Assembly: GCA_041687695.1 (NCBI GenBank)
Contig: JAWLBL010000023.1
Span: 91,840-155,839 of the forward strand
DNA length: 64,000 bases
Source of the DNA: Myxococcota bacterium
GTDB taxonomy: Bacteria; Myxococcota_A; UBA9042; PHBI01; JAWLBL01
Direction of reading: 5' to 3'
The position numbers and the translations under genes are program-made. The notes under the pieces were generated by a model, which saw only the letters and a list, made by a program, of their open reading frames with translations, did no database searches and was not told the DNA's origin. Positions within the stretch are counted from its first letter, which is position 1. The number at the start of each line of letters is the position of its first letter. Below, one piece after another: positions 1 to 64,000 of this stretch.

Positions 1-2
1 GC

Positions 3-332
3 TTTCGAAAGTGCGGTCTCGAACGCGACACCCAGAGCGCTCAGGAGCGGTTTCTGGTGGTGTATGCGGTGGGAATCGATACGCGATTCCAGGGGTCGCC
101 CAATCCCTCGGGGCGCGGCTCGACCTACGCGGTCACGCTGTTCCGACTGATCGAGCGCGTGGCCCTGGATGCGAAGACCTGCGTCGGTCTGTACCTGTGG
201 GTGCGTTCCGACAATGACCGCGCCGTGCGCTTCTACACGAAGCTCGGCTTCACAGCGGACCCCGGTGGGCCTGTGTCACGTGACGAGGGGGCGCAGCACC
301 TCACGATGCGCAAGCTGCTGCGAACGCGCTGA
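3..332 (+). CDS. GNAT-family acetyltransferase (5' truncated by window edge)
   Basis: Frame is open from base 3. VYAVGIDTRFQG and LWVRSDNDRAVRFYTKLGF match GNAT motifs A/B. Confidence 0.75.
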   Translation, partial: FRKCGLERDTQSAQERFLVVYAVGIDTRFQGSPNPSGRGSTYAVTLFRLIERVALDAKTCVGLYLWVRSDNDRAVRFYTKLGFTADPGGPVSRDEGAQHLTMRKLLRTR

Positions 333-383
333 TGGCCTCGAACCTAGCCTGCATTTCTCGAAATGCAGGCTAGCCGCTTCACG

Positions 384-740
384 TCAGAGCAACGGCAGCG
401 AGCTTGCGTCGTCCTCATCGTCCTCGCCCGGCGCGATTCCTCCAGAACGATTCGCAGTCTCCAGCAGCTCCATACGCTGCTTGACGGCCAGGACGGCTTC
501 GAGCGGGAACCGCCAATGGCCACCGCGGGTTTGATAGGCTCCCGGGAAGTGTCCCCCCTGAAGCCAGTTCTTGACCGTATTGGGCGACGCCACACCGAGG
601 AGCTTGGCAGCCTGCGAACTCGTAAGGACCTGCCCCCTCTGTTTCAGGTGTCGCGTCAATGACTCCGCGAGATCACGGCGCCCCGCGTTGACGAGGGTCG
701 CGTTGACCTCTTCCAGGAGTTGCTGGGGGAGTGCCGTCAT
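384..740 (-). CDS. Excisionase/MerR-like (HTH_17-type) DNA-binding protein
   Basis: LTSSQAAKLLGVASPNTVKNW...GGHWRF pattern; acidic tail; GGAG upstream of the ATG. Confidence 0.8.
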   Translation of the reverse strand: MTALPQQLLEEVNATLVNAGRRDLAESLTRHLKQRGQVLTSSQAAKLLGVASPNTVKNWLQGGHFPGAYQTRGGHWRFPLEAVLAVKQRMELLETANRSGGIAPGEDDEDDASSLPLL

Positions 741-785
741 CTGAGTCTCCTGAGATCATGGCGCAGCCTCGCCAGGTCGTCTCGA

Positions 786-814
786 ATGCTAAGCGCAATC
801 GTCAAAACCGTCAA
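786..814 (-). promoter_or_regulatory. Putative sigma70 promoter of the HTH gene
   Basis: Minus strand reads TTGACG-17 bp-TAGCAT, about 45 bp upstream of the ATG at 740. Confidence 0.6.
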
Positions 815-893
815 CGGCGTGGTGGATGGCGATGGTCCTGCGCCGTTGCAGGTCGATTGGACTGGGGGCGGATTGGGGCGAAGTCGAACGACC

Positions 894-1799
894 CTACAGC
901 GGCCCCAGCTCGGCGCCGAGGTAGCCCAGGTAGCGCTCGACGACGGCGCCCGGGTCGCGCCCCAGGGCGGGGATGTCCAGGTGCGACGGGAACTCGCCCA
1001 GCGTCTGCACGAGCTGCAGCGCCGTGGTCAGCCGGATGGCCTCGTCGTCGATGGGCTCGCCGTAGCCCGCCGCCATCGCGGCCCACAGCGCGTCGAAGCC
1101 GCCCACGGCGCGCTGGTGCACGCGGGGCGTCGCCAGGTCGAGCAGAGGCGGGCCGAAGACGCTGTCGTCGAAGTCCAGGCAGCGCCACCCGCTGGCGGTG
1201 ACCAGCACGTTGCCGACGTGGAGGTCGGCGTGCACGAAGGCTGGCGCGCCCAGCGGGCAACCCGCGAGGCGGCGCACCAGGCGGTCGACGCCGCGCCCCA
1301 GGCGGGCGTGCTGCTCGGCGCCGACGAAGCTCGCGTCGGACAGGGCGCCGAGCGTGGCCGTGACGATCGACTCGGGGGTGGTCCGCGGACGATCGTGTCC
1401 GGGCCAGTCGGCCATCACGGCGGCCTCCACGCGACGCACGGCCCGCCGGAGCCCGCCGATGAGCCGCCCCAGCTCGAAGGCGTGCGCCGGGTCCCGCGGG
1501 TCGGGGTGCGCGCCCTCCACCCACTCCATCGCCACGGCCCAGCGCGGCCCCGCGGGCGACTCCACCGTCGCGACCAGCGCGCCGCCGACCGTCCGCAGCG
1601 GTCGCGCGGTCGGCACCTCGTCGGCCAGCGCCTCGACCCACGCCCACTCGGCCTCGATCTCGCCTAGCGTCCGCCGCCCCGGCCGATACAGCCGCACCGC
1701 CCGCGGCCCCTCGGGCGCCTCGACCCGCCACGTGACGTTCTCGCCCTCGTGGACCACGCGCGCCACGCTCTCGGCCGGCCAGCCCCAGACCTCGTTCAC
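894..1799 (-). CDS. APH/homoserine kinase type II-like phosphotransferase
   Basis: GENVTWRV, HADLHVGNVL (Brenner motif) and LDFDD. GTG start overlaps the upstream stop (GTGA). Confidence 0.85.
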   Translation of the reverse strand: MNEVWGWPAESVARVVHEGENVTWRVEAPEGPRAVRLYRPGRRTLGEIEAEWAWVEALADEVPTARPLRTVGGALVATVESPAGPRWAVAMEWVEGAHPDPRDPAHAFELGRLIGGLRRAVRRVEAAVMADWPGHDRPRTTPESIVTATLGALSDASFVGAEQHARLGRGVDRLVRRLAGCPLGAPAFVHADLHVGNVLVTASGWRCLDFDDSVFGPPLLDLATPRVHQRAVGGFDALWAAMAAGYGEPIDDEAIRLTTALQLVQTLGEFPSHLDIPALGRDPGAVVERYLGYLGAELGPL

Positions 1800-4700
1800 G
1801 CCGCCTCCGCGCGGCCGGCCACCTTCGCCAACACCCCCTCGACGAACGCCGCCGCCGCCGGCGCCCCGAACGGCGCCTCGGCCGCCCCCCGATGCACCGC
1901 CAGCGCCCGCTCCACGATGTCGGCCGCCGCCAAGGCCGGCCGCGGGTCCACGAAGCCGGCCTCCTCGAGGTGGGCCTGCAGCTGCTGCGCCGACGCCGAC
2001 CGGAAGCGGGGTAGGGCGGCGACCTGCGCGCAGAAGGCCGCCGCGTCCTGGCCGTGCTCGTCCAGCAGCGCCCGCACGCGCTCTTCGAACGCCCCGCTCA
2101 CCGCGCCGCTCGCCTGCACGTCCTCCCAGGTCACCGCTCGCCCGCGCCCGACCCGCAGCCCGTCCAGGCACGCTTCCAGCAGCCGCGCCCTCGCCTCGAC
2201 CCGCGCCACCGCCTCGGCCGCCATCCCCAACGCGTCCGGCGCCGCGCGCATCGCCTCGCGCCACGGCCCCAGCCGCTCGACCCCACGCTGCACGCACCGA
2301 TGCAGCGCCGGCAGGTCGTCGTACAGCACGTGGATGAGGTGCCAGTCCGCCGCCGGCGCCCGCCAGTCCGGCGCCTCGATCCCCAGCCGCCGCGCGTAGG
2401 CGTCCACGTCGTCGCCGTCCTCGGGTGCGGGCACCTCGCGCGCCGGCGCCGGCGCCACCTTCAGCCCCTGGCCCCACGCCGCCCCGCGCCCCGTCCGCAG
2501 CGCCAGATCCACCACGTGCGGCCGCGCGTGCCCCAGCGCCTCGCACGCGGCCACCCACTGCGCCACCTCGCCCGCGTCCGCCGTGAAGTACAGGATCTGC
2601 CGCCCCGCGCCCGCCAGCTGCAGCAGCGCCCCGGCCACCGCCAGAAACCGCGCCTCGTCGGTCGTCGACAGCAGCTCGTCCAGGCAAAGCGGCAGCGGCC
2701 CGCTGGCCGCCTCCTGCGCCTCGACCGCCGCCAGCCGCGCCGCCAGCAGCAGCTGCACCCGCGTCGCGTCCGACAGCTGCGCCAGCTCGCGCGCCTGCCC
2801 GCTGCGCGTCTCCACCGCCAGGAACCGCCCCCCGTCGCTGGCCGTGTCCACCTCGAGCCGCCACCCGTGCTGCGTGAACGCCCCGAACCACGCCCGCGCC
2901 CGCGCCAGCACCCGCGGCGCGCCCTCCGCCCCCTGCGCGTCCCGCGCCTCCTCCAGCACCAGCCGCGCCAGCGCGCCCGACAGCCGCTCGTCCCGCGCCT
3001 GCCGCAGCCCGGCCTCGGCCTCCGCCAGCTCCGCCCGCGCGTCCTCCAGCGCCCGCCCGCGCGTCGCCGCCTCGACCTGCGCCTCGATCTCGGCCACCCG
3101 CCCCACCAGCGCCTCGTACTCGCCCGCCTCGCGCTCCAGCGCCGCCGCCCACGCCTCGGCCTCGGCCTCGCTCATCCCCAGCGGGTCCGCCGGCGCCCCG
3201 CGCCCCTCGGCCAGCCGCCCGACCTCGGTCTCCAGCCGCCCGACCTGCCCCCGGCACGCCTCCACCTCGGCCAGCAGCCGCCGCCGCCGCTCGCCCGCCG
3301 CCACCAGCGCCTCGAGCCCCGCCCGGTCCCCCGCCTCGAGCCCCGCCCGCTCCCACACCGCCGCCAGCGCCTTCGCCCCGTCGATGGACCGCCGCCGACT
3401 CGCCAGCCGCCGCTGCTCCAGCTCGTCCCGCTGCGCCCGCAGCCCCTTGAACGCCCCGGCCCGCTCGCGCACGGCCGCCACGTCGCCCGCCAGGTCCTCG
3501 TCCCGCTCCGACGCGGCCACCCCCAGCTCGCCCAGCCACGCCCGCAGCGCCCCCGCCGCCTCGCCGACCTGCGCCGACAGCGCCTCGACCCGCGCCCGCG
3601 CCGCCGCCCGCTCACCCCGCGCCTCGAGCCACCGCGCCACCGCCCGCGCCTGCGCCGCCACCGTCGCCCCGGCCAGCCGCTCGCTCAACCCCACGGCCCG
3701 CACCCGCGCCGCCAGCTGCGCCTCGAAGTGCTGCACCTCGCGCTCGGCCGCCGCCGCCGCCCGCTCAGCCTCGGCCCCGCGCGTCCGCACCACGTCCTGC
3801 TCGCGCAGCCGGTCCAGCCGCCGCTCCAGCTCGCGCAGCCGCCCGGTCGCCGGCTCCACCTCCCACGCCTCGGGCGCGCACCCGACCCGCCGCGCCTCGT
3901 CGGCGAAGGTCGTCCGCCCGTCCTCTGGCGGCCGCCACAGCGCGACGGCCACCAGCAGCGCCACGCCCGCCCCGGCCGCCAACCCGCCGAGCAGCGCCAG
4001 CACCACCGAGGCCGCCACGATCCCCAGCAGCGACAGCGCCGCGCCGCCCCCGACCAGCGCCCCCGGCAGCCACTCGGGCCCCGGCACGGGCCGCCGCGTC
4101 TCGGGCGCTGGCGTCCGCAGCCACCCGCGCAGCGCCTCGACCCCCGCGCGCAGCGCCGCCTCGTCGACCTGCTCGCCCTGCTCGGCCACGCTCGCCCAGG
4201 CCTCGGCGACCCGCCGGCAGGCCTCGCGCTGGCCCTGCCGCGCCCGCATCGCCTGCAGCTCGGCCTCCAGCGCGTCCAGCGCGCCCTCCGTCAGCCCGCT
4301 CCCGACCTCCGGGCCCAGCGCTGAGGCGGCCGCCTCGGGTGCCCACACGTCGCCTCGCGCGCTCCGCTCGCGCGCCTCGGCCTCGACCAGCCGCTCGCGC
4401 GCCACCCGCAGGTCGCGCAGGTCCTCGCCCAGCTCGCCGGCCAGCGCCCCCCAGCGGCGCAGATCGTCGTCCGCGGGCGGCGCCCGCAGAAACCGCAGCC
4501 GCCCCAGCGCCATCGCGTTGCGCTCCAGCGTCCGCCCGACCTCGGCCAGCTCCTCCTGGGCCTTGCCGGCCTCGACCTCGAGCTCCTCGAGCCGCTCCAG
4601 CTCGCCGCCCGTCAGCCGCTCGGCCGCCTCGGGCAGGCCGCTCAGCGCCGCCTCCAGCCCGGCCAGCGCCGTCCGCGCCCGCGCCAGATCCAGCGCCTGC

Positions 4701-5284
4701 TCGGCCAGCCGCCGCGCGCGCCTCGCCTCGTCGGCCGCGTCCCGCTGGCGCCGCAGCGCCGTCAGCGTCTCCTCCAGCCCGGCCAGCTCCTCCTGCGCGG
4801 CCTCGGCCTCGCCGAGCTTCCGCCGCGCCTCGGCGCGCTGCCGCGTCCACCCGCCCGGCGGCTGCGTCGACCCGTTGAACCGCCCCAGCGCCGCCTCGAG
4901 ATCGAAGCCGCCCGCCAGCTCGACGGCGAGCTGCCGCGCGATGGCCTCGTCGGCCCGCCCCGGCCTCAGCAGATCGACCAGCCCCAGCGCGTACTGCGAC
5001 GCCGCCTCGGCCGGCGGCAGCGTCGGCCGCCCCGGCTCCCATTGCACGCGCCCGTGGGCCAGCGCCGCCCGCACCTGGCGCCCGCCGGCCTCGAAGGTCG
5101 CCGCCGCCATCGTCCGCCCGTCGCCCGCCGCCTCCCACAGCAGCGCCCGCACCGCCCGGCTCAGCGTCGACTTGCCGGACGCGTTGGGACCCACCAGCAC
5201 GTTCAGCCCCGGCGCCAGGGTCAGCCTGGGCAGCCCGCCCGGCAGCCCGGGCGCCTCACGCAGCGTCAGCTCGCGCAGCCGCAT
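1796..5284 (-). CDS. SMC/Rad50-like (YhaN/SbcC-type) coiled-coil ATPase
   Basis: Walker A GPNASGKST, long coiled coils, degenerate signature LSDATRVQL, Walker B LCLDE, central hydrophobic segment. Start overlaps the upstream stop (TGATG). Confidence 0.85.
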   Translation of the reverse strand: MRLRELTLREAPGLPGGLPRLTLAPGLNVLVGPNASGKSTLSRAVRALLWEAAGDGRTMAAATFEAGGRQVRAALAHGRVQWEPGRPTLPPAEAASQYALGLVDLLRPGRADEAIARQLAVELAGGFDLEAALGRFNGSTQPPGGWTRQRAEARRKLGEAEAAQEELAGLEETLTALRRQRDAADEARRARRLAEQALDLARARTALAGLEAALSGLPEAAERLTGGELERLEELEVEAGKAQEELAEVGRTLERNAMALGRLRFLRAPPADDDLRRWGALAGELGEDLRDLRVARERLVEAEARERSARGDVWAPEAAASALGPEVGSGLTEGALDALEAELQAMRARQGQREACRRVAEAWASVAEQGEQVDEAALRAGVEALRGWLRTPAPETRRPVPGPEWLPGALVGGGAALSLLGIVAASVVLALLGGLAAGAGVALLVAVALWRPPEDGRTTFADEARRVGCAPEAWEVEPATGRLRELERRLDRLREQDVVRTRGAEAERAAAAAEREVQHFEAQLAARVRAVGLSERLAGATVAAQARAVARWLEARGERAAARARVEALSAQVGEAAGALRAWLGELGVAASERDEDLAGDVAAVRERAGAFKGLRAQRDELEQRRLASRRRSIDGAKALAAVWERAGLEAGDRAGLEALVAAGERRRRLLAEVEACRGQVGRLETEVGRLAEGRGAPADPLGMSEAEAEAWAAALEREAGEYEALVGRVAEIEAQVEAATRGRALEDARAELAEAEAGLRQARDERLSGALARLVLEEARDAQGAEGAPRVLARARAWFGAFTQHGWRLEVDTASDGGRFLAVETRSGQARELAQLSDATRVQLLLAARLAAVEAQEAASGPLPLCLDELLSTTDEARFLAVAGALLQLAGAGRQILYFTADAGEVAQWVAACEALGHARPHVVDLALRTGRGAAWGQGLKVAPAPAREVPAPEDGDDVDAYARRLGIEAPDWRAPAADWHLIHVLYDDLPALHRCVQRGVERLGPWREAMRAAPDALGMAAEAVARVEARARLLEACLDGLRVGRGRAVTWEDVQASGAVSGAFEERVRALLDEHGQDAAAFCAQVAALPRFRSASAQQLQAHLEEAGFVDPRPALAAADIVERALAVHRGAAEAPFGAPAAAAFVEGVLAKVAGRAEAA

Positions 5285-6555
5285 CAGGCCACCTCCTCGC
5301 CGGCCCGCTGCTCGATCAAGGCCTCGAGCGCCCGCCACGCCGCCCCCGTCAGCGCCGCCCGCAGGTCCGGCCCGGGCCCCAGCTCGCCCCACTTGCCCCC
5401 GCCCAGGCGCTCGGCGGCCTCGGAGGCCCGCCCCAGCAGGTCGCCGCCCTCACCGCGTTGCAGCGCCACCAGCCGCGCCGCGATGCGCCCGGCCGGCGTC
5501 GGCTGCGCCGCCAGCGCCTCCAGGTCGACCACCGGCCGCGTCTCGTCCACGACCCGCTCGATGATCCAGGGCCGCCCCACGTCCAGCACGCGCTCGCCGC
5601 CCTCGCAGTCCTGCGCGAAGCGCCGCACCGCCGCCCGCGCTCGCAGCCGCCCGGTCAGCCGCACCCGGGCCACCACGCAGCGCAGCCGCGGGTCGTCGAA
5701 GGTCGCCTCGGCGCCCACCCGCCGGAAGGCCTCATGCACGCGCACCTGAACGTCCTCGGCCTCGACGAAGTCGTCGTCCAGCGCCACCTCGACCGCCTCC
5801 CAGCGCACCGGCGCCAGCGGCACCTGCCGCGCCTGCACCCGCCCGCCCGCGACCCGCACCTCCCACGGCCCGCGCGCGCCGGTCTCGCCCGCGTCCAGCC
5901 CGACCAGCGACCCCAGATAACCCATTGGCCGCGCCGCCAAATCGTCGGGTCGGTGGATGTGTCCAAGAAAGAACGCCCCGGCGCCGCAGGCCTCCATCCG
6001 CTCGCGGCGAATCGGCGCGTATTTCGACTTGCTGGCGCCCAGCTCTCCGTGCACCACGCCCACGAGCGTCGCCTCGGCCCGCCGGCCCGCCAGCGCCGCG
6101 GCCAGGGACGCATGCTCGAACGGGTCCTGCCGGTACTCGGCCCGCGGGAAAGACCACCCCATGAGATCGATCGGCGCCCCGTCCCCCGGCACCGCGACCC
6201 GCTCCCACGTCCCGCCGTCCCCCAGCAGCGTGAACCCTTCGATGCGCTGCGACAGGCGTGGAAGCACGACCCCGTCGTGGTTGCCCGCCACCCCGAACAC
6301 GGCCACGCCGGCCTCGACCAGCCGCCGCACCCCCCGCTCGAGGTGGCCATAAGCCTCGAACCGGTCCTTGTCGGCGTCGACCACGTCGCCCGCCAACACC
6401 ACCGCCCGCGCCCCAGCCTCGACCGCGTGCTCGACCGTCGCCCGCCACCCGGCCGCCGGCGACAGCGCGTGCGCCGTCAACCCCACCTGCTCCAGCGCCG
6501 CCCCCAGCCGCGCCGGCCTCCGCCCCAGGTGCATGTCCCCTACGAACAGCAGCAT
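5284..6555 (-). CDS. Mre11/SbcD-like (YhaO-type) metallophosphoesterase nuclease
   Basis: GDMHLG, LAGDVVD, GNHD, VVHG and LGHIH motifs. Confidence 0.9.
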   Translation of the reverse strand: MLLFVGDMHLGRRPARLGAALEQVGLTAHALSPAAGWRATVEHAVEAGARAVVLAGDVVDADKDRFEAYGHLERGVRRLVEAGVAVFGVAGNHDGVVLPRLSQRIEGFTLLGDGGTWERVAVPGDGAPIDLMGWSFPRAEYRQDPFEHASLAAALAGRRAEATLVGVVHGELGASKSKYAPIRRERMEACGAGAFFLGHIHRPDDLAARPMGYLGSLVGLDAGETGARGPWEVRVAGGRVQARQVPLAPVRWEAVEVALDDDFVEAEDVQVRVHEAFRRVGAEATFDDPRLRCVVARVRLTGRLRARAAVRRFAQDCEGGERVLDVGRPWIIERVVDETRPVVDLEALAAQPTPAGRIAARLVALQRGEGGDLLGRASEAAERLGGGKWGELGPGPDLRAALTGAAWRALEALIEQRAGEEVA

Positions 6556-6811
6556 CTCGCGCCCCCAAGCCACGGGCGCACCCTGCCACGCCCGCCGGCC
6601 GTTGAAAAGGCCATCGCGGCGGGCGACGTCGCGGTGAGCCGCCGAGCTGGGGTCGCTCGGCTGACCGACGAAGGGGCGCATCGGCGGGCTTGCGGATCAC
6701 CGACGAGAGGCGCAACATGGCCTCGAACGGTGCGATCGCACCCTCCGTTGGCCCTGGGCGCGAAACGTCGAACATCAAATCCGTCGCAAGTGCACATCGA
6801 GAGGTGATTGC

Positions 6812-7060
6812 GTGGCTGTCAAATTCGAGTATTACGACGACTGGCAGGGGCAGCCGCTGTCCTGCTCGTGCGGCTGGACGGGCGTCCTGGACGACGACGG
6901 GACCGAGCTGTACGACGCGCTGATGGATTACAAGTGCCCGCGCTGCGAGCGCGTGCTGGCCATCATCATGTACCCGACCGATCAGGACATCCACGAGACG
7001 GCGGCCAAGGGGCACCCGCAGGCCCTGGCGCAGCTGGCGCGGATGCGCGGCGGGGGCTGA
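6812..7060 (+). CDS. Small hypothetical protein, putative Zn-ribbon
   Basis: CSCGW and CPRC pairs; GAGG RBS; typical GC3 codon bias. Confidence 0.65.
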   Translation: MAVKFEYYDDWQGQPLSCSCGWTGVLDDDGTELYDALMDYKCPRCERVLAIIMYPTDQDIHETAAKGHPQALAQLARMRGGG

Positions 7061-7170
7061 GGCGCGGCGGGCCACGCACGAGCCTCCTCTGCACGGCAGT
7101 CCGCCCTTTGCCGTTGACAGTTTCCCCGGGTTTGGCGGTCCATGAACCGGGACTCGGCCGGGAGGGGGAC

Positions 7171-8751
7171 ATGAGGACGGTTCACATCGAGGCCAAGCGC
7201 CGTGGCGCGCCTCAGACGCTCGATGCGTTGCGGGCGGCCGTCGCAGGGGCCGCGGGGCTCGAGCTGACCGCGGCGGACGCGGCCACCCGCTCGGGCGTGC
7301 CGCTGGACGAGGCCGAGCCCGGGCTGCTGCAGCTCGCGCGCGAGTGGCCGTGCCGTCTGCGGGTGACCGACTCGGGCGCGCTGCTCTTTCGCTTCGACCC
7401 CGTGCCGCCGCGGCCGGGTTGGCCCGCGCGCGTCCTGACGGCCACTGCGACGGCCTTGCGACGCCTGAGGGATCCGGGCATGGCCTTCCTGACGCTCCTT
7501 GTCACTCCGCCGCTCCTGTTCGGCACGGCGGGCAACGTCTTCGCGAACTTCGGCGGCGACTATCCCGGGTCCGGCGTGGCGACCGTCGCGTTCGGCCTCC
7601 CCTGGTTGGCCATCGCCCTGGTCGCCGGGCTGGCCGGCGTCCTGACCCTGGTGACGTTTCACGTCCTGCTGCTCGGGGGCGCCGGGATGCTGGCCGCGGC
7701 GGCCGCCCTGCTGGGCTCCCTCGTCCTCGAACCGAGCCGGCTCCTCGCGCCGTCCGCGTTGGGATATCTGGCGCTGGTGGCCGGGCTCGGCAGCCTCGGA
7801 TGGTTCTTCACCCGGCTCACCTGGAGGCAGTACCGCGAGGCCTGCCTCCCCGGCCAGGAGTCCGCCGTGCGCGATCTCTGGCGCCTGGTCGGGCGGCTGC
7901 TCCTCGGGCCGCCCCGCGCGAACCCGGACCCGTTCGAGGACGAGCGGCGCCTGATGGCCCTCATCCGTGCCCGCGGCGGCGTCGTCACCCAGGTCGATCT
8001 GATGGCGCTGTTCGGCTGGACCCCCGACGAGGCCGACCGCGAGGTCACGCGGGTGCTCGTCGACCACGGCGGCGACCTGACGGTCAGCGACGACGGCGCC
8101 GTCCTCTACGTGTTCGACGACCTGCTGCGTTCGGCCCAGCAGGCTCCCGCTCCAGCGCCACCTTGGATCTACGAGGCGCCGCCAAGGCCTCCCGCGCTCG
8201 TCGGCGTGCACGGCCGCGTGCTCGCGTTCCTCGGCGTCATCGCGGGGTCCAGCGTCACCGGTCTTGCGGCGATGCCCCAGCTGGCCGTGCTTCCCTTCCC
8301 GGTCGACTTCGCGCGCCTCGATGGAGGCCGGGCCCTGGGGCTGCCGCTGACTCTGCTGCAAGGGTTCGGCGCCTGGCCGCTGCTCGCGGTCGCGTCGGCC
8401 ATCGCCCTGCGCCTGCCCGCCTGGGCCGTCCGCCGCCGGCGCTTCGCGCTTTGGGCGCGTAGGCTGCCGGTCATCCGCGCCGCGCACGGCGCCACCGAGG
8501 ACGGCGAGTCGTTGGATGGCATCGACGCGGAGCTGTTGGTCCGCTTCGGAGGAGAGCGGGTCAGCGTCGATCTCGTGGGCTCCGCCGCGCCTCGCGTGGT
8601 CTTCCCCGAGCACGCGCGGGCGCAGGCGGCCGCCGAAGCGCTGCGCGCCGCACGCGCCATGGTGCGGCCGGACCACGAGGCCGTGACCTTCGACACCGAG
8701 GACGAGGCGACCTGGGGCCGCGGCGAGCCTGCGAGCCAGTCGGCCTCGTAA
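7171..8751 (+). CDS. Membrane protein with duplicated soluble domain, resembling the cyanobacterial/plastid At5g03900-type family
   Basis: GGAGGGG RBS. Two similar segments (...LRVTDSGALLFRF and ...LTVSDDGAVLYVF) flank several TM helices. Confidence 0.6.
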   Translation: MRTVHIEAKRRGAPQTLDALRAAVAGAAGLELTAADAATRSGVPLDEAEPGLLQLAREWPCRLRVTDSGALLFRFDPVPPRPGWPARVLTATATALRRLRDPGMAFLTLLVTPPLLFGTAGNVFANFGGDYPGSGVATVAFGLPWLAIALVAGLAGVLTLVTFHVLLLGGAGMLAAAAALLGSLVLEPSRLLAPSALGYLALVAGLGSLGWFFTRLTWRQYREACLPGQESAVRDLWRLVGRLLLGPPRANPDPFEDERRLMALIRARGGVVTQVDLMALFGWTPDEADREVTRVLVDHGGDLTVSDDGAVLYVFDDLLRSAQQAPAPAPPWIYEAPPRPPALVGVHGRVLAFLGVIAGSSVTGLAAMPQLAVLPFPVDFARLDGGRALGLPLTLLQGFGAWPLLAVASAIALRLPAWAVRRRRFALWARRLPVIRAAHGATEDGESLDGIDAELLVRFGGERVSVDLVGSAAPRVVFPEHARAQAAAEALRAARAMVRPDHEAVTFDTEDEATWGRGEPASQSAS

Positions 8752-8897
8752 GGCCCACCAACGACGCGGCGCTCCGGGTCGTCCCCGCTTCGGCGGTGCG
8801 TGGTCGGCTGGCCGTGACATCAGCGCCTCGTGCGCGGTTGGCAGCCGCCGCGGAACGTGGACAATGGGCGGACCGCTCAACCCGTGGGGACGCTCCG

Positions 8898-10799
8898 ATG
8901 ACCACGCTCGCGCTCGCTGCCCTGGTCGCCCTGACCGCCGCGCCGGAACCGGCGCCGACCCGCTGGATCGCCGTGATGGACCACACCGTGATGCGCGCGT
9001 CCGAGCAGGCGGTCGAGGCGGCCGGCGGGCGGACGCGGCGGTGCTTCGCGGCGGGGCGCGTGTGTGTGTTCGAACTGCCGGCGGGCGCCGACGGGCGCTG
9101 GGTGCTGGGGGCGATCGCGGGGGTGCACAGCGTTCAGCCCGACTACGCGATGCAGGTGGGGCCGTTCGGGCCGCAGCGGCAGAGCTTCGCCGACGCGGCG
9201 GGGACCGCCGACTGTGACGCACCGTGGGAGCTGGGCCCGCTGGGGCTCGAGGCGATGTGGGAGGAGGCGACCGGCCAGGACGCGCCGACGGTGATGGTGT
9301 GCGACGGCGGGTTCCGGCAGTCGCACGAGGACCTGCAGGGCGCCTTCGTGGGCCAGTGGGACTACGGCAACGACGACGCCGAGGCCGAGGTCGAGTGGGG
9401 CGTGGGCATCCCCTCGCACGGCACCTTCATCGCGGGGCTGCTGCGCGCGACGCCCGACAACGGGGTAGGGCGGGTCGGCCTGATGCCGCACGGGCGCGTC
9501 TTCGCGGCCAAGACCGCCAACAGCAGCGGCGACTTCTACCTGTCGGCCGCCATCGAGGCGATGGCCGACGCCGCCGAGGATCCCACCATCCGCGTCGTGT
9601 CCTACTCGCTCAGCGGCAACGGCTGGGACGACGCCTTCGCCGCGGCGGTCGAGGGCCTGGGCGCGCACGACACGCTGCTGGTGGCGGCCGCGGGCAACTG
9701 CTTCTATCCGTACTGCCTCAACGGCAACAACGACAAGTACCCCGAGTACCCGGCCAGCTACCCCGGCGCCCACGTCATCGGGGTCGCCGGCGTCAAGCCG
9801 GGCGACGCCTGGAACAGCTACAGCCACTGGGGCGTGAAGAACGTCGACGTCGCCGCGCCCGGCACGCAGCTGTGCAGCCTGGGCGCCGAGGCCGACGACG
9901 ACACCTACGTCGCCGCGGGCACCAGCTACGCGACCCCGCTGGTCGGCGCGGTGGCGGCGCTGCTGATGGAGGCGCGCCCGGCCCTGAGCGCGGCCGAGGT
10001 CGCCGACATCCTGCGCCTGACGGCCAAGCGCACCGAGACCCTGTCGACCAAGGTGGCCTCGGGACGGGTCGACGGCGCGGCGGCGATGGCGATGCCCTGG
10101 CCCGACCTGCCGGCGCCCGCGCCAGCGACGGTCACCGCCTCGGCGACCCTGGCCGTCGACAACCGCGGCGCGCCCGGCGCGGCGACCCTGGTCGTGGGCC
10201 ACGGGCCCCAGGTCGAGATCGGCGCGCCGGCCGGCTGGCAGGTCCAGGCGACTAGCGATGGCGTGACGCGGCTGACCGGGACCTTGCCCGGCCCGGGGCT
10301 GGTCGAGCTGATCTTGCCGGTGACCGCCGGCCTTGGCCCGCTCGAGCTGACGCTGCGCCTCGAGGCGGCCTCGCTGCTGCACGCCGAGCACACGCGGGCG
10401 ACGCCGCTGCTGGGTGACGAGACCGACGCGACCGGGGCGCCGGCCTGGCTTTGGACGCTGACCGTCGTGGAGCACGAGCCCGAGCCGGATCCCGAGCCCG
10501 AGCCCGAGCCCGAGCCGGACCTGGGCCCGACCCCCGTCGACGAAGGGCCGGCCGCCGAGGTCGCCGAGGAGCTGGGCGGTCTGCAGCCGGGTCAGGACGT
10601 GGCCGTCGGGGCGGAGGTGTCGCCCGAGGCCGATGCCGTGAGCGTGGCCCTGCCGGACGTGCGCGACGGATCGCCCGGCGACGGCCGGGCGTCCGGCTGC
10701 GCGGGCGGCGCCGCGGGCGGCGCGGTCTGGCTGGGGCTGGCGGTCGCCCTGTGGCGCGCGCGTCGCCGGGGTGTGACCCCCGAGAGGCGCCCCTTGTGA
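8898..10799 (+). CDS. Secreted subtilisin-like S8 serine protease with C-terminal MYXO-CTERM-like anchor
   Basis: Signal peptide; D (VCDGG), H (SHGT), oxyanion N (AAAGN), S (GTSYATP); EPEP linker; SGC-Gly-TM-RRR tail. Confidence 0.9.
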   Translation: MTTLALAALVALTAAPEPAPTRWIAVMDHTVMRASEQAVEAAGGRTRRCFAAGRVCVFELPAGADGRWVLGAIAGVHSVQPDYAMQVGPFGPQRQSFADAAGTADCDAPWELGPLGLEAMWEEATGQDAPTVMVCDGGFRQSHEDLQGAFVGQWDYGNDDAEAEVEWGVGIPSHGTFIAGLLRATPDNGVGRVGLMPHGRVFAAKTANSSGDFYLSAAIEAMADAAEDPTIRVVSYSLSGNGWDDAFAAAVEGLGAHDTLLVAAAGNCFYPYCLNGNNDKYPEYPASYPGAHVIGVAGVKPGDAWNSYSHWGVKNVDVAAPGTQLCSLGAEADDDTYVAAGTSYATPLVGAVAALLMEARPALSAAEVADILRLTAKRTETLSTKVASGRVDGAAAMAMPWPDLPAPAPATVTASATLAVDNRGAPGAATLVVGHGPQVEIGAPAGWQVQATSDGVTRLTGTLPGPGLVELILPVTAGLGPLELTLRLEAASLLHAEHTRATPLLGDETDATGAPAWLWTLTVVEHEPEPDPEPEPEPEPDLGPTPVDEGPAAEVAEELGGLQPGQDVAVGAEVSPEADAVSVALPDVRDGSPGDGRASGCAGGAAGGAVWLGLAVALWRARRRGVTPERRPL

Positions 10800-10900
10800 C
10801 CGGGTAGGCCCGATCCGCCTCTCGAGGGCCACCGACGTCGGCCGCGTCGCCGGCCCGCGTCCCCCCGGGCGCCGGCCTACGCCGCGGCGAAACGCATGGG

Positions 10901-11491
10901 TCAGGGGGCCGCGTCGCGGTCCCACCCCAGGACGGGCTCGTAGCGGCGCACGCCGAAGAGCTTGAACAGACCGATGACGGTCAGCAGGCCCGCGGTCACC
11001 AGCCGGTTGGTGGGGCGCGACGGGTACTGCGCGAGGCCGACCAGCAAGCGGCTGAGGTCGGAGAGCCGCGGCGTCCGCCCGTCGCAGACGACGGCCAGCG
11101 GGACCAGCGCGTCCTCCATCTTCGGCCCGTCCAGGGTGACGTTGACCACCGCCGGCTCCTGGCCGGGGTTGAGGAACTTGTGCGGCACGCCGGGCGGGAC
11201 GGCGCACACGTCGCCCGGGCCGAGGTCGCGCGGGGTGCCCGAAACCCACAGGCGGAGCGTCCCGGAGACGACCTCGAAGGTCTCGGTCTCGTCGTCGTGC
11301 GTGTGCTCGCCGGGGCCGCGCTTGCCAGGCGCGAGGGTCCAGACGAAGCGGAAGCGCCCGTCGGGGGTGGAGCGCGACGAGGTCACGAACTCGAAGGTCT
11401 CACCAGAGGACGGGGACTCGGCGCGATAGCGCGTGGGTGCGAAGCGCGCTACGGCGCCCGGACGCGGCGCGACGGGATCGGCGACGTTCAT
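10901..11491 (-). CDS. Cupin-domain protein
   Basis: HTHDDETETFEVVSG and VPPGVPHKFLN cupin motifs. Confidence 0.85.
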   Translation of the reverse strand: MNVADPVAPRPGAVARFAPTRYRAESPSSGETFEFVTSSRSTPDGRFRFVWTLAPGKRGPGEHTHDDETETFEVVSGTLRLWVSGTPRDLGPGDVCAVPPGVPHKFLNPGQEPAVVNVTLDGPKMEDALVPLAVVCDGRTPRLSDLSRLLVGLAQYPSRPTNRLVTAGLLTVIGLFKLFGVRRYEPVLGWDRDAAP

Positions 11492-11512
11492 GGTTTCTCT
11501 CGCGTGCGGGTG

Positions 11513-11531
11513 ATGTTATCACTCCTAACAT
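11513..11531. promoter_or_regulatory. Putative TetR operator
   Basis: Perfect inverted repeat ATGTTA-N7-TAACAT between the divergent cupin and tetR genes. Confidence 0.65.
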
Positions 11532-12198
11532 GAGCGCCCGGGATCGTGTCAAGCCACGCTCGCCGCGCCGCAAGCCGGCCGGTCGGTTCCATCACGGCGA
11601 CCTTGCCGAGCAGGCGGCCGTGGCGGCGGCCGCGCTGGTCGAGCGCAAGGGCCACCAGGGCTTCTCCATGCGCGAGCTGGCCCGCGAGCTCGGGGTCACG
11701 GAGCCGGCGCTCTACCGCCACTACGAGGGGCGCGACGCCTTGCTCGCCGAGGTCGCCCTGCGAGGCTTCGAGGCCTTCGTCGCGGCCATGTTGGAGGTGC
11801 TCGACGAGCCGCTCGACCCGTTCGAGGCCGCGCTCCAATTCGGCAAGACCTACGTCCGGTTCGCCTTCACCCACCCGGGGTGGTTCCGCCTGCAGTTCTC
11901 ACGCGCCTGGAACGAGGAGCTGGGACGGCGGCCCGGCGTCGGCGAGCGTCAGGCCAGCGCCGGGGTGATGCGCCTGCGCATCCTCGAGCGCCTCTGCGGC
12001 GCGCTGCCGGCCGGCGACGATCGGGTCGCCGATCTGTACCGGCTGGTCTGGGGCGCCGCGCACGGCCTCGCCACCTTCGTCGTCGAGCGCGTCTTCCAGC
12101 TCGTGCAGACCGATGAGGAGCGCATCGCCGCCGCCGACGAGGCGCTCACGCTGCTGGTCGACTCGCTCCGCGCGCGCGCCGAGGCCGCTCCGCGCTGA
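11530..12198 (+). CDS. TetR/AcrR transcriptional regulator (WHG-type C-terminus)
   Basis: FHHGDL...SMRELARELGVTEPALYRHY; WGAAHG. Confidence 0.9.
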   Translation: MSARDRVKPRSPRRKPAGRFHHGDLAEQAAVAAAALVERKGHQGFSMRELARELGVTEPALYRHYEGRDALLAEVALRGFEAFVAAMLEVLDEPLDPFEAALQFGKTYVRFAFTHPGWFRLQFSRAWNEELGRRPGVGERQASAGVMRLRILERLCGALPAGDDRVADLYRLVWGAAHGLATFVVERVFQLVQTDEERIAAADEALTLLVDSLRARAEAAPR

Positions 12199-12256
12199 CG
12201 CCGCTCCGCAAAGCGCTTCGGTCGAGCCGGTGACTTCCTTATAGTCCGGGCGCCTC

Positions 12257-14350
12257 GTGCTCCGGAGTTCGCCGTTGTCCCTGCGCCCTGCCTCGCTCGC
12301 CCTCGTCGTAGCCACCCTCGTCCTCGCTTGCGGCGACGCCCCCGCGCCCAGCCCCGACAGCCAAACGGCCGACGCCGAGGACATCCTCGACGCCTCGCCC
12401 GACACCGACGACACGTCTGAGCCGGACGCCGTCGATCCGGACGCCACCACCGCGCCGGACGGAGATCCCGACGTCACCGCCGACGACGGCCCCGACGTCC
12501 CTCCGCCCGAGCCCCGCGCCATCGGCGAGCGCGCCCCCCGCACGGCCGCCTGCGACGCCGTCGATCCGACCCTCTGCCTGCTCCCCTGGCCCTCCAACGT
12601 CTTCACCGCCCTCGACCCGGCCACCGACACCGGCGTCCGCCTCGCCGTCGACGGCGCCTCGCTCCCCGAAGACGACCCCCTGACCCGCCTGTCCCGCGCC
12701 GACGGCTTCTCGCGCGTGAGCCCCATCGTCACCGGCTTCGCCGATCGCCTCGACGCCGCCTCGCTCGACGGCCCCGACGGCCCGCCGGTCCGCCTGCTGG
12801 TCGCCGAGGGCGACCGCCTCGGCCAGGTCGAGCCGGTCCACTGCCAGACCTTCGAGGACGACGACCCGCCCCACGCGACCGCCCTCGTCTGCTTCCCCCA
12901 CCGCCCGCTGGCCCCGGCCACCGAGCACCTCGTCGTCGTGCTGCGCGACCTCCAGACCGCCGACCAGACCCCCATCGCCGCCGAGCCGCTCGCCCAGGTC
13001 GCCCTCGGCCTCGTCCCACCCGCCGACCCCGCCGAGGCCGCCCTCCACGCCTACCACGCCCCGGCCCGCGCCGCCCTCACCGCCGCCGGCGTCGCCTTTG
13101 GCGACGTCGCCCGCCTGTGGGACTTCACCACCCGCTCGGCCGAGGATCCGCGCCGCGATCTGCGCGCCGTTCGCGACGCCCACGTCGCCGCCGTCGACGC
13201 TGGCGCCTACGAGGTCGCCATCGACAGCGTCCAGACCTCGTGGAACCCCGACATCGCCCTGGTCGTCCGCGGCCGCCTGACCGGCCTGCCCAGCTTCGTC
13301 GAGCCCGACGGCGCGCTCGCCCGCGACGACGCCGGCCACCCGACCCCCATCGGCGTCCACGACGCCCCGTTCCGCGCGATGATCCCGGCGGGCGAGGGCG
13401 ACTACCGGCTGGTCATGTACGCCCACGGCACGGGCGGCGACGTCGGCGACGGCTCCTTCGACGGGCTGATGGCCGAGTTCGGCGCCATGAAGCTGGGCCT
13501 CGAGATCGACGGCTGGACCGGCGCGACCCTGCCGGACACCCTGACCCGGCTGGCGACCCCCATCTGGGGCAGCGACGCCGTGGCGGCGCGCGTCGTCGAG
13601 TCCCTGGCGGGCGGCGCCGCGGTCCAGCGCGCCCTCGACGGCGCCCTGGGCGACGCGCTGGCCGCCGAGACCCTGGGCGACCAGCCCAACCCCGCCGCCG
13701 GCCGGCGCCCCGACACGACCACGCCGGTCTGGGCCGGCGGGTCGCTGGGGGGCACCATGGGCCTCGTGTACGGCCACCTCGAGCCGTCCATCCTGGGCGG
13801 CGTCCTGAACGTGCCGGGCGCCGCCGTGACCCACTGGCTGCCCGCCTCGAACTTCTATTGGCTGCTCGAGGGCCTGCTGAGCGATCGCCTGCAGGGCCCC
13901 GTCGAGACCCAGCTGGTCGTCGCCATGGCCCAGACCCTGTTCGACGCCATGGACGGCGCCAACTGGGCCGGCGGCTCGCCCACCGACCCGGTCTTCCTGG
14001 TCCAGATCAGCGTCGGCGACCCGGTCCTGCCCAACGTCGGCAGCGACATGGTCGCGACCGCCCTGGACGCCCTGCACGTCGGCGCGCCGCTGTACCCGCT
14101 GGTCGGCCTCGAGCCCGCCGACCAGGCCCTGGGCCGCAGCGCCGTCACCCAGTTCCAGGTCGCCGGCACCAGCGAGCTGGACGTCCACGGCTTCGCCGCC
14201 AAGGACACCGTCGCCGGCCAGGCCGCCCAGCAGCAGTTCATCGACTTCGTCACCAGCCTGTGGGACGGCGTCCCGCGCATCGACATCCCCCAGGCCTGCC
14301 AGGCCAACACGCCGGCCGGCAGCTGCGACTTCAGCGCCGCCGGTCCGTGA
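12257..14350 (+). CDS. Lipoprotein with C-terminal alpha/beta-hydrolase fold
   Basis: Lipobox VLAC; acidic linker; PWPSNVFT; YAHGTGG; nucleophile elbow GGSLGG; DPVLPN; HGF. Confidence 0.75.
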   Translation: MLRSSPLSLRPASLALVVATLVLACGDAPAPSPDSQTADAEDILDASPDTDDTSEPDAVDPDATTAPDGDPDVTADDGPDVPPPEPRAIGERAPRTAACDAVDPTLCLLPWPSNVFTALDPATDTGVRLAVDGASLPEDDPLTRLSRADGFSRVSPIVTGFADRLDAASLDGPDGPPVRLLVAEGDRLGQVEPVHCQTFEDDDPPHATALVCFPHRPLAPATEHLVVVLRDLQTADQTPIAAEPLAQVALGLVPPADPAEAALHAYHAPARAALTAAGVAFGDVARLWDFTTRSAEDPRRDLRAVRDAHVAAVDAGAYEVAIDSVQTSWNPDIALVVRGRLTGLPSFVEPDGALARDDAGHPTPIGVHDAPFRAMIPAGEGDYRLVMYAHGTGGDVGDGSFDGLMAEFGAMKLGLEIDGWTGATLPDTLTRLATPIWGSDAVAARVVESLAGGAAVQRALDGALGDALAAETLGDQPNPAAGRRPDTTTPVWAGGSLGGTMGLVYGHLEPSILGGVLNVPGAAVTHWLPASNFYWLLEGLLSDRLQGPVETQLVVAMAQTLFDAMDGANWAGGSPTDPVFLVQISVGDPVLPNVGSDMVATALDALHVGAPLYPLVGLEPADQALGRSAVTQFQVAGTSELDVHGFAAKDTVAGQAAQQQFIDFVTSLWDGVPRIDIPQACQANTPAGSCDFSAAGP

Positions 14351-14359
14351 CGGCCACGC

Positions 14360-15526
14360 TCACGGCCCGACCCCGCCGCAGAGCGTGAACCAGCCCCAGA
14401 ACTTCAGGTCGACCGGGCCCATCTCGACGCCGTCGCGCGTCCAGGTGGGGTCGTCGCAGCCCGCGCCGGCGTCGAAGGTGACGACGACGTCGGCGGCGCC
14501 CTGCATCCGGACCTGCCCCGCGGTGGGCACGAAGCAGCTGGGCGTGTCCAGCCAGACCAGCGGCACCGGGGTCGTGAACAGGACGCTGCCCTCGCCCGCG
14601 ACCTCCTGCCAGCCGGTCAGCCAGGTACCGCCGAGGTCGTCGCCCTCGCGGGTGATCTCGACCGCGGTCAGCTCGGCGCCCGTGACGAGGCTCGCGATGG
14701 AGGGCATCCAGCTCGAGGGGACCGCCTTCAGCGACGCGGTTCCGGTCCAGGCGTAGCCGGACTCGCCGGTGTCCTGGTCGACGCGCATCTGGAGGTCGAA
14801 GGCCAGGTCGACCGGGGCCCCGCCGTCGTCGCCGACCAGCGTGACGGCGGAGGCGTCCAACAGGAACCCGCGCGGCTGGGTCGCGTCCTTGCAGACGTCG
14901 GTCCAGCTCGCGTCCCAGGCGCCGCTCAACGTCGCCGAGTAGGTGCCCGCGTCGAGCTGGCACGGCCCGACGAGGGCGCCGGAGACGGTCGAGCCGCTCC
15001 AGGTCTGCGGTCCCGGGCAGGCCTCGTCGCCCACGTCGTGTTGGCGCAGGACGATCTGGCGCACGGCCGAGCTGCCCAGCTGGTGCAAGTGGAACATGCG
15101 CGCCACGTCCTCGGTCGTCGCCAATGGGTGCGACGTGGGCAGGGTGGGGCCCGGGCCGACCGCGTCGTCGGCGTCGAGCGTCGCCGCGTCTTGCATGGCG
15201 GCGGCGTCGCCGGGCGGGGCGCCGTCGACGTTCGTGTCGGCGGCGTCGGGCAGAGCAGCGTCGATGCTCGTGTCGGCGGCGTCGGGCAGAGCTTCCGCGT
15301 CGCCGTCGCCCTCGTCGCCGGTGTCCGCGCCGCCCTCCGGGTCGGATTCGGCGTCGGCGTGGTCCACGGCGGCGTCCTGCAGGGGCTTGGCATCGTCCTG
15401 CGGCTGGCCGTCGGCCGCGGCGTCTGGGGTCGGCGCCGCGGGCTGGGAGGGATCGCCGCAGGCGGCCAACAGGCACGCCGACATCACGCATCGGACGAGG
15501 GAGGGCTGCAACATGCTCGAGACCAT
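14360..15526 (-). CDS. Hypothetical lipoprotein with Asp/Ala-rich linker
   Basis: Lipobox LAAC; DA-rich spacer; Cys-containing beta-rich C-terminus. Start could instead be 15514. Confidence 0.7.
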   Translation of the reverse strand: MVSSMLQPSLVRCVMSACLLAACGDPSQPAAPTPDAAADGQPQDDAKPLQDAAVDHADAESDPEGGADTGDEGDGDAEALPDAADTSIDAALPDAADTNVDGAPPGDAAAMQDAATLDADDAVGPGPTLPTSHPLATTEDVARMFHLHQLGSSAVRQIVLRQHDVGDEACPGPQTWSGSTVSGALVGPCQLDAGTYSATLSGAWDASWTDVCKDATQPRGFLLDASAVTLVGDDGGAPVDLAFDLQMRVDQDTGESGYAWTGTASLKAVPSSWMPSIASLVTGAELTAVEITREGDDLGGTWLTGWQEVAGEGSVLFTTPVPLVWLDTPSCFVPTAGQVRMQGAADVVVTFDAGAGCDDPTWTRDGVEMGPVDLKFWGWFTLCGGVGP

Positions 15527-15660
15527 AGCCGCTAGACCGCCTGCTTGTCCCCATCGCCACGCGGCGAGGCTTGCGGCGGCCGCGCGGGACGGCATAGGTT
15601 CCGCCTGGCCCGGCCTCGCTGGATGCCGTGGCCCCAGCCACCCCCGACCCGAGGAGACCC

Positions 15661-16590
15661 ATGCGCCGCATCCACGTCCTGCACGAACACGACGAGTGGG
15701 TGGTCCCGCTGCGCGCGGCGCTCGAGGCGCGCGACCTGCCGTACACGGAGTGGTTCCTGCACGAGGGCCAGCTGGACCTTTCGTCCGAGCCGCCCGAGGG
15801 CGTGTTCTACAACCGCATGAGCGCCTCGTCGCACACCCGCGGGCACGTCTACGCGCCCGAGTACACGGCCGCCGTCCTGGCCTGGCTCGAGCGGCACGGC
15901 CGGCGCGTCCTGAACGGCCGCCGCGCGCTGCAGCTCGAGGTCAGCAAGGTCGAGCAGTACATGCAGCTCGAGCGCTTCGGCATCCCCTATCCGCGCACCC
16001 TGGCGGCGGTCGGGCGCGAGGCCATCGTGCAGGCCGCCGAGCGCATGGAGGGGCCGTTCATCACCAAGCACAACCGCGCCGGCAAGGGGCTGGGTGTGCA
16101 GCTCTTCCGCGGCGTGGACGCGCTGCGCGAGTACGTCTTCGGACCCGACTTCGACGAGTCGCGCGACGGCGTCACCCTGGTGCAGCAGTACATCGAGGCG
16201 CCCGAGCCCTTCATCACGCGGGTCGAGTTCATCGGCGGCGAGCTGACCTACGCCGTGCGCGTCGACACCTCGCAGGGCTTCCAGCTGTGCCCCGCCGACG
16301 CCTGCCAGGTGGGCGACGCCTTCTGCCCGGTCGGCGAGCAGGCCCCGCGCGCCATGTTCGAAATCCTGCCCGGCTGGGACAGCCCGCTGGTCCCGCGCTT
16401 CCTCGAGCTATTGCGCGCCAACGACGTCCACGTCGCGGCCTTCGAACTCATCGTCGACCGCGAGGGCCGCGCCTTCACCTACGATCTGAACACCAACACC
16501 AACTACAACGCCGAGGCCGAGGCCCGCGCCGGCGTGTCCAACATGGGCCGCCTCGCCGACTACATGGGCGCGCTGCTGCGCCAGCGCTGA
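15661..16590 (+). CDS. RimK-like ATP-grasp ligase
   Basis: GAGGAG RBS; PFITKHNRAGKGLGV, LVQQYI, YDLNTNTNYN. Confidence 0.85.
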   Translation: MRRIHVLHEHDEWVVPLRAALEARDLPYTEWFLHEGQLDLSSEPPEGVFYNRMSASSHTRGHVYAPEYTAAVLAWLERHGRRVLNGRRALQLEVSKVEQYMQLERFGIPYPRTLAAVGREAIVQAAERMEGPFITKHNRAGKGLGVQLFRGVDALREYVFGPDFDESRDGVTLVQQYIEAPEPFITRVEFIGGELTYAVRVDTSQGFQLCPADACQVGDAFCPVGEQAPRAMFEILPGWDSPLVPRFLELLRANDVHVAAFELIVDREGRAFTYDLNTNTNYNAEAEARAGVSNMGRLADYMGALLRQR

Positions 16591-16754
16591 GGCGCTCGCA
16601 TCTTTTTCGAACTTCGCTTTGACAGCTGTCGGGGGGCGCGCGGTCTGCGCAGATGAAGGGGATGGCCGGCGGCGAAACGCGCCGAGGGGCCACCCCATGT
16701 CGGGGCAATCCACACGCGCCCTCTCCGACTGTCCTACCTGCGAAGGAACACACC

Positions 16755-17135
16755 ATGAAGAAGATGCTGCTGGGTCTGGCGGCCGTCGGCCTCATCACCC
16801 TCTCGGCCGGCAACGCGCTGGCCGGCGACAAGTGCAAGGACTTCACCGTCAAGTTCAAGAACAACGCGACCACGACCGTGAAGGTCACCAAGGTCGAGTA
16901 CTACGACTACGACGACAACAAGTGGCGCAGCGAGTCGCTCACCTCGTCGAAGATCAACGCGGGCCAGACCTGGAACTGGAAGCGCAACTTCGAGCACATC
17001 GGCGGCGACAAGACCAAGTTCCGCGTGACGTACAAGAAGCAGATCGGCGGGACCAAGTGGACCGACGACCAGACCAAGGTCTCGGTCGAGCTGACCTGCA
17101 AGGACAACGGGTCCAAGGTCGTCACGCTCCCCTGA
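16755..17135 (+). CDS. Small secreted Lys/Thr-rich beta protein
   Basis: AAGGA RBS; signal peptide MKKMLL...ALA; two Cys; strong codon bias. Confidence 0.8.
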   Translation: MKKMLLGLAAVGLITLSAGNALAGDKCKDFTVKFKNNATTTVKVTKVEYYDYDDNKWRSESLTSSKINAGQTWNWKRNFEHIGGDKTKFRVTYKKQIGGTKWTDDQTKVSVELTCKDNGSKVVTLP

Positions 17136-17304
17136 CGCGCGGTGCGCCGGCGGGGCCGCATGTCGCGCCCCGTCGGCCGCGTTGGCCCCGCGTGCGCTCC
17201 ATCGCTGGGCGCGAGGCGGTCTCGCGACGGGCCCTGTCGCGTTGCGAGCGCCGAACGCATCTGCTACCTCCTCACTCAGACGGAGTTGGGGAGGCCGGGT
17301 CACC

Positions 17305-19107
17305 TTGCACTTGAGAGCCGCCATCGTGGCGCTGGTCGCCTCGACGCTGGCGACGGGCGCGCCCGGGTGCGGCGAGCTCGCCGAGCCGTCTCAGGCCCCC
17401 GCCCTGGCCACGTGGTCCGTCGACCTGTCCGGCGCTCAGGGGCTGCCCCTCGAAGGCCCGCTGCGACTGAGCCTGGTCTGGTTCGCCCTCGACCCCGACG
17501 GCTCGGGCCGCGGCCAGGCCCGCTCCGCCGACGAGCTGGGCCTCACCCCCCAGGATCTGGTCGGCTCGCAAGCCGTCGCGACTCGGCTGCCTCCCCGGGC
17601 GGCCCTGCTCGACGCCTCCGACCCGCGCCACGGAGTCGCCGCGCTGTGGCCCGACGGCACGCGCGGGGCCCTCGGGCGCATCCTCGCCTACGAAGATCGC
17701 GACGGCGACGGCCGCTTCGGCTTGCCGGCGGCCGACTCCGGGACCGATCGCCCCGTCGGGGTGGTCGCGTCCCATGTCGTGATGTACGTCGAGGGCGCGG
17801 CCGCGGCGGGTGTCGCCTCGGAGACGGCGTTGGGCCCCGGCTTCCATCTCGTCGCGGACTGCCCCGAGGGCGGTTGCCCCGACGGACACGCCGAGACCGT
17901 GCGCGTCACCTTCGACCAGGCCGACGCGCAGGGGGCGCTGCAGTGCGGGGACGAGCCGCCGTCGTCGCGGGACGTGGTCGAGACGGGAGCCTGGCCGTCG
18001 ATGGCGCCTCCCGAGGGGAGCTGCGGGGCCGACGGCGTGTTCGTGGCCAACGAGGCCTGCGCGGTGGAGACGTCCGCCTGTCACGGGCGCGTCACGCGCT
18101 GCACACGCCGCGTGCTCGCGGTGCCGACCGACATGGGTCTGCGACGCGATTGGCCCTGTCCCATCCCGGACTGGTGCCACCCCGACTCGGAGGCCAACCC
18201 CTGCCCGTGGCAGCTGATCGCCACCAAGGAGGTCGAGCCCTCCGGGGTCGTCGCCGACGACGCATTCTGGTACTGGGCGACCGCGGACGGAAGCATCCGC
18301 AGGGCCCCGCGAGCTGGGGGCGCCCCGCAGGACCTGTTCGTGCCTTCGACCCGAAGCGAACCCGCACCAGGGCATCGCGTGTTGCGGCGCGATGGCGAAT
18401 GGCTCGTCTGGTTGGTGCTCAAGTCCGACACCATGCACCGGGTCCGACTCGACGGGACCGGCTCGATGGTCGTCAAGGTCGGCGATCCACAGGCCGGTGA
18501 TCTCGAGCTCGAAGATGGCTGGATCTATTGGACGGTGCACGCCGCGGATGGCAGCCGGCCGTCCGCCGTCCGGGGCAAGCCCATCGTCGGTGGAGACGGC
18601 CTGGCCTGGTCCATCGAAGGGCTCGGAAAGGTGCGCGCCCTGGCCTCGGACGCGACGCACCTGTACTGGCGCGACGAGGCGAACGGGTGGATTCAACGCG
18701 TTCCCTATGGAGGCGAGACGCCCGAGACGCTCGCACAGACGGACCCGCTCGTGTCTGGCGTCGTGTCCGACGTCGGAGCCGGGTACGTCTACTGGTACGA
18801 GACCATCGAAGCAGAGGTCGAGTTCACCGAACCCTCCTTGGCCATCCACCGGGTCTCGCTCGCCGACGGGGTCGACGAGCGTTGGCTGACGGGGCTGGCC
18901 CTGCCTCGCACCGTGCAGTTCGTCGGCGACGGTGTGGCGTGGCTGGACGAGCACGAGGGGTCGGTGCACTGGGCCTCGCTCGCAGGGGACGGCCCCGTGA
19001 CGCTCGGGTTCGATGCGGCAGGCAACGGAACGCTCATGGCCGACGGTACGGGGATCGTCTGGACCCGGGTCGACGCTGGCACCGTTCGGCGCGCCGAGCT
19101 GCCCTGA
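17305..19107 (+). CDS. Exported/lipoprotein with C-terminal beta-propeller-like repeats
   Basis: Hydrophobic N-terminus ending PGCG; repeated YW strands (FWYWA, WIYWT, HLYWR, YVYWY). TTG start inferred from the GGAGG RBS. Confidence 0.65.
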   Translation: MHLRAAIVALVASTLATGAPGCGELAEPSQAPALATWSVDLSGAQGLPLEGPLRLSLVWFALDPDGSGRGQARSADELGLTPQDLVGSQAVATRLPPRAALLDASDPRHGVAALWPDGTRGALGRILAYEDRDGDGRFGLPAADSGTDRPVGVVASHVVMYVEGAAAAGVASETALGPGFHLVADCPEGGCPDGHAETVRVTFDQADAQGALQCGDEPPSSRDVVETGAWPSMAPPEGSCGADGVFVANEACAVETSACHGRVTRCTRRVLAVPTDMGLRRDWPCPIPDWCHPDSEANPCPWQLIATKEVEPSGVVADDAFWYWATADGSIRRAPRAGGAPQDLFVPSTRSEPAPGHRVLRRDGEWLVWLVLKSDTMHRVRLDGTGSMVVKVGDPQAGDLELEDGWIYWTVHAADGSRPSAVRGKPIVGGDGLAWSIEGLGKVRALASDATHLYWRDEANGWIQRVPYGGETPETLAQTDPLVSGVVSDVGAGYVYWYETIEAEVEFTEPSLAIHRVSLADGVDERWLTGLALPRTVQFVGDGVAWLDEHEGSVHWASLAGDGPVTLGFDAAGNGTLMADGTGIVWTRVDAGTVRRAELP

Positions 19108-19124
19108 GGCGCGCCGGCGCGTCG

Positions 19125-20693
19125 TCAGAGCTCGAACGACAGGCCCAGCTCGAGTCCAGCGTCCCACAGCGGCGCGAGCTCACCGCCGCGCCGCGCGAAG
19201 ATGGCCTCCCCCCCCACCGTCGCCTCGAGCGACAGGGTGGCCGCGACGGGGATCCGCAGCGTCACCTCGCCGGACGGGCCGGCGCCCCACGCCACGTGCT
19301 CGCCGTCGAGATCGTAGCCGGCGTCGCCGAGGCGGTCGGCGTCGACGTGGCGCAGCCGCTGCACGATGCGGCGGACCGACGCCGCGACGCCCAGCTCGAG
19401 CTCGAAGGGGCCCAGCGCCAAGAGCCGCGCGAGCCGCGCCTCGCCGCCGAGCCAGCGCTCCTCGACGTCGTGGATGGCAGTCGCGTGATTCGCGCCGCCC
19501 AGCTGCAGGCCCGCGCCCAGGCGCCAGGCGCCCTGCAGGTAGCCATAGCGGAGCCGCGCGCGCGCGCCCAGGGCCTGTGACGTCCCGACGGCCCCGGCGC
19601 GGGCCCCGAGGAGGTGTCGCCGCAGCCGCAGCCCGCCGCCCTTGGCCACCAGAAGCGCCAGCGGCACCGGCGTGAAGGCGTTGGCGCCGAGCGCCTCGTG
19701 GCCTCCGTAGGGCACCGAGACCTCGACCGCGCCCGCGTCGCGCTCGGCGCGGCGGTGGACCAGCAGGCGCCCGGAGGGGACGGCGAGGCGCGTCGTCGCG
19801 TCGGGCAGGGCAGCGACCTCGGCGACGACGTTGCCCGAGGGCAGGTGGAACACCAGGTAGCGGACGTCGCGGCCGGCGGGCAGCGTCAGGCTGGCGCGCG
19901 CGCGGGACAGCCGCGTCAGGACGAGGGGGCCGGCGCCTTCGACGTGGGCTCGGAGCGCTGGGTGCTGCGTGGCGCCCGGCGCACCCAGCGAGCGTCGCAG
20001 CGTGCGTCCGTAGGCGTAGGCGTAGGCCTCGTCGAAGGTCACGCGGCCGTCGCGGTCGTGGTCGCCCGCGCCGCGCATCGCCGCGGCCATGTAGTGCGAG
20101 AAGATGGCCCCGCCGAGCTCGTCGGACTCCTGGGCGGCCTCTCCGGCCGACGACGAGCGCAGGACCAGGGCCCCGGCCGGGCCGGGCGGCGCGTCGAGGC
20201 GCACGTCGAAGGGCTCGACCTCGGCGAAGCCTTTGGGCCGCCCGGCGCCCGTGCGGCAGGCGTCCAGGATGACCAGGCGCAGGCCGGCCGAGACCCGGGC
20301 GGCGGCCCGCTCGAGCTCGGCGACCGGCAGGCGCTGCCCCGACAGGTGCAGGTGCGCCTCGTCGCCGTGGCCGCTGAAGTAGACGATGAGGGTGACGTCC
20401 TCGGGCGCGCGGCCGCGGGCGAGGCGGGCGGCCCGGTCGAAGGCCTTCAGCAGGGCGTCGGCCGAGCGGTTCTCGAGGACGATGGCGTGCTCGGGGGCGA
20501 CGTCGCCGAGATCGGTGAAGACCGAGGCGATGCGGCGGGCGTCGGCGGCCGCGTGACGCAGGGGCAGCTCGTCGGCCAGGCCGACGTCGTTGCCGGCGGC
20601 GACCAGCACGCGGAGCGGCGCGGCGAGGGCGGCGGCGGGCAAGAGGACGAGCGCGGAGAGCGCCGCCGCCAGGGCGAGGCGCCAGGGCCTCAT
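19125..20693 (-). CDS. Exported caspase-like (peptidase C14) protein with C-terminal beta-strand domain
   Basis: Signal peptide; catalytic dyad YFSGHG and ILDACR; AQESDELGG; C-terminal alternating beta strands ending LGLSFEL. Confidence 0.88.
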   Translation of the reverse strand: MRPWRLALAAALSALVLLPAAALAAPLRVLVAAGNDVGLADELPLRHAAADARRIASVFTDLGDVAPEHAIVLENRSADALLKAFDRAARLARGRAPEDVTLIVYFSGHGDEAHLHLSGQRLPVAELERAAARVSAGLRLVILDACRTGAGRPKGFAEVEPFDVRLDAPPGPAGALVLRSSSAGEAAQESDELGGAIFSHYMAAAMRGAGDHDRDGRVTFDEAYAYAYGRTLRRSLGAPGATQHPALRAHVEGAGPLVLTRLSRARASLTLPAGRDVRYLVFHLPSGNVVAEVAALPDATTRLAVPSGRLLVHRRAERDAGAVEVSVPYGGHEALGANAFTPVPLALLVAKGGGLRLRRHLLGARAGAVGTSQALGARARLRYGYLQGAWRLGAGLQLGGANHATAIHDVEERWLGGEARLARLLALGPFELELGVAASVRRIVQRLRHVDADRLGDAGYDLDGEHVAWGAGPSGEVTLRIPVAATLSLEATVGGEAIFARRGGELAPLWDAGLELGLSFEL

Positions 20694-21421
20694 GGGCGGC
20701 CTCGCGACAGGAGGGGGAGGGTGACGACCTGCGAGAAGTCGCCGCTGTCGATCGCGTGGGTGACCGCCGCGGGCGAGCCAACCACGATGCGGGCGGTCAT
20801 CGGGCGCGCGTCCACCTCGAAGGTGCTCGACAGGACGTGCGCGCCCGGCTCGTAGGCGGTGTCCTCGGCCAGGGCGATCCAGGTGCGGCCGGTCTCGTCG
20901 TACAGGCCGATGGTCAGCGGCTCGGCGATGGGGACGGTGAGCTCGACCCGCAGGCGGTCGCCCGGCAGGAGGTCGACCGGCGTCACGTGGCGGCGCTGCA
21001 GGCCGTCGCGCAGCACGATGGCGGCGACCGTCGGCCCATCGGCCGTGGTGCTGGGCGGGGCCCCCTTCAGGCGCACCTGCGGGGTCGTGGGCGTCGCACC
21101 GCCCCCGGCGCCCGGCTGGAGGGACGCGGGCGGCTGGCCCACGAACAGCAGCAGGGCCGTGGCGGCCAGCCCGAGCGCGACGGCCGGCGCCCACAGCCAA
21201 CGTCGCCCTTGCGGGGGCGCCTCGGCGCGCTGGCGGATCGCGCGGGCGAAGTCTTCGGGCGGCGTGCGGGCCAGCAGCGTGGCCTGCTCGGCGCGCAGCG
21301 CCGCGAGGTAGCCGCGGCAGCGTTCGCAGTCTGCGGCGTGGGCCAGCGCCTCGGGGTCGTCCGCGCCGGCGGAGACGGCCTCGAGCCGGAAGGCCGAGGG
21401 GTGCGCGTGGGGCTCAGACAC
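20690..21421 (-). CDS. Zinc-binding anti-sigma factor (ZAS) with TM and periplasmic domain
   Basis: HAADCERC (HxxxCxxC), one TM helix, coupled to the ECF sigma gene. Confidence 0.8.
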   Translation of the reverse strand: MSEPHAHPSAFRLEAVSAGADDPEALAHAADCERCRGYLAALRAEQATLLARTPPEDFARAIRQRAEAPPQGRRWLWAPAVALGLAATALLLFVGQPPASLQPGAGGGATPTTPQVRLKGAPPSTTADGPTVAAIVLRDGLQRRHVTPVDLLPGDRLRVELTVPIAEPLTIGLYDETGRTWIALAEDTAYEPGAHVLSSTFEVDARPMTARIVVGSPAAVTHAIDSGDFSQVVTLPLLSRGRP

Positions 21422-21908
21422 GGTCGCGTCCTCCCAGCTTCTGCAGGCGCTCGCGGATGAGGCCCAGGCGTTTGTTGACCGTCTGCCGCGAGCAGCCGAT
21501 CTCGTCGGCGATCTCGCCCTGGCTCAGCTCGTCGACGAAGGCGAGCACGGCCAGCTGCCGATCGGCGTCGTTCAGCTTGGCCAGGAGCCCGCGCCAGACC
21601 TGCCGCGAGACCAGCCCGGCCTCGGGGTGGGCGCCGGCGAGGTCGACGTCCAGCTCGCTCTCGCGGCGGCGCTTGGCCTTCGCCAGAAGATCGAAGCAGC
21701 AGCGATCCGCGACCCGGTACAGCCACCGCAGGGGCGCGTCGACCGTCCTCAGCTCGGCGCCGTAGCGCATCACCTTCACGAAGACCTCCTGCAAGGCGTC
21801 GTCGGCCAGCGCGGCGTCGCGCAGCACCAGCCGGCAGCGTCTGAGGACCAGCGCGCCATAGACGCGGTAGACCTCGGCGACCTCGGCGTTAGAGAGCCCG
21901 GCCGCCAC
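21414..21908 (-). CDS. ECF RNA polymerase sigma factor
   Basis: ADDALQEVF...WLYRVA (region 2); LSQGEIADEIGCSRQTV (region 4). Confidence 0.9.
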   Translation of the reverse strand: MAAGLSNAEVAEVYRVYGALVLRRCRLVLRDAALADDALQEVFVKVMRYGAELRTVDAPLRWLYRVADRCCFDLLAKAKRRRESELDVDLAGAHPEAGLVSRQVWRGLLAKLNDADRQLAVLAFVDELSQGEIADEIGCSRQTVNKRLGLIRERLQKLGGRDRV

Positions 21909-22162
21909 TACCCTAGACCTCGGCCGGGGCCTGAGCTGTCAACCCGAACCGTCATGCAGGTGGCGTTCATGGTGGCGTTTATAGGCCGAGCGGCCCCCGG
22001 TGCGCCACCCGGGACGCTAGGCGCGAGGCGCGCCTGAGCACACCGGCTCGAGCTCGCGTCGCGCGGCTGCGTCCGCTGGCGCTCAGCCCCTCGGCGACCC
22101 GGGACGCGCCGTCCGCGTCCCGGGGTCACCGGCCGAGTGTGGCATTCCTCCCCACAAGGGTG

Positions 22163-23569
22163 TCAGCGCGCGACGTCGGGGCCGACCCGCAGCACGAAGG
22201 CGTCTCGTCGCCCGCCACTGGCCTGCCCAGGCACCAGGGAGCCAGTGGTCGCGCCGCCCACCACGACGCCGCAGGCGTCCCAGGCGACCGCCGTCGGCTG
22301 GTCCAGCCCGTCCGACCCCCACTGGCCGGCCCACAGCACCGCGCCGTCCGCGTCGACCGCGAACGCGAACACGTCGCTCGGCCCGCGCAGGGTCGCGCCG
22401 GGGACCGCCACGCCCAGCGTCTCCGCGACGACCACGACCTCGCCGGCCGGCCCGACCGCCAGGTCGGTCACCCAGTCGGACTCCGGCCCGCCGACCTGGC
22501 GCACCCAGCGCGGCGCCAGGGTCTCGGGATCGAGGCGCGCCACGAAGGCGTCCTGGCCGCCGTGCTGCGCCTCGCCCAGCCGCCCCGCGGTCGTGCCGGC
22601 GACGAGCAGGTCGCCGTCGGCCGCCACCGCCACGGCCGCGAGGTGGTCGAAGGGGCTGCGCGCCACCGTGTGCTCGCGCACGACGACCCCGTCGCCGTCG
22701 AGCTGGGCCAAAAAGCCACCCGCGCTCGGCCCCGCCGTGTTGGTGCCGGCCAGCCACGCGCTGCCGTCCGCGGTGACGGCGAGGCCGTTGCCGAAGTCGC
22801 TCTGCGGCGAGTCGAGCAGGGTGCGATAGACCTGCACCGGGGGGCCGTCCGGGTCCGGCGGCGTGAAGGCGGCGACCCAGGGGTTCTCCCAGGCCTCGAC
22901 GAAGTTGGTGGGTATGTACACCTCGTCGAAGCCGGCGACGACGACCCGGCCGAGCGGGTCGAACACTACGCGGCGGGGCACCTCGGGCCGGGCGGTCCCA
23001 AACGGCCAGGCCTGCATCGGATCACCCGGCCTCGCGCGCCCCAGGACCAGGTCGAAGCTGCCCTGCGGCGCGGCGCCCGCCAGCGCCCCGCGCGTCCGGC
23101 CGGCGAACCACACGGTGCCATCCGGCGCCTGCGTCACCGCCTCGACGATGTCGGTCGCGGGCGTCTGCAGCGTCACCTCGGCGACCTCGCCATCGACGCT
23201 CACCCACCGCACGAACCCGGTGGCGTCGCCCACCGGGCCGTCGTTCGCGACGCCCACCCGTCCGCCCCGATACCCGGCCACGAGCACTCGCCCCGCGTGG
23301 TCGACCGCCAGCCCGCGCACCTCGTCGTCCAGCGCGCCGCCCCACTGCAGCGCCCCCCAGGCGCCCGCGCAGTCCGGCGGCTCCGGGGCGGCGTCGGGCC
23401 CGGCGTCGGGCTCCGCGTCCGGCTCCGCGTCGTGCCCGTCGTCCTGCCAGACGTCCTCGGCCGTGTCCGGCCGCTGCGGCTCGCTCCCGTCGCCTCCGCA
23501 CGCCTGCAGCAGCCCTCCGACCACCAGCCCCACCACGCCGCGCGCCATCCTCGACCCGAATCGCTTCAT
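22163..23569 (-). CDS. Lipoprotein with SBBP-like beta-propeller repeats
   Basis: Lipobox LQAC; repeats such as GLAVDHAGRVLVAG, GGQDAFVARLD, WVRQVGGPESD. Confidence 0.8.
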   Translation of the reverse strand: MKRFGSRMARGVVGLVVGGLLQACGGDGSEPQRPDTAEDVWQDDGHDAEPDAEPDAGPDAAPEPPDCAGAWGALQWGGALDDEVRGLAVDHAGRVLVAGYRGGRVGVANDGPVGDATGFVRWVSVDGEVAEVTLQTPATDIVEAVTQAPDGTVWFAGRTRGALAGAAPQGSFDLVLGRARPGDPMQAWPFGTARPEVPRRVVFDPLGRVVVAGFDEVYIPTNFVEAWENPWVAAFTPPDPDGPPVQVYRTLLDSPQSDFGNGLAVTADGSAWLAGTNTAGPSAGGFLAQLDGDGVVVREHTVARSPFDHLAAVAVAADGDLLVAGTTAGRLGEAQHGGQDAFVARLDPETLAPRWVRQVGGPESDWVTDLAVGPAGEVVVVAETLGVAVPGATLRGPSDVFAFAVDADGAVLWAGQWGSDGLDQPTAVAWDACGVVVGGATTGSLVPGQASGGRRDAFVLRVGPDVAR

Positions 23570-23597
23570 CGTTTCCGCCTCCATGGCCCCGGGCACA

Positions 23598-23613
23598 AGC
23601 AAAACCCGTGCCG
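23598..23613 (-). promoter_or_regulatory. Putative sigma54 (-24/-12) promoter
   Basis: Minus strand reads CGGCAC-GGGTT-TTGCT, about 30 bp upstream of the ATG at 23569. Confidence 0.6.
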
Positions 23614-23930
23614 TGCGGCCCAGGGCCCGACCGCGTGTCCCCACCCCGCGCAGCGAGCTGCGCGGAGCCGGAGCACGAGCGAGCTCCTGAAGTCCGGTCG
23701 CGAACCACCCATCCAAGGGCGCGTATTTTTTGGGCCCACCGCCTTCCAGCCCGCCAGCTCCGCCCAACTCCGTATCCGCCTTCTGGGGTCGCCGGCTGCC
23801 GAGGGCGAAACGCCATCGCAGCCTCGCACCCGGACCGACTGGGAGCCGGCGGTCCCGGCAAGGCTGCGGCTTGGAGCCCGCGCACCGGGGCGTACGTTTG
23901 TCGAGTCGCGCCCCGGGGAGACCGCAACCG

Positions 23931-24359
23931 GTGGCACATTCCAGCCGACATGCCTTCGAGGCGCACACGGGCGAGGTGCGCCTGGTCGCCGAGGCGCCGA
24001 GCCGCGCCGCGCTGTTCGAGGAGGTCGGGCGCGCGGTCGCGGAGCTGATGGGCCCCGAGGACCGGCCGGATCGGCAGGCCGGCGAGTCACGAGCCGTCGA
24101 ACTCGACGCGCGCGATGACGCGGCGCTGCTGGTGGCCTGGGTCGACGAGCTGGTCTTCCTGTCCGAGACCCAGCACGCCGTGTACTGGGACGTGGCGGTC
24201 GACGCCGTGGCCGGCGGCCACGTGAGCGCGCGCGTGCGCGGCACCCCGGTCGAGACGCTGCGGACGGCCGTGAAGGCCGCGACCTTCCACGACATCGAGG
24301 TGGCCGAGGTGCCTCACGCCGGGGGCCCGTGGCGCGCGCGGGTCGTGCTGGACGTGTGA
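23931..24359 (+). CDS. Archease
   Basis: HTGEV N-terminus, LLVAWVDELVF, VKAATFH and C-terminal VVLDV; directly upstream of rtcB. Confidence 0.88.
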   Translation: MAHSSRHAFEAHTGEVRLVAEAPSRAALFEEVGRAVAELMGPEDRPDRQAGESRAVELDARDDAALLVAWVDELVFLSETQHAVYWDVAVDAVAGGHVSARVRGTPVETLRTAVKAATFHDIEVAEVPHAGGPWRARVVLDV

Positions 24360-24371
24360 GGGGAGGGCGAG

Positions 24372-25817
24372 ATGGCGACCTATCCGATGAGCCGGGTGAG
24401 CGAGGCGCTGTACGAGATCCCGGTCGGGACGCGCGAAGGGCAGGACGTGCCGGTGCGCTTCGTCGCCGATGAGGGGCTGATGGCGCGCGAGACCGAGGAC
24501 AAGAGCCTGGAGCAGCTGACGAACGTCGCGACGCTGCCCGGCGTCGTGGGGCCGGTCATCGGCATGCCGGACATGCACGAGGGCTACGGGTTCCCGGTGG
24601 GGGGCGTCGCCGCGACGCGGCCGCCGGACGGCGTCATCTCGCCGGGCGGTATCGGCTTCGACATCAACTGCGGGGTGCGCCTGCTCGCCTCGAACATCAC
24701 CCGCGAGCAGCTCGGCGACCGCCTCGAGACGCTGACCCACGAGCTGAGCCGCAGCGTGCCCACCGGCTACGGTCGCCACGGCCGCCTCGACCTGTCGCCC
24801 GAGGACATGGAGGCGGTGCTGGCCGGCGGCGCCCAGTGGGTCGTCCACGAGCGCGGCCTGGGCCTGCCCGAGGACCTCGACAACGCCGAGAGCAACGGCC
24901 GCCTCCCGCAGGCCGACCCGAGCCAGGTCTCCGAGCGCGCCCGCCAGCGCGGCCACGACCAGCTCGGCACCCTGGGTGGCGGCAACCACTTCCTCGAGAT
25001 CCAGGAGGTCGAGCAGATCGCCGACGAGGAGCTCGCCGCCGCCCTCGGCCTGTCGCTCGGCCAGGTCACCATCCTCATCCACACCGGCTCGCGCGGCCTC
25101 GGCCACCAGGTCTGCACCGACTACGTGCGCCTGATGGACCAGGTGATGGCGCGCTACGGCATCCACGTCCCCGACCGCCAGCTGGCCTGCGCGCCGCTGT
25201 CCTCGCCCGAGGGCCAGGCGTACTTCGCGGCCATGTCCGCGGCGGCCAACTTCGCCTGGGCCAACCGGCAGGTGCTGACCCACCGCGTGCGCGAGGTCTT
25301 CCGCCGCGTGGTCGGTAGCGACGCCGATCCCAGCCTGCGCGTCGTCTACGACGTCGCCCACAACATCGCCAAGCTCGAGCGCCACGGCGGCGAGCTGCTG
25401 TGCGTCCACCGCAAGGGCGCCACCCGCGCCTTCGGCCCGCACGCCCCGGGCGCCGACGAGCTGCCGCCCCGCTACCGCCAGACCGGCCAGCCGGTCTTCA
25501 TCCCCGGCAGCATGGGCACCGGCTCCTGGGTCCTGGTCGGCGACGACCGCTCCGAGGCCCTCGCGCTGGGCAGCTGCTGCCACGGCGCCGGCCGCGCCCT
25601 CAGCCGCAGCGCCGCCAAGAAGCAGGTCGCCGGCCACGTCCTCCGCAAGGAGCTCGAGGCCCGCGGCATCGTCGTCCGCTGCCCCTCCAACGCCGAGCTG
25701 GCCGAGGAGGCGCCCCTCGCCTACAAGGACGTCGACCACGTCGTCGACGTCGTCGCCCGCGCCGGCCTCGCCCGAAAGGTGGCCCGCCTCCGCCCCCTGG
25801 GCGTCCTCAAGGGCTGA
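24372..25817 (+). CDS. rtcB: RtcB RNA-splicing/repair ligase (long, archaeal-like type)
   Basis: MPDMHEGYGFPVGG, GFDINCGVR, GGGNHFLE, HTGSRG, HNIAK, HRKGAT, PGSMG, HGAGR, EEAPLAYK. Confidence 0.97.
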   Translation: MATYPMSRVSEALYEIPVGTREGQDVPVRFVADEGLMARETEDKSLEQLTNVATLPGVVGPVIGMPDMHEGYGFPVGGVAATRPPDGVISPGGIGFDINCGVRLLASNITREQLGDRLETLTHELSRSVPTGYGRHGRLDLSPEDMEAVLAGGAQWVVHERGLGLPEDLDNAESNGRLPQADPSQVSERARQRGHDQLGTLGGGNHFLEIQEVEQIADEELAAALGLSLGQVTILIHTGSRGLGHQVCTDYVRLMDQVMARYGIHVPDRQLACAPLSSPEGQAYFAAMSAAANFAWANRQVLTHRVREVFRRVVGSDADPSLRVVYDVAHNIAKLERHGGELLCVHRKGATRAFGPHAPGADELPPRYRQTGQPVFIPGSMGTGSWVLVGDDRSEALALGSCCHGAGRALSRSAAKKQVAGHVLRKELEARGIVVRCPSNAELAEEAPLAYKDVDHVVDVVARAGLARKVARLRPLGVLKG

Positions 25818-25835
25818 GACAACGTCAGCGAGGGA

Positions 25836-26360
25836 TCAGCCGTCCGCGTCGGGCGGGTCGTCACGCTTGGCGAGGATGCTGATGCGCCCGTTCCGCTCGA
25901 GGTAGGCCTCGGCGACCCCCTCGATGCCACCGGCGTGGCCCCTCAGGCGTATCGCCTCCTCGAGGTCGTGCCGTGACAGGTGCGCGCGCCGCGCCCCGTC
26001 CTGGTCGATGCGGCCGTCGCGGATGACCAGGATGGGCTCGCCCTTGACCAGCGGCCCGAACCACCGCGTCCCGTAGGCCACCGTCGCGAACAGCCAGTGC
26101 AGGCCGACCAAAACGAAGCCCGAGGCCAGCGTAGGGAGGAAGGCCGCGGACCCGTTGATGGCGCGGCTCATCACCGAGCCCAGCACGATGGCGACCAGTA
26201 CGTCGAAGGCGGACGCCTTGCCCAGAAAGCGCCGGCTCCCGACCCGGAGCAGCAGCAGGGTCACCAGGAAGACGACCACCGTGCGCGCGGCCATCTGCAG
26301 GATGGTCACGTCCGAGATGTCGCGGTCGAGGCCGAACACCGTGTCGAGCGCTCCCATCAT
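25836..26360 (-). CDS. DUF421/YetF membrane protein
   Basis: AFDVLVAIVLGS, KGEPILVIRDG, AYLERNGRISI. Confidence 0.85.
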   Translation of the reverse strand: MMGALDTVFGLDRDISDVTILQMAARTVVVFLVTLLLLRVGSRRFLGKASAFDVLVAIVLGSVMSRAINGSAAFLPTLASGFVLVGLHWLFATVAYGTRWFGPLVKGEPILVIRDGRIDQDGARRAHLSRHDLEEAIRLRGHAGGIEGVAEAYLERNGRISILAKRDDPPDADG

Positions 26361-28093
26361 ACCGGCAAGCCGCCTCCGCCGTCGCCGCCGCGGCGATTCC
26401 TTCGCCCGGCGCGCGGTCCCTTGGGACGTTCCGCGTTCGGCGCCGGCCCGAACAGATCCAGCGGGAAGGGCGCCGCGTCCTCGCCCAGCTCGTCGGCGAC
26501 CACCGCGTGCAGCTTGGCCAGCATGCGGCGGACCAGCTCGGGATCGTGGTTCGGGTGGTCGGGGTGCCCCAGGTTCGCCAGCTCGCCGGGGTCCCGCGCC
26601 AGGTCGTGCAGCGTGACGTCACCTCGTGCGTACAGGTCCTCGAGGGTCGCCGGGTTGCCATACTCGAGCGGGCTGAACCAGCGGACCAGCTTGTAGCGCC
26701 CGTCGACCACCGCACGGAAGAAGGTGCGCTTGGCGAAGTTCGGCGCCCCGTACCGCTCGCCGACCCGGCGCATGCGGGCGCGCGGGTCCTCGCCCCCCTG
26801 CCGTGGCGCCGTGTCCCACTCGGTCAGCTCCCTCAGCGCCCCCGAGATCCCCCAATCCTTGTCCAGCATGTGCAGCCCGTCCCACATGAGGAGCGCCCCG
26901 CGTCCGGGCCGGTCCACGTCGCCCCGCGGCCCCGGGCTGCTCGGGTCGCGCACCACGCCGGCCAGGCTGTGACCGCGCAGGTGCGGGTACCGCTCGCGGA
27001 TCTCACCTTCCCTCAGTCCCGCCCACTCCAGCAGCGTCGGCGTCAGATCCAGGTGCGAAGCGACGGCCCGCGTCCGCTGTCCTCGCGGCCCGCCGGGCGC
27101 GCGCACCACCAGGTTGACCTGCGTCGCCTCGTCGAAGTGGATGGCGCCCTTTTGCGTCATCCGGTGCGCGCCGTTCATCTCGCCGTGGTCGCCCGTGAAG
27201 ACGACGATCGTGTCGTCGGCCAGCCCCATGCGGTCGAGCGCCTCCAGCACACGCATCATCTCGGCGTCGGCCATGCGCATGGCATTGACCAGGTAGTTGC
27301 GCCGCGCGATCCACAGGTCGACGCGGTCGTCGGGCACCTGGCCGTAGTTCAGGGCGATGAGCTCCTGATAGTGCTTCACCGCCGGAGGCTGCAGGGCGAA
27401 GTCGTCCTCGAAGTTGTCCGGCAGGCCGACGTTCCACTGCTTCTGGAACCAGCCCATGCCCTGGATCCGGGTCCGAAGGCCCGCCGTCGCGCCGCGCTCG
27501 TGCGGCGCCTCGACGGGGTCGGTCTGCAGGAACATGACGTCGTGCGGGTTGATGAAGCTGGCCACCAGCAGCCACGGCTGATCCAGCGCCGGCGCCCGCG
27601 ACTCGAGCCAGTCGACGACCTCGGTCGCCGCCGCGCAGTCGAGCTGCTCTCCCTGCAGCGGGGCGCCGTACATCTCGCCCCAGGGCTGGTAGTCCGCGAA
27701 CCCGTACGGCTCGAGGGCGTCCTCGCTGCGGGGCACGTCCGACAGGTGCCACTTGCCTTTGAACGCCGTGTAGTAGCCCTGCTCGCGCAGCAAGTGCCCG
27801 ACGGTCGGGAACGCGCCCGAGAATCCGTCGATCCAGGCGAAGTTGGTGTTGTCCCACAGGCCAACGCGCTTGGCGTGGACGCCGGTCCACATCGCGCCGC
27901 GCGAGGGCGTGCAGATGGGCACCGTGCAGTAGTGCCGTTCGAACGCGACGCCCTCGGCCTCGAGCCGGCGCACGGCCGGCAGCGGCACCTCGGGCGGGAC
28001 CGCCATGTGCGCCTGCCACTGGTCGACGCACAGGATGAGCACGTTCGGGCGTCGTCCGCGGCGAGCGCCGGAGCGGTCGTGCTTGCGTGTCAT
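26357..28093 (-). CDS. Cys-type sulfatase
   Basis: PNVLILCVDQ, CTPSRG (CxPxR), GKWHLS, NPHD, GDHGE; no signal peptide. Confidence 0.9.
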   Translation of the reverse strand: MTRKHDRSGARRGRRPNVLILCVDQWQAHMAVPPEVPLPAVRRLEAEGVAFERHYCTVPICTPSRGAMWTGVHAKRVGLWDNTNFAWIDGFSGAFPTVGHLLREQGYYTAFKGKWHLSDVPRSEDALEPYGFADYQPWGEMYGAPLQGEQLDCAAATEVVDWLESRAPALDQPWLLVASFINPHDVMFLQTDPVEAPHERGATAGLRTRIQGMGWFQKQWNVGLPDNFEDDFALQPPAVKHYQELIALNYGQVPDDRVDLWIARRNYLVNAMRMADAEMMRVLEALDRMGLADDTIVVFTGDHGEMNGAHRMTQKGAIHFDEATQVNLVVRAPGGPRGQRTRAVASHLDLTPTLLEWAGLREGEIRERYPHLRGHSLAGVVRDPSSPGPRGDVDRPGRGALLMWDGLHMLDKDWGISGALRELTEWDTAPRQGGEDPRARMRRVGERYGAPNFAKRTFFRAVVDGRYKLVRWFSPLEYGNPATLEDLYARGDVTLHDLARDPGELANLGHPDHPNHDPELVRRMLAKLHAVVADELGEDAAPFPLDLFGPAPNAERPKGPRAGRRNRRGGDGGGGLPV

Positions 28094-28950
28094 GGGGGCT
28101 CTCCTGGGGCGGCGACGTGCTCACGCAGCCGGCCGGCGATGGGGAAGAGCAGGGCCAGCCCCACGAGCGCGGTGACGACCACCATCGCCAGCACCTGCGG
28201 GTCCTCGAAGCTCTGCGCGGCGACCACCGTGGCCGCCGCGATGTTCCTCTGCGCGGTCCCCAGCGCGAGGACGCCGGTCACCCCGGGGCGCGGCGGCAGA
28301 CCGGCCAGGCCGCCCGCCGCGAAGGCGCCGAGCGTCAGGAGCACGCAGGCGACGACGGCGCCGCTGCCGAACATCCCCCGGATGGTCTCGGCGTTGAGCA
28401 CCACCAGGCTGACGAGGAGCACCAGCAGCGCAAGGGTCGACAGGCGCCTCATCCACGGCTGCAGGCGCGCGGCCAAGGCGGGGTGGGTCGTCCGGGCGGC
28501 GAGACCTACGCCGAGCGGCACGATGAGCGTCAGCGCGAGGGGGCGGGCGATGGCCCAGGGGCTGACGTTGGCCTGAGGCAGCGCCAGCCCCACCAGGATG
28601 GGCATCAGGACCACGGTCGCGGGCACCAGCAGCACGACCAGCGTCGCGGCGAACCCCACGTCGTGGTCGGCGCGCTCGGTGAGCTTGATGAGGAACGGCG
28701 CGCCCGCCCCGGTCGCGGCCAGGAACAGGCCGATCTTCAGCGGCAGCGGCAGCGGCAGCACCTCGGCGATGGCGACCGCGATGAGGGGCACCATCACGAA
28801 GTTGGCGATGAGCGCGCTGGTGACGCCGCGCCAGTTCCGAAGCGGGTACAGCAGCGTGCGGAGCGTCCGTACAAGGCCCACCGACAGCATGCTGGTCACC
28901 GCGAAGACGACGATGGAGACGCGCGCCAGCGCGAGGAGGAATTCAGCCAA
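28090..28950 (-). CDS. Bile acid:Na+ symporter (BASS/SBF) family transporter
   Basis: MLSVGL, ANFVMVPL, GAPFLIKL, GTAQRN; multi-TM. TTG start inferred from the GGAG RBS. Confidence 0.85.
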   Translation of the reverse strand: MAEFLLALARVSIVVFAVTSMLSVGLVRTLRTLLYPLRNWRGVTSALIANFVMVPLIAVAIAEVLPLPLPLKIGLFLAATGAGAPFLIKLTERADHDVGFAATLVVLLVPATVVLMPILVGLALPQANVSPWAIARPLALTLIVPLGVGLAARTTHPALAARLQPWMRRLSTLALLVLLVSLVVLNAETIRGMFGSGAVVACVLLTLGAFAAGGLAGLPPRPGVTGVLALGTAQRNIAAATVVAAQSFEDPQVLAMVVVTALVGLALLFPIAGRLREHVAAPGEPP

Positions 28951-29180
28951 GGCCTCTCCAGTGGCTGGGGTTCGGAGAGGGGACTCCGACAGATCACGCA
29001 CGAGCGCGTTCGGGGGCAAGCGAGGCACGGCCGCCGCGTGTGTCGGCGCCGCCGGTCTCGTCCCGGCGCCCCTTCGCGTTCCCCGAGCTCGGCGAACCAG
29101 CATGTCGGCGGGAACCGATCTCCCCGCGTCCGCATCTCCCGGGTGAACGCGCCCCCCGCGCCCGTCACCCAGGAGCCCCG

Positions 29181-29534
29181 ATGCTCGTCCCAGCCGTCAT
29201 CCTCTTCGCCACCGCCGCCGTCGGCGGCGCCTACCTCGCCTTCGTCCGCGCCCGCAGCGGTCAGAACCCGCCCCTGGCCGTCGCCATCGTCCACGGCGTG
29301 TTGGCCGCCTCGGGCCTCATCACCCTGCTCGTCCACGTGGTCCGTGCGGAGCTCCCGACCCTCCCGACCGTCGCCGCCGGCCTGTTCGTCGTCGCCGCGC
29401 TCGGCGGCTTCGCCCTCGTCGCGACGCACCTTCGACGCACGCTCATCTCGCTGGCCCTCGTCGGCGTCCACGCCGTCGCGGCGGTCACCGGATTCGTGCT
29501 GCTCGTCTGGGCGGCCTTCGCGAGCGCCCCATGA
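29181..29534 (+). CDS. Small 4-TM membrane protein
   Basis: AGGAG RBS; internally repeated His motifs (VHGVLAASG / VHAVAAVTG). Confidence 0.75.
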   Translation: MLVPAVILFATAAVGGAYLAFVRARSGQNPPLAVAIVHGVLAASGLITLLVHVVRAELPTLPTVAAGLFVVAALGGFALVATHLRRTLISLALVGVHAVAAVTGFVLLVWAAFASAP

Positions 29535-29989
29535 CCCGCCGCCCGCGCCTGCTGGGGCATCCGCTGCACCCGATCACCGTGCACGTCCCGCTCGGCCTCC
29601 TCCTCGCGGGGACGGCCTTCGACCTCCTCGCGCTCACCGTCGCTGGCCCTTGGCCCGACCGCGCCCAGGCCGTCCTCGCCGCCGGCCTGATCGCGTCCGT
29701 CCCGACCCTCGCCACCGGCTTCGTCGAGCTGGTCGCCATCCCACCTCGCGCCCGCCACGCCCGCCTCGCCACCCTGCACCTCGTGTGCGCCTCCGCGGCG
29801 CTCGCCTCCTACCTGGCCTCGCTCGCCTTACGCTGGGACGAGCCGTCGCCGCCCTCGGCCGCGACGCTGCTGACCAGCCTGGCGGGCGCCGCCCTACTCG
29901 GCGTGACTGGGTGGCTGGGCGCGGAGCTCGTCTACGGCTACGGTGAAGGCGTCCGCGCGCCACAGACCCACCTCGAGGACCCATCGTGA
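29531..29989 (+). CDS. DUF2231-like membrane protein
   Basis: GHPLHPITVHVPLG; GWLGAELVYGYGEGV. Confidence 0.85.
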   Translation: MTRRPRLLGHPLHPITVHVPLGLLLAGTAFDLLALTVAGPWPDRAQAVLAAGLIASVPTLATGFVELVAIPPRARHARLATLHLVCASAALASYLASLALRWDEPSPPSAATLLTSLAGAALLGVTGWLGAELVYGYGEGVRAPQTHLEDPS

Positions 29990-30675
29990 CCGCCCCGTCC
30001 CACCCGGCCTCGACCGACGCCGAGATCGTGCGCGCCATCGCTGCCGGGCAGCCCCACCTCTTCGCCGCCCTGATGCGCCGCCACAACCAGCGCCTCTTCC
30101 GCATCGCGCGCGCCATCCTGCCCGACGACGACGACGCGATCGACGCGCTGCAGGAGGCCTACGTGAAGGCCTACCAGCGCCTCGACCAGCTGGCCGCCGC
30201 CGATCGCGTCGACGCCTGGCTCGCCCGCATCGTCCGCAACGAGGCCCTCATGGCGCGGCGCCGCCGCTGGCGCGAGGTTCGACTCGACGACCATCGGGAG
30301 GCCGCGCTGGCCTCCGGGGAGGCCTGGATGACCACGGAAACGCGCACACCGGAAGCCAACGCAGCCCTGAGCGACCTGCGCGACCTCCTCGAAGCGTCCG
30401 TCGACGGCCTCGCCGAGGACTTCCGCGAGGTCTTCGTCCTGCGGGCGGTCGCAGGCCTCAGCGTCCGCGAGATCGGCGCGCTCCTCGACCTCCCCGACGG
30501 CACGGTCAAGACGCGCTACTTCAGGGCCCGCCAGGCCCTGCGGCTCGACCTCGAGCGCCGCCTGGCGTCCCCGCTGGCGGCGCTGTACGCCTTCGATGGC
30601 GCCCGCTGCGACCGCATCGTCCTGGCGGTGCTGACCCGCCTCGGCCTCACCCCACCCGCCGGAACGCCCCGCTGA
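29986..30675 (+). CDS. ECF sigma factor with C-terminal RCD extension
   Basis: MRRHNQRLFRIARAIL, region 4 GTVKTRYFRAR, tail FDGARCDRIV. Confidence 0.9.
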   Translation: MTAPSHPASTDAEIVRAIAAGQPHLFAALMRRHNQRLFRIARAILPDDDDAIDALQEAYVKAYQRLDQLAAADRVDAWLARIVRNEALMARRRRWREVRLDDHREAALASGEAWMTTETRTPEANAALSDLRDLLEASVDGLAEDFREVFVLRAVAGLSVREIGALLDLPDGTVKTRYFRARQALRLDLERRLASPLAALYAFDGARCDRIVLAVLTRLGLTPPAGTPR

Positions 30676-31070
30676 GGTCCACGACCTCGTGTTCGACGCC
30701 CGAATCCAGACGCTCTCGGTGCACCGGCTCTGTGGGATCCGGGTGCCGCGCCCGTGAGTCCGAGGAGTCACCCGACAGGGCTGCTGTCCCAGGGCGTCCT
30801 TTTGGCCCGGAGCGCCCCAGCCACTGTCCGGCGCGCTCCGCCCACTACCGCGGACGCCTGGATGCACCTCGGTCGGTCCGTGAGCCAGAACCGCTTGACG
30901 AGCCTGCGTCCCGTGTAGTTGCCTGCCCGCGGCGTCGTTGCCCCAGCCCGCTACCTGGCGCTTCGGTCTGGGTCAAGGGCGCGCTTGACCTTGCCGCTCA
31001 CGGACGAGGCTGTACAGAGGAGCCGAGCTTGAAGTCTCTACTGAAGGCGCGACGCATACCAGGAACGCCA

Positions 31071-31556
31071 ATGACCGCCGCGCTCGCGGCTTGTCTGGCG
31101 CTGACAGGACCGGTGGGCCGGGTCGAAGCCGCCGACGAACGCAGCACCTGGGAGCCTCCCCCCGACGCGGTGGAGCCCTCCGCATGGTACGAGAGTCCGG
31201 GGCTGCTCCTGACGAGCTCCGGAGTCCTGGTGCTGGGGGCGGGCCTCGCATGGTTCTTCGTGGCCGACAGCCGCTACGAGTCGGCCTTGGACCGCGTCAC
31301 ATGCACGTCGGGGCCGCCAACGTGTCCTACGTACGAGGAACGTATCGTCCTGGCGGAGGAGGCAGCCGCGATGCGTCCGCAGCGAGTCTACGCGGGCGCG
31401 GTGGCCGGCGTCGGCGGCGCCCTGCTCGTGTCAGGGGTCATCACCCTGATCCTCACGGCCGACAGCGGAGACGACGCGGCGGCCTGGTCGAACCTGCGCA
31501 TCGTCCCCGATGTGGCGACCGGAGCCGGGCACGTCCAGTGGCATGTGCGCTTCTGA
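31071..31556 (+). CDS. Hypothetical exported/membrane protein
   Basis: AGGA RBS; signal-like N-terminus, two hydrophobic helices, C-terminal Phe. Confidence 0.55.
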   Translation: MTAALAACLALTGPVGRVEAADERSTWEPPPDAVEPSAWYESPGLLLTSSGVLVLGAGLAWFFVADSRYESALDRVTCTSGPPTCPTYEERIVLAEEAAAMRPQRVYAGAVAGVGGALLVSGVITLILTADSGDDAAAWSNLRIVPDVATGAGHVQWHVRF

Positions 31557-31606
31557 GGCCACCCTGCGTCGCAAGTCCCGTTCGTTTCGTTCGATTGGAG
31601 CCCTCC

Positions 31607-32035
31607 GTGTCCACCATCGCATTCAGACTCCTTGCGCTCGCGCTCATCGCGTCGACCGCGGCCGCGACCGTGACGGGCTGCGTGGTGAAGTACCCCCACT
31701 CGGTCGTCACCTCGCCCGCGCTCACCGAGCTGCGAGAGGGCGAGCCTCGCACGACGCGAGAGGGCCGCGCTTGCGCGCTCTTCGTCTTCCACCTTCCGTT
31801 CTTCGCCGTGGGTGACATGTCCACCAACACCGCCATGGGCGCCATCATGCGGGGTGAACGCCGCGCCCTCGCCCTGGCCACCGTGGACGAGGAAGTGACC
31901 AACTACATCCTGGCCCATCGACGGTGTACGGTCGTCCGCGGGCACTTCGTGCCGCCGCCCGAGACCGGCGCCGCCCTCGACCCCGGGCGAGCCGGCGACT
32001 CGAACGCCCCCCTCGCGCAGGCCAGCGAACCCTGA
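31607..32035 (+). CDS. TRL-like small lipoprotein
   Basis: Lipobox VTGC; GRAC...GDMS..TA...VD...CTVVRG pattern. Confidence 0.7.
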   Translation: MSTIAFRLLALALIASTAAATVTGCVVKYPHSVVTSPALTELREGEPRTTREGRACALFVFHLPFFAVGDMSTNTAMGAIMRGERRALALATVDEEVTNYILAHRRCTVVRGHFVPPPETGAALDPGRAGDSNAPLAQASEP

Positions 32036-32080
32036 CACCAGGACTCGCCAGGTCCAGCCACGTTCCACCTGCGTCCTGGG

Positions 32081-32182
32081 CTCGCCGCCAAGAGACCACC
32101 CAGGAGCCCGACGACCGGACTGCACGAGCTCGCTCGTGCTCCGGCGTAGCGCGGCTCGCCGCGCTGAATGCGAGGCGTGGCG
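32081..32182 (+). repeat. Dispersed palindromic intergenic repeat, copy 1
   Basis: The core 32121-32182 differs at only 2 positions from 61078-61139; weaker similarity extends about 40 bp upstream. Confidence 0.9.
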
Positions 32183-32203
32183 AAACTCACCGCGATGTGC
32201 CCG

Positions 32204-33169
32204 TCACCGCCCCTTGGGCGGGAAATGGATGAAGCCGCGCACGCTGCCGAGGGGCGCCGCGGCCACCTCCTCGGGCGTGAGCGCCTCGCAGATCGGCTCG
32301 CTCTCGACCAGGTGCCAGGTCGTGTACTGTTCCGAGAGGTACTTCCACTCCGGCGGCACATAATGGCTCTCGTACTGGTACTCGTAGCGCGTCACCCAGC
32401 GCGTCACGGGCTCGCTCTTGCACTCGTTCTTCATCTCGTACCGCGTCACCGAGCGGCCCTTGGGAACGCTGCGATAGGACTTCGAGGCGTAGTCATATTG
32501 CCGCTCATATAGCGGTGATCGACCAGATTGAGCCCGAAGGGCGGTGTCCATGGCGTCTCTGGCAAGGAGGAAACCGGAGGCGATGCCCAAGCATCGCCGA
32601 GGATTGACGACGCCGTCCAGAGGCGTCATGGGCGCCGTCCGGCGGGTTCAAGCTGGTCGGTCACCGCGGTAAGTGGTCTCGTACCGCGTCACGGGCTTAC
32701 TCACCAACTGGCAGCGGTACTGGTACTCGGTGACCTGCCGTGTCACCGGCTCGAGGACCTGCCGCTGCTCCATGCGTCCCGGCTTGTGGACCACCCGCGT
32801 GCGCGTCTCGACCTCGGCCTCGGGCCCAACCAGCGTCGTGCACCGCGTCGCCTCGCCCTCGATCTCCGTCACGATGTCGATCTCCAGCCCGCTCACATAC
32901 TCGGCGCCCCGTGCACGCGCGCTCTCCAGGAACGCCAGCACCAGCCTCGTCCCGTCGCGCTCCTCGCCGAACGGCTGCGCGAACGGCACGCGCTCGAGCC
33001 CCAGCCGCGCGACCTCGCCCTCCGCCAGGATCCGTATCCCCGGCACCTTCTGGCTCTCGTACCCGCGCCCGTGGTGATGACACCCCACCAAGCCCAGCGC
33101 CGCAAAGAACCCCAGCGCCATCGCAGCCGTGCCGCTCGGTCCCACCCGGAGTCTCCGTCGCATCACCAT
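32204..33169 (-). pseudogene. Lipoprotein with PVTR-x-x-T-x-Y repeats, interrupted by a MITE
   Basis: Lipobox LVGC. The two halves are in the same frame; removing 32510-32671 joins ...YETT-Y-ERQYDY. Confidence 0.85.
32510..32669. mobile_element. 160-bp MITE, IS630/Tc1-mariner-like (TA target duplication)
   Basis: Imperfect 27-bp TIRs (tagcggtgatcgaccagattgagcccg versus the reverse complement ccgcggtgaccgaccagcttgaacccg), flanked by TA at 32508-32509 and 32670-32671. Confidence 0.85.
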
Positions 33170-33204
33170 CGCCCACATTCCCTGCAACCCATCGTCCCAA
33201 TTCC

Positions 33205-34494
33205 TCATCTCGTCCGCCGCCGGCGCCACGCCAGCAGGCCACCCGCCGCGCTCGCGACCAGCGCCCCACCGGCCGCCCCGCCGCCCGCACACGAGCCGCC
33301 GCGCCCCGACCGGCCGCCCTCGGCATCCGGTGTCGTCGTCGTGTCGTCGCCCGCGACTACGTCCCCCGCGGGCCCGACGGGCTCGGCGGTCGCCTCCGGC
33401 CCCGGCTCGGCGACCTCCTCGGGACCGGGGACCTCCGGCTCCACCGGCTCGCCGTGCAACGCCGCGTCACATCCCTTGCGCTCGCACACCAAGGGCGGCA
33501 GCGGCTCGTCCCGCTGTGGCGAGGCGCTCGGCGCGCACACCTTGCCCGCAGCGACGACCTCTCCCAGGGCCAGGTTCGTCAGCTCGGCCTCGACGCAGAA
33601 CTCGTCCACGCTGGGCCACTCGAAGGCCTTCGACGACAAGGTGAACCCGCTCTCGAGCACCACCGGCACCCCGTCGGACACCGGATGCCGATGCTCCACC
33701 TGGACCCCCACGATCCCCACCAGCGGGTCCTTCCGGATGGTCAGCAGGTGATGGTACGGCCCACCCGCCGCCAACCCGCTCGGCGTCACCGTCGCCTCGA
33801 AGCCGTAGCGCGCCCCGGCCCCGTGCTCGTGCCAACAGCACACCTCGGGCGCGCCCTCGCACGCGACCGCGTCCGCGCGAGTGCACTCGGTCCCGTACTT
33901 CACGACCGCGCCGTCCCGCACCGTGAGCCTGGCCTCGATGTCCAGCGTCGCCGGCACGACCGCCTCGGCGGCGACCTCGAACGTCACCGAGCGCTCAAAC
34001 CCCTGATAGTAGCAGTCCCAAGAGTCATCGGCCTCCGGCGGCGGCGCGACCGTCACCGTCGCCTCGTAGCTCCCGGCCGCCAGCGCGCCAGACGGCCGCC
34101 AATACAGCTGCCGCGGCAGGAAGGCCGGCCCTCCGGTAGCCTCGGGCAGCGGCTCGACGACCCCGACCCCCAGCTCGCCCTCGACCGGCCCGCCACCGAC
34201 CGCCTTCACCACGACCTCGAGCCCGTAGAGCGCCTCCCCACCCGGCGGCACCCCCTCGACCTCGGCCCACACCGCGGGCAGCAGCACCGTCGGCTGCGCC
34301 GGCATCCCGGTGAAGCTCGCCGGCAGCGCAAGCCCCGGCACCCACCACGACGCCTTGCAGGTCGTCGCCACGGTCTCGGCCCCGGCTACGCCCGCCAGCG
34401 GCCCCATCAGCCCCACCGCGGCCACGACCCCGACTCCCCACCAGCGCCCCCGCATCCCCAGCCCAGCCGACCCTCGAGCGCCCTGCATGGTCAT
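33205..34494 (-). CDS. Secreted Cys-containing protein with MYXO-CTERM-like anchor
   Basis: Signal peptide; EP-rich linker; GGSC-Gly-TM-WRRRR tail. Start could instead be 34455. Confidence 0.75.
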   Translation of the reverse strand: MTMQGARGSAGLGMRGRWWGVGVVAAVGLMGPLAGVAGAETVATTCKASWWVPGLALPASFTGMPAQPTVLLPAVWAEVEGVPPGGEALYGLEVVVKAVGGGPVEGELGVGVVEPLPEATGGPAFLPRQLYWRPSGALAAGSYEATVTVAPPPEADDSWDCYYQGFERSVTFEVAAEAVVPATLDIEARLTVRDGAVVKYGTECTRADAVACEGAPEVCCWHEHGAGARYGFEATVTPSGLAAGGPYHHLLTIRKDPLVGIVGVQVEHRHPVSDGVPVVLESGFTLSSKAFEWPSVDEFCVEAELTNLALGEVVAAGKVCAPSASPQRDEPLPPLVCERKGCDAALHGEPVEPEVPGPEEVAEPGPEATAEPVGPAGDVVAGDDTTTTPDAEGGRSGRGGSCAGGGAAGGALVASAAGGLLAWRRRRTR

Positions 34495-34691
34495 CGTCCC
34501 TTCGACAGTCGTTGCCCGCGCCGCGAGCGCCTCCAGATGAGCCCACGCAGTACACCACCCCAGCGCGCTCGCGTCCAGAGGCCTTGGCGATGGCAAGCGC
34601 CAGCGGTCCTCTTTCTCTTTGACGTCGCGGCGGGCCTGGATGAGATTGCGCCCGTGAGGCCGCGCCCCCACCGCCGGCCCCTGGAGCTGCG

Positions 34692-35267
34692 ATGCAGGCG
34701 TTCTTGCGCTCGACCGAGATCATCGACTGGCATGACGCCGACGTTCTGGCGCGAGCCACGGCGCTGGCCCAGGGCGAGACCGATCCGGTCGTCGTCGCCC
34801 GACGCTGCTTCGAGTGGGTGCGCGACGAGATCCGTCACAGCCGCGACTACGGGCTGCAAGTGGTCACCGCCTCGGCCTCCGAGGCCCTGCGCGTCGGCAG
34901 CGGCTACTGCTACGCCAAGAGCCATCTGCTCGCGGCCCTGCTGCGCGCCAACGGCCTGCCGGCCGGGATCTGCTACCAGCGCCTCAGCCGGGACGGCTCC
35001 GGCGCGCCCTTTTGCCTCCACGCCTTCAACGCCGTCTGGCTGCACGGCTTCGGCTGGTATCGCATCGACGCGCGCGGCAATCGCGCCGACATCGACGCGC
35101 AGTTCACCCCGCCGGCCGAGAGGCTGGCCTTCTCGACGATCTCGCCTGGCGAAGCCGACCTGCCGGACGTCTTCCCGGACCCGCTCCCCGCGGTCGTATC
35201 GGCCCTGCGCGCCCACGCGACGGCCGACGCCCTGTGGCACTCCCTCCCGGATTTCGAGCTGGTGTAG
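34692..35267 (+). CDS. Transglutaminase-like cysteine protease
   Basis: GYCYAKSHL (C), HAFNAV (H), WYRIDARGN (D). Confidence 0.9.
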   Translation: MQAFLRSTEIIDWHDADVLARATALAQGETDPVVVARRCFEWVRDEIRHSRDYGLQVVTASASEALRVGSGYCYAKSHLLAALLRANGLPAGICYQRLSRDGSGAPFCLHAFNAVWLHGFGWYRIDARGNRADIDAQFTPPAERLAFSTISPGEADLPDVFPDPLPAVVSALRAHATADALWHSLPDFELV

Positions 35268-35295
35268 CGCGGCAAGCCTGGGGGGAAGAAGGAGG

Positions 35296-35592
35296 TCAGC
35301 TCGGCGGCGGATCGGTCGGCGGCTCGCGCTCGTCGGTCTCGCCGCGGACGACGGCGCCGGCCCGCGCGACCGCCTCCAGGATGCTGCGGGCGTGGGGCAG
35401 CAGGCGCTCGCCCTCGGCGGTCAGGCGCACGCCGCGCGGCAGCCGCTCGAACAGCTGCGCGCCGAGCTCGTCCTCGAGCTGCTGGATGCGCCGGGTCAGA
35501 GGCGGCTGCGAGATGTGCAGCTTCAGCGCCGCGCGGGCGAGGGCGCCCTCTTCGGCGACGGTCACGAAGGTGCGGATCTGCTCGAAGCTCAT
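35296..35592 (-). CDS. LysR-type regulator, HTH domain only (98 aa)
   Basis: FVTVAEEG..ARAA.KLHISQPPLTRRIQQLEDELGAQLFERLPRGVRLT; no effector domain. Confidence 0.85.
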   Translation of the reverse strand: MSFEQIRTFVTVAEEGALARAALKLHISQPPLTRRIQQLEDELGAQLFERLPRGVRLTAEGERLLPHARSILEAVARAGAVVRGETDEREPPTDPPPS

Positions 35593-35629
35593 GGCCGCCA
35601 GGGTAACACGAGCCGGCCGCCCGCGAGGC

Positions 35630-35644
35630 ATGCTCAATCGGTAT
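35630..35644. promoter_or_regulatory. Putative LysR box (T-N11-A)
   Basis: ATGC-N7-GTAT between the divergent lysR and map genes. Confidence 0.5.
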
Positions 35645-35680
35645 TGGTCGCGCGACCCGGCGGCGGCTACCACTGGCCCC

Positions 35681-36442
35681 ATGAACGCCCTGCCTCGACA
35701 CGATCTCGCCGCCCAACGCGCCCTGCGGCGCGCCGGCCGCGTCGCCGCCGCCACCCTGGCCCACGTCGCCGCGCGACTGCGCCCCGGGATGACCACCGCC
35801 GACATCGACCAGCTGGTCCGCGCCGACACCCGCCGCCGCGGCGGCGTCCCCAGCCAGCTGGGCTACGAGGGCTTCCCGGCCGCCGTGTGCACCAGCCGCA
35901 ACCACGTGGTCTGCCACGGGATCCCGTCGCCGGCCGAGGTCCTCGCCGACGGCGACATCGTCAACGTCGACGTCACGACCCGCATCGGCGGCTACCACGG
36001 CGACACCTCGGCCACCTTCTTCATCGGGCGCCCCTCGCCCGAGGCCCGCCACGTCACCGAGGTGGCCCGTCGCGCGCTCGAGGTCGGTATCGCCGCCGCC
36101 CGCCCCGGCCGTCCGCTGGGCGAGGTCGGCGCCGCCATCGAGCGCTTCGTCGCGACCGAGGGCTGCAGCGTCGTCGCCGACTTCGGCGGCCACGGCATCG
36201 GCCGCCGCATGCACGAGCCGCCCCACGTCCACCACACCGGCCCGGCGCACCGCGGCCCCCTCCTGCGCCCGGGCCTGGCCTTCACCATCGAGCCCATGGT
36301 CAACCTCGGCCGCCCCGAGGTCGCCCTGCTCGACGACGGCTGGACGGTCGTCACCGCCGACGGCCGCCTGTCGGCCCAGTTCGAGCACACCCTCCTGATG
36401 ACCCCGACCGGGCCCGAGGTGCTGACCCGCCCGCCGCTCTAG
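35681..36442 (+). CDS. map: Type I methionine aminopeptidase
   Basis: CTSRNHVVCHGIP, GDIVNVDV, GDTS, GHGIG..MHE, FTIEPM, SAQFEHT. Confidence 0.95.
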   Translation: MNALPRHDLAAQRALRRAGRVAAATLAHVAARLRPGMTTADIDQLVRADTRRRGGVPSQLGYEGFPAAVCTSRNHVVCHGIPSPAEVLADGDIVNVDVTTRIGGYHGDTSATFFIGRPSPEARHVTEVARRALEVGIAAARPGRPLGEVGAAIERFVATEGCSVVADFGGHGIGRRMHEPPHVHHTGPAHRGPLLRPGLAFTIEPMVNLGRPEVALLDDGWTVVTADGRLSAQFEHTLLMTPTGPEVLTRPPL

Positions 36443-36874
36443 CCCGCGAGCCGCCGCGCCGCGCTTCCCGCTGGCCCACGGTCGCCGGTGGCCGGGTCGG
36501 TGTCGGGCCGGCCTCGCGTCAGGGGGCCGGGATCCTGATGAACAGACGCGCCAATAGGCCATCGCCGCCCCAAGCGACCCGACATTCAAGCGCCGCGCGA
36601 GTTCCTAGGTTCCGGCGGCCGCCTCGCTTGGTGGAGTCACGGAAGTTGCCGACGAGGACGTCCGATCTCGGGTGGCGGGGACGAGGGGAGGGCAGCGCCG
36701 TCGCGAACGGCTTCGAGGGACGTGACCCCTGAGGTCGGGAGGTGGGCATCATCGGGCCCTTACTCGAGAGGTCATTGCGGGGCGCGGGCGGACACGCGTA
36801 AGGTCCCGCGCATGCTCTCCCATCGCGAACACTTCGAGCGCCCGGGCGCGGCCGCCCGCCCGGCGTGTGGCCCC

Positions 36875-39346
36875 ATGACCCTCTTGAAGGTCATGTTCAT
36901 CGTTACCTTGGCGCTGCCGGCTTGCGACAGCCCCGGCATGGGCTCGCCTGGGCCCGGGCAACCGGGGCCGGGCGGCGACGCCGCCGACGTGCTGGCGAGC
37001 AAGGCGGACGGCCACGTCGATGCCGCCGTCGAGGACCTGGGCGACGGCGGCGGCCCGGCCTCGAATGACGCGGGGCACGAGCTGCCTCCGGAGGCCGACG
37101 CTGGGACCGACGTGGCGGCGGCCGACGACGACGTGGGGCTCGTCGATGTGTCGGAGCTGGACGCGCTGGTCGCGGACGACGCCGCCGACGGCGCGCCCCT
37201 TGGCGACGACGCGCAGGAGGTCGACGGCCAATCGGACGCGGTGGAGTCGCCCGAGGACGCGCTGGCCGAGGGTGACGTCGCGGTGGGACCGGCTGACGTC
37301 GTGGAGTCGCCCGAGGACGCGATGGGCGAGGGCGACGGCGGCGCGCCCGACACGGACGCGGCAGGGGGAGGGGATGCGGACGTCAGCTGGGAGGACGTCG
37401 CCGAACCCGACGTGCTGGGGCCGGCCTGCGGCGACGGCCAGTGCGCGGCCGGCGAGTCCTGCGACGGCTGCCCCGAGGACTGCGGCGCCTGTCCCGACGA
37501 CGCCTGCTGCACGGCGAGCGCCGCCCCCGGGTGTGTCGTCGGGGACATCGAAGCGTGCGTCTGCGCGAAGGACTCCTACTGCTGCACCACCGCCTGGGAC
37601 TCGTATTGCGTCGACGAGGTCGACGAGTTCGGCTGCGGGACGTGCGGTGCGGCCTGCGGTGACGACGTGTGTGACGACGGGGAAGACTGCCTGACCTGCA
37701 GCGGCGACTGCGGCGCCTGTCCGCCCGACCCCTGCGGGGACGGCCTCTGCGGCACCGACGAGGACTGCGTGACCTGCAGCGCCGACTGTGGGGTCTGCCC
37801 GCCCAAGTCCTGCGGCGACGGCTACTGCGGCGCCGGCGAGTCGTGCGCCACCTGCCCGGGCGACTGCGGGGCCTGCGGCCAGGGCGACTGCTGCGCGGCG
37901 CAGGGGACGCCGGGCTGCGGCGACCCGGTGGTCCAGGGTTGCGTGTGCGCGGTGGACGAAGCCTGCTGCACCGGCCCGTGGAGCGAGTGGTGCGCCTTCC
38001 AGGCCGAAGTGTTGGGATGCGCGGAGTGTCAGCGGCCCGAGTGTACCGGCTCGGCGTGCGAGCTGGCCGACCCGCCGCTGTCCGTGGCCTCGCTCCACAT
38101 CCAGGAGGACACCACCTGGAGCGGTCACGTCGAGGTCGGAGGCTGGGGCGTCCAGGTCGTCGCCGGAGCGACCCTGACGCTGAGCCCCGGGACCCGGGTC
38201 CGCTTCCACCCCGCGGCCGGCCTGTCGTCGTTCGGCAGCGTCCTCGTCGCCGGCGAGCCGGGGAACCCGGTCGTCCTCGAGGCCGCCGACCCTGCGACCC
38301 CCTGGCCCGGCGTGCGGACCAACGGCGACGGGGACATCGTCATGGCTCACACCCTGGTCCGGGACGCCACCATCGGGCTGCTGTCGCGCGACTTCGCCGT
38401 CAGCCACTCCAGGTTCGTCCGCTGCGGCGTGGGCATCGAGACCGGCGGGGACACGTCCACGTCGCAGAGCATCAGCGAGGTCGAGGTGGCCCATGGCGGG
38501 ACGGGCATCGTCATCGAAGACCAGCCCATCGTCTCGCTCCACCGCGTCTTCGTTCATCACAACACCGGCGCCGGCGTCGTCAGCTCCGACGCGACGACCC
38601 TCTCCGACTCCATCATCGCAGCCAACGACGGCCCCGGGATCCTCCTGACCGGCTACGGCGGCGGAAAGCTCACCGGGAACACGCTGGCCTACAACGGCCG
38701 CGAGGCCGTCCGCGTGGTCTCTCAGACCCCGGGGGTCGGCACCCAGACCGTCCCCAAGGTGAACGGCAACAACATCGTGGGCAACTCGGCGCTGTTCACG
38801 ACCGTGCGCTGGGCCCCCAAGCCGGTCATCGACGTCGACCTCCCCGAGGACAGCCCGGTGGGGGTGAAGACGCCCACGGTGAACCTGCCCGAGGGCGGCT
38901 CCCGCGTGGAGTACATGCGCGTCTTCCAGATTGAGAAGCCGTCGGCGCTCTACACCGACGCCTATGTGCACGACGCGGCGCAGTCGGGGGACTCCATCTG
39001 GTGGAAGTCGCCCAGCGCCGGCTGGTACCGCGACGTGCGGTCGCTCGACGCGTCCAGCTTCTACTTCTCGACGAACCTGCAGCAGGGCTCGGGCTACGAG
39101 CTGTCGTTCAGCGTCCCCGTCGTCGCCTACCGCGCAGCCCTGGGCGGCGCCACCCCGCCGGTGCAGGTCACGTGCCTGAAGAACGGCGCCACCACCAACC
39201 TGAACGACAACTACTGGGGCAAGCCCCCGGAGCCCGGAGACATCGTAGGCGAGCCCAACACGGCCTCCTTCGCCCTGGACTACTTCCGCACCACCTTCAG
39301 CGACACCCCCCACCCCCTGACACCCACGGTCCCCCAGCTGCCGTGA
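36875..39346 (+). CDS. Large lipoprotein: acidic linker, Cys-rich repeats, parallel beta-helix domain
   Basis: Lipobox LPAC; 4x CGDx.C...E.C..C..DC; 2x CC...CVC...CC...W repeats; GATLTLSPGT and N.G.GI beta-helix repeats. Confidence 0.8.
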   Translation: MTLLKVMFIVTLALPACDSPGMGSPGPGQPGPGGDAADVLASKADGHVDAAVEDLGDGGGPASNDAGHELPPEADAGTDVAAADDDVGLVDVSELDALVADDAADGAPLGDDAQEVDGQSDAVESPEDALAEGDVAVGPADVVESPEDAMGEGDGGAPDTDAAGGGDADVSWEDVAEPDVLGPACGDGQCAAGESCDGCPEDCGACPDDACCTASAAPGCVVGDIEACVCAKDSYCCTTAWDSYCVDEVDEFGCGTCGAACGDDVCDDGEDCLTCSGDCGACPPDPCGDGLCGTDEDCVTCSADCGVCPPKSCGDGYCGAGESCATCPGDCGACGQGDCCAAQGTPGCGDPVVQGCVCAVDEACCTGPWSEWCAFQAEVLGCAECQRPECTGSACELADPPLSVASLHIQEDTTWSGHVEVGGWGVQVVAGATLTLSPGTRVRFHPAAGLSSFGSVLVAGEPGNPVVLEAADPATPWPGVRTNGDGDIVMAHTLVRDATIGLLSRDFAVSHSRFVRCGVGIETGGDTSTSQSISEVEVAHGGTGIVIEDQPIVSLHRVFVHHNTGAGVVSSDATTLSDSIIAANDGPGILLTGYGGGKLTGNTLAYNGREAVRVVSQTPGVGTQTVPKVNGNNIVGNSALFTTVRWAPKPVIDVDLPEDSPVGVKTPTVNLPEGGSRVEYMRVFQIEKPSALYTDAYVHDAAQSGDSIWWKSPSAGWYRDVRSLDASSFYFSTNLQQGSGYELSFSVPVVAYRAALGGATPPVQVTCLKNGATTNLNDNYWGKPPEPGDIVGEPNTASFALDYFRTTFSDTPHPLTPTVPQLP

Positions 39347-39397
39347 GCGGCACGCCAGAGCCGGGCTCCCCGCGGCTCCGCGCCCCCGAGAGCACCG

Positions 39398-39748
39398 CTA
39401 CTTCCGCAGGATCTTCTCCATCGGCTTTCCCTTGGCCAGCTCGTCGACCAGCTTGTCCAGGTAGCGGATCTCCTGCATCGTCGGCTCTTCGATGGCTTCC
39501 ACCCGGACGCCGCAGACGACGCCCTTGATGAGCCGCCGCGCTGGGTTGAGGCCGGGGGCGTCGGCGAAGAAGGTCTCGAAGTCGGTGCGCGCTTCCAGCT
39601 GCCTCTCGAAGCCGCGCTGGTCATAGCCCGTCAGCCACCGGATGATCTCGTCGACCTCTTCCTTGGTGCGGCCCTTCTTCTCGGCCTTCGCGACGTAGTG
39701 CGGATAGACCGAGGCGAAGCTCGTCGTGTAGATGCGGTGCTTGGTCAT
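39398..39748 (-). CDS. DUF2200-family protein
   Basis: [33 protein letters not shown]...[15 protein letters not shown]. Confidence 0.9.
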
Positions 39749-39884
39749 GGTGCCTCCTGCCGCCCGCCGGCGCTCGAGTCAGCCTGTCGCTCGTGCTTGC
39801 CCTGCAGTCGGTCAGGCCGCCGCCCGACCCGCAGGGCCGACGAGATTATGCAGCCGACCGGGCGGCCCGTCACCGATCCCGTTC

Positions 39885-40115
39885 GGCGACCTCGCCACAC
39901 ACCCAGGCGACCTCGCCACACACCCAGGCGACCTCGCCACACACCCAGGCGACCTCGCCACACACCCAGGCGACCTCGCCACACACCCAGGCGACCTCGC
40001 CACACCGGTGTGGCGGCCCTCGCCCCCCTGTGTGGCGGCCCTCGCCCCCCTGTGTGGCGGCCCTCGCCCCCCTGTGTGGCGGCCCTCGCCCCCCTGTGTG
40101 GCGGCCCTCGCCCCC
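39885..40115. repeat. Two abutting tandem arrays (21-bp x5+ and 22-bp x4+) joined at a palindrome
   Basis: ggcgacctcgccacacaccca starts at 39885 and gtgtggcggccctcgcccccct starts at 40008. The junction is the 18-bp palindrome cgccacaccggtgtggcg. Confidence 0.95.
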
Positions 40116-40522
40116 GCGATGGGTTCGCTGCTCCCTTCCAGAACCCGCCACTCCTACCGACGGCTGTCGAAGCTCGACCGTCGTGGCTGACAAGGCCTGG
40201 CCCTGGACGTCCGAGCCGGTCGGCTGACGTCTCCTGAGGTGAGGGGCGCCCGGATCGTCTGGGACAGGGGGCTCCCGCGCGGCCGCAAGTTGAATGCCTT
40301 GCGTGCCAGCTTCTGGACCCGCGAGACCGCCGTGGCGGACAAGCACCCCCTCCTAGCCTTCGGCGTCGAGGTCGGGTGCTACGACGCCGAAGGCGAGCGC
40401 GTGCGCATCGAAGCCTGAGGGCGCGCGGCGGGAAAACGCGCGGAGCCCGCGGAAGCAGCTCGAGCTGCTGCGCGGCTTCCATGACGGCTCCGGGGTCAGG
40501 CCTCGCCACTTCCGACGAGGAC

Positions 40523-41851
40523 TCAGCGGCTCATCCCGGCCTCCTCGGCGCGGGCGGCGGCGGCGGCGGGCTCGGGGGCGTCGGCGCGGGCGGGGGCCGG
40601 AGCGCCCGTGTAGGTGACCTGGCCGGTGAGGACGGGGATGGCGACCTTGATGGCGACGGTGAGGACCATGAGGCCGAGGGCCCAGATGCCGACGGTGATC
40701 TTCCACTCGGCGAGGCTCGGGGCGTACTCGACGAGCTCGTGCATCGTGCTGGGGACGAAGGCCGGGGTGATGAGGCCCATGCCCTTCTCTATCCAGACGC
40801 CGACGAAGGTCATGACGCAGGCGGCGCCGAGGACGAGCGGATGGGTCAGCGCGCGCCGCCCGAGAAAGAGGATGGCGGCCGTGACGTTCAGCGCGATGGC
40901 GGTCCAGATCCACGGGACGAGGGCGTCGTGCCCGTGGAGGCCGAAGAAGAGGTAGGTCGCCGAGGCGCTGTGGGTGCCGCCCGTGTAGAAGGCGGTGAAG
41001 ACCTCGGACAGGAGGAGGAAGACGTTCAAGATGGCGGTGACGCGGACGATCTTGACGAGGGTGTGGATGGGGCCGTCCTCGACCTTGAAGGGGGTGAAGC
41101 GGCGGATGGCGTAGAGCATGAGGATGAGGAAGGCCGGGCCCGAGACGAAGGCCGAGGCGAGGAAGCGCGGGGCGAGGAGGGCGGTGTTCCAGAAGGGGCG
41201 GCCGCCGAGGCCCGAGTAGAGGAAGGCGGTCACGGTGTGGATGGAGATGGCCCAGACGATGGAGAGGATGACGAAGGGCTTGTACCAGCGCGGGTCGGGG
41301 GGCTTGCCGAGGAAGCGGGTGTAGAGGAGGTAGCCGAGGATGTGGAGGTTCAAGAAGAGGTAGCCGTTGAGGACGATGACGTCCCAGGTGAGCATCGAGA
41401 CCGGCCAGTTGAAGCGGCCGATGCCCGGCAGCATGTGCCAGAAGCGGTCGGGGCGGCCGAGGTCGACGACGACGAAGGCGAGGGCCATGACGATGGCGGC
41501 GACCGCGACGAGCTCGCCGAAGATGACGACGTCGTGCATCTTCTTGTCGCGGTAGAGGTAGGCCGGGATGACCATCAGCACGCCGCCGGCCGCGACGCCG
41601 ACCATGAAGGTGAAGTTGGCGATGTAGAGCCCCCACGAGACGTGGTCGCTCATGCCCGTGACGTGCATGCCGCCGGCGACCTGGTGGGCCCAGGCGTTGG
41701 CGCCGACCAGGGTGAGGGCGGTGAGCAGGGTCATCCAGGCGTAGAAGGGCAGCTTGCCGTCGGTCGCGAGCGACGCGAGGCGCCAGAGGAAGGCCGGATA
41801 GCTGACGCGGTGCGGGGTCGCGTGGACGGGGGTCGGCTTCGTCGGGTTCAT
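40523..41851 (-). CDS. NrfD/PsrC/DsrP-family membrane quinol dehydrogenase subunit
   Basis: SWGLYIANFTFMVGVAAG, VDLGRPDRFWH, HTVTAFL, multi-TM. Confidence 0.92.
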   Translation of the reverse strand: MNPTKPTPVHATPHRVSYPAFLWRLASLATDGKLPFYAWMTLLTALTLVGANAWAHQVAGGMHVTGMSDHVSWGLYIANFTFMVGVAAGGVLMVIPAYLYRDKKMHDVVIFGELVAVAAIVMALAFVVVDLGRPDRFWHMLPGIGRFNWPVSMLTWDVIVLNGYLFLNLHILGYLLYTRFLGKPPDPRWYKPFVILSIVWAISIHTVTAFLYSGLGGRPFWNTALLAPRFLASAFVSGPAFLILMLYAIRRFTPFKVEDGPIHTLVKIVRVTAILNVFLLLSEVFTAFYTGGTHSASATYLFFGLHGHDALVPWIWTAIALNVTAAILFLGRRALTHPLVLGAACVMTFVGVWIEKGMGLITPAFVPSTMHELVEYAPSLAEWKITVGIWALGLMVLTVAIKVAIPVLTGQVTYTGAPAPARADAPEPAAAAARAEEAGMSR

Positions 41852-41858
41852 CGCCGCC

Positions 41859-42821
41859 TCATTTGTCGAAGAAGTAGAAGAAGCGTGGGCGCGTCCCGAG
41901 CTCCTCTTTGAGGACGAAGACGCGCTTGTTGGCGAGGACCCAGCGGATCTCGGAGCTGGGGTCGAGGAGGTTGCCGAAGACCCGGGCGCCGGTGGGGCAC
42001 GCCTCGAGACAGGCCGGCAGCCGCCCCTGCCGCGTCCGGTGCAGGCAGAAGGTGCACTTCTCCATGACCCCCTGCGGGCGGATGCGGTTGGAGAGGTAGC
42101 CCTGGTTCGGGTTGACCTCGGCCGCCGGGATCTCGGGCCGCTTCCAGTTGAAGCGGCGCGCGTGGTAGGGGCAGGCCGCCTCGCAGTAGCGGCACCCGAT
42201 GCACCAGTCGTAGTCGACCACGACGACGCCGTCCTGCTCCTTCCAGGTCGCCTCGACCGGGCACACCGACACGCACGGCGGGTTGTCACACTGCTGGCAT
42301 TGCACCGGCAGATAGAACTTGTCGGGCTGCGGCACCGGGTGGTCGTAGGTGGCGTCGCCGCGCTCGAAGTCGAGCGAGCCCTTGTCCATCTCGAAGACGC
42401 GGATGTAGCTGTTGTTCGTCGCCCGGTCGTGGTTGTTCTCGAGGTGGCAGGCCTCGACGCATTTCCGGCAGCCGATGCAGACGCTGAGGTTGAGGGCGTA
42501 GCCGAACTGCACCCCGTCCTGGGCCTTGGTGTCGGTGACCGTCACGTCCGCGCCGTAGTCGCGCTTGGTCTCGGCCTCGACGCGGGCGATGACCGCCGCC
42601 ATGTCCTCTGGGGTCAGCTCCTTGTAGTGGCGCTGCAGGAACTCATCCATCGACAGCGACTCGGCCCACTCGGTGAGCGGCGCGAGCGCCCGCCCGAAGG
42701 CCGCCACCCCCAGCATCCCCGCGCCCACCTTGGCGACCGTGCGTCGCGACACGCGCCGGTCCCAGATGCTCCCGTCATGCCCGTCGCCGCCCGCCGCGGG
42801 GCGGCCCTGCTCGTCAGTCAT
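41859..42821 (-). CDS. NrfC/DsrO-like 4x[4Fe-4S] ferredoxin subunit
   Basis: Tat-like SRRTV; CIGCRKC, CQQCDNPPCVSVCP, CIGCRYCEAACP, EKCTFC...CLEACP. Confidence 0.92.
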   Translation of the reverse strand: MTDEQGRPAAGGDGHDGSIWDRRVSRRTVAKVGAGMLGVAAFGRALAPLTEWAESLSMDEFLQRHYKELTPEDMAAVIARVEAETKRDYGADVTVTDTKAQDGVQFGYALNLSVCIGCRKCVEACHLENNHDRATNNSYIRVFEMDKGSLDFERGDATYDHPVPQPDKFYLPVQCQQCDNPPCVSVCPVEATWKEQDGVVVVDYDWCIGCRYCEAACPYHARRFNWKRPEIPAAEVNPNQGYLSNRIRPQGVMEKCTFCLHRTRQGRLPACLEACPTGARVFGNLLDPSSEIRWVLANKRVFVLKEELGTRPRFFYFFDK

Positions 42822-43569
42822 GGTGTTCCTCCGTCCTGGGGCCCTGGAATCGGTCGCGCGGCCCCGGCGCGGGGTTCATGCCCACGAAGGCCGGCGCGTG
42901 CGGGTCGTGGCAGGCCGTGCACGTCTGGCGCTCGCGCGGCCCGCGGGTCAGATCCCAATGACCGCGCATCCCGCCGTGCGCGCCGTGCTCCCAGTCGCGC
43001 CGCTGGCTCCCGTGGCACTGGCCGCACAGCGTCATGACGTCGGCGGGCTGCACGTCGCGCCCGTCGGCGAGGCGCAGCGCCGCATAGTCGGGCGCCCCAT
43101 GGCACGAGCCGCAGGTGAGCTCGCCATGACGCAGGCGAAGGCCCGTGTGGAACTCCGAGACGCCGGCGACCCGCTGCGCGGGGCTCGGCGGCGCGAGCAG
43201 AGTGTGGCACGTCGCACAGGGCACCCGTGCCCAATCCCCCGACGGTCCGCGCGCCGCGACCTCGAGGCCCAGGCGCCCGGACTGCCCCGCGTGGCGCACC
43301 ACGACCTCGTGCTGGGCGGCCCCCGCCGCGGCCGGGGACCACGTGTTCGCGGCCACCAGCGCCGGCGGCTCGTGGGGGCCGCACGCCGCGATGGCCACCG
43401 CGAGAGTCAACCCCAGCGCCCACGCGGCTCCGGCGCTCGCCGCGGCCGGTGCGGAGCCCCGGCGAGCCCAGCGGCCGCCCCGATCCGCCCGCCGGACCGG
43501 GCCGGCGCCGCGCGACCGATGGGCCAGCGGGTCCGGTTCCGAAGTCCTCGATTCACCTGGGTCCTTCAT
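42814..43569 (-). CDS. Tetraheme c-type cytochrome (putative lipoprotein)
   Basis: CATCH, CGSCH, CGQCH, CTACH; lipobox-like IAAC; GGAGG RBS. Confidence 0.85.
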   Translation of the reverse strand: MKDPGESRTSEPDPLAHRSRGAGPVRRADRGGRWARRGSAPAAASAGAAWALGLTLAVAIAACGPHEPPALVAANTWSPAAAGAAQHEVVVRHAGQSGRLGLEVAARGPSGDWARVPCATCHTLLAPPSPAQRVAGVSEFHTGLRLRHGELTCGSCHGAPDYAALRLADGRDVQPADVMTLCGQCHGSQRRDWEHGAHGGMRGHWDLTRGPRERQTCTACHDPHAPAFVGMNPAPGPRDRFQGPRTEEHHD

Positions 43570-43591
43570 CCGTCGGCCCTCCGTTCGGCTC

Positions 43592-43619
43592 GGGCACGCA
43601 AGTTGCACACGGCATGCCA
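43592..43619. promoter_or_regulatory. Two overlapping, oppositely oriented sigma54-like promoters
   Basis: Plus strand GGGCAC-GCAAG-TTGCA (43592-43607); minus strand TGGCAT-GCCGT-GTGCA (43619-43604); the TGCA is shared. Confidence 0.55.
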
Positions 43620-43671
43620 TGCCGGCCGGGCCCCACGGCCCCACGCCGCGCCACTTTCGCCGGAGGACCCC

Positions 43672-43977
43672 ATGGCCATCAGCGGACTGATCATCACCTG
43701 GCCGGACGACGCCACGCGCGCCGCCGCCGCGCGCCTCGCCGTCGCCGGCGACCCGCGCTTCGAGCTCGGCCCGGCCGAGGGGCACCGCCAGGTCGCCGTC
43801 CTCGACACGCCCGACCCGCGGGGCGACCGCGAGGCCATCGCCTGGCTGCTCGGCACCGCCGGCGTCGTCCACGCCGACGTCGTCTGCGTCCACCTCGATG
43901 ACGCCCCGCCCCCCACCGCCCGCGCCGCCGAGCCCGGCCCGGCCTGCCTCGCCACATCGGGAGGGACCCCCTCATGA
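43672..43977 (+). CDS. napD: NapD-like chaperone
   Basis: MAISGLII N-terminus, GVVHADVV; about 100 aa, overlapping the napA start. Confidence 0.7.
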   Translation: MAISGLIITWPDDATRAAAARLAVAGDPRFELGPAEGHRQVAVLDTPDPRGDREAIAWLLGTAGVVHADVVCVHLDDAPPPTARAAEPGPACLATSGGTPS

Positions 43978-46415
43978 GCATGGACCGCCGCAGCTTCATC
44001 CGTCGGAGCGCCATGGCCGCCGCGGCCGCCGCGCTCGCTCCCGGCCTCGACCTCGGGGCCGCCTCGGCCGCCAGCGGCGCCGCGGGGCCCGCGCCCGGCG
44101 CCACCGGCGTCAAGTGGGACAAGGCCCCCTGCCGCTTCTGCGGCACCGGCTGCCACGTGCAGGTCGGCGTCGAGGGCGGCCGCGTGGTCGCCATTGCCGG
44201 CGACCGCCAGGCCGAGGTCAACCGCGGGCTGCTCTGCGTCAAGGGCTACCACGTCGGCCTCGCCCTGTACGGCGAGGACCGCCTGACCCGCCCCATGCTG
44301 AGGAAGAACGGGCGCCTCGAGCCCATCTCCTGGGACGAGGCCCTCGACACCATCGCCGGGCGCATCATGGCGGCCCCCGAGCGCTTCGCCTTCTACGGCA
44401 GCGGCCAGTGGACCATCCCCGAGGGCTACGCCGCCAACAAGTTCATGAAGGGCGGCCTCGGCAACAACCACATCGACCCCAACGCGCGCCTGTGCATGGC
44501 CTCGGCCGTCACCGGCTTCCTCGCGACCTACGGCGTCGACGAGCCCGCGGGCTGCTACGACGACCTCGACGCGGCCGACGTCGTCATCCTCTGGGGCAAC
44601 AACCCCGCCGAGATGCACCCCGTCCTCTTCTCGCGCCTCATCGACCGCCGGGCGCGCGGCGAGTCCGTCCGCATCATCGACATCGGGACGCGCCGGACGC
44701 GCTCGACCGAGCACGCCCAGCACTACCTCGAGTTCAGGCCCCAGACCGATCTGGCCATCGCCAACGGCATCGCCCACCTCCTCGTCCAGCGCGGCACCTA
44801 CGACGCCGACTTCGTCGCCAAGCACCTGGCCTTCCGCGCCGACTCCGAGCCGGCCACGAACGCTGGAAAGGCCATCACCTTCGAGGAGTTCAAGGCGTCG
44901 CTCGCGCCCTACACCCCCGAGCACGTCGAGGCCGTCTCAGGCGTCAAGGCCGCCGACATCCGCATGCTCGCCGACCTCTTCGGCGACCGCTCGCTGCGCA
45001 TCACGAGCCTGTGGTGCATGGGGATGAACCAGCACACCCGCGGGACCGCCATCAACACCCTCGTCCACGGCGTGCACCTCCTCAGCGGCCACTTCGGCCG
45101 CCCGGGCGACGCCCCGACGAGCCTCACCGGGCAGCCCTCGGCGTGCGGTACCGTGCGCGAGGTGGGCACGCTGGCCCACGCCCTGCCCGGCGGCCTCGTG
45201 GTCACCGACCAGGCCGGCCGCGACAAGGCCGAGAAGCTCTGGAACCTCCCGCCCGGCCGCATCCAGCCCAAGCCCGGCCACCACACCGTCGAGATGTGGA
45301 AGCGCTTCTGCACCCCGACCGCCGACGGCGGCGACATCGCCACCCTCTGGGTCCAGGTCACCAACCCGGGGCAGACCCTGCCGAACCTCCACGCGCTCTT
45401 CCGCGGCAAAGAGGGCCTCGCCGACAAGTTCCTCATCGTCTCGGACGTCTACCCGACGGCGACCACGGCGCTGGCCGACCTCGTCCTGCCCTCGGCCATG
45501 TGGGTCGAGAAGAACGGCATGTACGGCAACTCCGAGCGCCGGACCCAGCAGTGGTTCAAGATGGTCGACCCCCCCGGCGAGGCGCGCGACGACTGCTGGC
45601 AGACCATCGCCGTCGCGCGGCGCCTGCACGACCTCGGCCACCCCGGGATGAAGGACAAGGACGGCAAGTTCATCTTCTCCATCCCCGACGCCACGGGCGC
45701 CGAGGTCCCGGTCTGGCAGTGGGAGCGCTACTACGACGTCAACGTCGACCGGCACCTCTTCGAGGAGTACCGGCCGTTCACGCGCTTCAAGCACAAGGAT
45801 CTCGCGCCCTACGACGAGTACGTGGCGGCGCGCGGCCTCCGCTGGCCGGTCGTCCAGCAGCCCGACGGCCGCTGGCGCGAGACCAAGTTCCGGTTCTCCG
45901 AGTTCGACGACGGCTACGTCGCGCGCGGCAAGGGCATCGACTTCTACCACTCCCCCACCAAGGACGGACGCGCCCAGGTGTGGGCCCGACCCTACGAGCC
46001 GCCGCCCGAATCCCCCGACGCCGACTACCCGTTCTGGCTGTGCACGGGGCGCGTCGTCGAGCACTGGCACTCGGGGACCATGACGATGCGCATCCCGCAG
46101 CTGCGGCGCGCGATGCCGTCGGCCTACGTCGAGATGCACCCCGAAGACGCCCGCGCCCTCGGCATCGGCAACGGCGACGAGGTGAGCGTGTCGACCCGGC
46201 GCGGCGAGCTCTCCCTCCCTGCGTGGATCGGCGGTCGCGGCGCGCCGCCGCGCGGCAGCCTCTTCATCCCGTTCTTCGACGAGACGCGCCTCGTCAACCT
46301 CCTCACCCTCGACGCCCACGACCCCTTCTCCAAGCAGCCCGACTACAAGAAGTGCGCCGCCCGCGTCGCCCCTCGGCCGCGTAGGGCGGCGACCGCGCCC
46401 GGGAGGTCCGAATGA
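43974..46415 (+). CDS. napA: Periplasmic nitrate reductase catalytic subunit
   Basis: Tat RRSFI; KWDKAPCRFCGTGC; SGQWT; DPNARLCMASA; SLTGQPSACGTVREVG; SKQPDYKKCA. Confidence 0.96.
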   Translation: MSMDRRSFIRRSAMAAAAAALAPGLDLGAASAASGAAGPAPGATGVKWDKAPCRFCGTGCHVQVGVEGGRVVAIAGDRQAEVNRGLLCVKGYHVGLALYGEDRLTRPMLRKNGRLEPISWDEALDTIAGRIMAAPERFAFYGSGQWTIPEGYAANKFMKGGLGNNHIDPNARLCMASAVTGFLATYGVDEPAGCYDDLDAADVVILWGNNPAEMHPVLFSRLIDRRARGESVRIIDIGTRRTRSTEHAQHYLEFRPQTDLAIANGIAHLLVQRGTYDADFVAKHLAFRADSEPATNAGKAITFEEFKASLAPYTPEHVEAVSGVKAADIRMLADLFGDRSLRITSLWCMGMNQHTRGTAINTLVHGVHLLSGHFGRPGDAPTSLTGQPSACGTVREVGTLAHALPGGLVVTDQAGRDKAEKLWNLPPGRIQPKPGHHTVEMWKRFCTPTADGGDIATLWVQVTNPGQTLPNLHALFRGKEGLADKFLIVSDVYPTATTALADLVLPSAMWVEKNGMYGNSERRTQQWFKMVDPPGEARDDCWQTIAVARRLHDLGHPGMKDKDGKFIFSIPDATGAEVPVWQWERYYDVNVDRHLFEEYRPFTRFKHKDLAPYDEYVAARGLRWPVVQQPDGRWRETKFRFSEFDDGYVARGKGIDFYHSPTKDGRAQVWARPYEPPPESPDADYPFWLCTGRVVEHWHSGTMTMRIPQLRRAMPSAYVEMHPEDARALGIGNGDEVSVSTRRGELSLPAWIGGRGAPPRGSLFIPFFDETRLVNLLTLDAHDPFSKQPDYKKCAARVAPRPRRAATAPGRSE

Positions 46416-47167
46416 GCCACACCGCCCCACCGACCGGCCCGCCGGGCGGGCGCTCGTTGCTCGAGGTGGGCCTGACGGTCGTCATCGGCATCGCGTTCGC
46501 CGGCTACCTCGTCGGGACGCGCGCCGCGCCGACCCCGGCCCTCACGCCCGTGACGCCCTTCGCGCTGGCCGAGGCCGTCGTCGACGCGCCCGACCGCGCG
46601 CTGACCTGGGGCGAGCTCGGCTCGGTCCGGCGCGGCCCCAACCAGGGCCCGTCCAGCGATCTCGCGGCGCTCGCCATCCCGCGCAGCGACCGCACCCCGG
46701 CGCCGCCCGGACCCGAGGAGCGCCTGGCGGCCCTGTCCTCGCGCGCCGAGCGCCGGGCCTACGACGGCGCGCCGCCCACCGTCCCGCACGCCATCGACCA
46801 GGTCAGGGCGGGCTACTGCCTGTCGTGCCACGCCGAGGGCATGCGCCTGGGGGACCGCGTGGCGAGGCGCATCAGCCACCCGCCCTATGCCCAGTGCACC
46901 CAGTGCCACGTCGCCTCCGAAGGGCCGCTGCGGGCCGCCGGGATCGCGCCCCCGTCGACGTTCGCGGGGCTGCGTGGCCACGCGGGCGGCGAGCGGGCCT
47001 GGCCCGGGGCCCCGCCGACCATCCCGCACACGACGCTGATGCGCGAGGACTGCGCCTCGTGCCACGGCCCGGCCGGGCCCGTGGGCCTGCGCACCAGCCA
47101 CCCCGAGCGCGGCAGCTGCACGCAATGCCATGCCCCCTCGGCGGTCCTCGACCAGCGGGGAGGCTGA
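46412..47167 (+). CDS. napB: NapB-like cytochrome with duplicated domain (4 hemes)
   Basis: Two copies of GAPPT(V/I)PH...CxxCH...SHP...CTQCH. Confidence 0.85.
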   Translation: MSHTAPPTGPPGGRSLLEVGLTVVIGIAFAGYLVGTRAAPTPALTPVTPFALAEAVVDAPDRALTWGELGSVRRGPNQGPSSDLAALAIPRSDRTPAPPGPEERLAALSSRAERRAYDGAPPTVPHAIDQVRAGYCLSCHAEGMRLGDRVARRISHPPYAQCTQCHVASEGPLRAAGIAPPSTFAGLRGHAGGERAWPGAPPTIPHTTLMREDCASCHGPAGPVGLRTSHPERGSCTQCHAPSAVLDQRGG

Positions 47168-47172
47168 CCGCC

Positions 47173-47601
47173 ATGAGCGCGCGACCCCGACCCGAGCCGG
47201 CGGCCCTCACGCGCCGTTCCTTCCTGTGCGGCGGCTTCCTCAGCCAGCTCGCCGAGGCGATCCGCCCCGCCGACGTGACGACGCCGGCGCCCGCTCCGCC
47301 GCCGCCGCGAGCGAACGAGCCCGAACCCACGCCCCCGTGGGCCCGTGCCGCCCGTCGCGCCGGCCCCCCGCCGCCGCCCGGCGGCCCGGCCCGCATCCTC
47401 AATTACCTGTGCCTCGCCCACCAGGGCACCGCATGCAGCGCCTGCCGCGAGCACTGCCCGATGCCGGGCGCCATCACGCTCCTCGGCGGCCGTCCCCAGG
47501 TCGTGGCCGCCCTGTGCACGGGCTGCGGCGCCTGCGTCGACGTCTGCCCCGCGCCCGCGCCCGCCGTGGTCCGCCTGCCCCTGCCCCCGAGGACCCCATG
47601 A
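47173..47601 (+). CDS. NapF/NapG-like ferredoxin (short)
   Basis: TRRSFL; CLAHQGTACSACREHCP; CTGCGACVDVCP. Confidence 0.8.
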   Translation: MSARPRPEPAALTRRSFLCGGFLSQLAEAIRPADVTTPAPAPPPPRANEPEPTPPWARAARRAGPPPPPGGPARILNYLCLAHQGTACSACREHCPMPGAITLLGGRPQVVAALCTGCGACVDVCPAPAPAVVRLPLPPRTP

Positions 47602-47909
47602 GCACCCTCGCCGCCGATCCCCCCCTCCCCGACGTCTTCCGCGGCGAGCTGGACCCGGCCGGCCTCGGCCGCCTCTTCAGCGATCTCGCCGGCTTCGCCA
47701 CCCTCGACGAGGTCCGCGTCAAGGGCCCGCCCGGCCGCCGCTGCATGGAAGACACCCCAACCCTCGGCGACGCCCTCGCCCGACTCCTCTCCGGCGACGT
47801 CCGGGGCGTCCAGGTCCGCTACACCTTCGAGGGCCGCGGCTGGTGCGACACCGTCCTCGTCCTCTCCGCCGGTCGCTACGCCCTCACTCGCCTCCGCGCT
47901 CCCGTCTGA
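47598..47909 (+). CDS. Hypothetical protein ending the nap operon
   Basis: ATGA overlap; GAGGA RBS; GVQVRY...WCDT motif. Confidence 0.7.
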   Translation: MSTLAADPPLPDVFRGELDPAGLGRLFSDLAGFATLDEVRVKGPPGRRCMEDTPTLGDALARLLSGDVRGVQVRYTFEGRGWCDTVLVLSAGRYALTRLRAPV

Positions 47910-48127
47910 CGCCCCCCTCCCGACCCGTCGCACCGGTCAGGCACCACCGTAGCTCGGCGTGAACGAACGCCAGCGTCGAACGGCGACGGCCATCTCGCGG
48001 CCATGGTCGTCGATCAGCGTGGCCAGCGAGGTGTAACCCCATCGCGCACTGACCTCCGTCACCGCGTCGGAGACGACGAGCCGCCCCTCGTCGTCCTCGA
48101 AGATGGCCCGCCGCGCCGGCGCGGCGG

Positions 48128-48350
48128 TCAGCGCTCCTCGAAGGAGCCGTAGGCCTCGGCCAGGTGCTCGATCAAGCAGCGCACCGCCGGCAGCAGGCCT
48201 CGGCGCGAGGGGAACACCACGTGGATGATCTCCGGCGGCTGCCAGTCGGGCAGCACGTCGACCAGGCGCCCGGCCGCCGGCATTGCCCCCGCTCTCATCG
48301 AGGCCGAGGTGGCCGAGCAGGCCGGCGGTGCATGCGGAACCGTGCGGCAT
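48128..48350 (-). pseudogene. LysR-type regulator remnant (C-terminal end only)
   Basis: AAGRLVDVLPDWQ...IHVVFPSRRGLLPAVRCLIEHL is a typical LTTR C-terminus; no HTH; divergent from pirin. Confidence 0.7.
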
Positions 48351-48453
48351 CGTTCTACTGGCGCAACGCTGTGGTCATTAGACGTGTCTATTCCGGCAAG
48401 CGTTGCGGCCATAGGATGCAACGGTCTCAGATTGGACGACACGGAGGACCGAG

Positions 48454-49317
48454 ATGAAACCAATCCTGGCGACCCGAAGCGCACCGGCGCCCCACTGGGT
48501 GGGCAACGGTTTTCCGGTGCGCTCCTTGTTCAGCTACGCGGACCGTCATCTGCCGCTCAGCCCGTTCCTGCTGCTGGACTATGCCGGTCCCACCCGGTTT
48601 CCGGCCGGCCGTGAGCGCCGCGGCGTCGGCGAGCACCCGCACCGCGGGTTCGAGACCGTGACCATCGTCTACGGCGGCGAGGTCGAGCACCGCGACTCTT
48701 CCGGTGGCGGCGGTGTCATCGGTCCCGGCGATGTGCAGTGGATGACGGCCGGCGGCGGGATCCTGCACGAGGAGTTCCACACCGAGGCCTTCACCCGACG
48801 TGGCGGCGAGCTGGAGATGGTCCAGCTGTGGGTCAACCTGCCGGGACGAGACAAGCTCACGCCGGCGCGCTACCAGGCCATCGTCGACGCCGACATCCCG
48901 GTCATCGAGCTGCCCGACGCGGCTGGTCGCCTGCGCCTCATCGCCGGCGAGCTCGACGGTCGACGCGGGGCCGCCGAGACGTTCTCGCCGGTTGACGTCT
49001 GGGACCTGCGGCTGGCGGCCGGCAAGCGGGTCGAGCTGCCCGCCGCCGACGGCCGCAGCCTGATGGTCGTAGCGCTGCAGGGCACGGTGCTCGTCAACGA
49101 CGAGGCGATCCTGCGGGACGCGCAGCTGGCCGTGCTGGACCCACACGGCGAAGGCGTCGCCGTGCAGGCCGACGGCGACGCCAAGCTGCTGGTGCTGGGC
49201 GGAGCGCCCATCGACGAGCCGGTGGTGGGCTACGGCCCCTTCGTCATGACCAGCGAGGCCGAGATCCGGCAGGCCATCGCCGACTTCAACAGCGGCCGCT
49301 TCGGCCGCGCTCCCTGA
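48454..49317 (+). CDS. Pirin-family protein
   Basis: PFLLLDY, HPHRGFETVT, GDVQWMTAGGGILHEE, QLWVNLP, GPFVM. Confidence 0.95.
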   Translation: MKPILATRSAPAPHWVGNGFPVRSLFSYADRHLPLSPFLLLDYAGPTRFPAGRERRGVGEHPHRGFETVTIVYGGEVEHRDSSGGGGVIGPGDVQWMTAGGGILHEEFHTEAFTRRGGELEMVQLWVNLPGRDKLTPARYQAIVDADIPVIELPDAAGRLRLIAGELDGRRGAAETFSPVDVWDLRLAAGKRVELPAADGRSLMVVALQGTVLVNDEAILRDAQLAVLDPHGEGVAVQADGDAKLLVLGGAPIDEPVVGYGPFVMTSEAEIRQAIADFNSGRFGRAP

Positions 49318-49318
49318 G

Positions 49319-49338
49319 CCCTCGGCGGTCGCCGAGGG
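49319..49338 (+). other. Perfect hairpin after pirin (no U-tract)
   Basis: ccctcggcg-gt-cgccgaggg. Confidence 0.5.
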
Positions 49339-49370
49339 TGAATCACGCTGTCACACCCAAGAGGTTCGTC

Positions 49371-49424
49371 ATGAGCAAAGAGAATGTGCGCTCGAACAAG
49401 GACGACGCCGCGGCGCCCTTGTCG
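49371..49424 (+). pseudogene. Probable 5' remnant of a YcaC-like isochorismatase-family hydrolase
   Basis: AAGAGG RBS, then MSKENVRSNKDDAAAP, which resembles the YcaC N-terminus (MTKPYVRLDKNDAAV, from memory). It runs into the next convergent gene. Confidence 0.45.
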
Positions 49425-50003
49425 CTAACGCGCCAGCTCGAATGACTCGAGCACCAGCTCGGTCTGCAGGGTCCGCTGCCCGTCGGTCTCGGTCACCACC
49501 TTTATCCTGACGATACCGACGCGCGGAGCGAAGGTGATCTCGCTCACCAGCGTGGTCTTCGCGTCCATCTCGTTGCGGCTCTCGACCCGTACGCAGCGCT
49601 CGAACCGCCCCGCTGGCACCTCGCAGGGGACCCCGGTCTCCAAGATCCGGTAGCGCTCCGTGAACGAGTCCGACACCACGTTGGTCCAGCCTCGCCCAGC
49701 CTCGACGGGCTCCCTCAGCAGGTAGCGCTTGCGGTCGGTGATCCCGAGCGCGTCCACCGAGAGCTGCCCGCCCTCGCTATCGGAGAACACCCCGCCCTCC
49801 TCCCGCTCGATCCGGACCGTCTGCTTGGGGCCCTCGCCCCGGAGCGCGACCCGATACGTCCAGCGGTTGCCGACCGCCAACGGGTAGTAGATGGCAACGC
49901 CGGGCCCTCCTCCTGGCGACCGCGCGTCCAGCCGCGTCACACACCCCGCCGCAGCCACCACCGCCAGCACCAGGAGCAACAGCCGTTTCGTCGTCGTCTT
50001 CAC
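49425..50003 (-). CDS. Hypothetical lipoprotein
   Basis: Lipobox AAGC; YYPLAVGNRWTY; VPAGRFERC; FAPRVGIV. Confidence 0.8.
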   Translation of the reverse strand: MKTTTKRLLLLVLAVVAAAGCVTRLDARSPGGGPGVAIYYPLAVGNRWTYRVALRGEGPKQTVRIEREEGGVFSDSEGGQLSVDALGITDRKRYLLREPVEAGRGWTNVVSDSFTERYRILETGVPCEVPAGRFERCVRVESRNEMDAKTTLVSEITFAPRVGIVRIKVVTETDGQRTLQTELVLESFELAR

Positions 50004-50303
50004 GCGTCGTCCTCCCCTCGAGCCAAGGGCCCCGAGGGCAGATCCCAACTTGCCGCCGCCGGGTCAAGCCCCAACTCGCAGACAACGCCACGCGTCACGC
50101 CTCAGGTCCCGCCGGCCGCTGTGCCGCGCTCTCGCCGGCGTGCTCGGAGGGAGCAAACGGCGGACGCGAGCTGCGATCTCTGTCGCGGTGCATCCCGTGA
50201 ATCGAGGCACAGGACGATCGCCGCCTGGCGCATCACCCCGGTCTCGCCAACCGCCTCGCGGACGGGCAGGGGGGGGCGCACGTCTCGGTGCCCCTCTCGG
50301 GCC

Positions 50304-51770
50304 TCAGGGGGCCGCGCAGACGAGCCCGCACTTGTAGGTCGCCATGAAGACGCAGGCGTCGTCCCAGGTCCCGCTGCAGCAGGTGGGGTCGAAGCCGCAG
50401 ACGCACGCCTGGAGGTCCGGCGAGTCGGGGCAGCCCGGCGTGGCGCTGGCGTCGCAGCAGGTGCCGGGCGGGACCTGGGGCGGGCACTGGGCGCCGCAGC
50501 CTTCGGCGAGGAAGACGCAGACGTCGTCCCAGTCCTCGGCGCAGCAGCTCGGGTCGGCGGCGCACACGCAGGCCTCGATCTCCGGGTCCTCGGCGCAGCC
50601 GGGGCCCGACCAGGTGCAGCACGCCGGAGCGGCGACGGCGCAGGGCCAGACGCCGATGCAGTCCGGGTCCAGGCAGTCGACGGAGAGGTCGCCGTCCTCG
50701 TCGACCCCGCCCGTGCACTTCTCCGGCGGGAGCTCGCAGGCCGCCAAGCAGGAGAGCTTCGCCTTGTGAGCGCACGACAGGTCCCAGTCGTCGGTGCAGC
50801 AGGTCGCGTCGATGGCGCAGACGCACGCCTCGACGGCCGGGTCGGCGCCGCAGCCGGCCTGGGGCTTGGGCGTGCAGCAATCGAGCGGGCCACCGCAGGC
50901 CTCGAGATCGGCGCAGTCGGGGTCGGCGCAGTCGGCCAGCCCGTCGCCGTCCTCGTCGCCGGCCACCGCGCAGTCCTCGACGGCGGGTGGGCAGTCGGCC
51001 CAACAGCCCGTCGCGCAGCGCCCGCCGCACAGCGTCGCCTTCGCCGCGCAGGCCAGGTCCCAGAGCCCCTCACAGCAGAAGGGGTCGTCGGCGCAGACGC
51101 AGGCCGCCACCGCCGGCTCGGCCGCGCAGCCGGCCCCCGCCGCCGCCTCGCAGCACGGGCTCGGCGCCTGGCAGAGGGGCACGCCGGCGCAGTCGAGGTC
51201 GGCGCAGTCGATGCCGCCGTCGCCGTCGTCGTCGAGGCCGTCGTTGCAGGCCGCCTCGCCCGTCGGGCCGGCGTCGCCGCCGACGTCCTCGTCCCCGGCA
51301 TCCGCCGCGACATCGGGAGTGCCACCGTCGGGCACGACGTCCTCCGGCGTCCCCTCATCGGTCACGACGTCTTCGGGCCCGGGGTCTGGCGTCACATCCT
51401 CCGGCGTCCCATCGTCGGCCACCACGTCCCCGGGTGTCGCCTCGTCGGGGAGGACGTCCCCGGGTGTCGCCTCGTCGGGGAGGACGTCCTCGGGGCCGAC
51501 GTCTGGCGTCACATCCTCCGGCGTCGCCTCGTCGGGCACCACGTCCTCCGGCGTCGCCTCGTCGGGCACCACGTCCTCGGGCGGCAGCTCCGGCGCGACG
51601 TCCTCGGGTGTCGCCTCGTCGGCCGTCACGTCCTTGGCTCCGTTGGCGTCCTCGCCCGCCACCTCGTCGCCAGCGGCGTCCGGCGCGCCCTGCGGCCCGT
51701 CCTCGCCGCACGCCGCCAAGATCAGCAGCGCCATCCCCCCAATCAACGTTCGCGTCACGTCGCGCCTCAC
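50304..51770 (-). CDS. Lipoprotein: acidic decapeptide stalk, Cys-rich repeats, DxDGD Ca-binding-like repeats
   Basis: Lipobox LAAC; about 11 EDVxPDEATP units; 4 CC-CVC-CC-W repeats; 3 D.DGD...DC.D.DC units; GTGA overlap with the upstream gene. Confidence 0.8.
   Translation of the reverse strand: MRRDVTRTLIGGMALLILAACGEDGPQGAPDAAGDEVAGEDANGAKDVTADEATPEDVAPELPPEDVVPDEATPEDVVPDEATPEDVTPDVGPEDVLPDEATPGDVLPDEATPGDVVADDGTPEDVTPDPGPEDVVTDEGTPEDVVPDGGTPDVAADAGDEDVGGDAGPTGEAACNDGLDDDGDGGIDCADLDCAGVPLCQAPSPCCEAAAGAGCAAEPAVAACVCADDPFCCEGLWDLACAAKATLCGGRCATGCWADCPPAVEDCAVAGDEDGDGLADCADPDCADLEACGGPLDCCTPKPQAGCGADPAVEACVCAIDATCCTDDWDLSCAHKAKLSCLAACELPPEKCTGGVDEDGDLSVDCLDPDCIGVWPCAVAAPACCTWSGPGCAEDPEIEACVCAADPSCCAEDWDDVCVFLAEGCGAQCPPQVPPGTCCDASATPGCPDSPDLQACVCGFDPTCCSGTWDDACVFMATYKCGLVCAAP
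51316..51635 (-). repeat. Coding 27/30-bp tandem repeat (EDVVPDEATP)
   Basis: About 11 degenerate units visible in both DNA and protein. Confidence 0.85.
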
Positions 51771-53569
51771 AGCTTCGCCACCTGCGCCAGGGACGTCAGC
51801 CGGGCGCGTAGCCCTGGCCGCACCCCCGGAGTCGCCAGCATCGTCTCGAGGGCGGCGGCGATCTCGCCCCTCGCCCGGGTCTCGACGTGCCGCTGAAAGA
51901 GCGTATGGAGCACGCCGAAGTTCGCCGCCGCGATCCGCCCCTCGGCCGCGGCCCGGATGACCGGCGCAACGGCCCCGTGGCTGGCGAAGCTGCGGATGGC
52001 CGCCTTCTGCACCGCCGGGTCCGGGTCGACCAGCAGCGGCCCCCACGCCGCGCTCGGCGGCAGCCTCCGGATGGCGATCGCCACCGCCCGCCGCAGCTCC
52101 GCCGAGGGCGCGTCGACGAGCTCCGCCAGCACCTCGGCCGACCGCGGGCGCCCTGCGTTGCCGAGGGCGGCGACGTAGTGGGCGCGGTCCTCGTCGGGAG
52201 CGTCGTCGAGGGCCGCCTCGAGCTCGGCCGCCAGAGCGTCCGCCCGCGCCGGCTCGCCGCTCCGGCCCAGCGCGTGGGCCACCGCCCCGAGGGTGTAGGC
52301 CGCGGCCATGCGCACCTTCGGGCGCGGCCCCTCACGCCACACCTGCCGCAGGAACGCGACGGTCTCGGCCGCTGGCGCGTCGAGGGCCAGCAGGCGCTGG
52401 ACGCGGGCCCCGGCGAGCGGCGCGTCGGCCGCCACCTCGGCCCGCAGCAGCCGCACCGCCGCCGCCTGGGCCGCCGGCGAGCCCGCGGACGCCAACAGAT
52501 CCAACCCGAGGTCGCGCGCCGCGTCGCTGGTCCCGGGCTGGGACCAGGCCGCCTCCAGGGCGCGGACCGCCTCGGGCGACCGCTCGAGCAGCGCGCTCGC
52601 CTGCACCAGGAAGCCGGCGTGCTCGGGCCCGCCGATCGACTCCCTGGTGGCCCCCGCCACCCGGGCCGCCAGCGCCACGGCGGTCAAATCCCCGGCGCGC
52701 GCCGCCAGCACCCGGTCCCGCGCGTCGGGCCCGGCCGGCGCCGCCGCGGCCATGGGCGGCAGCACGTCGAAGGTGCCGCTGGCCACCGCCGGGTCGCCCG
52801 GCGCGACGCCCGTCCGCTGGGCGGTCAGGGTCAAGGACGCCTCGAAGCGCTGTGCGCTCCGGACGCCGGAAATCTGCACCCGCTCGTCGGTCCGCACCGA
52901 GACCGGCGCGCCCGCCTCGTCGAGCTGGGCCGTCAGCCCGCCGGCGACCCGGGCCTGGCTGGCCGGGACGCCCAGGGACGCCGCCGCGAGCAGCTGGCGG
53001 TAGGCGCGCGGCCCGCGCCGGACCTCGCGCCCGTCGCGGGTGAACGTCGCGTCGGCGATGCCCTGGGGGGTCCGCTCCTCGGCGCTCCAGCGAACTTCGC
53101 TCGCCGGGATCGGCGGCAAGAGCTCCGGGGCGACCAGGCGGGCCAGGTGCCGGAAGCTCGCGCTGGCCCCCGCCGAGACGGCGATCTCGTCCACGGCGCC
53201 GTGGGCGTCGAGCCGCACCCGCGCCCGGTGCCCGGCCAGCGCGAGCGGCTCGGCCTCGTCGCGCCCGAGGACCCGGACCTCCAGCCGCTCGGGCGTCCCG
53301 AACCGCAGGACGCGCTCGCGGGGGCTGGTGACCTCGACGGAGACCGGTCCGGTGAAGACGACGCGTCCTCCGAGCGGCGCCTCGCCCATCGCGACCGTGG
53401 TCTCGGCGGTGAGCGCGACCCGCCAGCTCTGCCGAACCGCCCGGGCGACCTCGGCCGCCGGCGGCCTCTGCTCGAGCTGCGGCCCCGGTCCGTCGAGCGC
53501 CGTCCAGACCGCGACCGCGCCGACCAGCAGGCCGGCGCCCGTCACCCAAATCGTCGTGTTCCGTCCCAT
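51767..53569 (-). CDS. N-terminally anchored protein with beta-rich N-domain and HEAT-like helical repeats
   Basis: TM at residues 8-25; beta-strand region; AYTLGAVA, AALGNAG, ELRRAVAIA and DPAVQKAA helical repeats. Confidence 0.8.
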   Translation of the reverse strand: MGRNTTIWVTGAGLLVGAVAVWTALDGPGPQLEQRPPAAEVARAVRQSWRVALTAETTVAMGEAPLGGRVVFTGPVSVEVTSPRERVLRFGTPERLEVRVLGRDEAEPLALAGHRARVRLDAHGAVDEIAVSAGASASFRHLARLVAPELLPPIPASEVRWSAEERTPQGIADATFTRDGREVRRGPRAYRQLLAAASLGVPASQARVAGGLTAQLDEAGAPVSVRTDERVQISGVRSAQRFEASLTLTAQRTGVAPGDPAVASGTFDVLPPMAAAAPAGPDARDRVLAARAGDLTAVALAARVAGATRESIGGPEHAGFLVQASALLERSPEAVRALEAAWSQPGTSDAARDLGLDLLASAGSPAAQAAAVRLLRAEVAADAPLAGARVQRLLALDAPAAETVAFLRQVWREGPRPKVRMAAAYTLGAVAHALGRSGEPARADALAAELEAALDDAPDEDRAHYVAALGNAGRPRSAEVLAELVDAPSAELRRAVAIAIRRLPPSAAWGPLLVDPDPAVQKAAIRSFASHGAVAPVIRAAAEGRIAAANFGVLHTLFQRHVETRARGEIAAALETMLATPGVRPGLRARLTSLAQVAKL

Positions 53570-53572
53570 CGG

Positions 53573-56500
53573 TCACTCGCTCGCCGGGCACTCGACGATG
53601 CCCTGCTGTTGGCACACCTCGATGAGGCCCAGGATCGGGATGGTCAGGCTGGTCCCGAACAGGCGGGAGTCGTGCCGGATCCCGCGCCAGGACGCGATCG
53701 TCTTGTCGTACCGCTCCTTCCACACGCCGACGTCGATCTCCGCGAAGAGCTTGAAGCGCCCGTCGAGCGCCCGCAGGACGAGGTCGGCCGTCGACTCGAG
53801 GCGGGCGATGACGTCGAGCCCCTCGAGCCCGATGAAGGCGTGGAGCGTGAGCGGGAGATCGAGGCCGAGGACGACCACCTCGCCGCGGACCCCGGCCCGG
53901 ACGACCGTGTAGTCGACGGCCGCCGAGAGGAAGCCGTAGACCTCGATCACCGGGCGAATCGACGCGTCGAGCCGAGCGTGGACCTCGGCGATGGGCGTCG
54001 CCACGTCGACGTCGGTCTGGACCTCGATGACCCCGCCGAGGCCCCCGCTGATGCGCACCGGCACGCCGGCGATGGGGAACACCGGCCCGTCGAACTCGTA
54101 CTCCTCGGCGCGGGTGTAGCTGTCCTCGACGAAGTTCCAGTCCTGCGGGATCTCGATGGGGAAGGCGTCGTCGAAGAGCTGGACCCCGAGCACCTCGATC
54201 CCGAGGGCGCTCGGCTCGCTGCCCGGGCGGGTGCCGTTGATGGTCAGGTCGGCCGCGATGAGCGGGATGCGCTTGCCCAGGGCGCGCCCCTCGGCCCAGA
54301 TGCCGGCGGCCGCGCGGATGTCCGACACGTTGTCCTGCGCGCTGGAGATCGCCAGGTCCACGATGTCCCACGCGAAGTGGTAGTCGTAGTCGTAGCCGAA
54401 CCAGTCGTCGGACTTGCGGCGCATCTCGTCGATGGACTTGCCGGTGCGCGGCTGGCCGTCTTCGGTGGTCAACCCGAGGCTGGCCAGGTGGTTGGCCACG
54501 TCGATGAGCCACTGCCTGTGGTCGACGAAGAACTGCTCGAGGGCGACGGTGTCCGCCGTGTAGTCCTTGTCGGGGTACGTCTTGTCCCCGATGGGGGTGA
54601 ACGCGTAGCCGTCGAGGCTCGCGAAGTCCACGGACCCGGTCTCCTCGCGGCAACGCTCGAGGTCCTGGTCGCGGCCCGCGGGCGGGTGGCGCTGGAGCTG
54701 CTGCACGAAGTCGCGGGGCGACCAGTCGCACGGGTTCGCCTCCAGGGTCAGGCACCCGAGGGCGTCCGCCTCGACGATGGCCTCGACGACCGCGTCGACC
54801 CGCCGCTCGGCGAGGGCCTCGAGGGCGGCGATCTGCTCGGGCGAGGCCTGGTTGTCGAAGGTCGACGGCACGTCCTGCTCGAGGCCCGAGATGGCCGCGA
54901 GGTGCTGCTGGTGGTCGGTCACCACCTCGGGCATCACCGCGCCGCGCGCCAGGGCCAGCGCCTGCAGCGCGTACTCGGCGGCCTGGACCAGCTGGCGGTA
55001 GCGGTCCTTGATGGGCTCGTACGACAGCAGCTCGCCGTCGTCGTGGCCCTGGGCGGCCAGGGTGTCGGACATCTGGCGGTGCCAGGCGAAGCCCTTGTCG
55101 GTCTTCGGCATGCCCTGGCGCACGCGGGCCCAGATCTGCGGCCCCTTGGGCGGGGCGAACCCGGAGAAGGCGTCGCCCTCGAGCAGCCACAGGTCGGCGT
55201 TGAAGGTCGCGTGCTCGCTGAGGGCGACGTAGAGGAAGGTGGGGATCTCGAAGAACGGGCTCTTGGCGCGTGGCTCGGTGATGTCCACCGCCTCGGCCGG
55301 CTGCCCCGACCGGCGCCGCAGCCCGTCGCCGTCGAGGGTGCGCGTGGCCACCGACGCCGCCTCGGCGAGCGGGCCGTAGGCCAGGTCGAAGATGGCCCGG
55401 TAGTCGCCCGCGAGCGCCGCCGCCCCGTCCTCGAACTGGTGCCAGTCCCAGTGTTTCTCGTAGAGGTACTCCTCGCAGGCCGACACGCCCGCGCCGTTGA
55501 TGTCCCACAGGCCCTTGATGAACGCCTCGGTCGCCGGCGCGTAGGCGGCCCACGGGGTGGCGCGCGAGACGACCGGCGCGTCGCCCTCCCACGGGTCGGG
55601 GACGGCCTGGGTGACCGACAGGGCGCTATCGGGCCGATAGGCGACCAGGGCCGACGTGCCGTACAGGGTCGGCCGCACCGCCGTGACCGTCTCGCCGGAG
55701 GTCTGCAGCGCCCCACCCACGGCCTCGCCGGCCTGACGGGCGTGCTCGTGGCAGGGGTGGCTCGCGTCCTGGCGCGCCCCCTCCAGCATCAGCCGCCCAC
55801 ACAGGCGGTCGAGGAAGGCCGGGTCGGTGCAGTGGAAGGCGCTCGGCGCGGGGCACAGGGCGTCGTCGAAGGTGCCGAGCGCGACCGGCGCCGGCGCCCC
55901 TCCGAAGACGAAGAGGTCGTCGGGCAGGCAGACCCCAGCGGTGCACGAGGTCCCCGCCGCGCAGGCGCAGTCGGCCGCGCAGCTCAGGCAGTCCTCGCCC
56001 GGGGAGCACTGCCCGTCGCCGCAGACCTCGGCCTGACAGAGCGCGACGGCGAGGTCGGCGCACCCGCTGTCCCAGTCGGTGTCGCAGCAGAAGGCCTCGA
56101 AGTCACAGACGCAGGCCTCGACGACGTCGTCGCTGCACCCGGGGGAGCCGTTGGCCTCGAGGCACGGCCCCTCACCGGCCGCCGGCGTCAGGCAGCCCGC
56201 GCCGCACGCGTGGGCGAGCGTCACGCACCCGGCGTCCCAGGCGTGGCTGCAGCACCACGGGTCCTGGTCGCAGACGCAGTCGGCGACGGTCGCGTCGGCG
56301 CAGCCGCCCGGGGTGGTCGACGTGTCGCAGCACCCCGGCAGGGTGCACACCGCGCCGCAGGCCTCGGCCTGGGCCACGCACTCGGCCGTCCACGGGCCGG
56401 CGCAGCACGCCGGCAGGGCGTCACACACGCAGGCCTCGACCGGGAACATGACGCAGCCCGGCGAGGCGTGCTCGTCGCAGCAGGGGAACTCGCCGACCGA

Positions 56501-57853
56501 GAAGCACACGCCGTCGCAGGTGGCGGCGAGGACGGCGCAGGCGGCGTCCCAGCGCTCGGTGCAGCAGGCGGGCCGGGTGCTGCACACGCAGGACTCGACG
56601 GCGGGCTCGATGCAGCCGGCGGCGTCCGGGGAGGGTCGGCAGCAGTCGCCCTTGGGGGCCGGCGGCGGGGCGCAGTCGGCCCCGCACAGCTCGGCGACGG
56701 TGGCGCACAGGGGCGACCACCCGACCGAGCAGCACTCGGGGCGCTTTTGGCACACGCACGCCTCGACGGACGCATCGGTGCAGCCCTTGGCCGGTCCGGC
56801 CTCGCAGCAGGGGCCCTTGGGCGGCCCGCACGGGGCGCCGCAGCCCTCGGCCAGGGTGACGCACTGGCTGTCCCATTGGCTGTTCAGGACCGAGCAGCAG
56901 GTCGCGTCCTGCGCGCAGACGCACTGGGTGACGGCTGGGTCGGCGCACCCGGGCCCGGCGTGCGGCTCGCAGCAGGCGCCCGTGTGCAGCTCGGCGCAGG
57001 CGCCGCATTGGGTCGAGGCCTGGTCGGCGCAGATGAAGTCCCAGCCCTGGGTGCAACAGGTCGCGTTGAGGTTGCACACGCACGACTGGACCGCCGGCTC
57101 GTCGCACCCCAGGCCGTCGTGGCCCTCGCAGCACGGCCCCGGCGGGCAGTAGGCGCCACACTGCTCGCGCGCCATCTTGGCGCACGCGCCCGTCCAGTTC
57201 CCGGTGCAGCAGTTGGGGAAGATGTCGCACACGCAGCCCTCGATGGTCGGGTCGGCGTCGCAGCCGACGCGATCCCAGTCGGGCACGCAGCACGGGCTGG
57301 CCGGCCCGCACCCTGCCGAGCACTGCGTCTCGGCCAGCTCCGCGCACGAGGCCGTCCACTCGTTGCAGCACGCCGGCTCGAGCCCGCACACGCACGCCTC
57401 GACCGTCGGGTCCTCGCAGCCCCCGGAGACGTGCGCCGAGCAGCACGAGCCCTTCGCCCCGGAGCCACACGCCTGGCCGCACTGGGTCTGCGCCCAGTAC
57501 ACGCAGTCGCCGTTCCAGAAGCTGCAGCAGTCCGGGTGCGCGTCACAGACGCAGGCCTCGACCGTCGGGTCGTTGCACCCCGGCTGCCCCATGGCTTCGC
57601 AGCACCCCAGCGTCGACCCGCCGCCGGTGCACACCAGCCCGCACTCGGTCTTGGCGAGATCCTGACACCCGCTGTGCCACATCGAGGTGCAGCAGAAGTC
57701 GTCGATGGCGCACACGCACGCTTCGACGGCCGGGTCCGCGCACCCCGGTGTGTTCACCGGATCGCAGCACGGCTGGTCCCCCGCCGCCGCGGGCTCCGCC
57801 CACAGGACGACCACAGCCGCCAGACAAGCGGCCCACACGCTCCGTCCCAGCAT
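53573..57853 (-). CDS. Large secreted protein: 11 Cys-rich repeats, helical middle, C-terminal beta-sheet domain
   Basis: GGAG RBS, signal peptide (AxA), 11x CC...GC...CVC...CC...W...C...C, then non-repetitive domains. Confidence 0.85.
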   Translation of the reverse strand: MLGRSVWAACLAAVVVLWAEPAAAGDQPCCDPVNTPGCADPAVEACVCAIDDFCCTSMWHSGCQDLAKTECGLVCTGGGSTLGCCEAMGQPGCNDPTVEACVCDAHPDCCSFWNGDCVYWAQTQCGQACGSGAKGSCCSAHVSGGCEDPTVEACVCGLEPACCNEWTASCAELAETQCSAGCGPASPCCVPDWDRVGCDADPTIEGCVCDIFPNCCTGNWTGACAKMAREQCGAYCPPGPCCEGHDGLGCDEPAVQSCVCNLNATCCTQGWDFICADQASTQCGACAELHTGACCEPHAGPGCADPAVTQCVCAQDATCCSVLNSQWDSQCVTLAEGCGAPCGPPKGPCCEAGPAKGCTDASVEACVCQKRPECCSVGWSPLCATVAELCGADCAPPPAPKGDCCRPSPDAAGCIEPAVESCVCSTRPACCTERWDAACAVLAATCDGVCFSVGEFPCCDEHASPGCVMFPVEACVCDALPACCAGPWTAECVAQAEACGAVCTLPGCCDTSTTPGGCADATVADCVCDQDPWCCSHAWDAGCVTLAHACGAGCLTPAAGEGPCLEANGSPGCSDDVVEACVCDFEAFCCDTDWDSGCADLAVALCQAEVCGDGQCSPGEDCLSCAADCACAAGTSCTAGVCLPDDLFVFGGAPAPVALGTFDDALCPAPSAFHCTDPAFLDRLCGRLMLEGARQDASHPCHEHARQAGEAVGGALQTSGETVTAVRPTLYGTSALVAYRPDSALSVTQAVPDPWEGDAPVVSRATPWAAYAPATEAFIKGLWDINGAGVSACEEYLYEKHWDWHQFEDGAAALAGDYRAIFDLAYGPLAEAASVATRTLDGDGLRRRSGQPAEAVDITEPRAKSPFFEIPTFLYVALSEHATFNADLWLLEGDAFSGFAPPKGPQIWARVRQGMPKTDKGFAWHRQMSDTLAAQGHDDGELLSYEPIKDRYRQLVQAAEYALQALALARGAVMPEVVTDHQQHLAAISGLEQDVPSTFDNQASPEQIAALEALAERRVDAVVEAIVEADALGCLTLEANPCDWSPRDFVQQLQRHPPAGRDQDLERCREETGSVDFASLDGYAFTPIGDKTYPDKDYTADTVALEQFFVDHRQWLIDVANHLASLGLTTEDGQPRTGKSIDEMRRKSDDWFGYDYDYHFAWDIVDLAISSAQDNVSDIRAAAGIWAEGRALGKRIPLIAADLTINGTRPGSEPSALGIEVLGVQLFDDAFPIEIPQDWNFVEDSYTRAEEYEFDGPVFPIAGVPVRISGGLGGVIEVQTDVDVATPIAEVHARLDASIRPVIEVYGFLSAAVDYTVVRAGVRGEVVVLGLDLPLTLHAFIGLEGLDVIARLESTADLVLRALDGRFKLFAEIDVGVWKERYDKTIASWRGIRHDSRLFGTSLTIPILGLIEVCQQQGIVECPASE

Positions 57854-57992
57854 CTCCACTCTCCTCCCGGTGTCCCCATGCGGCCGCGCCATTCGACCCG
57901 ACCCTCGCCGCGATTGCAAGCGCCACCCCTGGCGCTCGCCGGGCAAGCCGTGTAGGCCTGTCCCCTGAGTCACCTGCCAGAGAGCCATCGTC

Positions 57993-58436
57993 ATGAGCCA
58001 CGAACGCGACCCCATCGACCCCGACCGTCGATTTCCCAGCGAGTATCGCCGCGCCTTCGAGGAGCACACGCTCGCGCTCCTGCCGGCCCTCGGCAGCCAC
58101 GCGTTGACCCGCACCCGCGACGCCATCGAGATCCGCTACCCCGAGGGCGCCGAGGCCGACGACCAGCTGGTCCTCCTCGCCACTCCCGAGGCCCTCGAGC
58201 TCCGCCTCCCCGACATCGAGTGGACCCGCGGCTCCTACGGCCCCGCCGCGTCCTCCACCCTGTGGCGCCGAATCCCCTGGCCCGAGCCCACGGCGCGGGA
58301 TCTCACGGCGCTCGCCGAGGCCCATCAAGCGCGAAAGCGGCCCTGTCGGCACTGCCACCGCCGTTTCGTCCCCGCCCGGATGACGGGCTCCGCGTGCCAC
58401 GCCTGCGCCTCGCGCTTCGACGGGGTCGTCTACTGA
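57993..58436 (+). CDS. Hypothetical protein with C-terminal Zn-finger
   Basis: CRHC...CHAC; good codon bias. Confidence 0.7.
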   Translation: MSHERDPIDPDRRFPSEYRRAFEEHTLALLPALGSHALTRTRDAIEIRYPEGAEADDQLVLLATPEALELRLPDIEWTRGSYGPAASSTLWRRIPWPEPTARDLTALAEAHQARKRPCRHCHRRFVPARMTGSACHACASRFDGVVY

Positions 58437-58737
58437 CCCCTGACCCAAGGCAGCGCCGCACATGGCGAGCGCGCCGGTCGAATGGGAGCGGGTGTGCCTG
58501 ACCGCACATCTGGAGCACGGCTGGGGCCAATCGGTAGAGGTTGTGCCCGACGCCGCACCATCGAGCGGCGGGGGAGGGCTCTCCGTCGCGGGTCTCGCTT
58601 TCGCTCGCCTCCCATCCATCACCACCGCATGATTGGCAAGGGGAGCCTCGAATCGGTAAACAGGCCAGCGTTCGGTGCCCGCGCCGACGACACGCTAGAG
58701 TTCGCTCTCCACCTCCTCGAGCCCGGAGCCCACGCCG

Positions 58738-59361
58738 ATGATTCGTCGCCTCTACGAGCGCTTCGTCCTGCCTCGCGGGATTCATCGCGTCTGCGGGCAG
58801 CGGCCGGTCGAGCGCCAGCGCGCCAAGGTCGTCCCGCAGGCCCGGGGGCGTGTGCTCGAGGTGGGCATCGGCACCGGCCACAACCTTCGTTTCTACGACC
58901 CGGCTCAGGTCGAGAGCGTCACCGGCGTGGATCCCGCGGTCCATCACACGGGCCACGCCAGCGCGGCGGCCGCCGCCGTCGCGTTCCCGGTTCGCCTGCT
59001 CGAGGCCAGCGCCGAGGAGCTGCCTCTCCCGGACGCCAGCTTCGACACGGTCGTCGTGACCTACACGCTGTGCAGCATCCCGGACGCACCGCGCGCGCTC
59101 GGTGAGATGCGCCGCGTCCTCCGCGCGGACGGCCGCCTGCTGTTCGTCGAACACGGGCGCGCGCCCGACCCGGCCGTGCGCGCCTGGCAAGCCCGCCTCG
59201 ACCGGCCCTGGCAGGCGATCTCCGGTGGCTGCCATCTGGCCCGCGACATCCCGGCCTTGCTTCAGGCGGCGGGGTTCGCCCTCGAGGATCTCGAGACGCT
59301 GTACCTGCCCGGCGCGCGCTGGCTGAACTACAACTACTGGGGCACCGCCCGGCCCGCCTGA
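58738..59361 (+). CDS. Class I SAM-dependent methyltransferase
   Basis: VLEVGIGTG, AEELPLPDASFDTVV..LCSI, LFVEHG, GGCHL. Confidence 0.92.
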   Translation: MIRRLYERFVLPRGIHRVCGQRPVERQRAKVVPQARGRVLEVGIGTGHNLRFYDPAQVESVTGVDPAVHHTGHASAAAAAVAFPVRLLEASAEELPLPDASFDTVVVTYTLCSIPDAPRALGEMRRVLRADGRLLFVEHGRAPDPAVRAWQARLDRPWQAISGGCHLARDIPALLQAAGFALEDLETLYLPGARWLNYNYWGTARPA

Positions 59362-59510
59362 CGTTCGGCGCTCGACGCGGCCGCCAGCCACCGGTCGACA
59401 CTCGGCGTGGTGGCCTTCGGCTTCACGAGAGGGGGCCGAGGGTCCGCAGAGGCGGTCGCTCTCGAGCCCTTCATCGTCACCCACGACCCGCGCCCGAAAC
59501 CCGATCCTTG

Positions 59511-59564
59511 GTGCGGCACCTCGGGTGCGGTACCTGATGCGGTACCTCGGGTGCGGTACCTCGG
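59511..59564. repeat. Short tandem repeat, about 14 bp x4
   Basis: gtgcggtacctcgg consensus; one unit is shortened. Confidence 0.8.
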
Positions 59565-59740
59565 GTGGGATCGGCGGCGGGCCTCGCGGGGCCTGATCCC
59601 GCCTTGCGGTGAAACACGTCTTTCCCGGCCTGCCAGGTGCCGGTCCGTGCCTACTCTGCGGCGCCGACGTCCCACGGGGGGGCGTCGAAACTCCCCGCTC
59701 ATCTCCCTACGAGCCCTGGCTCGTCCATCAAGGAGCCGAC

Positions 59741-60394
59741 ATGGCCGTTCGCATCAACGACATCGCCCCCAACTTCACGGTGGACTCCACGGCGGGCAAG
59801 CTGAACCTCCACGAGTGGATGGGCAACAGCTACGCCATCCTCTTCTCGCACCCCAAGGACTTCACGCCGGTCTGCAGCACCGAGTTCGCCGCCGTGGCCA
59901 ACCTCGCGGACGAGTTCGGCAAGCGCAACACCAAGGTGGCCGGCATCTCCGTGGACTCCGTCGAGGATCACGAGAAGTGGATCGCGGACATCGAGAAGAT
60001 CGCCGGCAAGAAGGTGTCCTTCCCCATCTTCGCCGACACCGAGCTCGAGATCGCCAAGGCCTACGACATGCTGCCGGCGGACGCCTACCTGCCCGACGGC
60101 CGCACGGCCGCCGACACCGCCACCGTGCGCAGCACCTACATCATCGGCCCCGACAAGAAGGTGCGCGTCATCCTCACCTATCCGATGAGCGTGGGCCGCA
60201 ACTTCCAGGAGATCCTGCGCGCCCTCGACGCCGTCCAGAGGACGGACGGCGTGCCGCTGGCCACGCCCGCCGACTGGAACAAGGGCGACGACGTGGTGGT
60301 GGGCCTGTCGCTCAACGACGAGCAGGCCAAGGAGAAGTACGGCGAGCTCGACGTGCGCCTTCCGTACCTGCGCATGGCGAAGAACCCCTCCTGA
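59741..60394 (+). CDS. 1-Cys peroxiredoxin (Prx6 type)
   Basis: AAGGAG RBS; FSHPKDFTPVCSTE; YPMSVGRNF; ATPADW. Confidence 0.95.
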   Translation: MAVRINDIAPNFTVDSTAGKLNLHEWMGNSYAILFSHPKDFTPVCSTEFAAVANLADEFGKRNTKVAGISVDSVEDHEKWIADIEKIAGKKVSFPIFADTELEIAKAYDMLPADAYLPDGRTAADTATVRSTYIIGPDKKVRVILTYPMSVGRNFQEILRALDAVQRTDGVPLATPADWNKGDDVVVGLSLNDEQAKEKYGELDVRLPYLRMAKNPS

Positions 60395-61037
60395 GGCGCT
60401 CGAGAGGCGGACTCGTGAGCGAGTCACGCCGAGAGGACCACGGTGACGCGGCGCCCGCCAGGGGGGCCGCGTCACGTCTGCGCGTCGGCGCTCGAAGACG
60501 TCGGAAGCAGGGGCTTCCGGCGCTCGCTTCGTCCAGGCGCAACCGCCGACCTCCCGCGACGGCTGGCGTCACCCGCGTGATGGTCACGCCGTCGAGCCGG
60601 TTGCCGAGGAGAGCGCAGCGTCACTGTCGCTCCGGGCACGACCTCGACGGCCGGCTCCAGCGCGTGCTCGCCGGGCGCCAGCGCTCCCTGACACCCGGGG
60701 CCAGGGCTCGGGCCAAACCCCTTTCTTCGTGGCGAGCACCGAAATGGAAGCTGGCCAGGCCTGACCCCCTGGGTTCGACCGTCAACTTGGTCGGCGAGGG
60801 TGAAGCAGTAGGCGGACCGGCGTGGGTCGGAGCGCGGGAGCGGGCGCATGTTGGCGCCGAACAGGGCCCGTTGACGTCGGGAGGGCTGGTGGTGCGCTCG
60901 TTGCCCACGGGCACGGTTGCACGCATTCGCCATTCGGGCCGGCTCGCGGGGCAGGGTCATCACAAGGTCCGTCGAGCGTTGCGCGCAGCGAGCTGCGCGA
61001 CCCACGAGCCCCAGCGCGCTGGGGCCGTCCGTCAAGA

Positions 61038-61139
61038 CTCGCCGCCACGAATCCACCTCGGACTCCGACGACCAGAATGCACGAGCTCGCTCGTGCTCCG
61101 ACGTAGCGCGGCTCGCCGCGCTGAGTGCGAGGCGTGGCG
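61038..61139 (+). repeat. Dispersed palindromic intergenic repeat, copy 2
   Basis: Matches 32081-32182. Confidence 0.9.
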
Positions 61140-61304
61140 CGCCCATTGGCGACCTTGCGACCGCCCAGGCTCGCGGGGAGCCAGGCCTGACCCCTGAACT
61201 GCGCGCCCTTCCATCGGGGGATGGGCACGTTGCGGCCACCGGGTAGAATGCGCGCGACGCCATCGATGGCGCCGTGCCCTCCAACCCGGATCCAGAGACC
61301 CGCC

Positions 61305-61610
61305 ATGCGTCACTTGCTCGCCGCCCTCGCCGCCGCCGCCCTGCTGTCGGGCTGCGCCACCCAGTTCCTCGGCGCCCCCAAGGTCAGCCCCCGACAGTGC
61401 GACATGCAGTGCCGCGCCTGGGGCATGCACCTGGCCGGCATGGTGGCCATGGGCGAGTACTCGACCGCCTGCATCTGCGAGGTGCCCGGCCGCACCTCAC
61501 GCCGCGAGGTCATCCTCGACGGCGCCACCGCCGCCGCCACCGGAGGCGCCGCCGGCGTCCACATGCAGACCCAGGCCGCCCAGCAGCGCCAGGCGACCCG
61601 CCCCCGCTGA
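61305..61610 (+). CDS. Small Cys-rich lipoprotein
   Basis: Lipobox LSGC; CxxxC and CxC. Confidence 0.75.
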   Translation: MRHLLAALAAAALLSGCATQFLGAPKVSPRQCDMQCRAWGMHLAGMVAMGEYSTACICEVPGRTSRREVILDGATAAATGGAAGVHMQTQAAQQRQATRPR

Positions 61611-61773
61611 TCGCCAGGTCCACGAGACACCTGCCTTCGTCCGGCCGACGCCTCGGCGCAGCTCGCTGCGTCCGCGAGGCTACGGTCGCCCGCCTCGGGC
61701 TTCGTTGGGGCTGGCGGCTGGCCGCGTCCCTGGGTAGGCTCCCCCCGCGACACCGTTGGACGGGAGCGGGGCG

Positions 61774-63759
61774 ATGGGGCGAGCGGCGACACTGTGGGTC
61801 CTGGGGGCCATCCTCGTCGGGTGCGGCGACGTCGGCGAGACGGCCGACCTGGGCGACGCGTCGGGTCCGGTCGACGCCGCCGGTGACTCCGATCCTACGT
61901 CGGACGTGGGCGCGGACGCCGAGGCGGACACCAAGACCCCGCCGGTCGTGGCGTGGTGTGAGGGCACGACGTCCTACCGCTGGGATCCCGGGGCGGGCCT
62001 CGACCTCGAGACCTTTCCCGACGACTTCTTCACCGTGGACGCGCCCGACAGCCCCACCGGGCTCCGGCTGCGCTTCGCTCAGGCGAACGCCCCGTGGATC
62101 CCGGACATGCCGGATCTGCTCCGGGGCGCCTTCGACGACCTGAACGCCCTGTCGGGCTTCGGCCGCAACGCCGGCGCGGTCCTGCGCTTCACGGCGCCCA
62201 TCGCCGAGGTGCCCACCGGCGCCGACGCCTCGGTGACCTCGGACGCCCTGATGCTGCTCGACCTCGACACGCAGCCGCCGACCCGCGTGCCCTACGAGGC
62301 CTCGCTCGGCGACGACGGCCGGGACCTCGTCCTGTGGCCGCTGCGGCCCTTCCGTCCCGGGGCGCGGCACGCCCTGGTGGCCACGACCGCGCTGGCGGCG
62401 GCGGACGGCGGCTGTGTCGCTCCGTCGGCCGCGTTGCGCGCCGTCCTGACGGGGCAGGCAGATGACCCCGCCCTCGAGCGCCTCCAGGGGCGCTATGCCG
62501 ACCTCCTGGCGAGCACCGGGCTCGAGCCCGCCGAGATCAGCGCGGCCGCGGTGTTCACGACCCATTCGGACCTGGACGTCATCTATGACGCGGCCGCCGA
62601 CGTGCGGACCCGCGACTACGCCTGGCTCGCCCCTCCGACCTGCGAGAAGCAGGGAGATCGGTACCGCTGCGAGGGGAGCTTCACGGCCTACGACTACCGC
62701 GACGGTCGCCACATCGCGACGCCGACGCCCAGCGCGCCGTGGGAGCTCCCCGTCAGCGTCTGGCTGCCCGCCGAGGGCGAGGGCCCCTTCCCGGTGGTGC
62801 TGGCGGCCCACGGCATCGGCCACCACCGCGGTTATGGCGCCGCGGTGGCCTCGCTGCTGGTCCCCGAGGGCTTCGCCGTCGTCGCGGCCGACGCCATGGA
62901 GCACGGCGACCACCCGACCAACGAGCCCGACCAGCGCGAGCTGGACAGTATGAAGTTCCTCGGCCTGAACCTCGAGGCCCTCGCCGTCGACGCGCTGGCC
63001 CTCCGCGGCAACTTCAACCAGACGCTGCTCGACCGCCTGCAGCTCATCGAGCTCATCCGGCAAGCCCCCGACGTCGACGGCGACGGCGCGCCGGATCTCG
63101 ACGTCACGCGCCTCGCCTACCACGGCACCAGCCTCGGCGGGATGATGGGCGCGCCGCTCCTGGCCGCCTCCGACGACATCGGCGCCGCGGTCCTGACCGT
63201 GGCCGGCGGGCGCCTGCTCGTCTTCGCCACCGACACCGCGCCGGTCAAAGCCTTCAAGGACCTCCTCATCGGCCTCGTCGGCTCCGAGGCCCTCTTCGAG
63301 CGCCTGCTGGTCGTCGCCCAGACCGTCGTCGACGCCGCCGACCCGGCGACCTTCGGCGCCCACGTCCTCTCCGACCGCCGCGTGGGCACCGACCCGCCCG
63401 ACCTCCTCTTCCCCGTCGCCATCGCCGACGAGACGGTCCCGCCCGCCGCCGGCAAGGCCCTCGCCCGCGCCCTGGGCATCCCCCACGTCGGCGTCGTCCG
63501 CGACCCTGTGGCCCTCCTCCCCCTCGAGCCCGCCCTGCCCACCAGCGCCAACATCGCCAGCGGCGCCTCCACCGCCGGCTTCTTCCAATACGACCGAGTC
63601 GGCGGCCCCGACGCCTCCACCCCCGCCACCCACGACAACACCCCCTTCAGCCCCGAGTGCCAACTCCAGTCCCGCCACTTCCTGAGCACCTGGCTCGACA
63701 CCGGCACCGCCGAGCTCCTCGACCCCTACGACGTCCTCGCCACGCCATCCCTGCCGTGA
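61774..63759 (+). CDS. Lipoprotein with C-terminal alpha/beta-hydrolase fold (paralogue of 12257-14350)
   Basis: Lipobox LVGC; FPDDFFTV..PDSPTGLRL; AAHGIG; GTSLGG; DETVP; THD. Confidence 0.8.
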   Translation: MGRAATLWVLGAILVGCGDVGETADLGDASGPVDAAGDSDPTSDVGADAEADTKTPPVVAWCEGTTSYRWDPGAGLDLETFPDDFFTVDAPDSPTGLRLRFAQANAPWIPDMPDLLRGAFDDLNALSGFGRNAGAVLRFTAPIAEVPTGADASVTSDALMLLDLDTQPPTRVPYEASLGDDGRDLVLWPLRPFRPGARHALVATTALAAADGGCVAPSAALRAVLTGQADDPALERLQGRYADLLASTGLEPAEISAAAVFTTHSDLDVIYDAAADVRTRDYAWLAPPTCEKQGDRYRCEGSFTAYDYRDGRHIATPTPSAPWELPVSVWLPAEGEGPFPVVLAAHGIGHHRGYGAAVASLLVPEGFAVVAADAMEHGDHPTNEPDQRELDSMKFLGLNLEALAVDALALRGNFNQTLLDRLQLIELIRQAPDVDGDGAPDLDVTRLAYHGTSLGGMMGAPLLAASDDIGAAVLTVAGGRLLVFATDTAPVKAFKDLLIGLVGSEALFERLLVVAQTVVDAADPATFGAHVLSDRRVGTDPPDLLFPVAIADETVPPAAGKALARALGIPHVGVVRDPVALLPLEPALPTSANIASGASTAGFFQYDRVGGPDASTPATHDNTPFSPECQLQSRHFLSTWLDTGTAELLDPYDVLATPSLP

Positions 63760-64000
63760 GAGCAAGGTGCATCTCCTGGGCCAGCCTCAATGATGACAGC
63801 TACCTGCGCCGAGCAGCCGACTGCCTGGGCCTGAATGCTCGACCCGAGTGAACACCTCGCCCACGCAGCAACTTAACTTTTACGGACGTGGCCCCTGGGC
63901 TTCCTTCTGGCTGTGCCGAAGGGCGGGCTATCAGCATCCCAGAAGGAAATCATCAAGAAGATCACGGCAGAAGCCGCGGACGGCCCCACGCCGGTAACGG

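Follow-up and report, generated by a model that had tools for sequence, protein, structure and literature searches.

Periplasmic nitrate reductases (Nap) are normally fed with electrons through NapC or NapGH. The canonical systems described in PMC5812927 combine NapAB with NapC, or else with NapGH (Wolinella; Ca. Sulfobium). The Cbc4 complex of Geobacter sulfurreducens (CbcS/CbcT/CbcU) is a proposed quinol:cytochrome c oxidoreductase; its CbcS subunit reduces a periplasmic cytochrome in vitro, and the complex has been discussed for metal reduction and PpcA (bioRxiv 10.1101/2025.04.14.648717). A DsrOhPh-tetrahaem locus, described from cable bacteria, Desulfobulbales and some Beta- and Gammaproteobacteria, is separate from dsrMK and occurs also in organisms that lack sulfur metabolism (PMC13047784). 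Table 1 of PMC8076601 presents NrfD-family complexes that operate in either direction, and has no Nap-linked complex among them. One sentence in PMC10732223 refers to a Nap-adjacent MHC-4Fe4S-NrfD cluster in the tunnel-biofilm MAGs OFTM8 and OFTM33. Our search of openly accessible literature found no paper proposing such a module as the quinol dehydrogenase of Nap.

The locus analysed here lies in a 64-kb stretch of DNA (the window) and consists of two divergent groups of genes with promoter-like elements between them:

40523..41851, minus strand: DsrP-like NrfD-family membrane subunit, 442 aa (Pfam NrfD and NCBIfam DsrP above cut-off)
41859..42821, minus strand: DsrO/NrfC-type 4x[4Fe-4S] protein, 320 aa, with a twin-arginine-like N-terminus (family models, 16 Cys)
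42814..43569, minus strand: tetraheme cytochrome c with a lipobox-like Cys63 (4 CxxCH)
43592..43607, plus strand: sigma-54-like -24/-12 element directed toward napD (motif score)
43604..43619, minus strand: sigma-54-like -24/-12 element directed toward the cytochrome gene (motif score)
43672..43977, plus strand: NapD-like chaperone, 101 aa (PF03927 matches among homologues)
43974..46415, plus strand: divergent-clade NapA, 813 aa (Pfam/NCBIfam, PDB match, motifs)
46412..47167, plus strand: tetraheme NapB built of two NapB-like diheme units in tandem, with an N-terminal membrane or signal helix (Pfam NapB, profile)
47173..47601, plus strand: small [4Fe-4S] ferredoxin, weakly NapF-like, accessory (Fer4 matches)
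47598..47909, plus strand: conserved orf, the last gene of the nap operon (conservation in related loci)

An earlier note on this DNA had described napD-napA-napB-ferredoxin-orf on the plus strand facing cytochrome, FeS and NrfD genes on the minus strand, about 100 bp apart; all eight genes are present as described, and the start-to-start gap between the cytochrome gene and napD measures 102 bp (43570-43671). None of napC, napH and nrfA falls inside the window in genome-wide searches, as the note had stated, and the gene calls of the window contain no multiheme gene besides those of this locus. The two sigma-54-like elements in the gap overlap each other by 4 bp. When scored against a general sigma-54 consensus, elements directed toward nap reach a score of at least 10 in 27 of 65 divergent loci, where base shuffles expect 1.55, and elements directed toward the cytochrome gene occur in 39 of the 65 (0.85 expected). 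The two halves of the locus are probably co-induced from sigma-54 promoters. A scan for sigma-70 promoters and terminators found no terminator, and its single promoter-like site lies outside the locus.

NapA scores just below the NCBIfam equivalog cut-offs (891.6 bits against 904 for one model, 862 against 930.55 for the other), the next family being FDH at 433; its best PDB match is the NapA 3ml1 (E 4e-228), and the six top PDB matches are all NapA. The protein displays a TAT signal, an N-terminal [4Fe-4S] motif (CRFCGTGC) and a Mo-bisPGD domain with a Cys ligand followed by Met, in which the Mo-ligand motif NARLCMAS aligns with NARHCMAS of 3ml1. By sequence it is a predicted nitrate reductase of a divergent NapA clade. 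The napD-like product itself has no NapD match; 9 of 20 homologues match PF03927, one of them above the cut-off. NapB passes the Pfam NapB model (42 bits, cut-off 25), and its family profile matches three solved NapB structures (3ml1_B, 1jni_A and 1ogy_B; best E 1.5e-7). Its two halves share 43% identity across 56 aa (E 1e-11), and among 70 homologues paired PPx[IVM]PH motifs occur in 65 and four CxxCH motifs in 69. Because the PPxIPH/bis-His diheme unit is present twice, we regard this NapB as a duplicated variant; the assignment made in the earlier note stands, with four hemes in place of two. The ferredoxin has Fer4 matches and scores 23 bits with the NapF model (cut-off 102). It is detected in 45 of 80 related loci, and the terminal orf in 63. 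Residues Q72, Y75, W82, D84, T85 and R98 of the latter are invariant across 28 sequences, and it has no match in Pfam, NCBIfam, the PDB or a named Atlas cluster.

The NrfD-family protein matches Pfam NrfD (E 2e-43) and exceeds the NCBIfam DsrP cut-off (433 against 350 bits), while the NCBIfam NrfD equivalog gives 27 bits against 348. A simple hydropathy scan finds nine hydrophobic segments. Its residues D130, S152 and D157, with E355 and K356, align with H139, S164, D169, E394 and R395 of ActC, are conserved without exception in all 103 relatives and form a putative quinol site. The Pfam domain, the conserved quinone-site Ser and the acidic/His residue place the protein in the NrfD family as delimited in Table 2 of PMC8076601. 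The FeS protein has 16 Cys in four groups; its top model is DsrO, at 195.7 bits against a cut-off of 200, and NrfC reaches merely 128 against 378. A regular expression finds a twin-arginine RR motif in 60 of 79 of its homologues. The subunits which the earlier note had called NrfC and NrfD are nearer to DsrO and DsrP. The cytochrome gene starts at an ATG at 43569 with GGAGG upstream. Four CxxCH motifs are found in 77 of 77 homologues, and four additional His are invariant among 55 aligned sequences; the protein would carry four bis-His hemes. A lipobox-like motif is present in 42 of the 77, and the cytochrome is probably anchored to the membrane via Cys63. For heme-less models of this cytochrome and NapB, Foldseek gave no match at E<=0.001 and VIA-align no clear match (best Z 2.2 and 3.2); a profile comparison of the module cytochrome with the NrfH of the genome, looking for a NapC/NirT-like heme core, reached a probability of 41% over 52 columns.

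The pairing of this NapA clade with the module proved to be conserved. The napA gene adjoins the module in 78 of the best 80 NrfD loci, divergently in 65 and co-directionally in 13, and the two loci lacking it are contigs that end near the NrfD gene. A survey starting from NapA finds the module on the same contig in 46 of 50 sampled genomes of the phylum and split between contigs in one more; in the Planctomycetota sample it stands beside napA in 28 of 28 genomes. Against this, the genome G044 has a 71%-identical NapA and no module in the 20 kb examined. Cultured carriers are Sorangium cellulosum So ce56, Archangium gephyra, Pyxidicoccus fallax, Aeoliella straminimaris and Flammeovirga kamogawensis. 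The module lies 3' of napB in L163, L164 and Flammeovirga; since the link is kept in divergent, co-directional and downstream-of-napB loci, it persists through rearrangement. The order in L152 and L153 is cyt-FeS-NrfD-octaheme-napA-napB, and 13 loci have Rieske-cytochrome b-octaheme-napA-napB. A Rieske/cytochrome b pair, an established quinol oxidase pair, fills the slot of the module in these related nap operons. NrfD and NapA also co-diverge: over 96 loci, among which kin are not independent, the Mantel r is 0.76, and none of 500 shuffles exceeds 0.17. Two interleaved loci (L107 and L110, cyt-FeS-napA-napB-NrfD) were dropped as support, their NapA-like proteins being devoid of the Mo-ligand Cys.

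We propose, with a probability of about 0.78, that the products of the three minus-strand genes form a quinol:cytochrome c oxidoreductase and that this acts as the main donor of this NapA clade, replacing NapC or NapGH. Quinol would be oxidised at a periplasmic-side site of the DsrP-like subunit, and the electrons would then cross four [4Fe-4S] clusters to the anchored tetraheme cytochrome, from which they would pass to the duplicated tetraheme NapB and on to the [4Fe-4S] and Mo centres of NapA, where nitrate is reduced to nitrite. Such a predicted alternative route from quinol to NapA is well supported by genome context; what we infer is which way the electrons flow, that quinol is oxidised, that the cytochrome delivers to NapB and that the two halves are co-regulated. 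The predicted cytochrome-NapB complex scores 0.53, above the best of three controls at 0.02, with at least 78% of contacts shared between runs and partner pLDDT of at least 70. Of 157 solved pairs, 116 reach the mark for such scores, as do 2 of 215 mismatched ones, and those reaching it at 0.60 or under comprise just 18 solved pairs and both mismatches; the model thus lends weak support to a cytochrome-NapB contact.

Like the window, the whole genome, which is 99.27% complete, gave no napH (TIGR02163) match at E<=0.001; its sole NapC-family (PF03264) gene is nrfH, which sits on a different contig immediately 5' of nrfA. The Nap of this genome is of neither the NapC nor the NapGH type. Among the 50 sampled genomes of the phylum with this NapA clade, NapH is above the cut-off in one and strong NapC/NirT matches occur in two; there are also weak NapC-family matches away from nrfA, and 35 sub-threshold NapH-like matches. 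The genome does encode further quinol oxidisers, NrfH and alternative complex III, either of which could feed NapAB while the module serves another role under a shared regulator, such as redox balancing or a Qrc-like reverse quinone reduction, in keeping with the bidirectional complexes of Table 1 in PMC8076601. This is quite improbable, as 23 of the 50 genomes have no NapC/NrfH-family match, including the one-contig G013 and the two-contig G271, and both the linkage across rearrangements and the slot exchange with Rieske/cytochrome b would be difficult to account for if module and Nap were not directly coupled.

The module might instead be a general hub from quinol to periplasmic cytochromes, co-regulated with nap, as CymA is a general hub in Shewanella; it would then also feed the cd1-type protein, cNor and NrfA, with Nap as one client. 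The genome encodes a cd1-domain protein, a NorCB-like pair and NrfA, and paralogous modules stand beside NirS (L113, L121, L125), HAO-like octahemes (L090, L092, L096) or MtrC/OmcA decahemes (L087, L093, L120), or alone; CbcS, too, reduces a general periplasmic carrier (bioRxiv 2025.04.14.648717). We consider this unlikely: just 2 of 31 sampled rows in the 100%-supported NrfD subclade have a clearly non-nap context, NrfA comes with its own NrfH in this genome, and just 16 of the 50 genomes were found to have nrfA. L087 and L104, nested in the Nap clade, have multiheme arrays and no napA in the surrounding region examined. The module family is generic, and the subclade at this locus is Nap-linked; travel with another terminal reductase, which the earlier note had named as counting against its route, is seen in the paralogues. 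Four loci with a canonical NapA have a paralogous module, and since three of these (L089, L113, L114) also have a NapH-like gene, module and NapH can occur together. The hub reading overlaps with a quinol:cytochrome c oxidoreductase serving NapA rather than excluding it. A reading in which the module belongs to sulfur metabolism (DsrJOP), as a relic or in working order, and lies near nap by chance is hardly credible. The membrane subunit does score above the DsrP cut-off and the FeS protein almost reaches that of DsrO, and relatives are named DsrP in public annotations; yet dsrA and dsrM have no match in the 99.27% complete genome, DsrK matches reach just 45 and 34 bits against a cut-off of 400, the four-heme cytochrome has no DsrJ match, and chance does not explain why 78 of 80 loci have the two side by side. 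DsrJOP identity is largely refuted, and the public label "sulfate reduction complex DsrP" on relatives is a mis-annotation to be flagged. The term "DsrJOP-like" in the earlier note is limited to O and P because the cytochrome is not DsrJ.

Annotators read nap operons without NapC or NapGH as incomplete. The route would be a common one and not a curiosity, because this NapA clade occurs in 50 of 301 (about 1 in 6) and 28 of 301 (about 1 in 11) genomes of two phylum samples, nearly always beside the module. A bolder and on balance doubtful proposal is that of a separate Nap class, common in Myxococcota and Planctomycetota and present also in Verrucomicrobiota, Acidobacteriota and Bacteroidota. 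In this class a single wire to NapA would be made up of NrfD module, tetraheme cytochrome and tethered tetraheme NapB, and the NrfD subunit would move protons; if so, Nap respiration would itself be energy-conserving, unlike the NapC route. Other orphan periplasmic reductases, for example cable-bacterial NapAB, might also have their missing link to quinol in this module family.

The system shares with canonical Nap the Cys/Met active-site motif of NapA, a NapD-like chaperone, a NapB-type cytochrome and predicted periplasmic nitrate reduction, and differs in the lack of napC and napH at the locus, the four-heme NapB, a NapA slightly below the NCBIfam cut-offs and the linked NrfD-type module. 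The electron path of E. coli NrfABCD, from NrfD through NrfC and multiheme NrfB to a terminal reductase (PMC8076601), follows the same logic, whereas here the terminal enzyme is a molybdoenzyme reached via two tetraheme cytochromes; the weak NrfC and NrfD scores, the lack of a linked nrfA and pentaheme NrfB and the location of nrfA elsewhere, with nrfH, set the locus apart from that system. DsrMKJOP has a similar membrane subunit and, slightly below cut-off, DsrO, whereas DsrJ (a triheme protein), DsrM and DsrK are lacking here. The cluster of OFTM8 and OFTM33 is possibly the same arrangement; in that sentence it is grouped with ACIII-like clusters and not proposed to replace NapC or NapGH. 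The DsrOhPh-tetrahaem locus, likened by description, also unites DsrO- and DsrP-like genes with a tetraheme His-His cytochrome, with no nap link stated in the part of PMC13047784 that describes it; Desulfobulbales- and Burkholderiales-labelled proteins, possible counterparts of the published DsrPh, are about 49% identical and form a separate branch. Cbc4 is likened by architecture, and the published passages on it draw no Nap link. As in Cbc4, an anchored bis-His tetraheme cytochrome, a 4x[4Fe-4S] protein and an integral membrane subunit, here of NrfD type, are combined without a catalytic subunit of their own, which places the module by architecture in the Cbc4/DsrOhPh-tetrahaem type; to this family, whose role was left open in published work, Nap would give a concrete terminal partner.

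The locus is real and widely conserved, and it combines known building blocks. The eight-gene layout that the earlier note had read from the sequence is present as placed in the gene calls of the window, with a module of three genes on the minus strand and a nap operon on the plus strand:

40523-41851, minus strand: NrfD-family membrane protein (NCBIfam DsrP, 433 bits against a cut-off of 350)
41859-42821, minus strand: FeS protein with 16 cysteines (DsrO, 195.7 bits against a cut-off of 200)
42814-43569, minus strand: tetraheme cytochrome (heme count from four CxxCH-type motifs)
43672-47909, plus strand: NapD-like protein, napA, NapB-like protein, small ferredoxin and conserved orf (gene calls)

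Of the NrfC/NrfD naming, the NrfD family stands, while the NrfC and NrfD models score far below DsrO and DsrP. The napA product reaches 891.6 bits against the NCBIfam model cut-off of 904, its six top PDB matches all being NapA; the [4Fe-4S] motif is kept, as is the Cys-Met motif of the Mo ligand. The NapD assignment was made because 9 of 20 homologues match PF03927. The last gene of the operon (47598-47909; last in 63 of 80 loci) encodes an unnamed protein of about 100 residues, a candidate maturation factor in which the pattern Q-x-x-Y ... W-x-D-T ... R is invariant. Two near-perfect tandem arrays adjoin each other past the 3' end of the NrfD gene (39885-40115; 21 bp x 5.8 matching at 100%, 22 bp x 5.5 at 96%). 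On the other flank (48128-48283 and 48454-49317) a pirin gene stands beside a short reading frame, whose translation suggests a LysR-type regulator reduced to its C-terminal part.

The divergent start codons are 102 bp apart, and between them two sigma-54-like elements overlap, one facing each way. Scored with a -24/-12 consensus and compared with base shuffles, elements scoring at least 10 face the cytochrome in 39 of 65 divergent loci (0.85 expected) and nap in 27 (1.55 expected), chiefly in loci labelled Myxococcota; a sigma-54 activator motif occurs in 20 proteins of the genome.

The doubling of NapB to four hemes had been overlooked. The NapB family profile matches three solved NapB chains, and the protein carries four CxxCH motifs in two halves that are 43% identical across 56 residues; four hemes are found in 69 of 70 homologues and two PPx[IVM]PH motifs in 65. 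The tetraheme cytochrome and NapB each have four additional invariant histidines, consistent with both serving as bis-His electron wires.

A GTDB genome scan yielded 384 relatives of the NrfD-family protein, and synteny is conserved, as anticipated: napA adjoins the module in 78 of the best 80 of these, the other two being contigs that end near the NrfD gene; this and the following counts come from related genomes and are not independent trials. The arrangement is divergent in 65 and co-directional in 13 (cytochrome-FeS-NrfD-(napD)-napA-napB), under the labels Myxococcota, Planctomycetota, Opitutales, Vicinamibacteraceae and Bradymonadales, several cultured strains among them. Sampling from the NapA side, 50 of 301 genomes of the window's phylum, its own included, encode NapA above 1000 bits, with an NrfD gene within 7 kb in 46 (27 divergent, 19 co-directional); the remaining four are a locus divided between two contigs (G088), two short contigs (G247, G002) and G044, in which an octaheme and a porin occupy the module's place upstream of NapA. 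Among 301 genomes from the phylum of L013, a locus labelled Phycisphaerales, NapA exceeds 1000 bits in 28, and the module adjoins it in all 28, one being a fragment at a contig end. A Flammeovirga replicon carries an uninterrupted napD-napA-tetraheme napB-cytochrome-FeS-NrfD.

Thirteen of 36 weaker NapA matches in the L013 phylum were fetched; three have the module and ten a Rieske protein, cytochrome b and octaheme upstream, an arrangement that fills the same slot in three more loci of the window's phylum. These nap operons (L109, L111, L112, L154-L158, L160-L162, L165, L166), ordered Rieske protein-cytochrome b-HAO-like octaheme-napA-NapB-like cytochrome, form a second non-canonical type, with 13 loci in two phyla, which might link nitrate reduction, perhaps also that of nitrite, to a bc-type quinol oxidase. 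L152 and L153 show an intermediate order (cytochrome-FeS-NrfD-octaheme-napA-napB). In L115 (genome G032) tandem nap operons, one canonical and one of the window's NapA clade, each have their own paralogous module before or after them.

The lack of canonical donor matches extends from the window to the genome (7.97 Mb, 99.27% complete): profile searches gave no match to napH, and the sole NapC/NirT-family gene is nrfH, directly 5' of nrfA on another contig (C14). Two further NrfD-family genes belong, as we read their neighbours, to alternative complex III (ACIII) and a formate dehydrogenase. NapAB might be supplied via NrfH or ACIII, an alternative that we regard as far less probable than a supply through the module. 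Donors were sought in 50 genomes, namely 48 of the 50 clade carriers (without G000, the window's genome, and G002) plus G216 and G286. NapH exceeded its cut-off in one, with weak matches in 35 others; NapC-family matches occurred in 27 (2 strong, on other contigs; 15 adjoining nrfA; the rest weak), and no NapC-family match was found in 23, among them a genome in one contig and another in two. The DsrO- and DsrP-like scores would also suit a sulfur relic; dsrA and dsrM have no match in this genome and DsrK matches fall far below the cut-off, and we consider this origin of the module highly improbable. The same searches gave no match for narG or clade II nosZ; a NorCB-like pair is encoded, as is a protein with a cd1 domain. 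At C4:6497-8506, a cd1 (NirS-like) domain follows a pair of c-heme motifs and an N-terminus that is His-rich and lipoprotein-like.

The module could instead be a shared hub rather than a Nap-dedicated donor, and here the phylogeny bears on both sides. In an NrfD tree of a subsample (65 of 144 sequences), Nap-linked membrane proteins form a subclade with 100% support (31 sampled rows); six rows lack nap by threshold, four because their contigs are truncated or split, while two (L087, L104) are true recruits to multiheme arrays, whose modules derive from this subclade. NrfD and NapA distances correlate (r 0.76, 96 loci), with 27 of 36 and 32 of 46 strong splits in common; host ancestry alone could partly account for this. 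Outside the subclade the module adjoins MtrC/OmcA decahemes, HAO-like octahemes, NirS, canonical NapA (accompanied in three loci by a NapH-like gene) or a sensor kinase; these varied neighbours mark it as a generic quinol-to-periplasm adaptor, which has been joined with Nap on more than one occasion. A separate branch holds the relatives with the labels Desulfobulbales, Burkholderiales and Nitrospirota (about 49% identity). For the Nap-linked subclade we hold a shared hub to be the less likely reading.

Paralogous modules also occur in large multiheme arrays (L087, L104, L093, L094, L120; L087, L093 and L120 have confirmed MtrC/OmcA-type decahemes) and immediately after nirS plus a c554-like tetraheme gene (L113, L121, L125, probably L122), a position where NirT might be expected. 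A single reading frame (L090:11378-12787) fuses tetraheme cytochrome and FeS subunit, consistent with the two acting together. Two operons (L107:7374-14599, L110:6137-13458), ordered cyt-FeS-napA-multiheme (8 or 17 hemes)-NrfD with a very divergent NrfD, encode proteins derived from NapA in which the Mo-ligand Cys is missing (RFSE and RFAD versus RLCM), possibly with another substrate or as non-catalytic subunits.

In modules of the NrfCD/PsrBC type, quinol is oxidised at a site in the membrane subunit and electrons pass along an FeS chain to a cytochrome. In the window, quinol oxidation at the NrfD-family subunit would feed the FeS chain and the tetraheme cytochrome, with a final hand-off to NapB. 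The putative quinol-site and channel residues D130, S152, D157, E355 and K356 are the same in all 103 sequences compared; they align with ActC H139, S164, D169, E394 and R395, given as quinol-site and channel residues in Table 2 of PMC8076601. The cytochrome-NapB complex predicted without hemes scored 0.53, graded weak, against 0.02 for the best of three controls (contact agreement among runs at least 78%, partner pLDDT 70 or higher). Of the solved pairs 116 of 157 reach the score mark, and of the mismatched ones 2 of 215; both of these mismatches score no more than 0.60, as do only 18 of the solved pairs that reach it. We propose, with a probability of about 0.78, that the module feeds Nap through NapB to NapA.

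The literature searched, which did not extend to key subscription reviews, yielded no proposal of such a route. Table 1 of PMC8076601 lists no Nap-linked NrfD complex, and passages of PMC11896075, PMC10949509 and PMC5812927 do not describe the arrangement; PMC10732223 gives one sentence to a similar cluster, which in two MAGs lies downstream of genes for Nap and Nxr. FeS/NrfD/multiheme modules are described as quinol:periplasmic cytochrome reductases (PMC9386147, in part). The module equals in architecture the DsrOhPh-tetrahaem locus, for which the available text of PMC13047784 and PMC10926707 gives the function as unknown, and, compared by description, Geobacter Cbc4, whose tetraheme bis-His CbcS donates electrons to PpcA in vitro and shows an apparent potential of -139 mV (pH 7; bioRxiv 2025.04.14.648717, in part). 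Here such known blocks are joined into a putative, apparently unnamed electron input to Nap.

Follow-up and report, generated by a model that had tools for sequence, protein, structure and literature searches.

Predicted front and back halves of the animal fat-carrier fold, encoded as separate exported chains, suggest a two-piece bacterial lipid carrier

The large lipid transfer proteins (LLTPs: MTP, vitellogenin, apoB) have been described as lipid carriers of animals, with an emergence tied to multicellularity (PMC12214520); MTP is likely the oldest member (PMC6717300), and both sources treat the family as an animal one (PMC12214520, PMC6717300). The second source also describes a disulfide of the N-terminal barrel conserved in MTP, lipovitellin and apoB, which in MTP joins Cys174 and Cys194 (PMC6717300). 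The literature that we searched, with subscription papers lying mostly outside the search, yielded no description of a bacterial form; bacterial clusters tagged Vitellogenin_N are already present in the databases. Here we analyze a bacterial locus in which, according to structure models, the front and back halves of this fold appear to be encoded as separate exported chains, which suggests a carrier made of two pieces.

The window (the whole stretch of 64,000 nucleotides that was analyzed) contains three consecutive genes on the minus strand: gene 1 (53573..57853; 1426 aa), whose ATG is preceded by a Shine-Dalgarno-like GGAGGAG stretch, gene 2 (51767..53569; 600 aa) and gene 3 (50304..51770; 488 aa), which starts with GTG. 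The stop codon of gene 1 is separated by 3 bp from the ATG of gene 2, and genes 2 and 3 overlap in the tetranucleotide GTGA, so that the coupled arrangement reported in a preliminary description of this DNA is borne out by the ORF coordinates and junctions; the sequence motifs cited there were likewise all found in the translations. In genes 1, 2 and 3, GC content reaches 0.97, 0.96 and 0.94, respectively, at the third codon position, versus 0.55-0.59 at the second, and the annotated frames are therefore coding. Relatives of the locus come from Myxococcota-type genomes (three named records and Atlas clusters). Elsewhere in the window, a small exported protein is encoded at 49425-50048 on the same strand, 255 bp past gene 3. 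The region 43974-47909 (plus strand) we take to be a periplasmic nitrate reductase-like cluster (molybdopterin subunit, c-type cytochrome and ferredoxin), and 47937-49317 presumably comprises a pirin-like gene (48454-49317, plus strand) and, on the opposite strand, what appears to be a LysR-type regulator reduced to a C-terminal remnant.

Gene 2 had been described as a membrane-anchored protein with a beta-rich N-terminal domain followed by helices, and its structure model agrees. A single hydrophobic helix at residues ~7-24 (53498..53551) is probably a signal anchor rather than a cleaved signal, and a hydrophobic N-terminal segment is present in 129 of the 137 members of the gene-2 family. 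The model, together with the alignments, places a beta-barrel or N-sheet round a central helix at residues 45-269 (52763..53437), as at the N-terminus of LLTPs, and the model and a profile search place an alpha-helical superhelix at residues 281-599 (51773..52729), as in the region that follows the LLTP barrel. Within the superhelix lies the motif ALGNAG (residues 468-473), an instance of the LGNxG pattern that is conserved in animal LLTPs and occurs in 64 of the 137 family members. Alignments of the model to 1lsh, 9enr and 9bd1 begin at residue 42-43, the apoB barrel entry 9bd8 is matched with E=3.5e-8, and in the helical region the profile matches fall on residues 338-509 of 1lsh and 398-603 of MTP. 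On these models gene 2 is almost certainly an LLT module, forming the front of the fold and preceded by the hydrophobic anchor. It contains no cysteine (the family median is one) and therefore cannot form the barrel disulfide, unlike MTP.

Gene 1, which the preliminary description had taken for a secreted protein of about 1430 residues, begins with what reads by eye as a signal peptide I-like segment (residues 1-24; 57782..57853) and would be the secreted partner chain. There follow an arm of 11 tandem eight-cysteine repeats of ~52 aa each (residues 29-598; 56060..57769) and, ahead of the beta domain, a helical domain of ~450 residues (~672-1125; 54479..55840) framed by four invariant cysteines (793, 1034, 1042 and 1068) and containing a CDWSP motif; this helical domain is found in 37 of 101 partner ORFs. 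The cysteines of the chain total 127, and a Pfam scan found neither a vWD nor a CTCK domain in it. The beta domain consists of a predicted equivalent of the MTP C-sheet, with six shorter strands (residues 1138-1231; 54161..54442), and of the A-sheet, with six long kinked strands (residues 1242-1406; 53636..54130), followed by a short helix (residues 1407-1415); it is of MTP size, and most strands have one hydrophobic face. As judged from the models, these sheets are very probably homologous to the C- and A-sheets of LLTPs. By modelling and search, gene 2 aligns to residues 31-609 of MTP and the C-terminus of gene 1 to residues 611-880, so that on MTP the one match complements the other, in agreement with the earlier proposal that gene 2 supplies the barrel and helices and gene 1 the cavity sheet. 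Instead of the single-polypeptide layout of LLTPs, there is a stop codon and a change of frame between the two genes, and no ORF in the loci that we fetched is matched by both profiles.

It could be argued that the likeness to LLTPs is generic, with gene 2 a HEAT-repeat protein and gene 1 an adhesin that has nothing to do with it, since HEAT_2 is the best Pfam match of gene 2 and designed HEAT proteins head the sequence search and reach similar Z. However, the HEAT matches begin after residue 280, whereas the LLTP matches span both the barrel and the helices (residues 42-587 of the model), and gene 1 finds the same superfamily independently, with a match complementary to that of gene 2. We therefore consider a coincidence very improbable and largely refuted. 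Another reading accepts the LLTP fold, but has it reused without any lipid being carried: the sheets of gene 1 would enter a membrane, either the cell's own outer membrane, where they would anchor the arm, or that of prey, where they would form a pore, and until then gene 2 would act as a shielding chaperone. In structure searches with gene 1, however, barrel proteins match one sheet only (~140-150 residues) while MTP covers both (234 residues), and in Foldseek all barrel and pore proteins are found at E>=0.012. Moreover, the final residue is F, W or Y in only 13 of the 101 partners, and 11 of the 101 extend by more than 40 residues, up to 1538, beyond the beta domain. We regard membrane insertion as quite unlikely. 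An autotransporter reading of gene 1 was rejected on the C-terminus as well, which in gene 1 is a helix with a final Glu.

Gene 2 homologues give 98 matches in 60 of the 401 genomes of the phylum, and DNA was fetched round 80 of them, mostly the best-scoring ones. Six database proteins, all from outside these 80 loci, were used to build a profile of gene 1. It detected a partner at 59 of the loci, and at 68 after one iteration on the loci themselves; 58 of these partners lie upstream on the same strand, seven downstream and three on the opposite strand. The 12 loci at which the profile detected no partner include three with fewer than 300 bases upstream, three with barrel-less homologues, one with the partner 11 kb off and one with a divergent look-alike upstream, recognized by eye. 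In the source genome, with its 47,034 ORFs, the beta-domain profile has three matches, and immediately downstream of each lies one of the three full-length copies of gene 2. Viewed from the other side, the gene 1 core occurs in 62 of the 401 genomes, and both genes occur together in 51, versus nine expected by chance, a comparison that is partly circular and counts kin that are not independent. When 31 loci were fetched starting from gene 1, gene 2 followed immediately downstream in 18; seven end within ~1.1 kb, one is the case with the partner 11 kb off, one has no match, and four have room for gene 2 downstream but lack it there, their upstream side being cut off. The two genes are thus conserved together in other genomes, as the proposal in the preliminary description required. 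The trees of 83 pairs also agree (Spearman 0.67; supported splits shared 26/32 and 39/54), and this agreement and the linkage show joint inheritance, not binding.

The source genome contains two further pairs, at G000:C4:59574-64111 (L003) and G000:C55:7342-12050 (L093). In the former, the partner bears two copies of the eight-cysteine repeat, and the genes that come next resemble, by eye, sigma-54 activators, PEGA proteins and kinases; the latter is distant, and a small lipoprotein comes next. In L035 / L114 (G121:C23) ~11 kb separate the partner from gene 2, which are adjacent in close relatives. Several gene-2 homologues possess the helical domain without the barrel (L069:8911-10380, L076:8928-10082, L068, L080 and L087); those of L069 and L076 still have a partner beside them. 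This points to the helical clamp as the indispensable part.

Gene 3 is, as described before, a lipoprotein (Cys21) with an acidic low-complexity stalk (residues ~22-170) and repeats of the kind found in gene 1; a single regular expression returned exactly the counts claimed, 11 in gene 1 and four in gene 3. In gene 3, which has 55 cysteines, the four are interleaved with three NF033662 acidic double-disulfide repeats (64.6 bits versus a cut-off of 41). The latter repeats, like the helical domain of gene 1, are absent from the preliminary description. The eight-cysteine repeat itself has no match in the copies of Pfam and NCBIfam searched, while two homologues carry the precomputed label PF26780. 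It is a mobile module, copies of which are carried by 12 ORFs of the source genome; besides genes 1 and 3, an ORF at 36722-39346 (plus strand) of the window has two copies. Outside the C4 paralogue of the same genome it is absent from all other fetched loci, and none of the 64 genes that follow a gene-2 homologue is homologous to gene 3, so that gene 3 and the cysteine arms, which the earlier description had counted among the parts of the system, are not conserved ones. Some lipoprotein occupies the third slot at 30 of the 54 loci with a same-strand next ORF (genome baseline 81/671), an excess that owes much to a single family of close relatives; three of the 30 are, moreover, the partner itself. 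Because none of the 64 following genes resembles gene 3 and the slot is often filled by some lipoprotein, gene 3 is best read as an accessory, optional tether and not as a conserved part of the system.

The arms of the partners are equally variable. Pfam matches in 10 of 29 scanned partners include LamG, C-type lectin, CBM96, PKD, cadherin-like and other cysteine-repeat domains, in some partners placed C-terminal to the beta domain, and two partners (312 and 364 aa) consist of little more than a signal peptide and the beta domain. Minimal partners of ~310-365 aa are found at L077:11066-12001, L078:7866-8957 and L097:10876-11910, the last, missed by the profile, looking by eye like a divergent one. 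At L107:10648-18149 two tandem partner genes, one with a CBM96 domain, precede a single gene-2 homologue. In the clade of L083, L089, L094, L100, L101, L103, L106, L112 and relatives, giant partners of ~3,000 aa or more have Dicty_CTDC repeats and LamG, and the third gene encodes a conserved ~730-aa lipoprotein with 110 cysteines. In the 2245-aa record P0156 the gene 1 core lies C-terminal to a mid-chain stretch that we take to resemble a MYXO-CTERM sorting signal, possibly two genes called as one.

The best explanation overall, to which we assign a probability of about 0.6, is an anchored two-chain MTP-like lipid module. Both chains would leave the cytoplasm by Sec, with gene 2 remaining tethered by its N-terminal helix on the periplasmic side of the inner membrane. 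By analogy with single-chain MTP, the two products probably form a heterodimer, in which the helical clamp and the barrel pit of gene 2 would grip the two sheets of gene 1 and close a small, MTP-like hydrophobic cavity with room for a single lipid or a few; we lean towards lipid actually occupying it. The module may extract a lipid at the inner membrane and then hold it or pass it on within the envelope. The rest of gene 1, made up of cysteine repeats in this locus and of lectin, PKD or other repeats in others, would be an exchangeable arm serving to place the cavity or to attach to a surface, and gene 3 would be the optional lipid-anchored tether, perhaps binding gene 1 via the shared repeats.

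Alternatively, gene 2 could behave towards gene 1 as MTP does towards apoB, with the same fold and the same contact, though a transient one. It would hold and lipidate gene 1 in the periplasm, and gene 1 would then leave for the cell surface or for vesicles as an adhesin loaded with lipid. The LamG, C-type lectin, CBM96, PKD and cadherin-like arms suit an outside location, and gene 2 has its probable inner-membrane anchor. On the other hand, the beta domain of gene 1 is MTP-sized with one hydrophobic face on most strands and would therefore need gene 2 to close the cavity, and no secretion genes recur beside the pair in the fetched neighbourhoods; such loading and export is unlikely. Since the surface is a more fitting place for lectin arms than the periplasm, it is retained together with the chaperone for insertion. 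The preliminary description had also raised the capture of prey lipids. Here a surface complex would bind prey or other external material with its variable lectin and adhesin arms and strip lipid from prey membranes into the cavity. In the source genome, which is 99% complete, no sterol or hopanoid cyclase was found, so outside cargo is possible. However, no uptake system recurs beside the pair in the same neighbourhoods, gene 2 would be exposed to the periplasm if held by a signal anchor, and nothing examined links the locus to predation; such scavenging is improbable and was unsupported speculation. As for the cargo of the preferred anchored module, endogenous sterols or hopanoids are unlikely, because no such cyclase was found here and because no association with such cyclases is seen across genomes. 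No lipid enzyme or transporter recurs beside the pair in the fetched neighbourhoods; the recurring neighbours named by eye resemble Ser/Thr kinases (14 loci) and sigma-54 activators (five loci).

If true, the full MTP anatomy on two bacterial genes would place the origin of the fold outside animals, make the question of fusion versus fission testable on a tree, and add a candidate lipid-handling system to the Myxococcota-type envelope; natural variants, namely the 312-aa partner and the front chain without a barrel, give an idea of the smallest unit. It is tempting, though we would sooner doubt than assert it, to see here a widespread modular bacterial LLTP, in which a barrel-and-clamp chain anchored in the inner membrane docks an exchangeable cavity chain armed with adhesins or lectins to bind and move lipid within the envelope, and which represents the ancestral state before the fusion that gave rise to MTP, vitellogenin and apoB.

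Among characterized proteins, the NF033662 (acid_disulf_rpt) proteins resemble gene 3 through its three repeats above the curated cut-off; the difference lies in the eight-cysteine repeat of genes 1 and 3, which is unmatched in the Pfam and NCBIfam copies searched. ApoB-100 (beta/alpha1 region, PDB 9BD1 and 9BD8) is a single chain of 4,500 residues, unlike the pair, which has no long amphipathic belt. With lipovitellin and vitellogenin (PDB 1LSH, 9ENR, 9ENS) the N-sheet and helical domain of gene 2 align over 505-522 residues, and there are weak Vitellogenin_N and Vit_open_b-sht matches; however, the bacterial sheets are of MTP size rather than forming a large funnel, and there are two chains at the gene level. 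MTP-alpha (PDB 6I7S, 8EOJ) has the same order of half-barrel, superhelix, six-strand C-sheet, longer six-strand A-sheet and terminal helix, and it too lies outside the cytoplasm, as the bacterial pair presumably does. The pair differs in being encoded by two genes in swapped order, in the N-terminal membrane anchor on its front half, in the cysteine-free gene 2, and in the large arm and helical Cys-framed domain ahead of the gene 1 sheets; identity is 8-12%, and no PDI-like partner is seen in the neighbourhood. Because it departs from the single-chain layout and the barrel disulfide, we do not class the pair as an ordinary LLTP; in its predicted anatomy, it is MTP-like.
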